From the NCBI RefSeq assembly GCF_006345805.1, contig NC_043002.1, positions 90,086,001-90,150,000 on the forward strand: a DNA stretch of 64,000 nt, given 5' to 3'. Below, one piece after another: positions 1 through 64,000 of the stretch; position 1 is the stretch's first letter, and the number at the start of each line of letters is the position of its first letter. The notes below the pieces were generated by a model. That model was given only the letters and a program-made list of their open reading frames with translations, did no database searches and was not told where the DNA came from. Source of the stretch: Octopus sinensis (Eukaryota). A program made the position numbers and the translations under genes.

Positions 1-179
1 ATGCACAAGGACATGTACTCACTGATGAAGAAGAGAATGAGTGAGAAGATTGGGGAAAAGCAAGATGCATCAGGAAAAGAGAATTAAAAAAAAATACTCT
101 GATCAAAGAGAATGGGAGTGGTCGATGCTTGGATACAAATGGATATGAGATCTGAAGAGACATAAGCATTTACATGTTT

Positions 180-200
180 GTGTGATGCATGTGTGTGTAT

Positions 201-254
<54 letters not shown>

Positions 255-276
255 TGTGTGTGTGTGTGTGTGTGTG
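180..276. repeat. (TG)n microsatellite
   Basis: Direct dinucleotide run. Confidence 0.95.
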
Positions 277-451
277 CATGTTGTTGTGCACAAGAACATG
301 AACTTGCATTGATATAAATATTGGTTTCAAGAAAACAGGTAAAGGAAGGAAGTAGTGATAAAAGAAACGAACAGTCAGGAAAAACCTAAACATTCATTGA
401 TAGCTTCAGGTGTGGGAAGGTGTAAATATGCTGTATGTGTGTGTGAGGGGG

Positions 452-486
<35 letters not shown>

Positions 487-848
487 GATTCAGTGCAAGG
501 TGTTACCATGAGTGGTTCACCTGCAAAATTCTAATGCCCATCCAAGGGCTGAGAGATTCTTGGAACATTCTGGCATGCACAAATATCATGAAAGCTGTTG
601 TCAGAATTGGGGATCATTTTGGTGTGTGAACCAGCATATCTGCATTCGTTCTCTTTTACTTGTTTCAGTCATTGGACTGCAGCCATGCTGGAGCACCGCC
701 TTTAGTCGAGCAAACTGACCCCAGGACTTATTCTTTGTAAGCCTAGTACTTATTCTATTGGTCTCTTTTGCCGAACTGCTAATTTAAGGGGACGTAAACA
801 CACCAGCATCGGTTGTCAAGCGATGTTGGGGGTGGGGGACAGACACAG

Positions 849-889
<41 letters not shown>

Positions 890-1180
890 CAATAAAATAT
901 AATATTAATTAGAGACAAAACCACTATTATGCAAATCAAACAAAGAAAGACTTAATCCAATACATAAAAAATCTTATATAAATTAAATATAATTAAGATA
1001 TCCACTACGATCGTTTCTTGTCACTTCTAAGGACATTCATCAGGTGGTTTCAAGACCTAAAATATAATTAATATTTTTAAGATATAAATTTGAAATGACT
1101 AAAATATATAAAATATATTCAATCCTAAATCTGATTTTTCCCTGTAAATTTGGATTTATTCCCTAATATTTATTATTATA
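890..1180 (-). mobile_element. Penelope-like element terminal fragment
   Basis: ~290 bp AT-rich insert absent from other family A copies, sitting in (TA)n and carrying a minimal hammerhead motif, as Penelope-like termini do. Confidence 0.55.
1002..1047 (-). ncRNA. minimal type I hammerhead ribozyme motif
   Basis: Minus strand: CCAC-CTGATGA-aTGTC(cttagaagt)GACAa-GAA-ACGatCGT-A-GTGG. Stems I, II and III pair; GUA cleavage triplet. Confidence 0.7.
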
Positions 1181-1574
1181 TACATATACATATATACAAC
1201 GGGCTTCTTTCGGTTTCCGTCTAACAAATCCAGTCACTAGGCTTTGGTCGGCCCGAGGCCATAGTAGAAGACACTTGCCCAAGGTGCCACGCAGTGGGAC
1301 TGAACCCGGAACCATGTGGCTGGTAAGCAAGCTACTTACCACACAGCCACTTTTGCGCCTATAATTCTGTTATTCTGTTATCAAGTAGAACAACTATCAA
1401 TGGAAATTCAGCCATTACCTTCTCATATTTTAGAGGTGTGTGTGTGTGGGGATGATATAGTGTAATTTGAAGGATATTTAGCTGCAATTTTTAGCAAGTT
1501 TATTGACTATATTGAGGCTCTTTCTAGTGCTTGTGATATAATGGAATTGGGTTTTGATATTAATTCTAAAAAGT

Positions 1575-1775
1575 CAGGTGGCGAGCTGGGAGAATCATTA
1601 GCATACCAGGCAAAATGTTTAACAGCATTTTGTCTGTCTTTATGTTCTGAGTTCAGATGCCGCCAAAATTGATCTTGCATCTCATTCTTTTGGGATTGAT
1701 GAAATAAGTACCAGTTGAACCCTGGGCTCGATATAATTGACTTATTTCCTCCTATTTAATTGGAAATATTAGAAT
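1575..1775 (+). mobile_element. SINE family B, diverged (alternative tail)
   Basis: GGCGAGCTGG head, GTTCTGAGTTCA, AAATAAGTACCAGTTG. Confidence 0.75.
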
Positions 1776-2030
1776 CAAATATGGTACCTGGGTGGGAGGG
1801 AGGTATTTGAAAGTTCACATTTGAGTGTTGCTGAGAATGAAGGGATACTTAATTAGTAAGTTATGTAGATTCTTTTTTCTGTTTTTTTTTGAGTGGGAGA
1901 GAGGGAAATAAGAATGAAATAAAATTGGAGTGATTTCTGGGAGATGGAGGGAGATCACTGCATAGTATCTTAGGCAAGTGTCTTCAATTATGGCCCTGGT
2001 GTGATACTGGAAGAAACCTATCATATCTAT

Positions 2031-2135
2031 CATCATCATTGTTTAACGTCTGTTTTCTATGCTCAGCTTACCAGCCTTGGTCAAACTCTCCAATCCATGC
2101 CAGCATGTGCAACGGACATTAAATGATGATGATGA
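2031..2135. mobile_element. two inverted 3' tails of family D
   Basis: CATCATCATTGTTTAACGTC...ATGCT followed by AGCATG...GGACATTAAATGATGATG. Confidence 0.65.
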
Positions 2136-2784
2136 TCTTAGGAAATACAAGAGTATCACAGTCACATCTGTTAAAAGTCATCTTGGCAGGTGTTAGCATA
2201 CAGAAGTTATGGTTTCTATCAAGGCCTTTGCTAAAAAAAGAAACATTTGTAATTTTTAATATATATTTAATGGAATATGACATATTATGTATGATACATA
2301 TATTGTACAAAATCATATTAAAAATATAAATCCAAAACTGCAAGAAAAAATAGAAAAAGAGGAATAAAGAAGGAAAGAAAGAAAAAGGTAAAAGATAAAT
2401 CACGTCAATTTAACATCAAATGCCTCAATTGGCCACACACCATAAAGTTCAATGGAACCTACTGAAGCAAGCCAGCATACTTGCAACATTATCACATGCA
2501 ATGGTGAGGCTAAGGCAGTGTTACAGCCAAGCACCGACATGGGCATCTCCTGACTCCTCGCTAAGGTGAGACACCAATGATGACAAGAACTCCACAGTTA
2601 GCGACCCAGCCAACTTCCAATCTCAAATGTCACAGGTTGGAAGAAATGGTTCACTGACAGGTCCCAATACTTAAGGATTTAGTGACTTGTCACATTAAAG
2701 AATGAGAGAGCTGCTAGAAATAACAGCCAAATCTTTCTAAACTCACGTCATACCACACATCTTTACTCAAACAGGATCATTCTA

Positions 2785-3441
2785 TATCTTTTATCTTTTC
2801 CTCGTGTCAGTCATTAGACTATGGCCATGCTGGGGCACCACCTTGACGAACTTTTAATTGATTGAATTGGTCCTAGTTTGACGCCAGTACTTTTTCTTTT
2901 CTTAAACCTTGGTACTTATTCTATCGGTCTTTCATGCCAAACCACTAAGTTATAGGGATGTAAACAAATCAACACCGGCTGTCAAGCAGTGGTGGGACAG
3001 ACAGACAGACAGACAGACACACACACACTCATATAGATATGTATACGACAGGCTTCTTTCAGTTTCTGTCTACCAATCCACTCACATGACTTTGGTCAGC
3101 TCAAGGCTATAAGAGAAGATACTTGCTCAAGGTGCCACACAGTGGGACTGAACCTGAAACCATGTAGTTGTGAAGCAAGCTTCTTATTTCTTTATTGCCC
3201 ACAAGGGGCTAAACACAGAGGGGACAAACAAGGACAGACAAAGGGATTAAGTCGATTACATCGACCCCAGTGCGTAACTGGTACTTAATTTATCGACTCC
3301 GAAAGGATGAAAGGCAAAGTCGACCTCGGTGGAATTTGAACTCAGAATGTAACAGCAGACGAAATACTGCTAAGCATTTCGCCCAGCGTGCTAACGTGTT
3401 CTGCCAGCTCGCTGCCTTGTCACACAACCATGCCTGCACCT
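2785..3441 (-). mobile_element. SINE family A, interrupted near its head by SINE B
   Basis: Similarity to family A; head resumes at ~3420. Confidence 0.85.
3185..3418 (-). mobile_element. SINE family B (main tail)
   Basis: Near-identical to the copies at 8833, 11462 and 27734; contains GCCTTTCATCCTTTCGG.GTCGATAAATTAAGTACCAG. Confidence 0.9.
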
Positions 3442-4077
3442 ATCATAACAATTTTGATGGCATGTAAACGTTTCAAGATTAGAATGTGTTACATTTGAAA
3501 TAGTGAATAAATTAATTTTATCTTTTCCAACACTACATTGTTAAATATCTTTTATTGCCTCCTTATTAATATTATGAAACAACAAATAAATGAATTACAG
3601 GATCTTATTAATGTATATTGAATATAAACACGAGCATTAAGTAGACCAGGGTGCTATAGTCACACTATTTAATTTCCACATTTATATTCTACAGAAATGC
3701 ATTCCATGTACAAACCTAATTTATTAATCAAATTTTTATGCCTCCGATTCTATTGAGTTCAGCTCTGTTGCTTAATTTAGAGATTTACGCCAATTGTTGG
3801 AATAACAAAGTCCATGTTCCTTACACCAGTCTATAAATTATGGGATAGAATTGATATGCTATTCTCACATCAAGACATTTAGAGCAATAATGTCTTTCAT
3901 GAGGTCATAATACAATGTCAGTGTATTATTTTGAATTTTAATTAATTAATTTCTCTGCTATTTTTAGCAATCCATCAATCTTGAACTACCATTCTTTCCA
4001 GTTTGAAAGATCCATAAACTTGAAGTTTCTCATCTCTGTAATATTCAATGTTTTATGAGTGGTTTGTGTCAGCCGAT

Positions 4078-4280
4078 ATGCACAGGTATGGCTGTGTGGT
4101 TCAGGAGTTCACTTCCCAACCACATGGTTTTGGTTTCAGTCCCACTGAATGGCATTATTGGTGTCTTCTACTATAGCCCCGGACTGACCAAAAACTTGCA
4201 AGTGGATTTAGTGGATAGAAACTGAAAGAAGCCTCTGTATGTGTGTGTGTGTGTGTGCATGTGCATGTGTGTGTGTGTGT

Positions 4281-4321
<41 letters not shown>

Positions 4322-4665
4322 TGTTTGTGTGTCTGTGTGTGTGTGTGTGTGTTAAAGGAGTGAGGAAAGATATTTATTTGAGCACTCACAACACATACCT
4401 ATTAGTTCGAATCATCCTGATGAAAACTCCTCACATCCTATATATTGTGTGTGTATGTGTATTTATGTCTGTGCTCCCAGTGCTTCATAATCTGTGTTGG
4501 TTTGTTCATGTCCCTGTAATAGTGGTTCCACAATAGACTGATAGAATACGTACCAAGCTTTGTAAAAAAATAAAGTACTGGAATCAATTTGTTCAACTAA
4601 AACCCTTCAAAGGTGGTGCTCCAGCATGGCCACAGTCTAGTGACTGAAACGAGCAAAAGATAAAA
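4078..4665 (+). mobile_element. SINE family A with expanded central (TG)n
   Basis: Head, CORE-like block and tail all present. Confidence 0.85.
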
Positions 4666-4706
4666 GTTATGTGTGTGTGTGTGTCGTATGTCTGTGTGTT
4701 TGTTTA

Positions 4707-4857
4707 CATCATCATCATTATCATCATCATTTAACGTCCGTTGTTCATGCTGGCATGGGTTGGACGGTTTGACCAGGGTTGGCAAACTGGAAGGCTGTAC
4801 CAGACTCTAATCTGATTTGGCATGGTTTCTCTGGCTGGATGCCCTTCCTAATGCCAC
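4707..4857 (-). mobile_element. family D 3' fragment, (GAT)n-tailed retroposon
   Basis: TTTAACGTCCG...CATGCTGGCATGGGTTGGACGG...GGCTGGATGCCCTTCCTAA. Confidence 0.8.
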
Positions 4858-5261
4858 ATATGTGCTCACATATTCAAAAGCCATTCAAGTGGTGTTGTTA
4901 TTAACTCTTCTCTTTGCAGTGACTTGTCTGCTTTCATCATGCTTTCAAAACCATTTAGAAATGTAGAGTAAAAGGTCTCTTACTTGAAAATCAAGTAAGG
5001 GTTAGAGAAGCTGGAAGGGAATCTAGTTACAAAACAACACTTCAATATAATATTTATTTAACCCATGCTAGCTTGTTAAAATGGAAGGAAAAGCCCAACA
5101 AATGGATGAATGATAAAATTTATATACACAACTAATAAACATTTTAAGATGTGAGGATTTCTACTCTTAAGGAGAGAGTACATTAATAGTATCATATAGA
5201 AAATAGAATATTTTTCCTTACTGTATTAACAATATATAAAAGAAAGAACTGGTACTCAGTC

Positions 5262-5550
5262 AATTACAATGACATGGGTTCCAGTTGCTCTGATCTGTGG
5301 AAAATGCTGCTCATGAAATTAATGTGCAAGTGGTTGAGCACTCCACAGATTCACATAGCCTTAATATAGTTCTCAGGAAGATTCAGTATGACACAGAATG
5401 TGACAAGGCTGGCCTTTTGAAATACAAGTACAACCCATTTTTACTAGCAACACAAAACAAAGTGTCTCGCTCAAGGACACAACACGTTGCTGGGAATTGA
5501 ACTCATGGTTGTGAGCCGAATACTGTAACCATTAAGCCATGTAGCTTCAC
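5262..5550 (-). mobile_element. SINE family G (E-type head plus C-type tail)
   Basis: Tail matches 14960-15130; head has CCTTGAGCGAGACACTTT as in family E. Confidence 0.7.
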
Positions 5551-6179
5551 TAACAGTATGGATGACATTCAGAGCATCATGTTGAAAACGGAATGTTTTT
5601 CCATACTGTTTTAACAATGTAAAGAACATTACGAGTATTTGATGACAAACAGAATTAACACCATTATGTAGTAACAACAGTGAGAAGCCAAAGAATATCA
5701 TACAGAAATTAGAATCAATTGCATAATTTTTTAACTCTTACATTATAAGCAGGCTTTGAATCCAGAAAACTAAACTTAAAACTAGAAGCATTACTATATG
5801 TAACTCAACTTCTGGGTTTCTTTTTCTCTTTTTTTTCTATTTTTATCATGCTATCATTTCAAATAAACTATAATTTTATTTCTATCATGTCATATTAACT
5901 AATAATAAACACATAACATTATATCATCTAATACATAAAATTTTTTACTTTTAAATATGTTTATAATGCTATATTATATTTTTTTCAAGAAAAATTACTA
6001 TTCTGATTACCAATAAACTTGTGACTCTCCACTGTCAAGTCATCCTCTCTCTTGATGTTGCCAGTTACATTGAAGAGATGCATTCTGTACTTTATATAAT
6101 ACAGTAATAGGGGTCAGACACGTACTGTTGGGGTTTTAAGCAGCAAAAGTTGACACATAGCCTACTTAAATATAAAATT

Positions 6180-6330
6180 ACATAGGTGTGGCTGTGTGGT
6201 TAAGAAGTTTGCTTTGCACCTACGTGGCTTTGGGTTCAGTCCCACTTTGAGTAAGAGTTTTCTAGCTTCAAGCTGACCAATGCCTTGTGAGTGAATTTGG
6301 TAGATGGAAACTGTATGGAAGCATGTTATA

Positions 6331-6381
<51 letters not shown>

Positions 6382-6640
6382 TGTGTGTGTGTGTGTGGTG
6401 TGTGTGTGTGGTGTGTGTGTGTGTGAGTGTCTTTTTGTCTGGATTTGTACCTTCAGTTTGACAGCTGGTATTGACTTGTTTATGTCCCCATAACTTAGTA
6501 GTTCAGCAAAAGAGACGAATAGAATAAGTACTAGACTTTAAAAAATAAGTACTTTGGACAATCTGTTTAACTAAATCCCTTCAAGGCAGAGTCCCAGCAT
6601 AGCTGCCATCCAAATGACTGAAACAAGTAAAAGATAGAAG
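6180..6640 (+). mobile_element. SINE family A, diverged
   Basis: Head, microsatellite and tail present. Confidence 0.85.
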
Positions 6641-7159
6641 ATAACAGCTTATCAACTTTTCAGTTACAATATCATATAACACCACACAATGTATTAGACT
6701 CTTACAAAACTCACACAGGTCACCCTATATTAGATATCACACAATACTTCCTTATAATTTATCAGATATTTTGCAAAACTGATTGTTAAATAATAAACTC
6801 CAACATTTTCAGATATAGAGCATATAAAAGCTTTATATTATTTATAAAACAATAAATTTATCAACAAACATGTCTGCTCTATGTTTTATGTTCTTCTATC
6901 CCCCCCCCCCCCCCATGCTGGTAATTAGGAATTATTGTTTTCCTTTAAAAGATGAACTGTCTCCCTTCATCTAATAATAATATCTCCCCTTTTTCTCTTT
7001 TGTCTTTATGGGCACGTAGCTACTGTGGGTTTATGCTGATGTGAGGTTTTGAACTGCGAAATGAATATGGAGACTGTAACAGTTATACTAAAGATTTCTC
7101 AGGCTCTGATATAAACCCAAGAATCTTAGAGAACGATACCTTTTTTTCAAATTTATTTA

Positions 7160-7620
7160 TTCATTTGTTGTCATGAAGACAGCAGTTTGTAGATTCATAT
7201 GAAATCCAGGAAATCTTTGCAATTTCCTTTCTACTTATCATTTCTTTCAGGATTACCATCTTTATGCAGAGTCTTTTGTCTAAAATTCGAGTTGTTGATT
7301 GTACTGCATTGTAGAAGCAGGAAGTATCCATTTTACAAGTTATTCTTTACTTTACTGATATTGCCTTTTAACTGTAACAATTCCAATAAAAAATTTTTTG
7401 TGAAAACATGCGTCTGCCATATCAGCCATTGTCAAAGTTTTCTGCTGCTAGACAAGCTTTGACAATATTTCAAGTGCATTTAGATTACCAAGAAATGGTC
7501 ATACAGTCATTGTTGTCACCAATAACCTCTTAATATGGATTGATGAGTAGTTATGGTCTGAATCAGGTTAGTTCTTATTGTTCTTAGTTGCTGTCGCTAA
7601 CATATTCAAGGATCATGTTT
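7160..7620 (-). pseudogene. Ty1/Copia RNase H remnant
   Basis: Minus-strand translation ISW*SKCT*NIVKACLAAE...STTRILDKRLCIKMVILKEMISRKEIAKISWI resembles the Copia RNase H pattern WxSKKxxRVVKSTLAAE...KRLRIDIxxLxEM; contains stops and frameshifts. Confidence 0.65.
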
Positions 7621-7721
7621 TGCTTATATGACTAATTTTTAACTTCATTTCTATAGTTTGATACCAGTTATGCTTCCTGTCTCTAATCACTTTACATAGT
7701 GGAAGTGCAGTGATTTCCATA

Positions 7722-8136
7722 GGTACAGGAGTGGCTGTGTGGTAAGTAGCTTGCTTACGAACCACATGGTTCTGGGTTCAGTCCCAGTGCGTGGCATCTT
7801 GGGCAAGTGTCTTCTACTATAGCCTTGGGCGGACAAAAGCCTTGTGAGTGGATTTGGTAGACGGAAACTGAAAGAAGCCTGTCGTATATATATGTATATA
7901 TGTGTGTGTGTGTGTATAAGTTTGTGTGTGTGTGTTTGTCCCCCAACATCGTTTGACAACCGATGCTGGTGTGTTTACGTCCCCATCACTTAGCGGTTTG
8001 ACAAAAGAGACCGATAGAATAAGTACTAGGCTTACAAAGAATAAGTCCTGTGGTTGATTTACTCGACTAAAGGCAGTGCTCCAGCATGGCCACAATCAAA
8101 TGACTGAAACAAGTAAAAGAGTAAAAGAGTAAAGAG
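7722..8136 (+). mobile_element. SINE family A, young full-length copy
   Basis: Complete head to (GTAAAAGA)n tail. Confidence 0.92.
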
Positions 8137-8384
8137 TGTAGTATATGCCCTACCGGTGGAGCCTGTGAAAATTGTGGTGGGACATGGTGTCATAGTTGTC
8201 AGGGCAAGCTTCTCATTAAAGCGATTCACTTACTTTCTTTGTCAATAATGTACTTATTTTTTGTACTGATTAATTGTGATAAAATATTAAAAATAAAGTT
8301 TGTTTTTTTTCCAACAATTGGTGGGGCATACATGTTTCTGGAAAGTCGTAGAGGCGGGGGCCTAGGAGAAAATAGGTTGGGTAA

Positions 8385-8585
8385 CACTGGGTTAGTGTGT
8401 TGGAATCACAATTGTAGGATTGTAGGTTCCATTCTTGGACTGGGTGATGCATTGTGTTCCTGAGCAAAACATTTCATTTCATGCTGCTCCAATCCACTCA
8501 GCTGGTAAAAATAAATAATCCCGTGACAGACTGACATCTCATCCAGGAAGAAATATATACATCAGAGAAACCAGGAAAATGGCCA
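8385..8585 (+). mobile_element. old SINE with E-type head and F-type tail
   Basis: CTGAGCAAAACATTTCATTTCATGCTGCTCCAATCCACTCAGCTGG; similar to 41740-42002. Confidence 0.55.
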
Positions 8586-8832
8586 TGTGCTCCTTACATA
8601 GCAATGTGGACTAACCACTGGGTATATATATTATCATGGCACCAGCATTAGTGAGGTTGCATAGTATCTTGTAAGATGAGCCCCTGTTGTACTACAAGGT
8701 GTTTTTACACTTGAGGCAAATGATGAAGATGGTGGCTAGAAGAGTGACCATGGCAAGAGAAGAACCATAACCTGATGAGCAGTTGGAGGAAGCAGGAGCA
8801 TCATGATAGAGACAGAATAATAGAAGTGAGAG

Positions 8833-9061
8833 CGGCGAGCCAGCAGAAACGTTAGCACATCAGGCAAAATGCGTAACCGTATTTCGTCTGCCGCTACGTT
8901 CTGAGTTCAAATTCCGCCGAGGTCGACTTTGCCTTTCATCCTTTCAGGGTCGATTAAGTAAGTACCAGTTACACACAGGGGTTGATATAATCGACTTAAT
9001 CCATTTGTCTGTCCTTGTTTGTCCCCTCTGTGTGTAGCCCCTTGTGGGCAGTAAAAAAATG
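8833..9061 (+). mobile_element. SINE family B with 19-bp TSD
   Basis: TSD AGAATAATAGAAGTGAGAG at 8814-8832 and 9062-9080. Confidence 0.93.
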
Positions 9062-10391
9062 AGAATAATAGAAGTGAGAGGATGGTAGAAAGGGAGAGTG
9101 ATGGATAGAAATAGAAATGGATAGTGATCAGAATAAGTGAAGTCTGTGTATTTGTGGAGAGAAAAACAGAAGCTCATGTGTATTTGAATGTATGCGTGTC
9201 TGTGTGAGTGTGGCATTCCAATGTGGTGCTTATGCATGAGAAATAAATAGGAATTTTAGAGCTCAGTTAAGCATGTGCACACACACATGCACATACCCAC
9301 ACTTGCAACACACACACACACACAACAGACACACACACACACACATTCACAATGACTCTCACTTCCATATCATGAAATAATATTGTACATTATCTTATAA
9401 TCCTAAACAATTCTTTATTGCATCACATCAGATAATTTTCTGATATATCTATAGTATTCCTTAGGTGAACCTGTTTAAATAAGGGACGTGATCGGAGATC
9501 AGAGACCAAAACAACTGCATTACAGTAGAGTCATGTTAGCTATTAAAAGCACACATGCACTATTATATTCACTATTATCAGTTTGCAGTATTACATAATA
9601 TTTATTATCAAAGTCTTTCATTGAGTCCCAATGACCTTGTTACTGATACTAATAAAATAGAGTACCACTAACCATGCCATAACTGTACGTAGAAATACTT
9701 TGGTATGAAATAAAGTAAATATAACAGTGTGTGTGTGTGCGTGTGTTTGTGTGTGTGTGCATGTGTTTAATGGTTAATATGACTCTATGATGATGCAATT
9801 GTCATCATTATGGTGGTTTTATGGCATACTTTATATCACAGATATATTGAGAAGATCAAAGATGATTTGAGTGTCTGACCGACATAGTTTCCCTTGAATT
9901 ATTGTCTGCACCAAATAGAGCTATTGAGTCTCATTAGCTGTTTGTTTTAAGTATTCTGTCAAAGACTCGGATATTATAATGTGCCAACATTAATATTGTG
10001 AAACTAAAGACTATAAATTCTATCCTTTTGATTTTTCAATTTCGATTTCCTTGGTTTTGAAATCAAAAAAGAAAAAAAAAAGTGAAAAGAGAGAGAGAGA
10101 GAGAGAGAGAGTTGGAGTGAGGGACAAAATTGTTGAAACTCTGACTTGAGTTGTTAATAGCCACAATGGTGAAACATTGTTGTAAAGACAGTGAAGGAAC
10201 AAATTTCTGACATCTTTAAGTTCACCAAAGATAAATTGAGAGGTGGAGCCTCCTCTGTATAGTTATGTGACCTATAAAAAATAGCTGCTAAATTTCCTTG
10301 AAATCACACACTGCTGTTTAAAATAGAAGGATACTTTAGAGAATGTAGAAGTAGCAGTAATAGCATCATCATCAAGATCACCAATAATATC

Positions 10392-10625
10392 TATTTCTTT
10401 ACTACCCACAAGGGGCCAAACATAGAGAGGACTAACATGGACAGAAAAACGGATTAAGTCGATTATATCGACCCCAGTGGGTAACTGGTACTTAATTTAT
10501 TGACCCCCCGAAAGGATGAAAGGCAAAGTCAACCTCGGCAGAATTTGAACTCAGAACGTAGCGGCAGACGAAATACGGCTACGCATTTCGCCGGGCGTGC
10601 TAACGTTTCTGCCAGCTCGCCGCTC
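10392..10625 (-). mobile_element. SINE family B with 16-bp TSD
   Basis: TSD GATCACCAATAATATC at 10376-10391 and 10626-10641. Confidence 0.93.
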
Positions 10626-10759
10626 GATCACCAATAATATCATCTTCATCTATATCAGTGGTTCTCAATCGGAGTCCATCTGAACCTTGCAAGGAAGGAG
10701 TCCATATAAGGTTTTGCTGTTAAAATTATTCTTCAATAAATTGGTTACACCTCTACAAG

Positions 10760-11188
10760 ACACAGGCGTGGCTGTGTGGTAAGAGGTTTGTTTCCCAACC
10801 ACATGGTTCCGAGTTCAGCCCCATGGTGTGACACCTTGGGCAAGTGTCTTCTACTATAGCCTCAGGCCGACCAAAGCCTTGTGAGTGGATTTGGTAAATG
10901 GAAACTGAAAGAAGCCTGACGTGTGAATGTATATATATATATATAATATATATATATATATATCTGTGTGTGTGTCTTTGTTTGTCCTGCCACCACTGTT
11001 AGACAACTGGTGTTGGGTGTGTTTACATCCCTGTAACTAAGTGCTTCAGCAAAAGTGACCGATGGAATAAGTACTAAGCTTTAAAAAAAGAAAATAAAAG
11101 TCCTGGGGTCAATTTGTTTGACTAAAACCCCTTCAGGGTGGTGTTCCAGCATGGTCGAACTCAAATGACTGAAACAAGTAAAAGATAA
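10760..11188 (+). mobile_element. SINE family A
   Basis: Full head and tail. Confidence 0.9.
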
Positions 11189-11461
11189 ATTTATGACAGA
11201 CACTTATTTCATAGATCATGGAGGGCTAAACAACAAACCAGGTTCTAATGAGATTTGAACTCATAACATAACAAGACAAAGTTACTTTTAGACATTTACC
11301 CAAATAGCACATGACAGTTTCTACCTGCCTAAATAATTCTTTTAAATTTTGGCACAAGGCCAGCAATTCTAAAGGGTGCAAGCAAGTTTTAATATTTTTT
11401 TTGTATGCAATTCCTAATAATATTTAATTATAAAAAAATTTAATGGTATTTTTTTAAACAG

Positions 11462-11692
11462 GCAGCAAGCTTGCAGAAACGTTAGCATGCTGGGCGAAAT
11501 GCTTAGCCGTATTTCATCTGCCGTTACGTTCTGAGTCCAAATTCTGCTGAGGTCCACTTTGCCTTTCATCCTTTCGGGGGTCAATAAATTAAGTACCAGT
11601 TATGCACTGGGGTCGATGTAATCGATTTAATCCCTTTGTCTGTCCTTGTTTGTCCCCTCTGTGTTTAGCCCCTTGTGGGTAGTAAAGAAATA
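11462..11692 (+). mobile_element. SINE family B with 17-bp TSD
   Basis: TSD GGTATTTTTTTAAACAG at 11445-11461 and 11693-11709. Confidence 0.93.
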
Positions 11693-13015
11693 GGTATTTT
11701 TTTAAACAGACAGCAAGGAGGGTTCATCTGAGTAGAATAGGAATCAAAGGAAACCATAGTAAAATATGGTTGAGAAGCACTGAGACAGGAGGGTCATACC
11801 TGTAATGCATTTAATCATTTATCTTCTCCATTTGGACCGACTTGGGGCTAAACAACAGCAACAAAAATGCTTAAAGGCTTTTTTAATGTTTTGTTATTAA
11901 CTTTATTGTAAATACCAAAATCTAATATGAAATATATAGATACTTTTTTTTTTTAGTGAGACCGTCATAAAATCGTGACTGGACAGTCATATTTAATCTA
12001 TTTGTAAACTTCTTTGCAAACATAGAGGTACTCTGAATGCAATAAATACTGTTCATGATGTTTTGTAATGGCATCTAAGTTTGCTATAATATATTGAAAT
12101 GCCACCGGCAAATGATATATACTAAATTATAGTATATGTTTTATTGCCTAAAGTAGATAACGGATATGATAAAAATCTCATCAGGAAAGATCAGGATTTT
12201 CATTTTGCTTCAATAAATTAAAAGTTTGTGGTTGAGTTTGGAAAATATATTCTGTTAGCTATATCTCACTACTATTTATGAGAGAAATAATATTCTTCTT
12301 GGATTGATTAAACTACAATGCTATCACCATTTCAATGTGTCCTGATTGTGATGTGCAGACGTTTTTACCTATATTTGTCTTATATGTAATTTATATTTTG
12401 AAGAAATAAATTGAAATTCCAATGAAGTCTATGAAATATTCATTAAAGTGATGCAAATAGCAGTGGATATTACTTTAGATAGTTCTTTAAAAGATTCCAA
12501 GCTCTTTAAAAGTTACCGAAAGAATTACTCAGCTGGCGTTAAAGGGTTTAGAACATAACTTTCCAATGCAATATCCAAAAGCCTCATTGACTAAGTGACA
12601 GAGGTGTATTTGAGATAGTGGGAGGTGGTTTTATGCGAGGTGTTGGGAGGAAGCTAAAGTATGATAGAGGGACAGGCACAGGTGTTTTGTTATGGAAGCA
12701 ATACAAAGCTACCCCACATTATATGGGAGTAGCTGGGAAGAAGGTAGCGGTGATGAGATGCTAGAGTGTCTCAAGATACAAGAAAATGAGTATAAAAGAA
12801 ATGCAGGCAGTGGATTGGGTAGTCGAAGGTAATTTCATAAGAACGTTAGAGGAGTATATCAGATGACGAAAGATGGGGTTAGAGGTGAACGTAGTGAGTG
12901 ATGAACAAGGAAAGAGGTGTGGTTGTTGGGAACTATCAACATGAAAAAGAGTATGTCTGTATGTGTATGTATGTCTGTGTGTGTGTGTATATATATATGT
13001 ATGTATGTATATATA

Positions 13016-13871
13016 CAGGGTGCGATGGGTAAATTGTCACCCATTTTATATTTCTAATTTTGTGCATGTACATTTGATTGCTTTTGATTTTGTTGACTAC
13101 ACAGTATAGTAGGGTTGGTTGGGTACTGTCTGTGAGAAAAACAACACCATGGTGCAATTCACTCTGCCAGAAATTTGGAAACGACATGCTGTACTGCATG
13201 ACATTCACGCTGGAAGCTCCAATATGAATATTTCAGAGTATTTGGGTGTCAATCTGAGGACATGTACTGAGAGTGATAAAAATCAAACATCCTTGTCAAC
13301 ATGATGGTGTTTGGACTGAATACTAGTGATGGCGACGTTATACCTCCATTCATCTTCCCACATGGCTTTACACTCAACACCGAGGCCTACATCAAGTGCC
13401 TGGGGGGGGGGGTGCTCTGTGTCAAGAGTGTGGCTGCTGGAACACCCTATATCTGGCAACAGGAATCTGCACCATGCCACAAAAGCAGGAGGACACAGTC
13501 ATGACTGTCAGACAATTTCTGTGACCACATCACCCCTAACATCTGGCCACCTAATGCCCCAGACTGCAATCCCTCCTTTTGATTATTATGTGGGGGGTGC
13601 AGTTGAGTGAAAGACCAACAAAACACCTTGATGAACTGAAGGCAAGTATTATGGTAGCATTCACCAACTTAAACAAGGAGACCATCCAGAAGAGTTGCAG
13701 GAGATTCCAATGGAGGCTGTGGTTGAAGCCAATGGTGATTTTGTTGAATAAATTTACTCTTTAGTATTTCAAGACATTTTTATGTAATTTTGGTAAATAT
13801 ATCAGTTAAAATGGGATGTCAATGTTATATTCCTTTTCACATAATTTAGATAACAGTTTATTCATTGCACC

Positions 13872-13874
<3 letters not shown>
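13016..13874 (+). mobile_element. Tc1/mariner DD37D (maT-like) element, internally deleted and frameshifted
   Basis: TA-flanked imperfect TIRs CAGGGTGCGATGGGTAAATTGT / CAGGGTGCAATGAATAAACTGT; peptide MVFG...PPFIFP...WQQESAPCH...DYYV. Confidence 0.88.
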
Positions 13875-13907
<33 letters not shown>

Positions 13908-13909
<2 letters not shown>

Positions 13910-14110
13910 CCGCATGTGTATCGTTGGTGATTTTCTTTCTCCGTTTTCCCTTCTTTAGACCTTTCCTTTTTCTATGTTTCTGATGAAGGGCTCTGCTTGA
14001 AACATTAAATCCTCCTTCTTTCTTTCCTTTCCTGAGCGTCCAATAACACTATACTTGTTCCACATCCTTGTGTTGTTGTGTTTTCTCTTTGTTCATGTTT
14101 GAATTATTAA
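13908..14110 (+). mobile_element. Penelope-like terminal fragment with decayed hammerhead (13976-14010)
   Basis: GTTT-CTGATGA-agggc(tct)gctt-GAAA-catt-aaat next to (TA)n. Confidence 0.4.
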
Positions 14111-14226
14111 CACCAAATATATAGTGCGTGTGTTTTTATTGGCTAAACTGGCAAAATGACCATTCCTAAATACAACAACATCTGTTTCAACACACGATGA
14201 TTTCACATCAAGAAACTTGCAAAACA

Positions 14227-14273
<47 letters not shown>

Positions 14274-14275
14274 TA

Positions 14276-14315
<40 letters not shown>

Positions 14316-14316
<1 letters not shown>

Positions 14317-14532
14317 GCGGCGAGCTGGTAGAAACGTTAACACACCGGGCGAAATTCGTCTGTCGTTACGTTCCGAGTTCAAATTCTGCCGAGGTCGACT
14401 TTGCCTTTCATCTTTCGGGGTCGATAAATTAAGTACCAGTTACGCACTGGGGTCGATGTAGTTGACTTAATCCCTTTGCCTGTCCTTGTTTGTCCCCTCT
14501 GTGTTTAGCCCCTTGTGGGTAGTAAAGAAATA
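14316..14532 (+). mobile_element. SINE family B inside (TA)n
   Basis: Family B sequence with a small deletion in the head. Confidence 0.9.
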
Positions 14533-14645
14533 TATATATATATATATAATATATATATATATAAAAGGATTTTATAGACTTTTGAGAGAATGCAAAATAA
14601 TTCTTTTAGAGATCATTGGATTTCAAGGTGCATCACATAAATAAT

Positions 14646-14840
14646 ATCATCATCATCGTTTAGCGTCCGTTTTCCATGCTAGCATGGGTTGGACGGTTCT
14701 ACTGGGGTCTGTGAAGCCAGAAGGCTTCATCAGGCCCAGTCAAATCTGGCAGTGTTTCTACGGCTGGATGCCCTTCCTAACGCCAACCACTCCGTGAGTG
14801 TAGTGGGTGCTTTTTACGTGCCACCCGCACTGGTGCCAGA
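14646..14840 (-). mobile_element. family D 3' fragment
   Basis: (GAT)n tail; includes GTGCTTTTTACGTGCCACCCGCAC, the seed motif of the 52-bp satellite. Confidence 0.85.
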
Positions 14841-14895
14841 CATGTAAATATTGAGTTGAAAAACCTATTGGGATAGAAAATGTCAAACATATGCC

Positions 14896-14930
<35 letters not shown>

Positions 14931-14931
14931 G

Positions 14932-15324
14932 GGGGAAGCACTGGGAAGCACTCCGTCGGTTACGATGATGAGGGTTCCGGTTGATCCGAATCAACGGAAC
15001 AGCCTGCTCGTGAAATTAACGTGTAAGTGGCTGAGCACTCCACAGACCGTGCACCCTTAATGTAGTTCCCGGGGATATTCAGTGTGACACAGAGAGTGAC
15101 AAGGCCGGCCCCTTGAAATACAGGTACAACAGAAACAGGAAGTACGAGTGAGAGAAAGTTGTGGTGAAAGAGTACAGCAGGGATCACCACCATCCCTGCC
15201 GGAGCCTTGTGGAGCTTTAGGTGTTTTCGCTCAATAAACACTCACAATGCCCAGTCTGGGAATCGAAACCGCGATCCTATGACCGCGAGTCCGCTGCCCT
15301 AACCACTGGGCCATTGCGCCTCCA
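14932..15324 (-). mobile_element. tRNA-derived SINE family C, full length
   Basis: Minus strand TGGCCCAGTGGTTAGGGC (A box) and GGTTTCGATTCC (B box); body matches 46960-47272. Confidence 0.88.
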
Positions 15325-15944
15325 CCTATATATATATATACAAGGGTGATATCCAGAGATCCGAGTGTAGGAAATTTGTAAGTTTCAAGCAGTCCATAGC
15401 AAGCATAGACAAGTGGACAATAACAATTTATTGGTATTGAAAGTTGCACACTTTTTTTCCATATTGAAGTTACAAGGAAATTCAATGTGCTGATAGTTTC
15501 TATATAGTTCACAGTTGGCAACCAGAGTTGCCACAAATGCAAATATAAATCCAAGTTGAGGGAGTGGAATGGGTAAAATTCAGTCTGCATATGTTTCTTA
15601 GCTAAGTGACCCTCCGATGTAATAGTTACTCAATGAGGTGTGCTCAACTTAGCTAATCATCAGGCCAAAATTACCTTAATTAAATGAAGGTTACACTGTC
15701 GCTTGGAATTTCCAAGTTAACTCACTGCAAATGTGAGTTGAACTGAACTGAAAAGCTAGAATTGTAGAATAAAAAACCAAAATTCAAAATGATAAAAAGG
15801 TGAAGTATTTAAAGGGAAAGAATGACGTCAAATATGTAGGAGTGGGAGTTATAGAGTTGATGGGAATGAAGAAAAAGAGAGAGGGTAAGAAAGAGGAGGG
15901 ATAAAAGAGCTGATAGTTGTCATTAAGGGGAAAATTAGTGGTTA

Positions 15945-16344
15945 CTAGCAGTATCGCCCGGTGTTGCTCGGGTTTGTAAGGGAAATAACTATATAAGCAT
16001 TTTTAGAGAGTTATAGCCAAAAAATAGCAAAAAAATGCATTAAAAATGGAAAAAAACTGATGGTAAATTTTTTTTAAATCGTTGACTCATCGTAGACATT
16101 TTTAGAGAGTTACTTCCCTTATATAATAGCGAAAAAAATGCATTAAAATGGAAAAAACATGATGGTAAATTTTTTTTAAATCGTAGACTCATCGTAGACG
16201 CGCGCTAATACCCAGAAGGGCTCGATATGAATCACGACTATAAGATACCCACTTTTGGTTACACTGCACCGCAAAATGTGGGAGTAGTTAGGAAACTAAA
16301 TCGTAGGAGACAGACACACAACTTCACTTTTATAAATATAAAGA
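15945..16344 (-). mobile_element. non-autonomous Helitron
   Basis: Minus strand starts A|TC and ends with a GC hairpin CCCGAGCAACACCGGG then CTAG|T; no TSD; three copies in the window. Confidence 0.85.
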
Positions 16345-17479
16345 TATACGTTTAACAAAGACAGACGAAGATAAAGACTGGTTGGCTACTAAGTGTTGAT
16401 CTCTTAGCAGAGAATAGCCGCTGCTGGTACAGTACATGTGTGTATGTGTTTGGGTGTTTGCGTATTTGATATTGTTTGTTTATGGGTTTGGTAAGGCAAA
16501 GTATAAGACTTAAATAATATGTACTGAGTTTGATATGAGCAATTAAAACCTTTCAGGATGGTGCTCTAGCATATTCACATTCAAGTACCTGAAACTTGTC
16601 AAAGAATATATGAATTTAATTTTAATGAAGATAATAATGGCTTATCAATCAGTCTGTTTCATTACTGCATTACAGAAGGAAATAAATTTATGAAATGATA
16701 TCTCCATTGATTATTTCCTTGTTTGGTTATTTGAAACTTGTGATGCTCCATTTAGAATTCTGCAACACCAGGTAATGTAACCATTAGCCAATCAACAGTA
16801 AATGTGGTATAGCACAATTCCATGGAGTTTCTTGTAGCAATGGTAGTAAACCGAATATACCATGGAGCTAGGAACCAACTGGTCAATTCCCTGGAGTTTT
16901 TATTTTATTTTGTGGTGGTGTTGTTGTTGGTGGTGGTGTCAGTGATAGAATGAAGTAATATCTAAAGTGCTGTTTCTCACCAATTCTGTCAACTCTACAA
17001 GATATTTGTCATGCTGTAAACATTAAAAACAGTAAATTGTTCAACATTTATTCAACTACCGCTTCCTCCCCACTTCTTCCCCCCTCCTCCTCCTCCTCCT
17101 CTCTTTCTCTGTCTCTCGCTCTCTGTGTCTCCCTCACCCACGCATACCTTCATATTCCCATTATTGTTTCACATTTAATATTTACACATTATTTCTTATC
17201 ACTATAAAAGACACACCACATACACACAGATATACACACACATGCATGTACCAAAGCATATGCACTAAGTGCTAGTACAGCCCTCTCTCCTGCCAATTGT
17301 CACATTCTGATGTTTAGCTGGGTCAACATGAGAGGGCCAACAGGGTGATTTCGTCTCCTGTCAACTACTTAGGCACCTAAAATAATAAACAAAAGTATGA
17401 TACATGCTACCAAATCCTACTTGCATATGAATGATGGCTAAGTTTTTAACTCTTCCTGTAATTGTTATTTGGGCAGATA

Positions 17480-17700
17480 AAGGTGGTTGGCTAGCAGAAT
17501 CATTAGAGTGTTGGAAAAAATGTTGAGCTGTATTTCTTCTGATCCATTAGGTTCTCAGTTCAAATACTGCCAAGGTTAACTTTACCTTTCATCCTTTCGC
17601 TGTTGATAAAATAAGTACCAGCCAAAGCCTAGAGTTGAAGTAACCAACTTGCTCGCACCCTTCAGAATTGCTGGCCTTGTGCCGAAATTTGAAAGAATTA
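17480..17700 (+). mobile_element. SINE family B, old (alternative tail)
   Basis: CCTTTCATCCTTTC...GATAAAATAAGTACCAG...TTGCTGGCCTTGTGCC. Confidence 0.7.
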
Positions 17701-17995
17701 TTTGGGCAGGTAGAAACTGTCATGTGCTATTGAGGTAAATGTCTAAAAGTAACTTTGTCTTGTTATGTTATGAGTTCAATCTCATTAGAACCAGGATTGT
17801 TTTTTTTAGCCCTCCATGATCTATGGAATAAGTGTCTGTCATAAATTGTGGTTGACTGAACTGACTATAACTTTCTTTAATAATATCTTACCATATTGCC
17901 AATATATGAAATCATTATTATTGAAGATCTGCCATCTTTAAAAAGATATACTTTGAATGTAACTAGTTGGATGTGATATGTGAAATTAGAAGTTG

Positions 17996-18411
17996 GGATC
18001 TTTTCAGTTTGAACGGCAAGTTTTTAACATAATTTCTAGGTAACTAAAAAATTTTTAATTTCGTATACGGGTAGAATGTGTTTATAAAACATCTTTTTCT
18101 CTTGGCTTTATTGAGAAAATTCTATAGTTTGTAAGATATTTGTTTTTTTTTCTTCAATTTCTGCAATTTCAACCAATCAGTGACGTCCATTGATTTAAAA
18201 AACATTCTGTGCCGTATGAATATGTCCTTCGTTTAAGAAACAGATTGGGTTTATTTACATTTCTGAAGAAAAAAAAGATACCCTTCCCTCACCCCTAAAC
18301 CTAACCCTAAAACAGATTGAAATGCAATAGATCGATACTAGGGTCATAATTATGGGTGTCAATTTCATATGACACCGCTAGAAAAAACTGCCGTTCAAAC
18401 CGAAAAGATCC
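17996..18411. mobile_element. MITE with ~29-bp TIRs and 8-bp TSD (Merlin-like, or possibly hAT)
   Basis: TIR GGATCTTTTC(A/G)GTTTGAACGGCA; TSD AGAAGTTG at 17988-17995 and 18412-18419; second copy at 63578. Confidence 0.9.
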
Positions 18412-18579
18412 AGAAGTTGTGCAGCAAAAATATATGTGATGTATTGAACATGTTGTCTGCATTTCATCATCTGTTGGTGCCATATATGACGCCAGTGGAT
18501 GATGAAACACTCTTGTGGAATGCCTCTTAGCATTTGGTCCAGTATGCAAATGATTCTGTCAGCTTACTGCCTTATGATA

Positions 18580-18780
18580 TATTGGTTTAAAATTTTGGCA
18601 CAAAGCTGGCAATTTTAGGGGAGGGGGTAAATTAATTACATTGACCTCAGCCTTTAACTGGTACTTATTTTATTGACCCCCAAAAGGAGGAAAAGCAAAG
18701 TTGGTCATGGTGGGATTTTAACTCAGAAGCTGAACACAGATAAAATGCTATTAAGCATTTTGCCCAGTGTACTGAAGATT
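18580..18780 (-). mobile_element. SINE family B, old (alternative tail)
   Basis: CTGGTACTTATTTTATTGACCCC...AACTCAGAA. Confidence 0.7.
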
Positions 18781-18864
18781 CTTCTATTTTACTGCTATCA
18801 AGAGAAGAAATTTTCAAGTGAATTAGCAAGGCAAAAGTATTGAACTGAAGTGAGAAAACTTTTA

Positions 18865-19260
18865 TTTACTCTTTACTCTCTTTTACTTGTTTCAGTCAAT
18901 TGACTGCGGCCATGCTGGAGCACCGCCTTTAATCGAGCAAATCTTTTGTAAGCCCAGTACTTATTCTATCAGTCTCTTTTGCCGAACTGCTAAGTAACGG
19001 GGACATAAACACACCAGCATCGGTTGTCAAGCAATGCTTGGGGGACAAACACAGACACACAAACACACACATGCATATTTATATATACATATATACGACG
19101 GACTTCTTTTCAGTTTCCGTCTACCAAATCCACTCACAAGGCTTTGGTCGGCCCGAGGCTATAGTAGGAGACACTTGCCCAAGGTGCCACGCAGTGGGAC
19201 TGAACCCGGAACCATGTGGTTGGTAAACAAGTTACTTACCACACAGCCACTCCTGTGCCT
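18865..19260 (-). mobile_element. SINE family A, young
   Basis: Full length. Confidence 0.92.
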
Positions 19261-19422
19261 ATTTTAGTATTTTATTTTTATGCTTTTTGTATATAAGGCA
19301 AAAAGAATCTTTGAGAACAATTTTTTAAGCATTTGTGTTATAGTATATAATTATCGCATAGTGCCATAGGAGTATTGGATGAGGGCTAGCTAATATTAAA
19401 CAGCGGAGACCATCATATTGTG

Positions 19423-19995
19423 CAGTGGTTTTCAACCAGTGTTCATATGGTGCCTGACAGTCCATATGTGAATTTTGGGGGTTCATGCAACAAAAATAGT
19501 AAACTGGGGATCTACAATAGCATTTTAAGGGCCTGTGAAGAAATGTTGCTTTAGATGAATGTATTTCTAGGTATTGTAACAAACAGCTGTGTTCCTTTCT
19601 CTAACATTTTACATAGTTCTACCTACACAAGTTAACCCTTTTGATACCAACCCACCTGAAACTGCCTCTGGCTCTGTTGTACAAATGTGTTTTCAAAAGT
19701 TCTGAATTAAAATCTTCTACCAAACCTTAGTTACAATTTATGTTCCTAATACTAGCTTAAGGACAACTAAGTTATTTTACTAAATTCTATGTTGTATTTA
19801 AAATTAATTCAAAGCAGCAGAAAGTATCTCAACAGAAATATGGTAAGAAAAGGGTTAATGTGTGAAAAACAAAATAGGAATTTTGAAGGAAGTTTCTATA
19901 AAACTACTTCCCAAATATGAAATAATTATGGGGTCCACCAGAATAAAATAGTAACCAAAGGGGTCCATAGATTAAAAAATGGTTGAAAACTCCTG
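19423..19995. mobile_element. hAT-type MITE containing a piggyBac-like MITE
   Basis: TIRs CAGTGGTTTTCAACCA / TGGTTGAAAACTCCTG; degenerate 8-bp TSD ATATTGTG / ATATAATG. Confidence 0.75.
19636..19854. mobile_element. piggyBac-like MITE
   Basis: TTAA|CCCTTTTGATACCA ... TGGTAAGAAAAGGG|TTAA; homologous copy at 28839. Confidence 0.85.
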
Positions 19996-20312
19996 ATATA
20001 ATGTCTAATTAGGGCTGACATATTGCTAAGCAACAAAAACAACAGCACCAGTTAACATGTAGTGCTATAAGTTTGCTCGATTCAAAGCTGGCCCCAGCTT
20101 AAATAATATCATCATATTTGATCACCAATGGCCAAATTGAAATAGTTAAACGATTTGAATTACTGAAATTTGACTATTTTATATATTGTACATTTTGAAT
20201 TCCTTAAAGAAAATAAGTAAAATTTTTTTTTTGAAATTATGTGGAACCAGAGAAATTTAAAAAGACATTTTTGGGCCTTCTTTTTTGTTTGTTTTTTTTT
20301 TTTTGAGCACAA

Positions 20313-20466
20313 TACTCTCTTTTACTCTTTTACTTGTTTCGGTCATTTGACTGCGGCCATGCTGGAGCACCGCTTCTAGTCAAGCAACTCGACCCCGGGA
20401 CTTATTCTTTTTGTAAGCCCAGTACTTATTCTATCGGTCTCTTTTTGCCGAACTGCTAAGTGACAG
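20313..20466 (-). mobile_element. 5'-truncated SINE family A
   Basis: Tail portion only. Confidence 0.88.
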
Positions 20467-21149
20467 TGAAATTAATTCAAAGCTGCAGAAAGTATCTCAA
20501 CAGAAATATGGTAAATTAGAAATGAGAAATGTCTTCTATATAATCCAAAAATAGTTTTCAGAAGTTGTGATTGTTTTCAAACAACTAAATTGAGTTTATT
20601 GGCACCATATGCTTTTATGTCCATGGAAAAAAAAAAAATATTGTGCATGTCCAACATCATAGTGAATAAAAAGTCATAAAGAGCTAATTATCTCAAAATT
20701 AACCTAATCTTAGGTATTGCATGTTGGGAATTGTCTCCCATGTGACTTCTCTGTATTGAAAATTTCCTTTCACTTAATCTTTTGAAAGAAACCAGACAGA
20801 GGCTTGACACAATATGTTCCATAAAAAATGGCACATAATGAGAAAAACAAAAATTAATGTTTTCCATCATGGAAACCATATATTTTGGGATTTTCAAACA
20901 TTTTGTTTCTAAACAGGATAAATCACATTTCAACTGAATAGTCATAAATTATTAACTGTAGAATACTTCAGTCTTTTTTTTTATCCCATAAAAGCATCAT
21001 GTGAAAAGAATGATCTTATATTCCCCTTGAAAAAAAAATCCTTTAAAGACCCTTTGTGATGTCTTTTTTGTTGTCTTTTTCTTATGCTATTACAGTTTTA
21101 GGAAATTTAAATCAAGTTTTATTATAAACAGTTATTGTTATATTGTACT

Positions 21150-21669
21150 ATCATCATCATTGTCATTTTTTCCGTGGGTCAAATGGATTTTCTAGGGCTG
21201 GATGTTCCTGCAGTTGCCAACCTTTACCTGTTTCCAGGCAAAGCAATATTTCTTCATGGCGAGACATTGTTTCCACAGAAGACTGGAAATGAACAACATT
21301 GCTTGTATGACAGTGATGCTTGTTTACAACTGTCATGTGATGTTACACACACACATATACACACACATGTACACATATATGACAAGCTTCTTTCAGTTTC
21401 TGTCTACCAAATCCATTCACAAGAGTTTGGTCAGACCATGTCTATTACTCTTTTACTTGTTTCAGTCATTTGACTGTGGCCATGCTGGAGCACCACCTTT
21501 AGTCGAGCAAATCAACCCCAGGACTTATTCTTTGTGAATCTAGTCCTTATTCTATCGGTCTCTTTTGCCGAACTGCTAAATTACGGGGATGTAAACACAC
21601 CAGCATCGGTTGTCAAGCAATGTTGGGGGGACAAACACAGACACACAAACGTATACATACACACACACA

Positions 21670-21705
<36 letters not shown>

Positions 21706-22015
21706 TATAATATATATATATAATATATATATATATAATATATATATATAATATATAATATATACGACGGACTTCTTTCAGTTTCCATCTACCAAATCCA
21801 CTCACAAGGTTTTGGTCGGCCCAAGGCTATAGTAGAAGACACTTGCCCAAGGTACCACGCAGTGGGACTGAACCTGGAACTATGTGGTTGGTAAACAAGC
21901 TACTTACCACACAGCCACTCCTATGCCTATTGTAGAAAACTCTTGCCGAAGGTGCTGTACTGTGTATCTGAACCTAAGACCACAGGGTCCACAAGCAAGC
22001 TTCTGAACCACATGG
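21150..22015 (-). mobile_element. old SINE with A head and D-type tail, interrupted by a young family A copy (21446-21929)
   Basis: 21150-21440 matches 54840-55340 in reverse; the head resumes at ~21930. Confidence 0.7.
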
Positions 22016-22074
22016 TCAAATTGCTGGCCTTGTGACAAACTCTGAAATCAATTTATTATCATCGACTATAAGTA

Positions 22075-22262
22075 TACTGCACAAAATGCTTAGTGGCATT
22101 TCATCTGTGTTTACTCTCTAAGTTCAAATTTCGCTGAGGTTGACTTTGCTTTCCATCCTTGTGGGATCAATAAAATAAGTACCAGTTGAGCACTGGGGTC
22201 GATATAATTGACTTACCCACTTCTCCAAAATTGCTGGTCTTGTGTCAAAATGTGAAACCAAT
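22075..22262 (+). mobile_element. SINE family B (alternative tail)
   Basis: AAATGCTTAG...AAATAAGTACCAGTTGAGCACTGGGGTCG...TTGCTGGTCTTGTG. Confidence 0.75.
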
Positions 22263-22689
22263 ATGTTACCATTGATCTGATTTACCAACCTTATGATATG
22301 TTCTCTATAGTTGATACTAACTTTATAATAAGAATCAATTCTTTGCACGTACGTTTTTTTATTATTTTTACTATTACTACCACATTGGTAAGAATCAATT
22401 CCCCTTCTATTGATTGCCTCAATTTCTATCAATCTTGATCACAGGACAAAAACGAAGAATCTATAAATAAGTAAAAGAAAAAATACCCACCCCACTTGTT
22501 CATACAACCCTCACCAGCTTAATATCTTTTTCTTTGTGTTTTGTTATCTGTTAATACCTCAGAAATGTTCCTTTAGCTGTACAGTCAGATTTGTATTTCT
22601 TAGAATTATCTTGATCGTTTCTTTTAAAAGTAATATCTATTTGTGGGACCAAATATTAGTAACTAAAGAAAAGGTAAAAAGAAAGGGTA

Positions 22690-23500
22690 AACCAGTTGTG
22701 AATTACTTCCACCAGATAAGCAATTGCAAAGTCTTGCCAGTTATGCCACAACACAATACAAGCAGTTGTGAATCAGAGCATTAGATTTGCGGTTATGAAT
22801 TAGAGTCACCAGATAAGCAGTTGTAAATTAATGTCACTACATGAGCAGTTGTGTAATAGTGGTACTAGATGACCAGTTGTGAATTAGTGTCACCAGATGA
22901 GCAGTTGTGTATTAGTGTCACCAGAATATCTATTGTGAATAAGTGTCACCAGATAAACAGTTGTGAATCAGCTTCACCAGCTGAACAGTTGTGAATCAGC
23001 TTCACCAGATGAACAGTTGTGAATCAGCTTCACCAGATGAACAGTTGTGAATTCATCCCACTAGATGAGTAACTGTAAATTAGTGCCACCAGATGAGCAG
23101 TTGTGAATCAATGTCACCAAATGAGCAGTTGCAAATCAGTGTTACTGGATGTGTGGTTGTGAATCAGTGTCACCAGATGAACAACTGTAAATTAATGTCA
23201 CTACATGAGCAGTTGTGTAATAGTGTCACCAGATGAGCAGTTGTGTATTAGTGTCACCAGAAGATCTATTGTAAATAAGTGTCACCAGATGAACAGTTGT
23301 GAACCAGCTTCACCAGATAAACAGTTATGAATTTATCCCACTAGATGAGCAACTGTAAATTAGTGTCACCAGATGAGCAGTTGTGAATCAGTGTTACTGG
23401 ATGAGTGGTTGTGAACCAGTGTCACCAGATAGGCAACTGTAAATTAGTTTCACTGGAGGAGTAGTTGTGAATTAGTGTCACCAGATGAGCAATTACAATT
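22690..23500. repeat. 28-bp minisatellite, ~28 units
   Basis: Consensus GCAGTTGTGAATYAGTGTCACCAGATGA; period seen at 22985, 23013 and 23041. Confidence 0.92.
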
Positions 23501-23887
23501 ATGACATGAAATGAAAAATGAAAGAACAAGAAAGAAAGCCAAAGTGAAGATGGAAATCTTTAAAGAATAGTAAAACCTAAAACCTAAATATCAACATGTA
23601 CTTTTGGTTCGGGAACACTGAAACAAGCTTTTGAGGAAGGCATCAATAAGTTGTTTTATCTCTAACATCGTTAACAATAGAAAATACACGGTTTTTTTCT
23701 CTTAGATTCTTCCTTTTAGATGAAATATTGAAGTATTGGAAATGCATATTTTTATCATCAAACACATGCATACACAAAACATACACACACACATACACAC
23801 GCACACATACATACATGCACACACTTTTACATGTTTATGCACACCCTATACAATTATGTATATATTTCTATTTTTCATATTTTGCTT

Positions 23888-23928
<41 letters not shown>

Positions 23929-24199
23929 CTACAAAATTGGTATTTTTTTCTTCTCCAAAATGTGATCTTCCTTAGTTATTTTCTTTGATATTCTTTGCTA
24001 GTTGATTTGCCATTTCATTTTAGGTTTATCCTAAGATCTCTTTATTCTTTCATAACCATGTACTAGTACAATGCAATCACATGTTCCAATTACATAAACC
24101 CATTTAGAGTTACAATACTTGATATAATTATTATTTACTACCTAACTCAATCTCCTGCTATAATTACATAACCATTTACAACCATGCCATAACAACTTT

Positions 24200-24600
24200 A
24201 ATCCTCCTCCCCCTCGTCCTCCTCCTCCTCCCCCACCCTCCCCCTCGTCGTCGTCATCATCATCATTGTCGTTGTCATCATCATCATCATCATTGTTGTT
24301 GTCGTCATCATTGTCATCTTCATTGAATGTCCATTTTCCATGCTGGCATGGTGGCATGGATTGGACATTTGACAACCTGAGAGCTGCTCAGGCTCCACTT
24401 GTCTGTCTTGGCATGGTTTCATCAGCTGTTACTGTTTCATCAGCTGGATGTCCTTCCTCCTGCCAACCACTTCACAAAGTGTACTGGGTGCTTTTAATAT
24501 GCTACTGGCACAAGTACTTTACACATAGCACCAGCACAAGTGCATCATATGTGTCACTGGCACAAGTGTATTTTATGTAGCACCAGACTAAATGCATTTT
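24200..24600 (-). mobile_element. family D element with expanded trinucleotide tail, grading into the satellite
   Basis: (CCT/CGT/CAT)n, then TTTTCCATGCTGGCATGG...GCTGGATGTCCTTCC...GGGTGCTTTT. Confidence 0.8.
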
Positions 24601-24607
24601 ACGTGCC

Positions 24608-27600
24608 ACCAGCCCAATTGCATTTTATGTGTCCCTGGCACAAGAACATTTTACATGGGACCAGCCCAATTGCATTTTATGTGTCCCTGGCACAAGAACA
24701 TTTTACATGGGACCAGCCCAATTGCATTTTATGTGTCCCTAGCACAAGAACATTTTACATGGGACCAGCCCAATTGCATTTTATGTGTCCCTGGCACAAG
24801 AACATTTTACATGGGACCAGCCCAATTGCATTTTATGTGTCCCTGGCACAACATTTTACATGGGACCAGCCCAATTGCATTTTATGTGTCCCTGGCACAA
24901 GAACATTTTACATGGGACCAGCCCAATTGCATTTTATGTGTCCCTGGCACAAGAACATTTTACATGGGACCAGCCCAATTGCATTTTATGTGTCCCTGGC
25001 ACAAGAACATTTTACATGGGACCAGCCCAATTGCATTTTATGTGTCCCTGGCACAAGAACATTTTACATGGGACCAGCCCAATTGCATTTTATGTGTCCC
25101 TGGCACAAGAACATTTTACATGGGACCAGCCCAATTGCATTTTATGTGTCCCTGGCACAAGAACATTTTACATGGGACCAGCCCAAGTGCATTTTATGTG
25201 TCCCTGGCACAAGAACATTTTACATGGGACCAGCCCAATTGCATTTTATGTGTCCCTGGCACAAGAACATTTTACATGGGACCAGCCCATTGCATTTTAT
25301 GTGTCCCTGGCACAAGAACATTTTACATGGGACCAGCCCAATTGCATTTTATGTGTCCCTGGCACAAGAACATTTTACATGGGACCAGCCCAATTGCATT
25401 TTATGTGTCCCTGGCACAACATTTTACATGGGACCAGCCCAATTGCATTTTATGTGTCCCTGGCACAAGAACATTTTACATGGGACCAGCCCAATTGCAT
25501 TTTATGTGTCCCTGGCACAACATTTTACATGGGACCAGCCCAATTGCATTTTATGTGTCCCTGGCACAAGAACATTTTACATGGGACCAGCCCAATTGCA
25601 TTTTATGTGTCCCTGGCACAACATTTTACATGGGACCAGCCAATTGCATTTTATGTGTCCCTGGCACAAGAACATTTTACATGGGACCAGCCCAATTGCA
25701 TTTTATGTGTCCCTGGCACAAGAACATTTTACATGGGACCAGCCCAATTGCATTTTATGTGTCCCTGGCACAAGAACATTTTACATGGGACCAGCCCAAT
25801 TGCATTTTATGTGTCCCTGGCACAAGAACATTTTACATGGGACCAGCCCAATTGCATTTTATGTGTCCCTGGCACAAGAACATTTTACATGGGACCAGCC
25901 CAAGTGCATTTTATGTGTCCCTGGCACAAGAACATTTTACATGGGACCAGCCCAATTGCATTTTATGTGTCCCTGGCACAAGAACATTTTACATGGGACC
26001 AGCCCAATTGCATTTTATGTGTCCCTGGCACAAGAACATTTTACATGGGACCAGCCAATTGCATTTTATGTGTCCCTGGCACAAGAACATTTTACATGGG
26101 ACCAGCCCAATTGCATTTTATGTGTCCCTGGCACAACATTTTACATGGGACCAGCCCAATTGCATTTTATGTGTCCCTGGCACAAGAACATTTTACATGG
26201 GACCAGCCCAATTGCATTTTATGTGTCCCTGGCACAACATTTTACATGGGACCAGCCCAATTGCATTTTATGTGTCCCTGGCACAAGAACATTTTACATG
26301 GGACCAGCCCAATTGCATTTTATGTGTCCCTGGCACAACATTTTACATGGGACCAGCCCAATTGCATTTTATGTGTCCCTGGCACAAGAACATTTTACAT
26401 GGGACCAGCCCAATTGCATTTTATGTGTCCCTGGCACAACATTTTACATGGGACCAGCCCAATTGCATTTTATGTGTCCCTGGCACAAGAACATTTTACA
26501 TGGGACCAGCCCAATTGCATTTTATGTGTCCCTGGCACAAGAACATTTTACATGGGACCAGCCCAATTGCATTTTATGTGTCCCTGGCACAAGAACATTT
26601 TACATGGGACCAGCCCAATTGCATTTTATGTGTCCCTGGCACAAGAACATTTTACATGGGACCAGCCCAATTGCATTTTATGTGTCCCTGGCACAAGAAC
26701 ATTTTACATGGGACCAGCCCAAGTGCATTTTATGTGTCCCTGGCACAAGAACATTTTACATGGGACCAGCCCAATTGCATTTTATGTGTCCCTGGCACAA
26801 GAACATTTTACATGGGACCAGCCCAATTGCATTTTATGTGTCCCTGGCACAAGAACATTTTACATGGGACCAGCACAAGTGCATTTTATGTGTCCCTGGC
26901 ACAAGAACATTTTACATGGGACCAGCCCAATTGCATTTTATGTGTCCCTGGCACAAGAACATTTTACATGGGACCAGCCCAAGTGCATTTTATGTGTCCC
27001 TGGCACAAGAACATTTTACATGGGACCAGCCCAATTGCATTTTATGTGTCCCTGGCACAAGAACATTTTACATGGGACCAGCCCAATTGCATTTTATGTG
27101 TCCCTGGCACAAGAACATTTTACATGGGACCAGCCCAATTGCATTTTATGTGTCCCTGGCACAAGAACATTTTACATGGGACCAGCCCAATTGCATTTTA
27201 TGTGTCCCTGGCACAAGAACATTTTACATGGGACCAGCCCAATTGCATTTTATGTGTCCCTGGCACAAGAACATTTTACATGGGACCAGCCCAAGTGCAT
27301 TTTATGTGTCCCTGGCACAAGAACATTTTACATGGGACCAGCCCAATTGCATTTTATGTGTCCCTGGCACAAGAACATTTTACATGGGACCAGCCCAATT
27401 GCATTTTATGTGTCCCTGGCACAAGAACATTTTACATGGGACCAGCACAAGTGCATTTTATGTGTCCCTGGCACAAGAACATTTTACATGGGACCAGCCC
27501 AATTGCATTTTATGTGTCCCTGGCACAAGAACATTTTACATGGGACCAGCACAAGTGCATTTTATGTGTCCCTGGCACAAGAACATTTTACATGGGACCA

Positions 27601-27620
27601 GCACAAGTGCATTTTATGTG
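24608..27620. repeat. 52-bp satellite, ~58 near-identical units
   Basis: Unit ACCAGCCCAATTGCATTTTATGTGTCCCTGGCACAAGAACATTTTACATGGG; itself a diverged 26+26 dimer. Confidence 0.98.
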
Positions 27621-27733
27621 ACATTGGCATCTATAATTACAAATTCATAGAGTATTTACAGCTCTGCAATAGACCAAAAACAATAACTCCAAAAGATAAA
27701 AAACAAAACAAACAACAAACTTAATGCATTACC

Positions 27734-27963
27734 TATTTCTTTATTACCCACAAGGGGCTAAACACAGAGGGGACAAACAAGGACAGACATAGGTATTAAG
27801 TCGATTACATCGACCCCAGTGCGTAACTGGTACTTAATTTATCGACCCCGAAAGGATGAAAGGCAAAGTCGACCTCGGCAGAATTTGAACTCACAACATA
27901 ACGGCAGACGAAATACCGCTAAGCATTTCGCCCGGCGTGCTAACGTTTCTGCCAGCTCGCCTC
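27734..27963 (-). mobile_element. SINE family B with TSD
   Basis: TSD CAAAC(T)TAATGCATTACC on both sides. Confidence 0.93.
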
Positions 27964-28559
27964 CAAACTAATGCATTACCATTTTCTTAGTGTGTTAGAA
28001 TTTGTTCTGTGACTGAAACTCTTATTATAACCTCAACTTAATAAGACATTTGGTTCTACTAATTTCCGGTCTACTGTGGTCAACAAGTCTGATTTCAATA
28101 TTATCTACAAACAGAATACCTTAACCAATCCAAAACCTTTTGTAAATGTGAAATGTCCAATCAGTGAAGGCATTGCATTGTATGACCATGAGGTCATGAG
28201 GTATTATTTAGTGTTTCATTGTGTTTCAGGGTATTTTACTCTACATTGCTACTTCAGTTCATTTAACTGTAAAACAATTAATATGTAGAGTTACTTGTCA
28301 AAGACTTGAATCATTTTCTTTGGGAAATATTTGTTCTTCAACTGCTATTATGAATGCAGTTCACATGGCATTTTGTGGTTTGTGTAAGATTTTTGAAATT
28401 CTTGTGGTTAGCAAACATCAAAATTTCTTTAATTTCCTTTTCACCATTAAAGACTGCAAATCTTATGAAGCTGATATGATTTTCTCGTTGAAACTTGCAT
28501 TTCATTATAATATACTATGTTAGCCAGATGAACACCACAACTTTTAGTGGAGTACATTT

Positions 28560-28830
28560 TGTACACAACCTGACCAAGTGTCACATCAATGTAAAAACTT
28601 GGGAAAAGTTAATTGAAAACAACAGCATGGAAAATCTAGGTAAATAAGGGAGTCAAACAGCTCAGGGAAGAAAACATCCTGGCTTTTGAAGCAAAATGCC
28701 AAAGAAACAAAGACAATGCACCACAGCCCTGCAGCACCTTCCTTGCTTGCAGATTTTGCAGCAGAGCCTGCTCATCAAACTTAGGAAGGATCAGCCATGA
28801 GAGAAGCTGCAGGAAGAAGACTACAAGTGC
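28560..28830 (+). pseudogene. RTE-BovB-type LINE C-terminal remnant
   Basis: Translation WEKL...VNKGVKQLREE...CRFCSRACSSNLGRISHERSC fits the CxxC...SxxGxxSH C-terminal zinc finger. Confidence 0.65.
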
Positions 28831-28838
28831 CTAATTAA

Positions 28839-29059
28839 CCCTTTCGTTATCAGCCCGGCTGAAACCGACTCTGGCTCTGAATACAAATGTCTTGTTTTTG
28901 TAAGTTTTGAATTAAAATCTTCCATCAAACCTTAGTCATAATTTGTGTTCCCAAACATTAGCTGAATGATAACTAAGTTATTTTACTAAATTTTTTGTTA
29001 TATTTAAAGTAATTGAAAGAAATACAGAACATCTCAAAATAAATACAGTAATGAAAGAG
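28839..29059. mobile_element. piggyBac-like MITE
   Basis: TTAA flanks; homologous to 19636-19854. Confidence 0.82.
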
Positions 29060-30509
29060 TTAAGGCATTCTCTGCTGCTTAGACAGCCAAGATGTAAAAA
29101 GCCATATATTTTGTTGTAGGCAATCAAGCCACATCTCAGTTCTGTGGGTAACATCCACTCTTTATCCCACCAGCTATGGCAGCACTGAAAGTAGTCATGC
29201 AGCAGGTTCTTTGTCCTTTGACTAAACGATAGATCCTAAAATATATCTCTAAGTATGTCTGAAGAGGTTGTTCTCAGAGTTATAATGTTATTAATTCTCT
29301 AATCACAACTGAATCAAGTTCAGTTCCTTGTTTTTAGCCATAACAGTTTACCACGAGACAATGAGGAAACCTGTAACCAATCACTCAACTTACTAGAAAT
29401 AGCAGCCAGATACCACTCAATTAACACTATCTTTTCAAATAAAGATTTTATTGGAAGGTCTAATCCATGATGAACAAGATGGTTATGGCTGGATTGTCTA
29501 CTAAATAAAGATTAACTAGACACTAAACAACAACATCAACAATTACTATACTTGTGTAAGATGAGAAATAGTGATACCTTATCCAATCAGTTGTTATACC
29601 TCCACTGACAATAGTTACGTCCTATAAATACAAGAGTGTCATTAATACAGGTGTATTTTACAGGAAGTTAGATAGACTGACAATGCCTAAAACCGACAAT
29701 GATATTCGTTACTTTTGACACCAGGAAATATCTAAAAACTAGCCATGTCATCCCGGGCTTATAAATTTGTACACTAATGTCTCCTACATGTTATTGATTT
29801 CAAATAATGCTGTAAGTTTGACTTTTAAATGTGGCATGCCTAAATCTTCTCTCTCTCCATTTTTATCTCTTTCTCTTTTTTCTCTCTCCCTTTTGGTCCC
29901 ATTCTCTTTTTTTCAAACACACACACACACACAATTTGTTCTCAACAAATCTTCTCTACTCAAACTCACTATGTATGTAGCAGTTAAGAACACATATTTT
30001 AAAGGTGGAATAGGAGGCTTACATGCTATGTAGACTCTCACCTGAAGCAAGCCAATTGAGTATAACATTCACCCCTACAGCTACATCAATCAATTGACCA
30101 TAGCTGTTACCTTTGTACTCAGCAGAAAACTGGAAGTTCTTACTTACAAGGTAACTTACTGAGTGATATAGACAAAATCTGTGACTGCTGTAAAGTTCCA
30201 GCTAGATTGAATGTGATGTATTGATGGAATAGGGAAGTAGACGGAGCCATAAAAGTGCAGGGACAAGCCTGGAAGGATTGGAAGAATAGAGGTAGCAGAG
30301 AATTATATATAAAACCAAGATGTTGTTAGTGAGAAGTGTGCTTGGCTGATTAATGGTACACTTACACTTAGTGATTCTGATGGAAAATAGAATCTGTGTC
30401 ATTCATGCATTCCCAAAATGAAAATAGAAATATTTACATTCAGGAATAAAAACTGGTACATATATTGCATTCATAGTTCCACCTTGATTTAAGTCTGTTC
30501 AGAAGTAAG

Positions 30510-30960
30510 TTGAACGGTCCATCATTCTAGTAATCATCATCGGTACCACCTGTGTCCAAGTTTGATTCATCTGGTGCCTCCAAGATTCTTAAACCTGACA
30601 TGGCTCAGAAGGCCAAGTCAGGAATAGAACAGCCTTAGGCATTAATTGCATGGCAGGGCAGGAGGTGATCTTGGTTGGAGTTGCTGTGCCTTGTGTTGCC
30701 TTCTTTTTAGTTCTTCTTCAGTCTTTCTCCTTTCCTTGAAAGTGGAACAAAATGAAATGAATTGCTCTTCTCCAGGATGGATGTTCAGCAGCTTCTGTTT
30801 CCCAGGTGTTAGGGTTAATTCTAGCTTGAAAGAGAGAGGACTTCAGTTGGCTTTTGAACCTGCATTTTGGGGCTCCTTGATGTTGTTTGCCATAGATGAG
30901 CTCACTGCAGAGGATGATCTACAAGAGTCTTGGGGATGCTATTTGGACAACATGTCTTGA
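30510..30960 (-). pseudogene. RTE-BovB-type LINE 3' remnant
   Basis: Minus strand HQGAPKCRFKSQLKSSLFQARINPNTWETEAAEHPSWRRAI and CN*CLRLFYS*LGLLSHVR. Confidence 0.75.
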
Positions 30961-31864
30961 CCACCTGAGATGATGCTTGTGGATGACAGCTTGAGACATA
31001 ACCAGTAACTAGTAGAGTATTACACTATGCGCTTCTATATATAGCTTATGGTGGTTTATGATAAATTCACCCAATGTACTCTAAAGAAGTTGCTTGTGAG
31101 TGGAAACAACATAAGGTCGAGACAACCTCTTAGTTTTATTGAAGATATGATGACCTTTCTAGAGCTGGTCAATGATAAAAATGCACTTTGTATACTTTGT
31201 AAAGTGAATGGTGTTCAGAAGAGCATCCAGACATGGAAACTATGACTAGATTAGAACATATGACCAAGAATTGGTTCTGAGATTCATAGTGGAAAATCTT
31301 AATAAGAAGTGACTTGGATTGTGATGATCTATCCAACACATGCCAATATAGAAAATGGACATAACAATGGTGATGATGATAATACAGGATGTGAAGAAGT
31401 CAAGAAGCGCAGATAGATTGCTTCGCCAACCGCCACACCCCTCTGCCTGTTTTGTATATCAGTTGGCTCTGATGATGGCAGCTATATTTGTTCTTCTACA
31501 GAATATTCTGCATTGAATTATAATAACATGAACATATCACAATATGATGCTATAATTCTAAGTTTTCAAGTAATGATATATTCTAACACATTCTACAATA
31601 TACTGCTGTCATTCAAATCAGAGTATATCTCAAGTGTAGTGAAAAGTAGGGATTTAAAAACATTCTATTATTCTGTGGTTATTGACATCAGGAGTCAGTT
31701 TAAACTCTTTAGAGTTTATTTCAACATCGGCGTCTCCAAAGCATGTCAAATTCTCCATCATTTCATCAGGTAACATATATCTTTGTTTGAATATGGTGTG
31801 AAATCTTCTGATGAAATAGATAGGATGTGAAAGACTTAGGTCAAGAGACATTTGAAAATGTTCC

Positions 31865-31927
<63 letters not shown>

Positions 31928-32817
31928 TATATTCATATACACACACATTTACTAATAAGCAATGTATAGATGTGTAGTTTATGTATAATAAAATTTTCAG
32001 CAAATACTGCAAATGTATACTTTAAAACTTTTTGCAATTGTTGTTTTTTCAAACTTTATCAATATCATTTACACAAAATTACAGTTTTCGATTTTCATAT
32101 CTAGCATTAAGTAATTAATAATTGTTAATTGTTAATTAGCTATATTATTGGTAATCATTGTGACTACAATTCTTAGCCATAAAATTAATTGAAATTCTTC
32201 GTCGCTGATTTGTTGATGGTGGCAGCAAAGAAATAATGATGTCTGCCAATCAAAACCTTCCATTTCACTTTCTGCCAATATTGTTAGTGTGGAATGGCTG
32301 TAACTTCATGGTACCACTAATCTTTAGCAAATCTTTATAATGGCGACAAGCAATTTATGATATTGCATCAAACATGAAGACTACGTCTTCTGTCATACTG
32401 TACATGCATATCTGCAGCCACCACCACTTCGGTCACTGTCGTAACCACTATATCTGCAGAAATAGCAACAGTTAATGTAATATTTAATCTGCTTCCAACT
32501 GCAATCAGGAACATCCAGTGATTCCCTCATATCCATCTCCATATATGCACACACACACACATCAAAGCTGGTCCTCAGTTTGGGCAACTTCTTTTGTTGT
32601 TGTTGGTGTTGTTGACATAAAGTCTAGATTTCCATTAAAAGTTTATTATTAATCTGTATTGATTTCCACGATGTGTCTGCCCTATTGATCCACACCAAGT
32701 TAATTAACCTATTTACAAAATAGTTGCTATCTTTCTCTGTATCCCTGCATATAGTGCCAGTGAAATCTGCTTACACAATCTATTGTTAATAATATCAATG
32801 TATGAAAACTAATATCA

Positions 32818-33149
32818 ATGTATGGCTCAGTGGTTAGAGCATCGAGCTTACGACTGTGAGGTTGTGAGCTCGAATCTCGAACCAGGTTGCGTGTTGTGTT
32901 CTTGAGCAAGACACTTTATTTCATGTTGCTCCAGTTCACTCAGCTGTAGAAATGAGTTGTGACGTCACAGGTTCCGAGCTGTATTGGCCATTGCTTTTCC
33001 CTTGGATATCACTGGTAGCATGGAGAGGGGAGACCGGTATGCATGGGCAACTGCTGGTCTTCCATAAACAACCTAGCCCGGACTTGTACCTAGGAGGATA
33101 ACTTTCTAGGTGCAATCCTATGGTCTGCGTCGTGACCAAAGGAGGTCTC
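32818..33149 (+). mobile_element. tRNA-derived SINE family E
   Basis: TGGCTCAGTGGTTAGAGC A box, GCTCGAATC B-box remnant, CORE-like CTTGAGCAAGACACTT; second copy at 53657. Confidence 0.85.
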
Positions 33150-33370
33150 AGAATGAAAACTATAGATGGCTGAATTAATATGCTGCTGGATTGCCATTTG
33201 ATGGATTGACATTTTCATATCAAGATCCTGGCATGGCCAAGTGATTGCATACTCCACAATAACGGGCTTCTCACTTTTATTGTACCGGGTGACATTCTCA
33301 TAGCATTGGGTCAACCAATGTGTTTCAAGAAGAATGTGAACAGAAAATGTGTGTAAGCCTGTTATATGTA

Positions 33371-33408
<38 letters not shown>

Positions 33409-34166
33409 AGTGAGTGTGTGTGTGTGTGTTTGTACGTATGTATATGTGTAGCTGTTGGGGGTGTATGGCCTAGTTGTCAGAGTGTTACACTCATGATTGT
33501 TTCACAACCAGATGTCCATCTTGTCACTTACCCTTACCTGTTTTCCAAGTAAAGAATCTCTTATTCCATATGTTTTTGAAACTACAGAGCCAGTGGGGGA
33601 TTCGTTGACAGGGAAGTGACAACTAACTTCACTACTTGTAACTCAATGCTTTCTTTTATGCAAAAGACACAGAGGCACTCCCTCATACACTATTTGCAGT
33701 CAATAAGGATTAATAGAATATGTTGCTATTTGCATCTTAAACTGGTCCAGCTTACTGAATTTTTGTGTCTCCAGTGTTTATTTCAAACCAGCAGTGCTAC
33801 CAGCCCAGAACATTCTGGAAATTATTTATAGGATCAAACTAAAAGTCCTCCAGCACAAACATTTCAGTTTATTTTCATTGATATCCGCAGTTTCTCTGAG
33901 AATTTGCCCACCAAAAATCCTGTATAAAATTCCATCTTGTTACCTAGCACATTACTCAACTAGTAGAGTGTCATGCGTACTTGACAACATACCAGATGCC
34001 AAGCATCCTGTCTCAGCCTTTGCTTGACCCACGACTGCACCTCTGTTAAGGAGACAGTCTGTGGAAAAAATGTGTCAAATAGTGACTGCATCAGTGCATA
34101 CCTGCATCTCATCAGCTATGGCATACCCAGTCCGCACAACATATGTTGATAGAAAAAGGAGTATCT

Positions 34167-34398
34167 TATTTCTTTATTGCCCACAAGGGGCTAAACATAG
34201 AGGGGACAAACAAAGACAGACAAAGGGATTAAATCGATTAGATTGATCCCAGTGCACAACTGGTACTTAATTTATCGACACCGAAAGGATGAAAGGCAAA
34301 GTTGACCTTGGCGGAATTTGAACTCAGAACGTAACGGCAGATGAAATACCACTAAGCATTTTGCCCGGCGTGCTAATGATTCTGCCAACTCGTCGCCT
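34167..34398 (-). mobile_element. SINE family B with 17-bp TSD
   Basis: TAGAAAA(A/T)GGAGTATCT on both sides. Confidence 0.92.
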
Positions 34399-35871
34399 TA
34401 GAAAATGGAGTATCTGACTAATGGTGAAACACATCTCTTTCACAGATAAAATTCAAAAAGGCAGAAGAGTAGAAACTCCAGGTGGATTAGATATGAACTG
34501 GGACAAGACTTGATGGTCTGGTGATTATAGAGAATGGAGGTAATAGAGGTGTTCACCATCCTTTCAGGGATAACTTCATTTTGGACTATTTCTGGGTATG
34601 GTTGGCTATCCTACCTGTCTATCTCATCACAGTTTTTCTCTACCTGGCCATCTGGACTCAACCAGAAGCCTACCTCCTCAGGTACCAAACTGTAGGCCTT
34701 TTCTTGGTTGATTTTGACTCCTGTTACCGTTTCATTGTCCCTAAGAACAGTGCTGATCACCTTGGTATGCTTAGCGTTTGACACTATTATAGTGACATCT
34801 ACTTATGCTGAAACAGATCTGCATTCTCCCTTGCATTCTCTAACAATTTTGATAGATTGAGTGTATGTTACTGGATGGTTCTGATAAGTGGCCATTCACT
34901 GAAACTACTGAACAGATATTGATGTACATTGTGGTGATTCTGTCCCTGAAGATTAGAGCAAAACTGGTTTTAGTGTGAAGATAGTCATGATCCTATCAAA
35001 AGCTTTTGAGTGAAGTTGATCAGAATCTCATCCATGTCAGGTTCCTTAGCCACTCTCTCTCTCTCTCTCTCTCTTTGATGCATCATATGAGGTGGAGGTC
35101 GTCATCGATAGATCTGCTTGGGATGGAACATATTTGCTCATCACCAATCAGCTACTAAAAATAAGCACCAACTTTTCACTAACATGTTGGCCAAAATCTT
35201 GAAATTGACAATGATGTAGAGTAATGAACCAAAAATGGTCAATGCGGTCCCCTTTGTTAGGTTCTTTCTCAGGAGTGCTACTGCTTCCTAATTCACAGAA
35301 CTAGGGATTCTTCCATCCTACTGCCAGTAGCAGTAGATACCTGCCAAGAGGTGGCTGAACAAGTCTGGCATATAAACATGAAGCTTATAAGATAGGCCTC
35401 TATCCAGGTTGTTTGCCTCTCATGCAGCTGCTATTGGTTTTTCACATCTACCTTTGTTGCTGAGAGTTGCAAGCAAGCTGTTGAGGCAGGCATTGAAGTC
35501 CATCCTATGATCTGCCTGTCACAAGTTGAGCAAAGTGCTATCGAAAAGTCATGCACATCTACATGAGATCTAATAGCATGCACTCATCATGGGCCACTAA
35601 AGATAGAACTATGTCTTTATTGCCATGGCCATGTTGTACCTCTATCATATGGGTGCATCAAATGGATTTTATTCCTTTATGCTAAGAGGATGCATCTTAG
35701 CTTCAGCAATGCAGCCTTTATGCTTTGTACTGAAGAATGGATCAAAAGTTAGTCTCACTGTAGGTATGTCAGTCATGATGCCTTTCCTAAGTACCTCTTC
35801 TAAGTTTCTAACTAGATTTCGTTCTAATTAGTTTTTTCTGAATCTTGTCCCTTATGAAGCCTTATCAATTA

Positions 35872-36270
35872 CTAGCAGTATTGCCCGGTGTTGCTCGGGT
35901 TTGTAAGGGAAATAACTATATAAGCATTTTTAGAGAGTTATAGCCAAAAGATAGAAAAAAAATGCATTAAAAATGGAAAAGAAATTATGGTAAATTTTTT
36001 AAAAAATCGTTGACTCATCGTAGACATTTTTAGAGAGTTACTTCCCTTATATAATAGCGAAAAAAATGCATTAAAATGGAAAAAAATGATGGTAAATTTT
36101 TTTTTAAATCGTAGACTCATTGTAGACGCACGCTAATACCCAGAAGGGCTCGATATGAATCACGACTATAAGATACCCGGTTTTGGTTAAACTGCACCAC
36201 AAAATGTGGGAGTAGTTAGGAATCTAAATCGTAGGAGACAGACACACAACTTCACTTTTATATATAAAGA
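35872..36270 (-). mobile_element. non-autonomous Helitron, copy 2
   Basis: Same A|TC...hairpin-CTAG|T structure; near-identical to 15945-16344. Confidence 0.85.
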
Positions 36271-38644
36271 TGTTGTTAATACACTCTCAGAACAAACCAC
36301 CATTTGTTGATGATGATTGTCCCCATTAAACCACACTTAACTACTTTGCTAATCCAATTTTTGGAAGTTTTACTTGTCAGGGAAATCACATTCAGCTTCC
36401 AGTAATTGAATCCCAGCCGATGAAACTTATCAAGTTAACTGTTCAGATTAGAAATTTGTGGCCTGTAGAGCTGATTAACTTTAAATTGTGGACAACCTAT
36501 GCTGACCTTATTTACTAGCCTTTAAAATATTGTACCTAAATATGATCTGGAAGACTGGATGTAGTTGGTCTATGTCCAAACTGGCATAGGTTGGGAAATC
36601 CAGTTGTTACCTGTTTGACAGTTGAAAATGTCTGAGCAGGTATGTGTGTCATTTGATCTCCTCTTCAGTCAGTTGGTTAGCCCCATACAGCCCTATCATG
36701 CATCAAAGGTACCTTTCCAATCCCCTACTATCACCAAAGAGCAGGTGTTCCCAAGAAAGACTCTAGATTCTTAAAGAAATCTGGCTATACTGCTCCTGTC
36801 AACCACTAGTTTGAAGGTATGGAATTCACTGGTTGCATCCAGTACCACCAACTTACCCTCTGGAGATGCATACAGCTCACAGCTCATAGCTGTTGGAGAT
36901 GAGTGTGAGGGCATGTGCCTCAGAAAATATGGTCTTGTTGATGGCCACTGTATCTATGTCAAGTGACCTGAGCTTGTTGAGCTGGTGGCCTTGCTTTCTC
37001 TCTCTCTATATATATAATATGGATTGCTTTTAGTTTCTTTCTGTGAGATTCTATCAACCTCCCCACAACTATAATCACTTCTCTATATGTTCAGCAAGTA
37101 ATCTCTAAATTTACAGGTCTGCCTTACCCGTGCTTTTATTGAAAAGAAAAACACGGAGTGAAGCACAAAAGTAGTATAAAATAAATGTACATCTTGTGCC
37201 TCCTTTTCGTTAGTTCAGTTCCTAGTCTGCTTCATCTCTCCAGGTTGTACAAAAATACCAGTAAGATACCCCTACAAAATAGTCCATATATCAGATGAAG
37301 TCATTAATGTAAATATAAGCATATCTATTTTCTCTGAGAATATTTCTGACCATAAATGTCTACTTGTGTAGAATTTCACCTTTGGTCATTTCAATTTCCT
37401 TATTTCTGTCTTTTTACTTTCTCTATTTTATTAATCTCTATTGTAATCACTGGAATGGAGAAACTAATGATGGTTGTCCATCATACCTTGTGTTGGACAT
37501 TTCTACATTATCTAATGCTAAAGCATGTTTGAAAACTGCAATATTCCCCACTTCTTGGCAAAACCTATAGCCATAGAGGAAAGCAAATACATCTACTCTT
37601 AAGTATACACACACTCAGACACTCATATGTACACATTAACACACACATACACATGCACACACATACACCTTCATGTGCACATGCACACACACACACATGC
37701 ACACAAATGATTCTAATTAGAATATCTTTTGGATCAGTGGAAAATGATATATTCCTTTGGTCAATTTTGGAATTTCTAACTTATTCAAGACAACTACATG
37801 AATAATGCATCATCAATGTGTACGCTATAAATAAAAGGCATTTACTATACTTACTGGGAGAGCTGTAGCTATTTTAGCCAACCACAGGCTAGTATTTATT
37901 GTAATGGCATTGACTTATCTCTGGACAGTCACTAAATAATGATTTATAAAGACTTTGTACAAAGGTTAAACAGATAGTCTTTTTGATCTGGGATCATAGC
38001 ATAGGCAAGGTGGAAATTATCTCTTAATTTTTCTTTGTTGAAATATTCACTAAAATTTTGGTTGTTTTTCTTCTATCATTTCTAGATTCTGCATAGTTTA
38101 ATATTTATTGTTGACAGTGATAGATGAGATAACAATAATCTTGTGTGTGTATGTGTGAGTGATAAACGTAGTGTGATGTATTGTACTCACATTAAATGGG
38201 ATATCATGAACCTGGTAAATTATTATTGTTACTATTGTTACTATTTTTCTCAACAATTTTTCATTTTATTTTATTTCACTTCAAAGATGTTACTTTTGTA
38301 TTCTCATTAACATTGTTTGTTAATGCACTGTTTCTAACGATAATGAAAGAATTAATGTTTTTTTTCTATTTTTTGTTTTTGTGACACATAATTGTTGTGA
38401 AAATTAATAAAACCATTAACATATCAATAAAATTACAAGGTCAAGTCGATCAAAGTTACCCGTCTACCTATAAAATTTGGCCTTTAATATTGTCAGAAAT
38501 TTTTTTTTGCATGTTTGCGATGGTGACAGTGGTGGTGCTGGTGTTATATGTCACCTTTATAAACAAATATTTGACTAGAACAGAATATTTTGGTAAGCAG
38601 TTACTCAAATTTCAAATTATTCTACTCTGCCTTTATGTCCTTCA

Positions 38645-39373
38645 TCTTTTTACTTTCTACTTGTTTCAGTTATTGAACTGTGGCCATACTGGGGCACCAT
38701 CTTGGAGGGTACAGTTGAACAAAGTGACCCTAGTACAATTTTTAAAGTCTGGTATTTATTCTGTTGGTCTCTTTTGCCAAACTTCTAAGTTATGGGGATG
38801 TAAATAAACCTACATTGACTATTAAGTGGTGTAGGAGGTGGGGCAAACACAATGACATGCACACACACACACACACACACATACAGACACATTTACATAC
38901 ATACACATATACATACATACACACGCATACATGCACACACATACATATATGCATACATACACACATACAAACATCCATGCACACACACACACACACAAAA
39001 ACATACAAACATAGATACATACAAACATACATACATACATAATACATACGTACATAATACATACATACATAATACATACATACATAATACATACACACAT
39101 ACATACATACATGCATGCATGCATACATACATACATACGTACATACACACAAACATACATAATACATACATACATACATACATAATACATACACACATAC
39201 ATGCATACATAAACACATACAGGCATACATAATACATACATGCATAATACATACATACATAATACATACATACATACATACATAATACATACATACATAA
39301 TACATACATACATACATACATACATACATAATACATACATACATAATACATAAACACATACATACATACATAC

Positions 39374-39404
<31 letters not shown>

Positions 39405-39552
39405 CAGTATCTGTCTACCAAATTCACTCACAAGGTATTGGTTTGCTGGGGTCTACAGCAGAAGACACTTGTCCAAAGTGTCACATTGTGGGTCTGTAAC
39501 TGAAACCACGTTTGCAAAACAAGCTGCTTAACCACACAGCTATGCCTGTGCC
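38645..39552 (-). mobile_element. SINE family A with ~550-bp central (TACA)n expansion
   Basis: Tail at 38645-38850, head at 39410-39552. Confidence 0.85.
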
Positions 39553-40151
39553 TACATATCAGATTAAATCTATAGTCATAACAGCAAACTGTTTGACATG
39601 TTGCTGTATCAAGATTTCAGCATCTTTGAACAGTTTGTTCACATTAACCAACTGTCTGTTTTCATTTAGTTATGACTAATTGTTGACTCTATTATGCATA
39701 TGGAATTATCTGTCTCAAGTTACGCCATATGTCTAAGCGGAATAATATCGATTCCAGTAATATTAGACCTACTTTGATACTCTGTCATTTTGCAATCCCA
39801 TTTTTTTTTTTTTTTCTGTTTTCCTTTTATTCTACTCTAGTGAATTGTTTCTTACAAATCTTACTTTATGTTATAGTTGACACATCAGAAATTCTAGTGA
39901 AGGCTCTACCTTTACATTAACTCTATTTTCATGTTCACAGAAGATGTGAGTTCAAGTCCTGTGGGTAGCCTTTGACTTTTATTATTCAAAAATGGAAAAC
40001 AAGACAAGTAACATAAAAAACGACCCTTCATCAGTTGTTGGCTGTCCTACTACTCCTTATGTTGAGGTTTTTGATAAACAAAATATTTATTTTTTCACAA
40101 ACAAAGGAAAATGTTGTTGCTACGAACAACAAAACATAAACAGAGTTTATA

Positions 40152-40550
40152 AGCGCAGGAGTGGCTGTGTGGTAAGTAGCTTGCTAACCAACCACATGGT
40201 TCTGAGTTCAGTCCCACTGCGTGGTATCTTGGGCAAGTGTCTTCTGCTATAGCCCCGGGCCGACCAATGCCTTGTGAGTGGATTTGGTAGACGGAAACTG
40301 AAAGAAGCCTGTCGTATATATGTATATATATATGTGTGTATGCATGTGTGTTTGTCCCCCTAGTATTGCTTGACAACCGATGCTGGTGTGTTTACGTCCC
40401 CGTCACTTAGCGGTTCGGCAAAAGAGACCGATAGAATAAGTACTGGGCTTACAAAGAATAAGTCCCAGGGTCGATTTGCTCGACTAAAGGCGGTGCTCCA
40501 GCATGGCTGCAGTCAAATGACTGAAACAAGTAAAAGAGTAAAAGAAAAAA
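40152..40550 (+). mobile_element. SINE family A, young
   Basis: Full length. Confidence 0.93.
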
Positions 40551-40571
40551 AGAGAGAGTTTGGAGATAATC

Positions 40572-40885
40572 TGTACCAGTGCCACATATAAAACATCTGT
40601 GTTGGTGCCATGTACAAAGCACCAATGCCAGTTCCACATATAAAGCCTCTGTGCTGGTGTCGTGTATAGAGCACTCAAGCCAGTCCCTTGTATAGAGCAT
40701 GAGTTGATGCCTTGTAAACAGTATCCAACACACTGTAAAGTGGTTGGCATTAGGAAGAGTATCCAGCCAAGGAAACCTTGCCAAAACTGAAAATTTGGAG
40801 CCTAGCCAGCTCCAGTGAAATAATCCAACCCATGCCTGCATGGGAATTGGACATTAAATGTTGATGATAATGATGATGATGATGA
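40572..40885 (+). mobile_element. family D element with degenerate internal ~26-bp repeats
   Basis: Repeats of the type GTGCCAC.T.TAAAAGCA at 40575-40720, then GGCATTAGGAAG...GGACATTAAATG(ATG)n. Confidence 0.75.
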
Positions 40886-41189
40886 AAGCATATATTATTT
40901 TAAAATGTATCTGAAAATTGCCATACATCAATGTAACCATATTACAAATGAGAAACTGAGTGTTGTAGATTAGTGAGCTGAATAAGCATGAATTCACTAG
41001 GCACAATAATTGGTATTGATGATAAACTATAGAAAACAAGCCAAAATACCACAGACTGTTTGCACAATTTATGCAAAATTGTTTACAGTGCATCAGTAAA
41101 CAGTGGAAAGGTCACATTACCTCATTGTACTTTTTTCCCTTGTATACCAATGCCTGATGTGTGTCTTACATTATTATTTAATGACTCCT

Positions 41190-42080
41190 TAAGGTGACAA
41201 GCTGGCAGAATCATTAGCATGCTGGGCAAAATGCTTAGCGGTATTTCATCTGCCGTTACCTTCTGAGTTCAAATTCCACCAAGGTCGACTTTGCTTTTCA
41301 TCCTTTCGGGGTCGATAAATTAAGTACCAGTTATGCCCTGGGGGTCGATGTAATTGACTTAATACCTATGACTGTCCTTGTTTGTCCCCTCTATGTTTAG
41401 CCCCTTGTGGTTAATAAAGAAATAGGTATTTCATCTGCCGTTACCTTCTGAGTTCAAATTCCACCAAGGTCAACTTTGCTTTTCATCCTTTCGGGGTTGA
41501 TAAATTAAGTACCAGTTATGCACTGAGGTCGATGTAATCGACTTAATCCCTTTGTTTGTCCTTGTTTGTCCCTTTTATGTTTCACCCCTTGTGGGCAATA
41601 AAGAAATAAGAATCATTAGCACTTCAGGCAAACTGTTTTGTGGCATTTCATGTATCTTAATGTTCTGAGTTCAAATTCCACTGTAGTCAACTTTGTCTTT
41701 CATCCTTTTAGGATTGATAAATTAAGTACCAGTCAAGTATGAATGGTAAAGGCAAAGTTACCTTCTTGAGTCATACTGGCTCATAAGGGCCAGTTTCCTG
41801 GTTTTGTGGCAAATAAATTCCATCTTAGATGGGACACCAGTCCGTCGCAGGATTACTCATTTTCACCAGCTGAGTGGACTGGAGCAATGCGGAAAGAAGT
41901 CTTTTGCACAAGAACGCAGCACATTGACCTGTGCAGGAACTGAAACCACAATCTTTCAATCATGAATCCAACACACTAACCACTATGCCACATGCCTGCA
42001 CTAGTCAAGTACTGGGGTTGATGTTATTGACTACCCTCCTCACTACCAATTCCTAGCCTTGTGCCTATAGTAGAAAGGAT
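41190..42080 (+). mobile_element. SINE B dimer continuing into an alternative-tail B copy
   Basis: 185-bp unit repeated with junction at 41419-41432; older copy from ~41609, split by another SINE. Confidence 0.85.
41740..42002 (-). mobile_element. SINE with E-type head and F-type tail, 9-bp TSD
   Basis: TSD AGTCAAGTA at 41731 and 42003. Confidence 0.75.
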
Positions 42081-42186
42081 TATTTGATGACTCTGTTACA
42101 TTTAAGAAACATTTTTTAAAATTATCTAAATGAAAATTCTCCCAGAAAAACAAAAGGAACATTAAACTTTCATCTATCTGTTAGCA

Positions 42187-42302
42187 AAGGCGATGAGCTG
42201 GCAGAAACGTTAGCATGCCTGGCAAAAGGCTTAGCGTATTTTGTCTGTCTTTACATTCTGAGTTCAAATTCCACCGAGGTTGACTTTGCCTTTCATCCTT
42301 TC
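42187..42302 (+). mobile_element. SINE family B, 5' part
   Basis: Head through GCCTTTCATCCTT, then cut off by a family A copy. Confidence 0.85.
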
Positions 42303-42304
42303 TA

Positions 42305-42482
42305 GGCACAGGAGTGGCTGTGTGGTAAGTAGCTTGCTTACCAACCACATGGTTCTGGGTTCATTCCCACTGTGTGGCACCTTGGGCAAGTCTCTTCTAC
42401 TATAGCCTGAGGCTGACCAAAGCCTTGTGAGTGGATTTGGTAGACAGAAACTGAAAGAAACCCACTGTATATATGTGTATAC

Positions 42483-42553
<71 letters not shown>

Positions 42554-42775
42554 GTATATGTGTATACGTCTGTGTGTATGTGTTTGCCCCCCCCCCCAAC
42601 ATCGCTTGACAACCGTTGGTGGTGTGTTTACATCCATGTAACTTTGCAGTTTGGCAAAAGAGACCGATAGAATAAGTACTGGGCTTCCAAATAATAAGTC
42701 CTGGGGTCGATTTGCTCGACTAATGGCAGTACTCCAGTATGGCCGCAGTCAAGTGACTGAAACAAGTAAAAGAGT
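42305..42775 (+). mobile_element. SINE family A
   Basis: Full length. Confidence 0.92.
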
Positions 42776-42900
42776 ATATGCAATGAGTGGATGACAACAA
42801 CATCCATAGCAGTGATGTGCTAGCCTGGTGGTTGATTGCAGTAACGCAAAACATTATTGCTACAAATGCAAGTTTTACATCCTCTATGACAATTCTCTTG

Positions 42901-43161
42901 TTGTTTGTTTGTTCCTTCTCGAGCCATACCTGGCTCATAAGGGCCGGTTTCCCAGTTTCTTGGCATATAGGTTCTCCACCTGGACGGGATGCCGGTCCAT
43001 CGCAGATGTGCTGCAAGATGCAGGAGGAAAGACTTCTGCCAGAGTCGCGTGGAGCTTAGGTGTTTCGCTCATAAACACACACATCGTCTAGTCTGAGATT
43101 TGAACCCATGGTCCCTCGACCGTGAGTCTGCTGCTCTAACCACTAGGCCATGTGCCTCCAC
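42901..43161 (-). mobile_element. SINE family F with 13-bp TSD
   Basis: TSD GACAATTCTCTTG at 42888 and 43162; homologous to 53289-53583. Confidence 0.88.
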
Positions 43162-43284
43162 GACAATTCTCTTGACCAAAATATACACAACTATACAGAT
43201 GATCTGAAAGAAGAATCAGTTGAAACATGGTCCTTGTATAATGTAGTTTAAGTATGATAAATTTATAGTTTCATACTTTATTCT

Positions 43285-43870
43285 TATTTCTTTATTGCCC
43301 ACAAGGGGCTAAACATAGAGGAGACAAACTAGGACAGACAAAAGGATTAAGTCGATTACATCGACCCCATTGCATAACTGGTACTTAATTTATCGACCCC
43401 GAAAGGATGAAAGGCAAAATCAACCTCGGCGGATTTGAACTCAGAACATAAGGGCAGACGAAATACCTTTTTCTTTACTACCCACAAGAGACTAAACATA
43501 GAGGGGACAAACAAGGACAGAGAAGAGGATTAAGTCGATTACATCGACCCCAGTGCATAACTGGTACTTAATTTATCGACCCCGAAAGGATGAAAGGCAA
43601 AATCGACCTCAGCGGAATTTGAACTCAGAACGTAATGGCAGACGAAATACCTATTTCTTTACCACCCACAAGGGACTAAACATAGAGGGGACAAACAAGG
43701 ACAGAGAAGAGGATTAAGTCGATTACATCGACCCCAGTGCATAACTGGTACTTAATTTATCGACCCCGAAAGGATGAAAGGCAAAATCGACCTCAGCGGA
43801 ATTTGAACTCAGAACGTATACCACTAAGCATTTCGCCCGGCATGCTAACGTTTCTGCCAGCTCACTGCCT
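43285..43870 (-). mobile_element. SINE B trimer
   Basis: One head plus three ~184-bp body/tail units. Confidence 0.92.
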
Positions 43871-44001
43871 GTATTCTAGTATAATGTACACAGCATTGCA
43901 TTTACATACATAGAATCATACATTTTCCTTTACAAAGCTTCTTTAAAATATCCTTCAGTATGTGTATGATGGAACATACTAAATTTGTTTTTTCCACAAA
44001 A

Positions 44002-44210
44002 TCATCATCATCATCATCAACATTTCATGTCCGTTTTCCATGCTGGCATAGGTTGGACTGAAGCTGGTAAGAGCAGGGGTCACAGCGAGCTTTTTTTTTT
44101 GTCAGTTTTGGCATGCTTTCTATGGCTGGATGCCTTTCCTGATGCTAACTACTCCACAAAGTGTACATTGGGTGCTTGTAGCATGATGCCAGCACGGTGT
44201 GGCACCAGCA
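44002..44210 (-). mobile_element. family D 3' fragment
   Basis: (CAT)n, GTCCGTTTTCCATGCTGGCAT, GGCTGGATGCCTTTCC. Confidence 0.8.
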
Positions 44211-44579
44211 TACAGATATACTTGTAAAACGGAAGTGCATCATATGCAAAATGCATCTTATATGCTGGCAAATATGTTAATCTTCAACTATCAATCTGCT
44301 TGTTGGCAAGCATGGAAATAAAAATAAAAATAAATATTTAGATATAAGGTAAGAAATTAGACTTTAAGGGACTGGTTTTAATAAAATGCCACAAACATTC
44401 TGAGGTTTTGTCTCTTCAAATCTGGATTTGTGTTGGAATGTCATAATGTCAGATGCTGCGATGGATTAGACTTGAATCGTAGTTTATAATGGGAAAATAT
44501 GTTGGATTTTTCTTCTAAATAATTCCGTAGAGATTTCTCTGTGGACAATTCAATTTTTCTATTGTATTGCTGTAATGCA

Positions 44580-44928
44580 CGTGAGTGTGTGTGTGCATGT
44601 GTGTGAGAGTATGTGTATGTAATATGAGTGTGTATATGTGTATGTGTGTGTGTATATGTATGTATGCATGTATGTATGTATGTATGTATGTATGTATGTA
44701 TGTATGTATGTATGTATGTATGTATGTATGCATGTATGTATGCATGCATGTATGCATGTATGTATGTATGTATGTATGTATGTATGTATGTATGTATATG
44801 TATGTATGTATGTATGTATGTATGCATGTATGTATGCATGTATGTATGCATGTATGTATGTATGTATGTATGTATGCATGTATGTATGTATGTATGTATG
44901 TATGTATGTATGTATGTGTATGTGTGTG

Positions 44929-44960
<32 letters not shown>

Positions 44961-44990
44961 TGTATGTGTGTGTGCGTGTGTGTGTGTATT
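44580..44990. repeat. (TATG)n microsatellite
   Basis: Direct repeat run. Confidence 0.95.
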
Positions 44991-45169
44991 ATTGTGTCTG
45001 GGGAGAGTCTGTTTTAATGCCTTATTAATTAACACACTCACTGGTTCGATTTCCACTCATTTGCTCAATTATTTTTTCTAAACTTTTCGTTATTTCTTGC
45101 AACCTCTTCAATAGTTGTTGACTCCATCCATTATCAGAGCTACGTTCTTTTTGTTTGTTTATTTGTACG

Positions 45170-45327
45170 CATGTGTATGCGGCAGTGCATGTGTACACAC
45201 ATATGTATGTATGTATGTATGTATGTGTGTATGTGTGTATGTATGTATGTATGTATGTATGTATGTATGTATGTATGTGTGTATGTGTATGTATGTATGT
45301 ATGTATGTATGTATGTATGTATGTATG

Positions 45328-45361
<34 letters not shown>

Positions 45362-46308
45362 TGTGTATGTATGTATGTATATGTATGTATGTATGTGTGT
45401 ATGTGTGTATGTATGCATGTTTGTGTATGCACATATATATATGTATGCATGTGTGTATGTTTGTATGTATTATGTATGTATGTATGTATGTATGTATGTA
45501 TGTGTGTATGTATGTGTGTGTATGTATGTATGTATGTATGTATGTATGTGTGTGTATGTGTGTATGTATGCATGTTTGTGTATGCACATATATATATGTA
45601 TGCATGTGTGTATGTTTGTATGTATTATGTATGTATGTATGTATGTATGTATGTATGTATGTATGTGTATGTATGTATGTATATGTATGTATGTATGTGT
45701 GTATGTGTGTATGTATGCATGTTTGTGTATGCACATATATATATGTATGCATGTGTGTATGTTTGTATGTATGTATGTATGTGTGTATGTATGTGTGTGT
45801 ATGTATGTATGTATGTATGCATGTATGTATGTATGTATGTATGTATGTATGTATGTATGTGTGTATGTATGCATGTTTGTGTATGCACATATATATATGT
45901 ATGCATGTGTGTATGTTTGTATGTATGTATGTATGTATGTGTATGTATGTGTGTGTATGTATGTATGTATGTATGTATGTATGTATGTATGCATGTATGT
46001 ATGCATGTATGTATGTATGTATGTATGTATGTGTGTATGTATGTGTGTGTATGTATGTATGTATGTATGTGTGTATCTATGCATGTTTGTGTATGCACAT
46101 ATATATGTATGTATGTTTGTATGTATGTATTCTGCATGTTTGTGTTTTCCATGTGTGTGTGTATGTGTGTGTGTGTGTACCTTTGTCTCCTTGTGTATGT
46201 GCATATTTGAGTCTGTCTATGTGTATGGATTTGTGTGATTATGCACATTCATCTGTTATGTTTGGATGTGTGTGTGTATTTGTGTGTGTGTGCATGCATG
46301 TGTGTGTG

Positions 46309-46346
<38 letters not shown>

Positions 46347-46440
46347 TGTGTGTGTATATATATAGTTGTATATATATATATATATATATGTATGTCTGTG
46401 GTGTGTGTATATATATTTATCTATACATGTGTATATGCAA
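45170..46440. repeat. compound (TATG)n microsatellite with ~150-bp higher-order blocks
   Basis: Marker GCATGTTTGTGTATGCACATATATAT recurs at 45415, 45570, 45717, 45871 and 46081. Confidence 0.93.
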
Positions 46441-46844
46441 ATCATTTGCTTTTTTTGTAGCTGTTATATTTTCATTTGGAATTAGTTTAAAATCCAGTTT
46501 GGGAATTATTCAATATCTCTTGTGTATTAAAGATATTTTATGTATTTTAAAAAATCAATATGTTTACTGATGTTGTCTGTTTTAAATGTTGGAACGTTTG
46601 AGGTGAACGACAAGTGCAAATGGATTATTTTGCTTGATTAATCTCTCCATTCTTTTTCTGACCTTACCAACCTAACATTACTACAAAAATGATCCAGTTA
46701 GTGGTGGTTGCAGGTCAAAAAGGTTACAGATTTATAATTTTTCAATTTGGTTGCTAGTTCATAGAATTTGAAAAAAAAAAAACAAAAAAAAAACGTATTT
46801 AATCTTTAAGATTTGTTGTTTCTCAGTTGCATAGGTTTGAAATA

Positions 46845-47272
46845 AGGCAGCGAGCTGGTAGAGTCGTTAGTGCACAGGACAAAATACTTTACAGCATTTT
46901 GTCTCTCCTTACGTTCTAAGTTCAAACTCCGCCGAGGTCGACTTGCCTTTCTTTTAAAACAGCGTTGTGAGTGTTTATTGAGCGAAAACACCTAAAAGCT
47001 CCACGAGGCTCCGGCAGGGGATGGTGGTGATCCCTGCTGTACTCTTTCACCACAACTTTCTCTCACTCTTACTTTCTGTTTCTGTTGTACCTGTATTTCA
47101 AGGGGCCGGCCTTGTCACTCTCTGTGTCACGCTGAATATCCCCGAGAACTACATTAAGGGTGCACGTGTCTGTGGAGTGCTCAGCCACTTACACGTTAAT
47201 TTCACGAGCAGGCTCTTCCGTTGATTCGGATCAACCAGAACCCTCATCGTCGTAACGACGGAGTGCTTCCAT
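46845..47272 (+). mobile_element. SINE B head joined to headless SINE C
   Basis: B sequence 46845-46950, C sequence 46960-47272. Confidence 0.8.
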
Positions 47273-47529
47273 CAGGTTTGAAATGTTTCCTGTTCCAATG
47301 TTTCCATTGATTTCACCATTTTGTACCATTCAGAGTGTGCTTTTTCATGGTTCTGTAAAAATCTTAAGTTTAGCTTCATGTATTCTTTGGTGTTCTCTTA
47401 TTTGTTTCTGTCTTTGGACCGTGGCCATGCTGGTGCACCACCTTGAATGTTTTGTACCTTTTATCATCTTGTTGTGCACCTGAGCGTTGTGGTGCACCTG
47501 AGCACTGTATAAAATAATTTCATTATTAT

Positions 47530-48200
47530 TATCTTTTCCTTGTTTCAGTCATGGAAGTGCGGCTATGCTGGGGTACTACTTTGAGGGGTTTAGTTGAACA
47601 AACCAATCCCATAATTCGTTATTTTTTAAGTCAGTCTCTTTTGCCACAATCACTATGTTACGGGGATGTAAATAAACCAACGTCAGATGTCAAACAGTAG
47701 AATGGGTACAGACACACACACACACATCGATATAAACAGCTAGGCACAATGTGATACCATAAAGGAAAACTTCAATCATCACTAAGTGTGACTAAGGGTG
47801 CTGACGCACCTACATTGCTAGAAATAAGAGTTAAAATGCTCTTAATGCTGTAGGAAGAGTGCAGAGACACACATGCAGACAGGGAGGCAACCACCCCATG
47901 CCAATTCGAAGATCCTCAGACTAGACATCTGGTTTTATCTGTTCTGTAGACATTGTCAGTGAGGACTGCTCAAATGGTACATGTTTAACAAATTATACCT
48001 ATCATATGCATGTACACACACACACACATGTGCATACACAATGGGCTTCCTCACCATTTCCATTTATCAAATTCACTCGTAAGGCATTGATTGGCCCAGG
48101 GCTATGACAGAAAACACCCAACGTGCTGCATGGTGGGACTGAACCTGAAACCATGTGGTTGCAAAGCAAACTTCTTAACCACACAGCCATACCTGTACCT
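47530..48200 (-). mobile_element. old SINE family A split by an unrelated insert
   Basis: Tail at 47530-47730, head at 48005-48200. Confidence 0.65.
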
Positions 48201-48589
48201 ATAGTTTAAACCAAACATATCAATCCTCAGTACTTAGATAATTATTTCATTAATCTCTGTTGAATGGATAAGTCTTCCTTAGCAAAAAGAAATGTTACTA
48301 GTACAGAATTAATGCACAAAATGTTTTTTGTTTGATGCACTGGTGTAAGTATACTGTTCTTCAAGTGATCACAACCAAGATGTACTCCAGCATGGTATAC
48401 CAAAAATCACTATCTTCTATTAGCTTTGGTATGTCCTCAGTTTCTCATTGTGTGTCACTGCCAATTATTATAAAAAGTGTATATTATATACACTTTTTAT
48501 ATATGAGGATATGTAGTCTATTGACTTTTATATAGCATGCTAGCCATGGTATGAAATTTTTCTAAATTTTCTACCCTTTTAATTTTCAC

Positions 48590-48638
<49 letters not shown>

Positions 48639-48709
48639 TATTTGTAAGTTAACCAGGCTAGCATTGGTTTCATGTTAAGAGATATCTCTCTTAACAATTA
48701 TCCAGATTG

Positions 48710-48893
48710 TTACATGTTGGTTTGCTTACATGCCTGTAACTTAGTGGTTCACCAAAAGAGAATGATAGAATAAGTGCCAGACATAAAAAAGGAAAAAAAA
48801 AAATATTAGAGGGTATTTATTGAACTAAAGCCTTTGAGGCAGTGCTCCAGTATGGCTGCAGTCCAATGTTTAAAACAAGTAAAATATAAAAGA
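48710..48893 (+). mobile_element. SINE family A, 3' fragment
   Basis: GTAACTTAG...GATAGAATAAG...AAACAAGTAAAA. Confidence 0.75.
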
Positions 48894-49194
48894 GAAATCA
48901 GTTATCTCCTGTCACCACCCCACCCCCACCCAAGCCTGCAGGCGCTATAAAAAATAAGTGTAAAACAGTAAAATAACAAAAATGTTGTTAGCAGATTCAA
49001 ATTTTCTAGCATTGATCTTCAGAATTACAGTGATTTGGTAATTTATCCAAAATTCTATCAAAAGGGTTTTGGGTAAATTGTTGGAATCATTAGTCTGTCA
49101 GACAGAACACTTTGTGGGAGTTAGTCATGATGTTCTGAGTTTATTTATACCAAAATCAACTTAGCTTTTAATCCTTCCAGAGTAGAAAGAATAA

Positions 49195-50490
49195 AGGGCT
49201 GTGACTACAGTGATATTGTATCCATAGAAAGTCTGGACTATAGTGGTTGTTTATACAGTGAGGCTGTCAGTGTAGTGACACTGTGATTGTAGTAATACTG
49301 TGAATGTAGTAAGGCAGCGAGCTGGCAGAAACGTTAGCACACCAGGTGAAATGCTTAGCGGTATTTCGGCTGTCTTTACGTTCTGAGTTCAAATTCCACC
49401 AAGGTCAACTTTGCCTTTCATCCTTTCAGGGTTGATTAAATAAGTACCAGTTACGCACTGGGGTCGCTATAATCGACTTAATCCTTTTGTCTGTCCTTGT
49501 TTGTCCTCTCTGCGTTTAGCTCCTTGTGGGTAGTAAAGAAATAGGTATTTCGTCTGTCTTTATGTTCTGAGTTCAAATTCTACCAAGGTCAACTTTGCCT
49601 TTCATCCTTTCAGGGTTGATTAAATAAGTACCAGTTACGCACTGGGGTCGATATAATCGACTTAATCTGTTTGTCCTCTCTGTGTTTAGCCCCTTGTGGG
49701 TAGTAAAGAAATAGGTATTTCGTTTGTCTTTATGTTTCAAGTTCAAATTCCACCAAGGTCAACTTTGCCTTTTATCCTTTCAAGGTCAATAAATAAAATA
49801 CCAGTTGCATACTGGAGTCAATGTAATCGACTGGCCCTCTCTTCCCAAATTTCGGGCTTTGTGCCTAGAGTAGAAGAAATTCTATAACAATCTTTAAAGG
49901 CGGCAAGATGGCCGATACATTAACACAATGGACGAAATGCTAAGCGGTATTTCGTCTGTCTTTATATTCTGAGTTCAAATTCCGCCAAGGTCAACTTTGC
50001 TTTTCATCCTTTTGGGGTGGATAAATTAAGTACCAGTTGCATGCTGGGGTCAATCTAATCGACTGCCCCTCCCAAAAAAATTTCGGGTTTTGTGCCTTGA
50101 GGAGAAAAGAATACTGTGAATGTAGTAATGTTGTGACAGTAGTGCACCTGTGACTAGTAATGCTGTGACTGTAATAAAGCTGTGACTAGTAAGGCTGTGA
50201 TTGTATTAAACTGTGATTGTAGTGAGGCTATGACTGTAGCAATGTTGTGACTGGAAATGCTGTGATTGTTTTGGGGCTGTGACTAGTTAAACTGTGACTG
50301 CAGTGTTTGCATACAATGAGGCTGTGATGATTGAGGTGTGACTACAGTGAGACTGTGACTGTAGCAAGACTGTGACTTCTGATTGTGACTGTAGTAAGGC
50401 TGTGACTTCTGATTGTGACTGCATTAGTCAGTCACTGTTGTGAGTCTGTAAGTGTAATGAGATTACAATAAGGCTGTAATTGTGGTGGCT
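49195..50490. repeat. degenerate ~17-bp minisatellite (GTGACTGTAGTAAGGCT) split by a SINE B array
   Basis: Units at 49195-49312 and 50110-50490. Confidence 0.8.
49313..50109 (+). mobile_element. SINE B composite array (trimer plus an alternative-tail monomer)
   Basis: Junctions at 49538 and 49708; flanked by the 19-bp direct repeat AATACTGTGAATGTAGTAA. Confidence 0.9.
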
Positions 50491-50599
50491 GTGTTAGTTT
50501 ATTAAGTTGGGTATATTTAACTATGTTGACTCTCACTAAATGTACATGGAATCAATTTACATTAAAGTGTTTTGTATAACTTATCTGATCTAGTATCTT

Positions 50600-51010
50600 T
50601 CTCCGGTACATGTGTGCTCACCTCTCTTTCTCTCTCTCTCTCTCTGCTCTCCTGAGACCATCTTCTACTATGTCTCTCCTTACCTCCCCCCACTGTGCAC
50701 CTTCTACTGCTACCTCTCTCCTAACCACATTCTCTTTCTCCTCTTTGTTTCTTCTCCTTACTACACTATGTACTGTTACTTCTCTTTTGACTTCTTTCTT
50801 ATACACACATCTATTGTTACCCTGTCCTCACCCTTCCTCCTTACACACAATTTACTCTTCTTCTCCTTTGCTCTATTTCTTATACCTCTCCTTACCACCT
50901 CTTCATTCCACACGATCTATGGTTACCTCTCCTTAACTCTCCTCCTCCTCCTTCCACACATTCTCTGGCTACCTCTCTTCACTTCTCTTTTATACTCACC
51001 TCCCTTTTTA
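50600..51010. repeat. pyrimidine-rich low-complexity tract
   Basis: Strong C/T skew on the + strand. Confidence 0.7.
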
Positions 51011-51779
51011 TATCAGAACTGGTAATTTTCTTGCTGACTTTGCTTTAAACATTTCCTAATTTCTTGCCGGTAAATTACACTCTTGTTTGCAATTTACTGG
51101 GATTATCATGTTCTATGGAATACAGACAGTAACACCATTTAACTTGGGATGGATTAGAAACGAGGTGCAGTTGAGAGGAAATGAATTCTTTAAACTCTTT
51201 AATTGCCAAACCATTTTGCTGTCATATTACTATATTTGGTGGAGCCAATCAAAGCTATTAGTTGTCAGTGGTTCATTCATTGGTCAGATAAAGCAGTAAC
51301 TAGGGTGATAATGAAGTCAATATTAGCTGTAACTGGCCAATGAAATTAGCTAAAATGAGATATTGTTAACATAATGAACTGCAGAGAGATATAGTTTCTT
51401 CACTGTTTATTGACTCTAACTGTGAATTTCTGACAATGTAAGCTTCAACTCGTCTGATTCTACTTGTTCAATTCTTCAGAATTCAAACATCAATATTCTA
51501 TCAATCCCAAACCAATGATTTTTTTTTTTACTTTTTCTTCTATTTTTTTTCATTGAAAAATTTTTTTATTATATTTTAGTATGTGCTGATTTCACAGAGA
51601 TAGTATTTTGTAAATTACAGAACTAAAGCAATATTCAAAGGCTGTGTGTGTGTGTGTATGGTTGTTTAGCCCTTGGTTAGCTCTTATTGAGTGGACTTTG
51701 ATCAAAAACATTGCAGCCGTGATAGCCCTCATCATTTATTCCATAATGAACTGTTTCTTTCCTTTTTAAAGATGGTTCT

Positions 51780-52150
51780 TTTACTTTTTACTTTTTTCAG
51801 TCATTGAACTATGCCCATGCTGGAACACTGCCTTGAAGGGTTTTAATTGAATGAATTGACCCTGGGACTTATTTTTTAAAAGTCTGCTACTTATTCTATT
51901 GGGCTCTTATACCGAACCACTAAGTTATGGGAACATAAACAAACCAACACTGGATGCCATGTGGTAGTGGAGGATAAACACAAGACAAACACAAAACACA
52001 CACACATGATGGGGTTTCTTTCAATTTTTGTCTGCTACATCCACTTGATGGGTCAGGGGCTATAGTAGAAGACACCTACTTGTATTATGCAGGTGCCATG
52101 CTATGGAATTGAACCTGAAACCATGTGATTAGGAAACCACTCCTGCTCCT
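51780..52150 (-). mobile_element. SINE family A, old
   Basis: Diverged head and tail. Confidence 0.8.
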
Positions 52151-52792
52151 ATGGGTATATAACTCAAGTGCAATTTGGCTGCTATTTCTAACAAAACATA
52201 TGACCACATAGAAGCTCAGTTGTTGCATGTGAAATAATGATATAAATGTGATAAATATGTGTGAACAAAAAATGGAAACCTACTTTTGTGATTGTTGCTT
52301 TAAGTATCAACCAAAAAAAACCCAACAAAAGTAAGAATTTGGCTTGTTAGTATTATTTACATTCTACTGGATGTAGGAATCTTTAGAATATGTACGAATA
52401 TTCCGAAATGTATGGCTTTATCTAAACAATATATTGATTGCTTTTCCACAAAAGGAAGAAGCTAGAGACTATTTATTCATACTCTCTGTTGTTAGCATTG
52501 CATGAATGGGACAGTATTACTGGAAATGGTATTATGGCAGATAGATGTGTTTTTTTGTTTTCTCCTTTTCTCCCAGCATAGACTGTTCTATGATAATATG
52601 GGTACTGGTACCTATTTTCCACTTCAGTAAACTGAAAAGTAAGTCAAGTACATGTTTCTTTGCCTTAGGACATTGCAAATAGAGTATCATATAAATAAAT
52701 AGCAGCTCTCTATCTTTTCATTAACGACAATGGACTGTTTTGAAGAAGGGTGATGAAGAAATAGGTTGGCAAAATACTATATATTATATTAA

Positions 52793-52824
<32 letters not shown>

Positions 52825-53288
52825 TGTTGGAAATTGGAGAAAGGGTACAGTGGAACACTTACTACAACAAATCATTGAGGGAGCCACAATATGATCGCTT
52901 TATTTGCTAGAAATAAGAACCAAATCTTTTTCAAGTTGTACTTCGTGAAAACTGAGGGGGCACATTGAATAATGTTGTCCTAGCTATGCATTGCTTATGG
53001 GAAGTGTTAGGATGATCATGACTCAAATCATAGGTTTGCTATGTCAGAAATGATCTGAGATTAAACAACAACAACAATAGCAACAACAACAATAGCAACA
53101 ACAACAATGAGGCATGAAGCTTTGAGTTCAAATTTTGTCAGTGTCCAACCATCAACATGCTGGGAACTGGGAATAAATTCTTTTATCCTATGGAAGTTGA
53201 CATTGTGTTTCATGAAATGGATTCATTAAAAGTCTTTAATGGACTGCTGTCTTGATATTATGTTAAAGCAATACTACAGTAAGACATA

Positions 53289-53583
53289 GTGGAGGCACAT
53301 GGTCTTGTGGTTAGAGCAGCAGACTCATGGTCGAGGGATCATGGGTTCGAATCTCAGACCGGGCGATGTGTGTATTTATGAGTGAACCACCTAAGTTCCA
53401 TGCGGCTCCAGCAGAAGGTAATGGTGAACTTCTGCTGACTCTTTTGCTACAACTTTCTCTCACTCTTTCCTCCTGCATCTTGCAGCTCGACTGCGGTGGA
53501 CCGGTGTCCCATCCAGGCGGGGAACCTATATGCCTGGGAAACTGGTCCTTATGAGCCAGGGATGGCTCGAGAAGGAACAAACA
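53289..53583 (+). mobile_element. tRNA-derived SINE family F
   Basis: GTGGTTAGAGC and GGTTCGAATC boxes; 5' half shared with family C; CTGCGGTGGACCGGTGTCCCATCCAGG block in the tail. Confidence 0.88.
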
Positions 53584-53656
53584 GTAAGAAATAAGACAGT
53601 GCTACTGTAAAAAAAAAAGAAAAGAAGAAAAGAACTATAGTACTACAGTAAGACAA

Positions 53657-53995
53657 TGTGAAGGCACATGGCTTAATAGTTTGAACACTGGGCTCAAAAT
53701 CATGAGGTAGTGAGTTTGATTCCTGGACTGGGCTATGTGATGTGTTCTTGAGCAAGACACTCTATTTCATGTTGATTCAGTTCACTCAGCTGTAGAAATG
53801 AGTTGCAATGTCACTGGTGTTAAGCTGTATCAGCCTTTGCCATAGCCTTGGATAACATAAGTCGTGTGGAGAGGGGAGGCTGGTATGCATGGGTGACTGC
53901 TGGTCTTCCACAAACAATCTTGCTTGAACTTGTGCCTCAGAGGGGAAAATTCTAGGAGCAATCTCATGGCCATTCATGATTGAAGTAGGTCTTCT
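53657..53995 (+). mobile_element. SINE family E
   Basis: Homologous to 32818-33149. Confidence 0.85.
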
Positions 53996-54839
53996 TTTTT
54001 ATTGGTATGATGACTAATGCTGTATGTCCATCACAATAATGCTGTGTAGGTGTATTTTGTTATGAAACAATGATCGGTGGTAAGTTCTCAAAGTGTGTCC
54101 AATCAGAATTAATGTCTTTAATTGTACAAATCAAGAGAATAGTAAATGTGAACTGATGTTGGACTGTAACCATAGTAACAATAAAAAGTTGGAGGGAATT
54201 TTTTATTTATTTGATAATTATTTGTGATTATCAATTATTAAGAATTAAGAGGAAGTACATATTTGATCAGAAACATATAAATGGCAGCATCTAAATTGTA
54301 TAATAATTAAATTGACTACATAAATCAATGGTGCTACTGCTGATGTTAATGATATATAGCTAATTACACTAAGTGTGATATAATACATAAATATAATGTG
54401 CTGTTACATTGTGAATCCTCATCACTTAAGTTGATAATTGATAATAAATTAATTAATATATTACAATTTAATTAATAAGCAGTACAAAGGCCCTGTAGCA
54501 TTGGTGGAGAGAATCCTTGGTTGAAATACAGATGGAACTCAATACCTGCCTGAGAGTGGATGCATTAAATTTAAAATAGATTGTTTTTGTTTAGTCCTAA
54601 GCCAGTTCTGATCAAACAAATGTATAGAGACATTCCAGCTATGACCAGCCGGTCTGTTTAGATATATTTAATACTATGTTGTCTAATGTGATCTTCCACA
54701 GTAAGTTGTGATATGAGAAAAATTTGGTTGCTACTTGTAGCAGGTGGAGTAACTAATTTAAGAATAAGAGCCTTTTTAGTATTAAGTGTGAAATGTAAGT
54801 TCATAAGAATTTGACTGAGTGAATTTTTGATTTTACATA

Positions 54840-55340
54840 TAGGTGTAAGCATGGCTATATGTGAAGAAATTTGCTTTTCAATCACATGGTTCTGAGTTCA
54901 GTTCCACTGAGTGGCACCTTGGGCAACTGTCTTCTACTATAACTCCAGGGGCGAATCCAAGCTTTGTGAGTGGGTTTGGGAGATGGAAACTTAAAAAAAC
55001 ATCTGTTGTGTGTATGTATACACACACATACGCACGCACGCATGCATGCACACACACACACATGCACGCACGCACACACACACACATATATCTGTATGTG
55101 TGTGTGTGTTATTTTGACAGTATGTGATAGTTGTAAATAAGTGTCACTGTCACACAAGCGGTGTCATTCATTTCAAATATTCTGTGAGAATATGTCTGGC
55201 CATGAGGAAGTATTACTTTGCTTGAAAACATGTGAGGGTTGGAAACAGGAAGGGCATCCAGCTGTAGAACATCTGCCTCAAATAAATTCTATCCAGTCTG
55301 TGCAAGCATAAAAAAATAGACGTTAAATGATGATGGTGAT
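54840..55340 (+). mobile_element. SINE with family A head and D-type tail
   Basis: A head, microsatellite, then AGGAAGGGCATCCAGCTGTAGAA...GACGTTAAATGATGATG. Confidence 0.8.
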
Positions 55341-56360
55341 GGTGATGTGATGATGATGATGAGGAGGAGGATGATATTCATGTGAAACTTACATTAAATT
55401 TCTATGGCTTTGCTATTAAACCATTGCTTTCGTACAGTTTTTAGAAACTTAGTAAATTATTTCAAATTTGTTAGGAGACAAAATTTATCACACAGTCAAG
55501 AGGTTTCCTCACCTCTAGTTCAGTTAGTTTCCCATTAATATACAGCAGATAGGTGGTACCTGTGATAAAGGTAAACCAATAAAAAGATGAAAGGCAGAAA
55601 TTGTTCAATCATCTCATGCATTATTCATAATCATTGATTGATAGTAAGAGACTGATGAACAGTGATTCAATGTTCTTAAATTCTCTCCTAGCAATGAAAC
55701 CATCGAAATGTGGTGTCATAAATTGCCCAAATGTTGCTAATTAAATAATTTGTAATTATATAAATTACTGTTGTTAAAAGTTCAAATTTCAAATTTAAAC
55801 TGTTTGTTGGTTAAAATACTACTTTTAACATTAAATACTTTTAACATTCAGTTTAAATATAACCAGACTTTGAAAGAATTCAGAACTTATTAACTTTACC
55901 TCTATTTTTATTTCCAGAAGAATAGATATTAGGTGCTTTCTAAATGGGTATATTGTTGAAATTTAGGTTGTGGTCAGTCATTCCATCTCTTTGTCATTTC
56001 CTCTGTGAAGTTCACAGTCTTAAATCTGTCTTCACCATTTTCTCTCTTGTCTTCTTACTCTTATGCAAGTTCCAGCCACATTAAGTGTCCAGCACATCAC
56101 ATATCCATACCAGTACAGACTTCTTTCTTGCATATTGCATCCGATTCCTCTTATTCCTGCTTTTTCTCTCAACACATTTGTACTGTGTCATTCACGCACA
56201 CTGACATTGCACATCAAATGGAGCATGTTACTGCATTTCTTTCCAGTCTTCTCCTGTCCTCTGCATTTAAGATCCATGTCTCAGTACTATACAGCATCAC
56301 AATTCTAACTTAAGCAGCATGCAATATGCCTTTCACTCTGAAGGAGAAAACCTTTGCTGG

Positions 56361-56470
56361 CATATCACGTTGAAAGCACCGGTTCTCATCCGATCACCGA
56401 AATTAAGCAACATTGAGCCTAGTCAGTACTTAGATGGGTGACTGCTTGGGAAACCTAGGTGCTGTAAGCG
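56361..56470 (+). pseudogene. 5S rRNA-derived sequence lacking the first ~9 nt
   Basis: CATATCACGTTGAAAGCACCGGTTCTCATCCGATCACCGAAATTAAGCAAC...AGTACTTAGATGGGTGACTGCTTGGGAA...GGTGCTGTAAGC is colinear with metazoan 5S rRNA. Confidence 0.92.
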
Positions 56471-56479
56471 TCACACATT

Positions 56480-56542
56480 TAAAGGCGGTGCTCCAGCATG
56501 GCCTCAGTCAAATGACTGAAACAAGTAAAAGAGTAAAAGAGA
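56480..56542 (+). mobile_element. SINE family A 3' tail fused to the 5S sequence
   Basis: TAAAGGCGGTGCTCCAGCATGGCC.CAGTCAAATGACTGAAACAAGTAAAAGAGTAAAAGAG. Confidence 0.92.
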
Positions 56543-57252
56543 TAAGTAGTAGAAGCTTCTTGAATGTTTTCCCACTTGTTCTTACCCTGACCACTAAGGT
56601 TTCAGTGCAACCACCACCTCTGCTAATTGCATCTCCAAGGTAACAAAAGCTATCAACTGCTTCTAATTGAGCTATTCATACATATTCAAACAATATATTT
56701 CTGTAGTGCTCATAGTATGTAATATGCTCTAATGGCTCTATGACATATGAAGTTTACCTTCTCTGTTATTCTACCTTTGATTCCACTACAGCTCTTGGTT
56801 TTCCATAGCTTACATTAGGTAAAATGCATGGAGTTTATATCTACTCTTTTTCTAAATACTGAGCAGGGCCATTTCCCTGAATACACTAGGATCTTGCTTT
56901 CTTTCCTACTTACCAGAATTCAATTCTTGCTAAGTTTACCATGAGGATTCTGAATTCTAAATTTTATTTACCTGTCTGGAATATCCGCTCTAGTTCCTGT
57001 ATAGATTTATCAATGAGGACTTGATCATCAGCATATAAGAGTTCCCATGGATACCCAGCCCTAAGCTCCTTTGTGATGGCCTGTATGAGTATAACGAATA
57101 AAACAAGCTAAAGAATGAACCTTGATGAACTCCTACTTGTATGTTAAATTTGTCACTGAAAGAACTGTATTCAATAAATTGAAATACGTTTACAGCAGAA
57201 GTAACCTTTTTACTGACTGAAGGCTTTAATTAATCAGTTATTATGTAACATC

Positions 57253-57500
57253 CTTTTTACTTGTTTCAGTCATTGGACTGTGGCCATGCTGGGGCACTGC
57301 CTTGTAGAATTTTAGTTGAATGAATTGACTCCAGTACATATTTTTTTAAGCCTGGCACTTATTCTATCGATATCTTTTTGCTGAACTGTACTGTCATAGA
57401 GATGTAAACACACCAGCACCAGTTGTCAAGTGATGGTGGGGGACAAACACAGACACAAACACACAGACAGACAGACAGACTGACACACACACACATCATG
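57253..57500 (-). mobile_element. SINE family A, 3' half
   Basis: Tail through to the microsatellite. Confidence 0.82.
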
Positions 57501-57610
57501 CACGCATGCATGTGGTATCTGCCTAGATAATATATCCCTCCAAATTCACTATTATATATATATATATATATATACATACACACACGCACACATATATATA
57601 TATATATATA

Positions 57611-57891
57611 CTAGCAGTATCGGCCGGCGTTGCTCGGGTTTGTAAGGGAAATAACTATATAAGCATTTTTAGAGAGTTACTTCCCTTATATAATAGCAAA
57701 AAAAATGCATTAAAAATGGGAAAAAAATGATGGTAATTTTTTTTTTAAATCGTAGACTCATCAGAAGGGCTCGATATGTATCACGACTATAAGATACCCG
57801 CTTTTGGTTAAACTGCACTGCAAAATGTGGGAGTAGTTAGGAATCTAAATCGTAGGAGACAGATGCACAACTTCACTTTTATATATAAAGA
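57611..57891 (-). mobile_element. non-autonomous Helitron, copy 3 (short form)
   Basis: Same termini; only one internal ~100-bp repeat; inserted in (TA)n. Confidence 0.85.
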
Positions 57892-57913
57892 TATATATAT
57901 ATATATATATGCA

Positions 57914-58792
57914 CAGGGTGTGGTGAATAAACTGTCGTTTAAATTACGTGAAAATGAAAATAACACTGACATCTCATTTTAAATATATTTACCAAAATTA
58001 CATACAAATATGTTGAGATACTAAAGAGTAACTTTATTCAAAAAATCACCATTACCTTCAACTACAGCCTCCAGATGACTTCAGAATCTCCTGCAGCTCT
58101 TCTGGATGGTCTCTTTGTTTAAGTTCATGAATGCTGCCATAATCCTTGCCTTCAGTTTATCTTTGGTGTTACAAGGAGTTTTGTTGATCTCTTGTTCAAC
58201 TGCACCCCACACATAATAATGAAGGGAGTTACAATCTGCGGAGTTAGGTGACCAGATGTTGGGAGTGATGTGATCCCAGAAATTGTCTGACAGCCATGCC
58301 TGGGTTCTTCTGCTTGTGTGGCATGGTGCAGAATCCTGTTGCCAGACACAGGGTCTTCCAGCAGCCATCCTCTTGACCCAGGGCAGCACTACCTCCTCCA
58401 GGCACTTCAAGTAGGCCTCGGTGATGTATGTGAGGCCGTGTGGGAAGATGAATGGAGGCATAGCATCATCATCACTAGTGACCACTCCAAACACCATGAT
58501 GTTGACTGGATGTTTTTATCACTGTTGGTACATGTCTTCAGACTACACTGTCCTCAGACTGACACCCAAACACTCTGAAATGTTTGTATTGGAGCTTTTG
58601 GCATGAATGCCAAGTAATACAGAATGTTGTTTCCAAATTTCTGGCAGAGTGAATTGCATCTTGGTGCTGTTTTTCTCACAGACGGTGCCCAACTGACCCT
58701 ACTATGCTATGTAGTCAACAAAATCACAAACAAACAATGTGCATGCTTGAAATTAAAAATATAAAATGGCGACAATTTACCTATCACCCCAC
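57914..58792 (-). mobile_element. Tc1/mariner DD37D (maT-like) element, internally deleted, copy 2
   Basis: ORF 58081-58497: WQQDSAPCH, then 37 residues, then H in place of the third D, followed by YYVWG; homologous to 13016-13874. Confidence 0.9.
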
Positions 58793-58802
58793 CTCTCTCT
58801 CT

Positions 58803-58851
<49 letters not shown>

Positions 58852-59189
58852 AGTGAAAAGTATTTCATTTATTGATGCCATGACAGGAGGGAAAACAATC
58901 AAGTATATTCAAGCCAATGAGGAAGCCTCTCAGTGGACATGTGACTTGCTATAAATAGCAACCAAATATACCCCCAAATCTCACCCTGCTGACTTGAAAT
59001 AGAAGGACACATATAATGTAGTCCTGGCTGCACCTTGCTTATAAAAAAGAGTTGTGATGGTCATGGCTGGAATGTCAATGATCTATCTGTGCTAACTTAG
59101 AGTTAAACAATAACTCCACAATATTGTTAATTGAGTCACTACAGAAATATTAGTTTCTAGTGAATGTCAACAATTACATTACTATGCTG

Positions 59190-59570
59190 TGTTAATTACA
59201 CTAAGTCATTAATTGTGTCACTTGTAAATAGGTTAATTACTTAAGTCAGCAACTGTGTCACTTGATGAAGATTGATTACTTTAGGTTGTTAACTGTATCA
59301 CTGGAAGAATTGTTTAGTGACTTTAGCTCGTTAACTGTGTCACTGGAAGAATATTTTAATGACTTTAGCTTGTTAACTGTGTTAATTACTTTAAGTTGTA
59401 AACTGTGTCACTAGGTTGTTACCTGTGTTACTAGTGAGAACGTTAATTACTTTGAACTGTGTTCATTACGTTCGGTCATTAACTGTATCATTTGAAGGTT
59501 AATTACCTAAGGTCATTGTGTTACATGTCCAAAGGTTAATTACTTCAAGCCATTAACCGTGTCATTTGTG
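59190..59570. repeat. degenerate ~40-bp minisatellite
   Basis: Recurrent GTTAATTACTTTAGG..GTTAACTGTGTCACT. Confidence 0.75.
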
Positions 59571-60399
59571 TCATCTATGAAATTTGATTTCCATAGTCAC
59601 AGAATGAACACTGTGTACAGCAATTCTGTCTACGTAATTAGCACTTATATATAATTAGTTGGGAAGTGAGGATTGAAATTAGCTTAATAAATGTGACTCG
59701 TAAAACCTTTTAGTGATTTATAGTTCTGGATTTGTTTTTCCAGTGTCTACATTAGACTAAAATAGCTACTAACATTATGCGAACCACATAATTTCAGCTA
59801 CGCAACATAGACTTACACAGTTGATATTGTTCTCTCCACCCACCACCACCACCATCACCACCACCACCATCACCACCACCACCACCACCACCACTGACCC
59901 ACAAAATTATCTCTTCTCATGCACAACACTACCTCTCTCCCAACTCTTGCAGCATTCCCCAACCACATAATTTCTCTCTTATCTCCACCCCCTATCAATT
60001 GTATCATCATTACTAACCTGTTGCCTTTTTCCTGCACTCCTCTGCATCCCTCTTCTTCCCCAGCTTGTGCGTCATTGGTCATCTCCATCCTTATAATGAC
60101 TCCATTCCCTATCCCATCTTCTCTTTCTATAAAGTTGATTTAATTTACTGTAATAGAATGTTTAATACACCTTAAATTCTTGGGCATGTGACACTGATGA
60201 GAGTCACTAGATCAAAATAGCAGCTATATATGAATGTTAAGGAGTCTATGATTTAAAGAAAAATGTAAAAGACAGAAAATTGAATTAAATAAATGCATCA
60301 AGATAATATAATTTCTTTCTTTCACTTCACTAATGAAAGCAAAAATAGATTTTTGCTAAGAATCTAAGAATCTTTCACTTGTCATAGGGAACAACCAAT

Positions 60400-60795
60400 C
60401 ATCTGAGAAGTTTACTTCTCAACCATGTGATTCAGGGTTCAATCCAAATGCATGGCACTCAGAGCAAGTGACTTCTACTATAGCTCTTTGTAGATGAAAA
60501 TTGAAAGAAGCCCATTGAATATGTTTGTATATATGCATGTGTATGTGTGTGTGTATGTGTGTGTGTGAGTGTGTGTGTGTGTGTGTACATGCATATTTGT
60601 GTTTGTCCCTCACCACTGCTTGACAATAGGTGTTGGTTTGTTTACGTCCCTGTAACATAGTGGTTTGGCAAAAGAGGCTGATACAATAAGTACCAGGCTT
60701 AACAAAAAAATCCTAAGAACTGGGGTCAATCTGTTCAGCTAAAGGTGATGCTCCAGCATGACTGCAGTCCAGTGACTGAAACAAGTAAAAGATAA
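60400..60795 (+). mobile_element. SINE family A, old
   Basis: Diverged head, microsatellite and tail. Confidence 0.8.
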
Positions 60796-61004
60796 AATAT
60801 TATTTCCTTTCTGTGATAGCATAAATCATTATAAGATGGTAAATTAGTGTAGCATTCTGTGAGAGACAGTTTAATTATAAATGTTTTAGCTCTAAAGCAC
60901 TGATAGATCATTGACAGCTCAATCAATAAACTGTAATTAGATCAATATCTTAGCAGATCTGTCTGTTATAGATCTATCATTGGCTAAAGTATTTCTTGCC
61001 AAAC

Positions 61005-61186
61005 ATATTATAATTTAACTAATTGACTCACATGAATTTTCTTAATTACTATTTAAAAGTGACAGTTTTACCAGTATGCCGTACATATTTGCCTGGCATC
61101 CATGTCCCAGTATTTTCCCAGTCTTCAGAGTTATCTCGGGACTCATGAAAGAAAAGCTTTATATTATTGAGAACGTATGAAACAAA
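61005..61186 (+). repeat. ~180-bp direct repeat, left copy
   Basis: Matches 62872-63048. Confidence 0.9.
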
Positions 61187-61188
61187 TA

Positions 61189-62870
61189 TCAAGTCATTAA
61201 GAACGAAATGTTCGATTCTCTTAGACACCAAGTTTGACAGTCATTAATTCTAATTTTATCCTGACAAGTCTTTGTATTACAATATTGAAGCATAACATCA
61301 CTTTTCAAAATACAATTCACGATGTCTAATTATATTGTGAGTTTTCTATTGTAAATTAAGTTTTTTGAACCCATGGATTGATAAAAAAATTCGTGTTGTT
61401 TATGAATATGAGTTCTCTTGCATCCCAGACAGCTCAAAACAGCAATGTGTTTAGTGAAAATGTGGCATATGGGCACACTGTATGTTGATGGTTTGAGAAG
61501 TTCCAGTCTGGTGACTTTATTCTTGAAAATCGGCCCCGTGGTAGACCTGAGACCAAGGTGGATGATGATGAGCTAGAAACTGTAGTGGAAGTGGATACAT
61601 CTCAAACTACACATGAGTTAACAGCAAGGTTCGATGTTTCAATTCCAACTGTATTGGACCATCTGAAACAAATCAGAAAGGTAAAGAAGCTTGACAAGTT
61701 GGTACCAAATGAACTGAACAAGTATCAAATGACACATTGTCTTGGAACTTGCTGTTCTTTGCAGTCACAACATAAAAGTGAACCATTTTTGTATCATATT
61801 GTTATGTGTGATAAAATATGGATTCTTTTCAATAATAGCAATCATTCTGCACAGTGGTTAGATAGAGACGAAGTGCCAAAACACAGTCCAAAAAGGAATA
61901 TTCACCAAAAAATAAGCTAATGGTGTTTGTTTGGTAGTCCAGTGCTGGTGTCACCCACTACAGCTTCATGAGACCTGGTAAGTCAGTTACAGCAGATGTA
62001 TACATCAACCAATTTGGATGGGTGACAATTTCATATGACACCGCTAGAAAAAAACTGCCATTCAAACCGAAAAGATCCCAGAGAGATAACAGGGTTAATG
62101 CCACTACTGGGATGGTGAGAAGGGGTGTCAGAGAGAAACACGGAACACTATGCTAAGAGAAGTAAAGCTAAGTTAGGAGGAATGAAGGACAGAAAGAATG
62201 AGCAGGCAGAGGGATGTGATAATTGGGAAGTTAGCAATTAGCGATGGAGAAACCAAAAGCCAAGAAGGAAAGTTGACAGAATTAAAAAAAATGAAGAAAT
62301 ATGAAGAAAAAATGATGGAAAACGCAGAAAAATGACAAAACGAAACAATGAAGAGATGATGAGAAACTGAGGCAATGTGAAAGGTTTTATGAACGGTTTT
62401 AATAGATTTTAATAGATTACATGAACAGTGAACAGTGAGGAGGCCCTTTGAAATCCTCATTTGAAAATCTCAGTGAGTGAACGTTCAATTAAACAACTGA
62501 TATTGGTCAATAGAGATAGGCCAATTCTCTTGCAAGATAATGCTCGACCATATATTGCACAAAGAATGCTACTCAAGTTACAGGAACTGAACTTGGAAGT
62601 ACTCTGTCATCCACCATATTCAGCAGACCTTGCACCAACAAATTATCACATTATACAGGCATGAGACAACATTTTTCAAGGAGAAAACTTCAAATCTGAA
62701 AACGATGCAGAAACAGTCTTTCATGATTTCATCACCTCTTGTTCTCCAGAATTCTTCACTGCCAGCATAAATAAGCTACTGATAAAATGGCAAAATTGTG
62801 TTGATAATTTAGGTGCATACTTTTATTAACTGTATTGCTTTTTCTTGACATTTCATTCTTAATGATCTGA
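61189..62870 (+). mobile_element. mariner (DD34D class) transposon, decayed, with ~455-bp internal insert
   Basis: TA-flanked TIRs TCAAGTCATTAAGAACGAAATGT / TCAGATCATTAAGAATGAAATGT; peptides KKLDKLVPNEL (WVPHEL-like), FLYHIVMCDKIW and QDNARPY...HPPYSADLAPTNYH. Confidence 0.92.
62018..62473 (-). repeat. inverted copy of 63203-63638
   Basis: Reverse-complement match along the whole length, also visible in ORFs 61968+ and 63416-. Confidence 0.92.
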
Positions 62871-62871
62871 T

Positions 62872-63048
62872 ATATTAAAATTTAGCTAATTGACTTGCAT
62901 GAATTTTCTTAATTACTAATTAAAAAGTGACAATTTTACCAATATGCAGTGCATATTTCCCCGGCATCCATGCCCCAGTATTTTCCCAGGTTTCAGAATT
63001 ATTTCGGGACTCATGAAAGAAAAGCTTTATGAGAATATATGAAACAAA
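62872..63048 (+). repeat. ~180-bp direct repeat, right copy
   Basis: Matches 61005-61186. Confidence 0.9.
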
Positions 63049-63577
63049 GGCTAACTAAAGCGCTGAAGACAAACATGGACATTTAAGACATACTTAGGAA
63101 AATGTTTTGGACAGGCAAAGGATTAAGAGGAAAGTTGTTAAATTAAGGTATTTAAGACCTTTAAAACTTTTGAACTTTTGAAAAATTTAAGAGAGAAACT
63201 TTCTGAGATTTTCAAATGAGGATTTCAAAGGGCCTCCTCACTGTTCATGTAATCAATTAAAATCTATTAAAACTGTTCATAAAACCTTTCACATTGCCTC
63301 AGTTTCTCATCATCTTTTCATTGTTTCGTTTTGTCATTTTTCTGCGTTTTCCATCATTTTTTCTTCATTTTTTAATTCTGTCAACTTTCCTTCTTGGCTT
63401 TTGGTTTCCCCATTGCTAATTGCTAACTTCCCAATTATCACGTCCCTCTGCCTGCTCATTCTTTCTGTCCTTCATTCCTCCTAACTTAGCTTTACTTCTC
63501 TTAGCATAGTGTTCCGTATTTCTCTCTGACACCCCTTCTCGCCATCCTAGTAGCGGCATTACCCTGTTATCTCTCTG

Positions 63578-64000
63578 GGATCTTTTCGGTTTGAATGGCA
63601 GTTTTTTTCTAGCAGTGTCATATGAAATTGTCACCCATAATTATGACCCTAGTATCGATCTATTGCATTTCAATCTGTTTTAGGGTTAGGTTTAGTTAGG
63701 GTTAGGGGTGGGGGGGAAGGGTATCTTTTTTTCTTCAGAAATGTAAATAAACCCAATCTGTTTCTTAAACGAGGGACATATTCTTACGGCACAGAATGTT
63801 GTTTACCTCAAAGGACGTCAGTGATTGGTTGAAATTGCAGAAATTGAAGAAAAAAAACAACAAATATCTTACAAACTATAGAATTTTCTCAAGAAAGTGA
63901 AGAGAAAAAGATGTTTTATAAACACATTCTACCAATATACGAAGTTTAAAATTTTTTAGTTACCTAGAAATTATGTTAAAAACTGCCGTTCAAACCGAAA
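63578..64000. mobile_element. MITE of the 17996 family, opposite orientation, running off the window end
   Basis: Starts GGATCTTTTCGGTTTGAA; the window ends inside the far TIR (AACTGCCGTTCAAACCGAAA). Confidence 0.9.

Follow-up and report, generated by a model that had tools for sequence, protein, structure and literature searches.

The window, that is, the whole 64,000-nucleotide stretch of Octopus sinensis DNA analysed here, contains tandem arrays of a SINE at the three loci named in the initial annotation (41193-41608 (+), 43285-43869 (-) and 49313-~49880 (+)), composed of 2, 3 and 3 units, respectively. The SINE consensus, derived from 42 copies, is 231 bases long, and the element has the features of a short (100-500 bases), non-coding, high-copy interspersed repeat, with 75,549 and 23,221 exact tails in its TAGT and CAAT subfamilies and target-site duplications of variable length. 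Motifs which we take to be A-box-like and B-box-like are visible in the head; ARAGORN found no tRNA and Rfam gave no tRNA match. The central block presumably resembles the Meta domain. In MetaSINEs, a 66-base Meta domain lies directly behind the tRNA-derived head, and the likeness extends to the order of a tRNA-like head, a shared central block and exchangeable tails; self-targeting is not mentioned in the available part of that paper (PMC4824008). The features of the window are the following:

41193..41424 (+): first unit of array 1, with head, body and a TAAT-type tail that terminates in GAAATA
41425..41608 (+): array 1, second unit, starting at consensus position 48 (GGTATTTC); CAAT tail
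41609..41733 (+): older SINE copy behind array 1, entered at consensus position 15, the second junction class
43652..43869 (-): array 2, first unit, with head; T-type tail; 13-base deletion, positions 53-65
43468..43651 (-): inner unit of array 2, starting at position 48; tail of the TAGT type
43285..43467 (-): array 2, last unit, from position 48; CAAT tail; probable resident
49313..49543 (+): first unit of array 3; has the head and a TAGT tail
49544..49713 (+): array 3, inner unit, from position 48; TAGT tail; 14-base deletion
49714..49880 (+): last unit of array 3, starting at position 48; alternative (AGAGTAG-type) tail; probable resident
49899..50109 (+): full monomer with an alternative tail, 17-18 bases after array 3
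49294..49312 (+) and 50110-50128: 19-base direct repeat around array 3 and the monomer
11461..11692 (+): TAGT monomer in a non-SINE target; duplication starts GGTATTT
27734..27964 (-): T-type monomer in a non-SINE target; duplication starts GGTAA

The five junctions reported for these arrays were found at their positions, one of them with a mismatch, against a shuffle expectation of 0.04; a sixth match with one mismatch, at 11687, is the end of a monomer. The palindrome described at the junction, GAAATA-GG-TATTTC, is present as an inverted repeat with a two-base loop and putative folding. The head hairpin folds in prediction, but with z = -1.6. The variants regarded as private to single loci differed in their distribution: GGCAAAATC is confined within the window to the three units at 43 kb, TTACCTTCTG occurs in both units at 41 kb and at one other place, and TTGCTTTTC, found at 8 places in the window, is not private. 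As had been noticed, a main tail is followed directly by an older head at 41609 (consensus position 15; AGAATCATTAGCA is present at 41207 and 41609), and the last unit at 49 kb has a tail family different from that of the earlier units. In array 1, variants common to both units extend along most of the second one, which, judging from this sharing, was probably homogenised or locally duplicated with the first. The inner unit of array 2 is a near-duplicate of the first unit (6/7 variants in common). The 19-base repeat sits within a 17-base minisatellite, which makes it no more than a possible target-site duplication.

The genome-wide junction count that had been called for gave 47,988 exact junctions, compared with 2 for the control, along with 3,718 junctions of the position 15 class. 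Some 48,000 times, the SINE is joined at precisely one base to another member of its family, and the three arrays and five junctions of the window are a small sample of this genome-wide pattern. The fixed position holds also in 864 kb of unselected sequence, where register 48 takes 19/23 tail-to-SINE joins. The position 48 junctions are made by one tail subfamily, TAGT, in which 28,927 of 75,549 exact tails (38%) lie at this junction, as against 676/23,221 (2.9%) for CAAT. The CAAT subfamily prefers the second head site, and the first 100 position 15 junctions listed comprise 68 CAAT, 14 CAGT, 12 TAAT and 6 TAGT. Subfamilies with identical last 10 bases (TAGT and CAAT) use different sites. In the sample of 110 arrays, dimers account for 82 and arrays of five or more units for 4; the junction-selected loci were all taken from the beginning of contig C1.

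Insertion into resident copies is documented by target-site duplications at loci which have retained two heads. From 110 matches, 30 such loci were fetched, representing 22 distinct places. At 12 of them, a full-length newcomer is flanked on either side by an exact repeat of 10-16 letters starting with GGTATTTC, and in 9 of these 12 the duplication includes non-consensus letters of the resident. Two more places match on visual inspection, either with mismatches or at a point lying more upstream, and a matching duplication is absent at 8/22. The exact start at GGTATTTC and the repetition of the resident's private letters show true insertion, and at least some of the joins are insertions into older copies. 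The proposed self-targeting at GGTA is thereby borne out. The nick had been ascribed to the SINE's own endonuclease; insertion at GGTA stands, but SINEs carry no such enzyme themselves, and a LINE would supply it. Since two-headed insertions are rare (1/48 junction-selected arrays), the origin of the seamless majority is one that we infer.

Among T monomers, 70/104 have a target-site duplication (at least 10/12 letters), and in 53 cases the duplication starts 9-32 bases ahead of the head. The RTE-type insertion signature (Tn-TA) includes a duplication that starts with TA or A and a T-run about ten bases upstream (PMC13295347); here GG opens the duplication on both sides in 45/53 selected GGTA cases at non-SINE targets. 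As to a possible supply of this GG by the RNA, left copies differ at positions 1-2 in 8/53.

The units of an array differ in age. The tails of non-last units are of the T-type in 96/98, and those of last units are mixed. In 31/43 arrays, the last main-tail unit has diverged more than the first unit (0.051 vs 0.037, p=0.001), and CpG decay amounts to 52/294 in last units vs 31/298 in first units. Moreover, where the last unit is of the CAAT or AGAGTAG type, the outer duplications show 16 mismatches in 180 letters, as compared with 24/840 for T monomers. Both the 3' unit and the outer duplications predate the 5' units.

The initial annotation had assumed that a new tail is installed behind the old promoter. 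As a rule this is not supported, as the newcomer-type 43G/48C head is found in 8/45 dimers vs 3/87 monomers of the resident family; mostly, the newcomer supplies head, body and tail, and the resident's own head is lost. Annealing of the new cDNA to the homologous resident fared better: headless 5'-truncated units make up 2/92 at junctions vs 17/120 at non-SINE targets (p=0.003; list classed by the analyst), which supports homology-assisted 5' joining. The age of the head did not correlate with that of either unit, and letters 19 and 36 are uninformative about head provenance, since most seamless arrays terminate in young families, which have an identical head.

Given the observed fixed junction, the bias towards one subfamily, the target-site duplications at this base and the older 3' units, we consider it rather probable that a younger TAGT SINE was stacked into older copies of the family at position 48 (GGTATTTC), likely by TPRT with a borrowed LINE enzyme and likely with a read-through RNA as guide. 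A stretch of four T is absent from the consensus, and transcription past the tail is proposed. A source copy lying ahead of a resident would be transcribed beyond its own tail, so that its RNA carries GGUAUUUCGUC; the predicted read-through TAGT RNA continues past GAAAUA into GGUAUUUC. Wherever a copy of the site has been nicked, this extension would pair with the primer strand, and GAAATA would be the starting point of reverse transcription. The head cDNA may then anneal to the homologous head of the resident and substitute for it, which would account for the single head seen, and a small minority would join without homology and retain two heads. Each new copy would get the same downstream guide, resulting in positive feedback, and unequal crossover and gene conversion would afterwards homogenise and lengthen some arrays. 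R2 offers a precedent for both the 3' guide and the 5' homology (PMC6795142, PMC3774820). According to the available parts of these papers, read-through RNA from downstream pairs with the target and sets the 3' junction, and upstream homology gives precise 5' junctions, a minority retaining tandem duplications of the upstream target. R2, however, is autonomous, uses a restriction-like endonuclease and has one fixed host target, rDNA, and the 28S flank does not turn R2 into its own target.

The choice of target is in line with such guidance. The insertion rate per available non-SINE site rises from 3.4e-4 at GGTA to 1.4e-3 at GGTAT and 2.6e-3 at GGTATT, and at SINE sites it is about 0.2. Within the TAGT subfamily, haplotype 157A is present in 54/78 non-SINE GGTA targets vs 6/30 TATA targets (p=8e-6, 61 tests). 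A rate that rises with the site match and a target that follows the source haplotype point to a read-through RNA guide. Site positions 3-8 are, however, also complementary to the RNA's own end, and therefore the gradient does not separate the guide from tail pairing or enzyme preference; past the first mismatch, position 6 alone is enriched (15/28, p=0.015), and positions 7-14 are not. The links between haplotype and target could instead mean that different enzymes acted at different times. With more reserve, we suggest that this is a homing SINE with a heritable, self-renewing guide: the downstream landing site would be transcribed and would set the targets of the offspring, lineages would lock onto position 48, position 15 or TA tracts, and those locked onto their own family would behead older copies, take their loci and seed satellites, with the enzyme unchanged.

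It is less likely that insertion into residents is real but the site is set by sequence-specific endonucleases of L1/Tx1-type partner LINEs, one per subfamily, possibly aided by pairing of GAAAUA with TATTTC of the other strand and with no role for read-through. Most targets do have TA at positions 3-4. In addition, the tail of a LINE 3' fragment (L361, ~8810-9385), picked by its tail-like pattern, aligns with the SINE tail (0/2,000 shuffles), and the fragment has 71% similarity to a reverse transcriptase-bearing LINE, relatives of which carry endonuclease, RT and zf-RVT domains. This LINE is a candidate relative of the SINE's partner, with L1/Tx1-type domains. In the partner search, 28/31 long ORFs were scanned and RVT_1 was found in seven; the SINE tail was absent from the 3' ends inspected (L349, L344) and from the stretches viewed in L062 and L327. 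Tx1 families target other transposons, and the crocodilian SINEU-3, whose partner is Tx1-type, has 313/347 copies flanked by Mariner-N4_AMi (Kojima 2015, PMC4494074). As far as the available text goes, SINEU and Tx1-Mar share with the octopus SINE a strong site preference inside a repeat, seen here in the large share of TAGT tails at one site, and tandem copies by sequential insertion. The SINEU target, however, is a DNA transposon rather than the SINE's own family, its tandem copies are separated by a duplication, and specificity is credited to the endonuclease. Against an endonuclease-set site speaks the fact that non-SINE sites make up 27/69 of GGTATTTC sites in unselected DNA, yet non-SINE DNA follows in 0/68 exact junctions (one case is a SINE carrying a deletion). 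Moreover, at L028 a new full head was also inserted in a tail-made junction with different upstream letters, the target class tracks the haplotype within one subfamily, and the sole LINE tail found, that of L361, lies in an (ATT)n tract outside any SINE. No LINE was found upstream at position 48 in the 23 joins of unselected sequence or in the listed headless units.

Still more doubtful is the possibility that seamless arrays are chimeras formed before or during one insertion, either by a jump of reverse transcriptase at position 48 to the paired 3' end of TAGT RNA or by copying of a multimeric read-through as a whole. It would fit the newcomer-type first units (in the head and in positions 43-63), the complementarity of the RNA end to positions 50-55, the single duplication that brackets the entire array in 27/67 arrays, and the single visible duplication around three units at L196. 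Chimeras should, however, show headless truncated arrays at the usual rate and outer duplications as young as TAGT insertions, and neither is the case; nor can they produce duplications of resident-private letters. Furthermore, one orthologous contig of L085 from a relative, organism E (four runs), already has head letters 1-31, although it ends inside the head and does not bridge the array. Orthologous contigs searched with 40900-44000 of the window were dominated by paralogues, and none spans a junction. In organism E, the T-type tail and the junction sequence are about 15-20 times rarer.

Relatedness of units was assessed by pairwise sharing of variants. The window is atypical, with at least three variants shared in 4/5 adjacent pairs; in the whole sample, window pairs included, this applies to 13/104 last pairs (fewer than three in the other 91) and 6/29 inner pairs. 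Most adjacent units are independent and not local duplicates. That at least five tail types are represented among last units argues for many independent events. Local duplication of the resident body, which the initial annotation had envisaged, is not supported as a rule, since only 25/501 rare variants of last units are shared and there is no association at position 63 (p=1.0). A long-duplication model, with the resident body copied from position 48 on, was rejected as a rule: the 5' excess is weak (6/40 at 56-60 vs 3% in the control), with none at 63. Unequal crossover as a later contributor is borne out in long arrays, where 21/33 inner pairs share variants; taken over all pairs, sharing is above the 0.8% of the cross-locus control, and homogenised arrays are only those with five or more units (4/110). 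An origin of the arrays by DNA-level duplication or unequal crossover within one resident, including the version in which the body is duplicated and the tail alone is new, is therefore very improbable and is refuted as the source of the junctions, since it explains neither the one junction, nor the subfamily bias, nor the GGTA start at non-SINE targets, nor last units that are often of other tail families; it stands as a secondary, later process.

The Zepp LINE of Coccomyxa inserts preferentially into itself. Judging from the accessible portion of its description, this non-LTR element likewise forms clusters of nested copies but is autonomous, with one cluster per chromosome (PMC3446292). Squamate SINE-derived satellites also have tandem units covering part of a SINE and a longer terminal unit (Vassetzky et al. 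2023, PMC10702118); some of their units comprise the head end, body and LINE-derived region, and longer arrays are more homogeneous. They are, however, subtelomeric and ascribed to unequal recombination and concerted evolution, they have at least four homogeneous middle units where dimers prevail here (82/110), and neither an insertion footprint nor a subfamily bias is reported in the part of the paper available. In another mollusc, Scapharca broughtonii, TSD-(SINE)n-TSD structures have one full head followed by head-truncated units (PMC11481361, in part), but they represent about 3% of copies, their inner units are also tail-truncated, and unequal recombination is invoked. The literature searched, with subscription journals and Repbase outside its scope, contained no description of this system.

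Summarizing, the results support self-targeting of a SINE into its own family, and the joins are likely steered by a predicted RNA which extends into the previous landing site. As a rule, the endonuclease is held responsible for the target specificity of non-LTR elements. In the present case, same-ended subfamilies, and two haplotypes of one subfamily, use different sites over tens of thousands of loci. If the inherited RNA flank causes this targeting, it would be a natural case of RNA-guided retargeting and a route by which SINEs compete for loci. The squamate and bivalve papers, in their available parts, leave the origin of arrays to recombination (PMC10702118, PMC11481361). Steering by read-through, with each insertion landing in an older copy of the family, would explain how such repeats seed tandem arrays and, if true, would provide a concrete first step to SINE dimers and SINE-derived satellites. 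The annotation and dating of such arrays change as well, the oldest unit being the 3' unit.

In the window (G000:C6:90086001-90150000, in a genome of 2.72 Gb), a SINE family of 231 bases is present in about 20 copies with a common head and centre and several tails, in which positions are numbered on a consensus built from 42 copies. The three arrays and five junctions that the initial annotation had located in it are present, and of the three variants regarded there as private, two are rare or local, while TTGCTTTTC is neither. The self-joining pattern is real and genome-wide. The AAAGAAATAGGTATTTC junction has 47,988 exact matches in the genome compared with 2 for the control, and intact heads, counted exactly with a 19-base pattern, number 34,189. 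In 864 kb of unselected sequence (the window and 80 further stretches), 23 of 64 main tails run into another SINE copy, 19 of them at head position 48 (GGTATTTC), three at position 15 and one elsewhere. The junction is therefore fixed, and the heterogeneity of positions that would argue against the initial annotation was not seen in these joins. A junction variant with TA in place of GG, a perfect palindrome, occurs in L270-L272 and L051:3935-4308 (L numbers denote loci outside the window) and has been multiplied inside a five-unit array in L270-L272.

Other repeats were also observed in the window. A 19-base direct repeat encloses array 3 and the following monomer (49294-50128 in all). Either the two moved together as a single piece, or insertion of the array into the monomer's flank gave this arrangement; both are possible. 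There are two minisatellites, one of 28 bases (22761-23491, 26 copies) and one of 52 bases (24529-27620, about 59 copies, all three forward frames open over long stretches). Inverted repeat arms of 197 bases, 96% complementary and 1,078 bases apart (62093-62289 and 63368-63564), likely represent a DNA transposon.

The main-tail subfamilies were told apart by the letters 11-13 bases from the tail end. Tails run into GGTATTTC in 28,927 of 75,549 TAGT copies and in 676 of 23,221 CAAT copies. The second junction class, at position 15, has 3,718 matches, and the first 100 listed, counted by eye, comprise 68 CAAT, 14 CAGT, 12 TAAT and 6 TAGT. In 67 complete arrays, T-type tails are carried by 96/98 non-last units; the last units end in an alternative tail (29), CAAT (13), TAGT (6), TAAT (4), CAGT (2) or another tail (1), or are truncated (12).

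The SINE very probably inserts into its own kin. Monomers carry target-site duplications, those of TAGT often starting with GGTA or TATA, and the duplication starts with GG on both sides in 45/53 clear non-SINE GGTA cases. A search for a resident head followed by GGTATTTC, 4-26 letters and a new full head gave 110 matches, and the 30 loci fetched represent 22 distinct places. In 12 of these, the newcomer's tail is followed by an exact second copy of the 10-16 letters from GGTATTTC onwards, nine of the duplications including non-consensus letters of the resident; two further places (L174 and L177-L181) match when compared by eye, and 8/22 places have no matching duplication. Such two-headed forms are rare (1/48 junction-selected arrays). 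The last units of arrays, taken as the residents, are older than the first units (divergence 0.051 vs 0.037; last higher in 31/43, p=0.001; p=0.06 when restricted to T-tailed last units). For arrays whose last unit has a CAAT or AGAGTAG tail, outer duplications were recognised in 15/40, with 16 mismatches in 180 letters, in comparison with 70/104 and 24 mismatches in 840 letters for T monomers. In contigs of organism E, the depth of T-type tail plus junction is 0.045 of the body depth (places 41411 and 41556), whereas the ratio in organisms B, C and D is 0.77-0.95, so the burst looks lineage-specific. One organism E contig at L085 spans the flank and head letters 1-31, then ends, a faint hint of a prior resident at the site. 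TAGT copies also lie inside resident SINEs in opposite orientation in L157, L241 and L261, in L157 at GGTAC of the central block on the reverse strand.

The proposal that the resident's body is duplicated locally does not describe the rule, since only 25/501 rare variants of last units are common to the preceding unit and 13/104 last pairs have at least three common variants (control 0.8%). Among inner pairs the latter proportion is 6/29 (one array may be counted twice), and 21/33 in arrays of five or more units; the window's own arrays, with sharing in 4/5 adjacent pairs, fall into the minority that have variants in common. Homogenisation does take place, but as a secondary process that rises with array length, as it does for squamate sSats (PMC10702118). 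At the satellite-like extreme stand long arrays in which sub-variants alternate over 8-11 units (L109, L083, L112-L121, L156). Head-only tandem repeats with a period of 65-76 bases and up to 10 listed copies (L175-L183, L192-L194; also G000:C7:15322785, C18:40399004 and C3430:1372-2207) have apparently grown from two-headed insertions.

The array head comes mostly from the newcomer. The 43G/48C head variant is found in 18/75 TAGT monomers at GGTA targets, 3/87 alternative-tail monomers and 8/45 dimers ending in an alternative tail (p=0.008 vs residents, 0.5 vs newcomers), and first-unit position 63 shows no association with the resident (p=1.0), so the suggestion of a new tail installed behind an old promoter fails. 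Truly headless 5'-truncated units, by our own classing from a list of units, account for 2/92 junctions vs 17/120 non-SINE targets (p=0.003), and homology matters for 5' joining; in a few junction units (L248, L299 and L219) a short tail piece is joined directly to the part of the head that precedes the site. The pattern fits annealing of the newcomer cDNA to the resident's upstream head. For R2, PMC3774820 proposes a comparable role of upstream 28S sequence; its joins are mostly precise, with tandem duplications retained in a minority. One-head arrays would equally result if two tandem heads collapsed once the insertion had taken place, and tandem head repeats do exist.

TAGT insertions per available site in unselected DNA amount to 3.4e-4 at GGTA-then-not-T, 1.4e-3 at GGTAT-then-not-T and 2.6e-3 at GGTATT-then-not-T (SINE targets removed by 28/30, 24/30 and 22/29 sampled loci, respectively), 4.7e-5 at HATA and about 0.2 at SINE sites. 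In unselected DNA 27/69 GGTATTTC sites lie outside SINEs, yet 0/68 exact junctions lead into non-SINE DNA; eight matching letters are therefore insufficient. Within TAGT, 157A (54/78 at GGTA vs 6/30 at TATA targets, p=8e-6) and 125T (41/79 vs 3/28, p=1e-4; 61 tests in all) differ between targets, and SINE and non-SINE GGTA classes show no difference after correction. Polymerase III transcription reads on where TTTT is missing. The consensus contains no TTTT, so the polymerase would read past the SINE end, and the read-through RNA could serve as a guide to the site. For R2Ol, PMC6795142 reports that downstream target sequence in the RNA improves accuracy and efficiency. However, the RNA's own end is complementary to positions 3-8 of the site as well, and a match beyond a mismatch was seen at position 6 only. 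On balance, the full guide model, a hypothesis read from the sequence, is somewhat favoured. The rival view, in which the site is set by the enzyme specificity of a partner LINE, is kept alive by one candidate, for which the domains of related LINEs suggest an L1/Tx1-type build:

L361:8810-9385, copy in L362: putative L1/Tx1-type LINE 3' end with SINE-like tail; target, (ATT)n tract

The tail of this 5'-truncated end aligns with the SINE tail (score 44 for CAAT, 36 for TAGT; 0/2,000 shuffles, a result qualified by its discovery through a tail-like pattern). Over 250 bases it is 71% similar to an RVT_1-bearing LINE in L062, and endonuclease, RT and zf-RVT domains occur in the relatives of that LINE in the databases. 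An inverted copy of the region around the L361 end lies about 0.9 Mb away. SINEU with Tx1-Mar, as outlined in PMC4494074, offers a precedent for enzyme specificity, and PMC13295347 on the RTE signature also links the RNA 3' repeat to the cut site.

Summarizing, each component has a precedent: SINEs with a specific target, R2 junctions guided by flanking sequence, tandem arrays derived from SINEs (PMC11481361 among others) and nested Zepp clusters (PMC3446292). A SINE that mainly targets its own head with subfamily- and haplotype-specific sites was not found in the literature searched, including passages of PMC4824008 and PMC4758252, and a supplement of the former may hold a related consensus. 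Moreover, 17/28 TAGT copies at TATA targets carry the 43G/48C head variant, which destroys their own GGTATTTC site, and this lineage may be immune to self-targeting.
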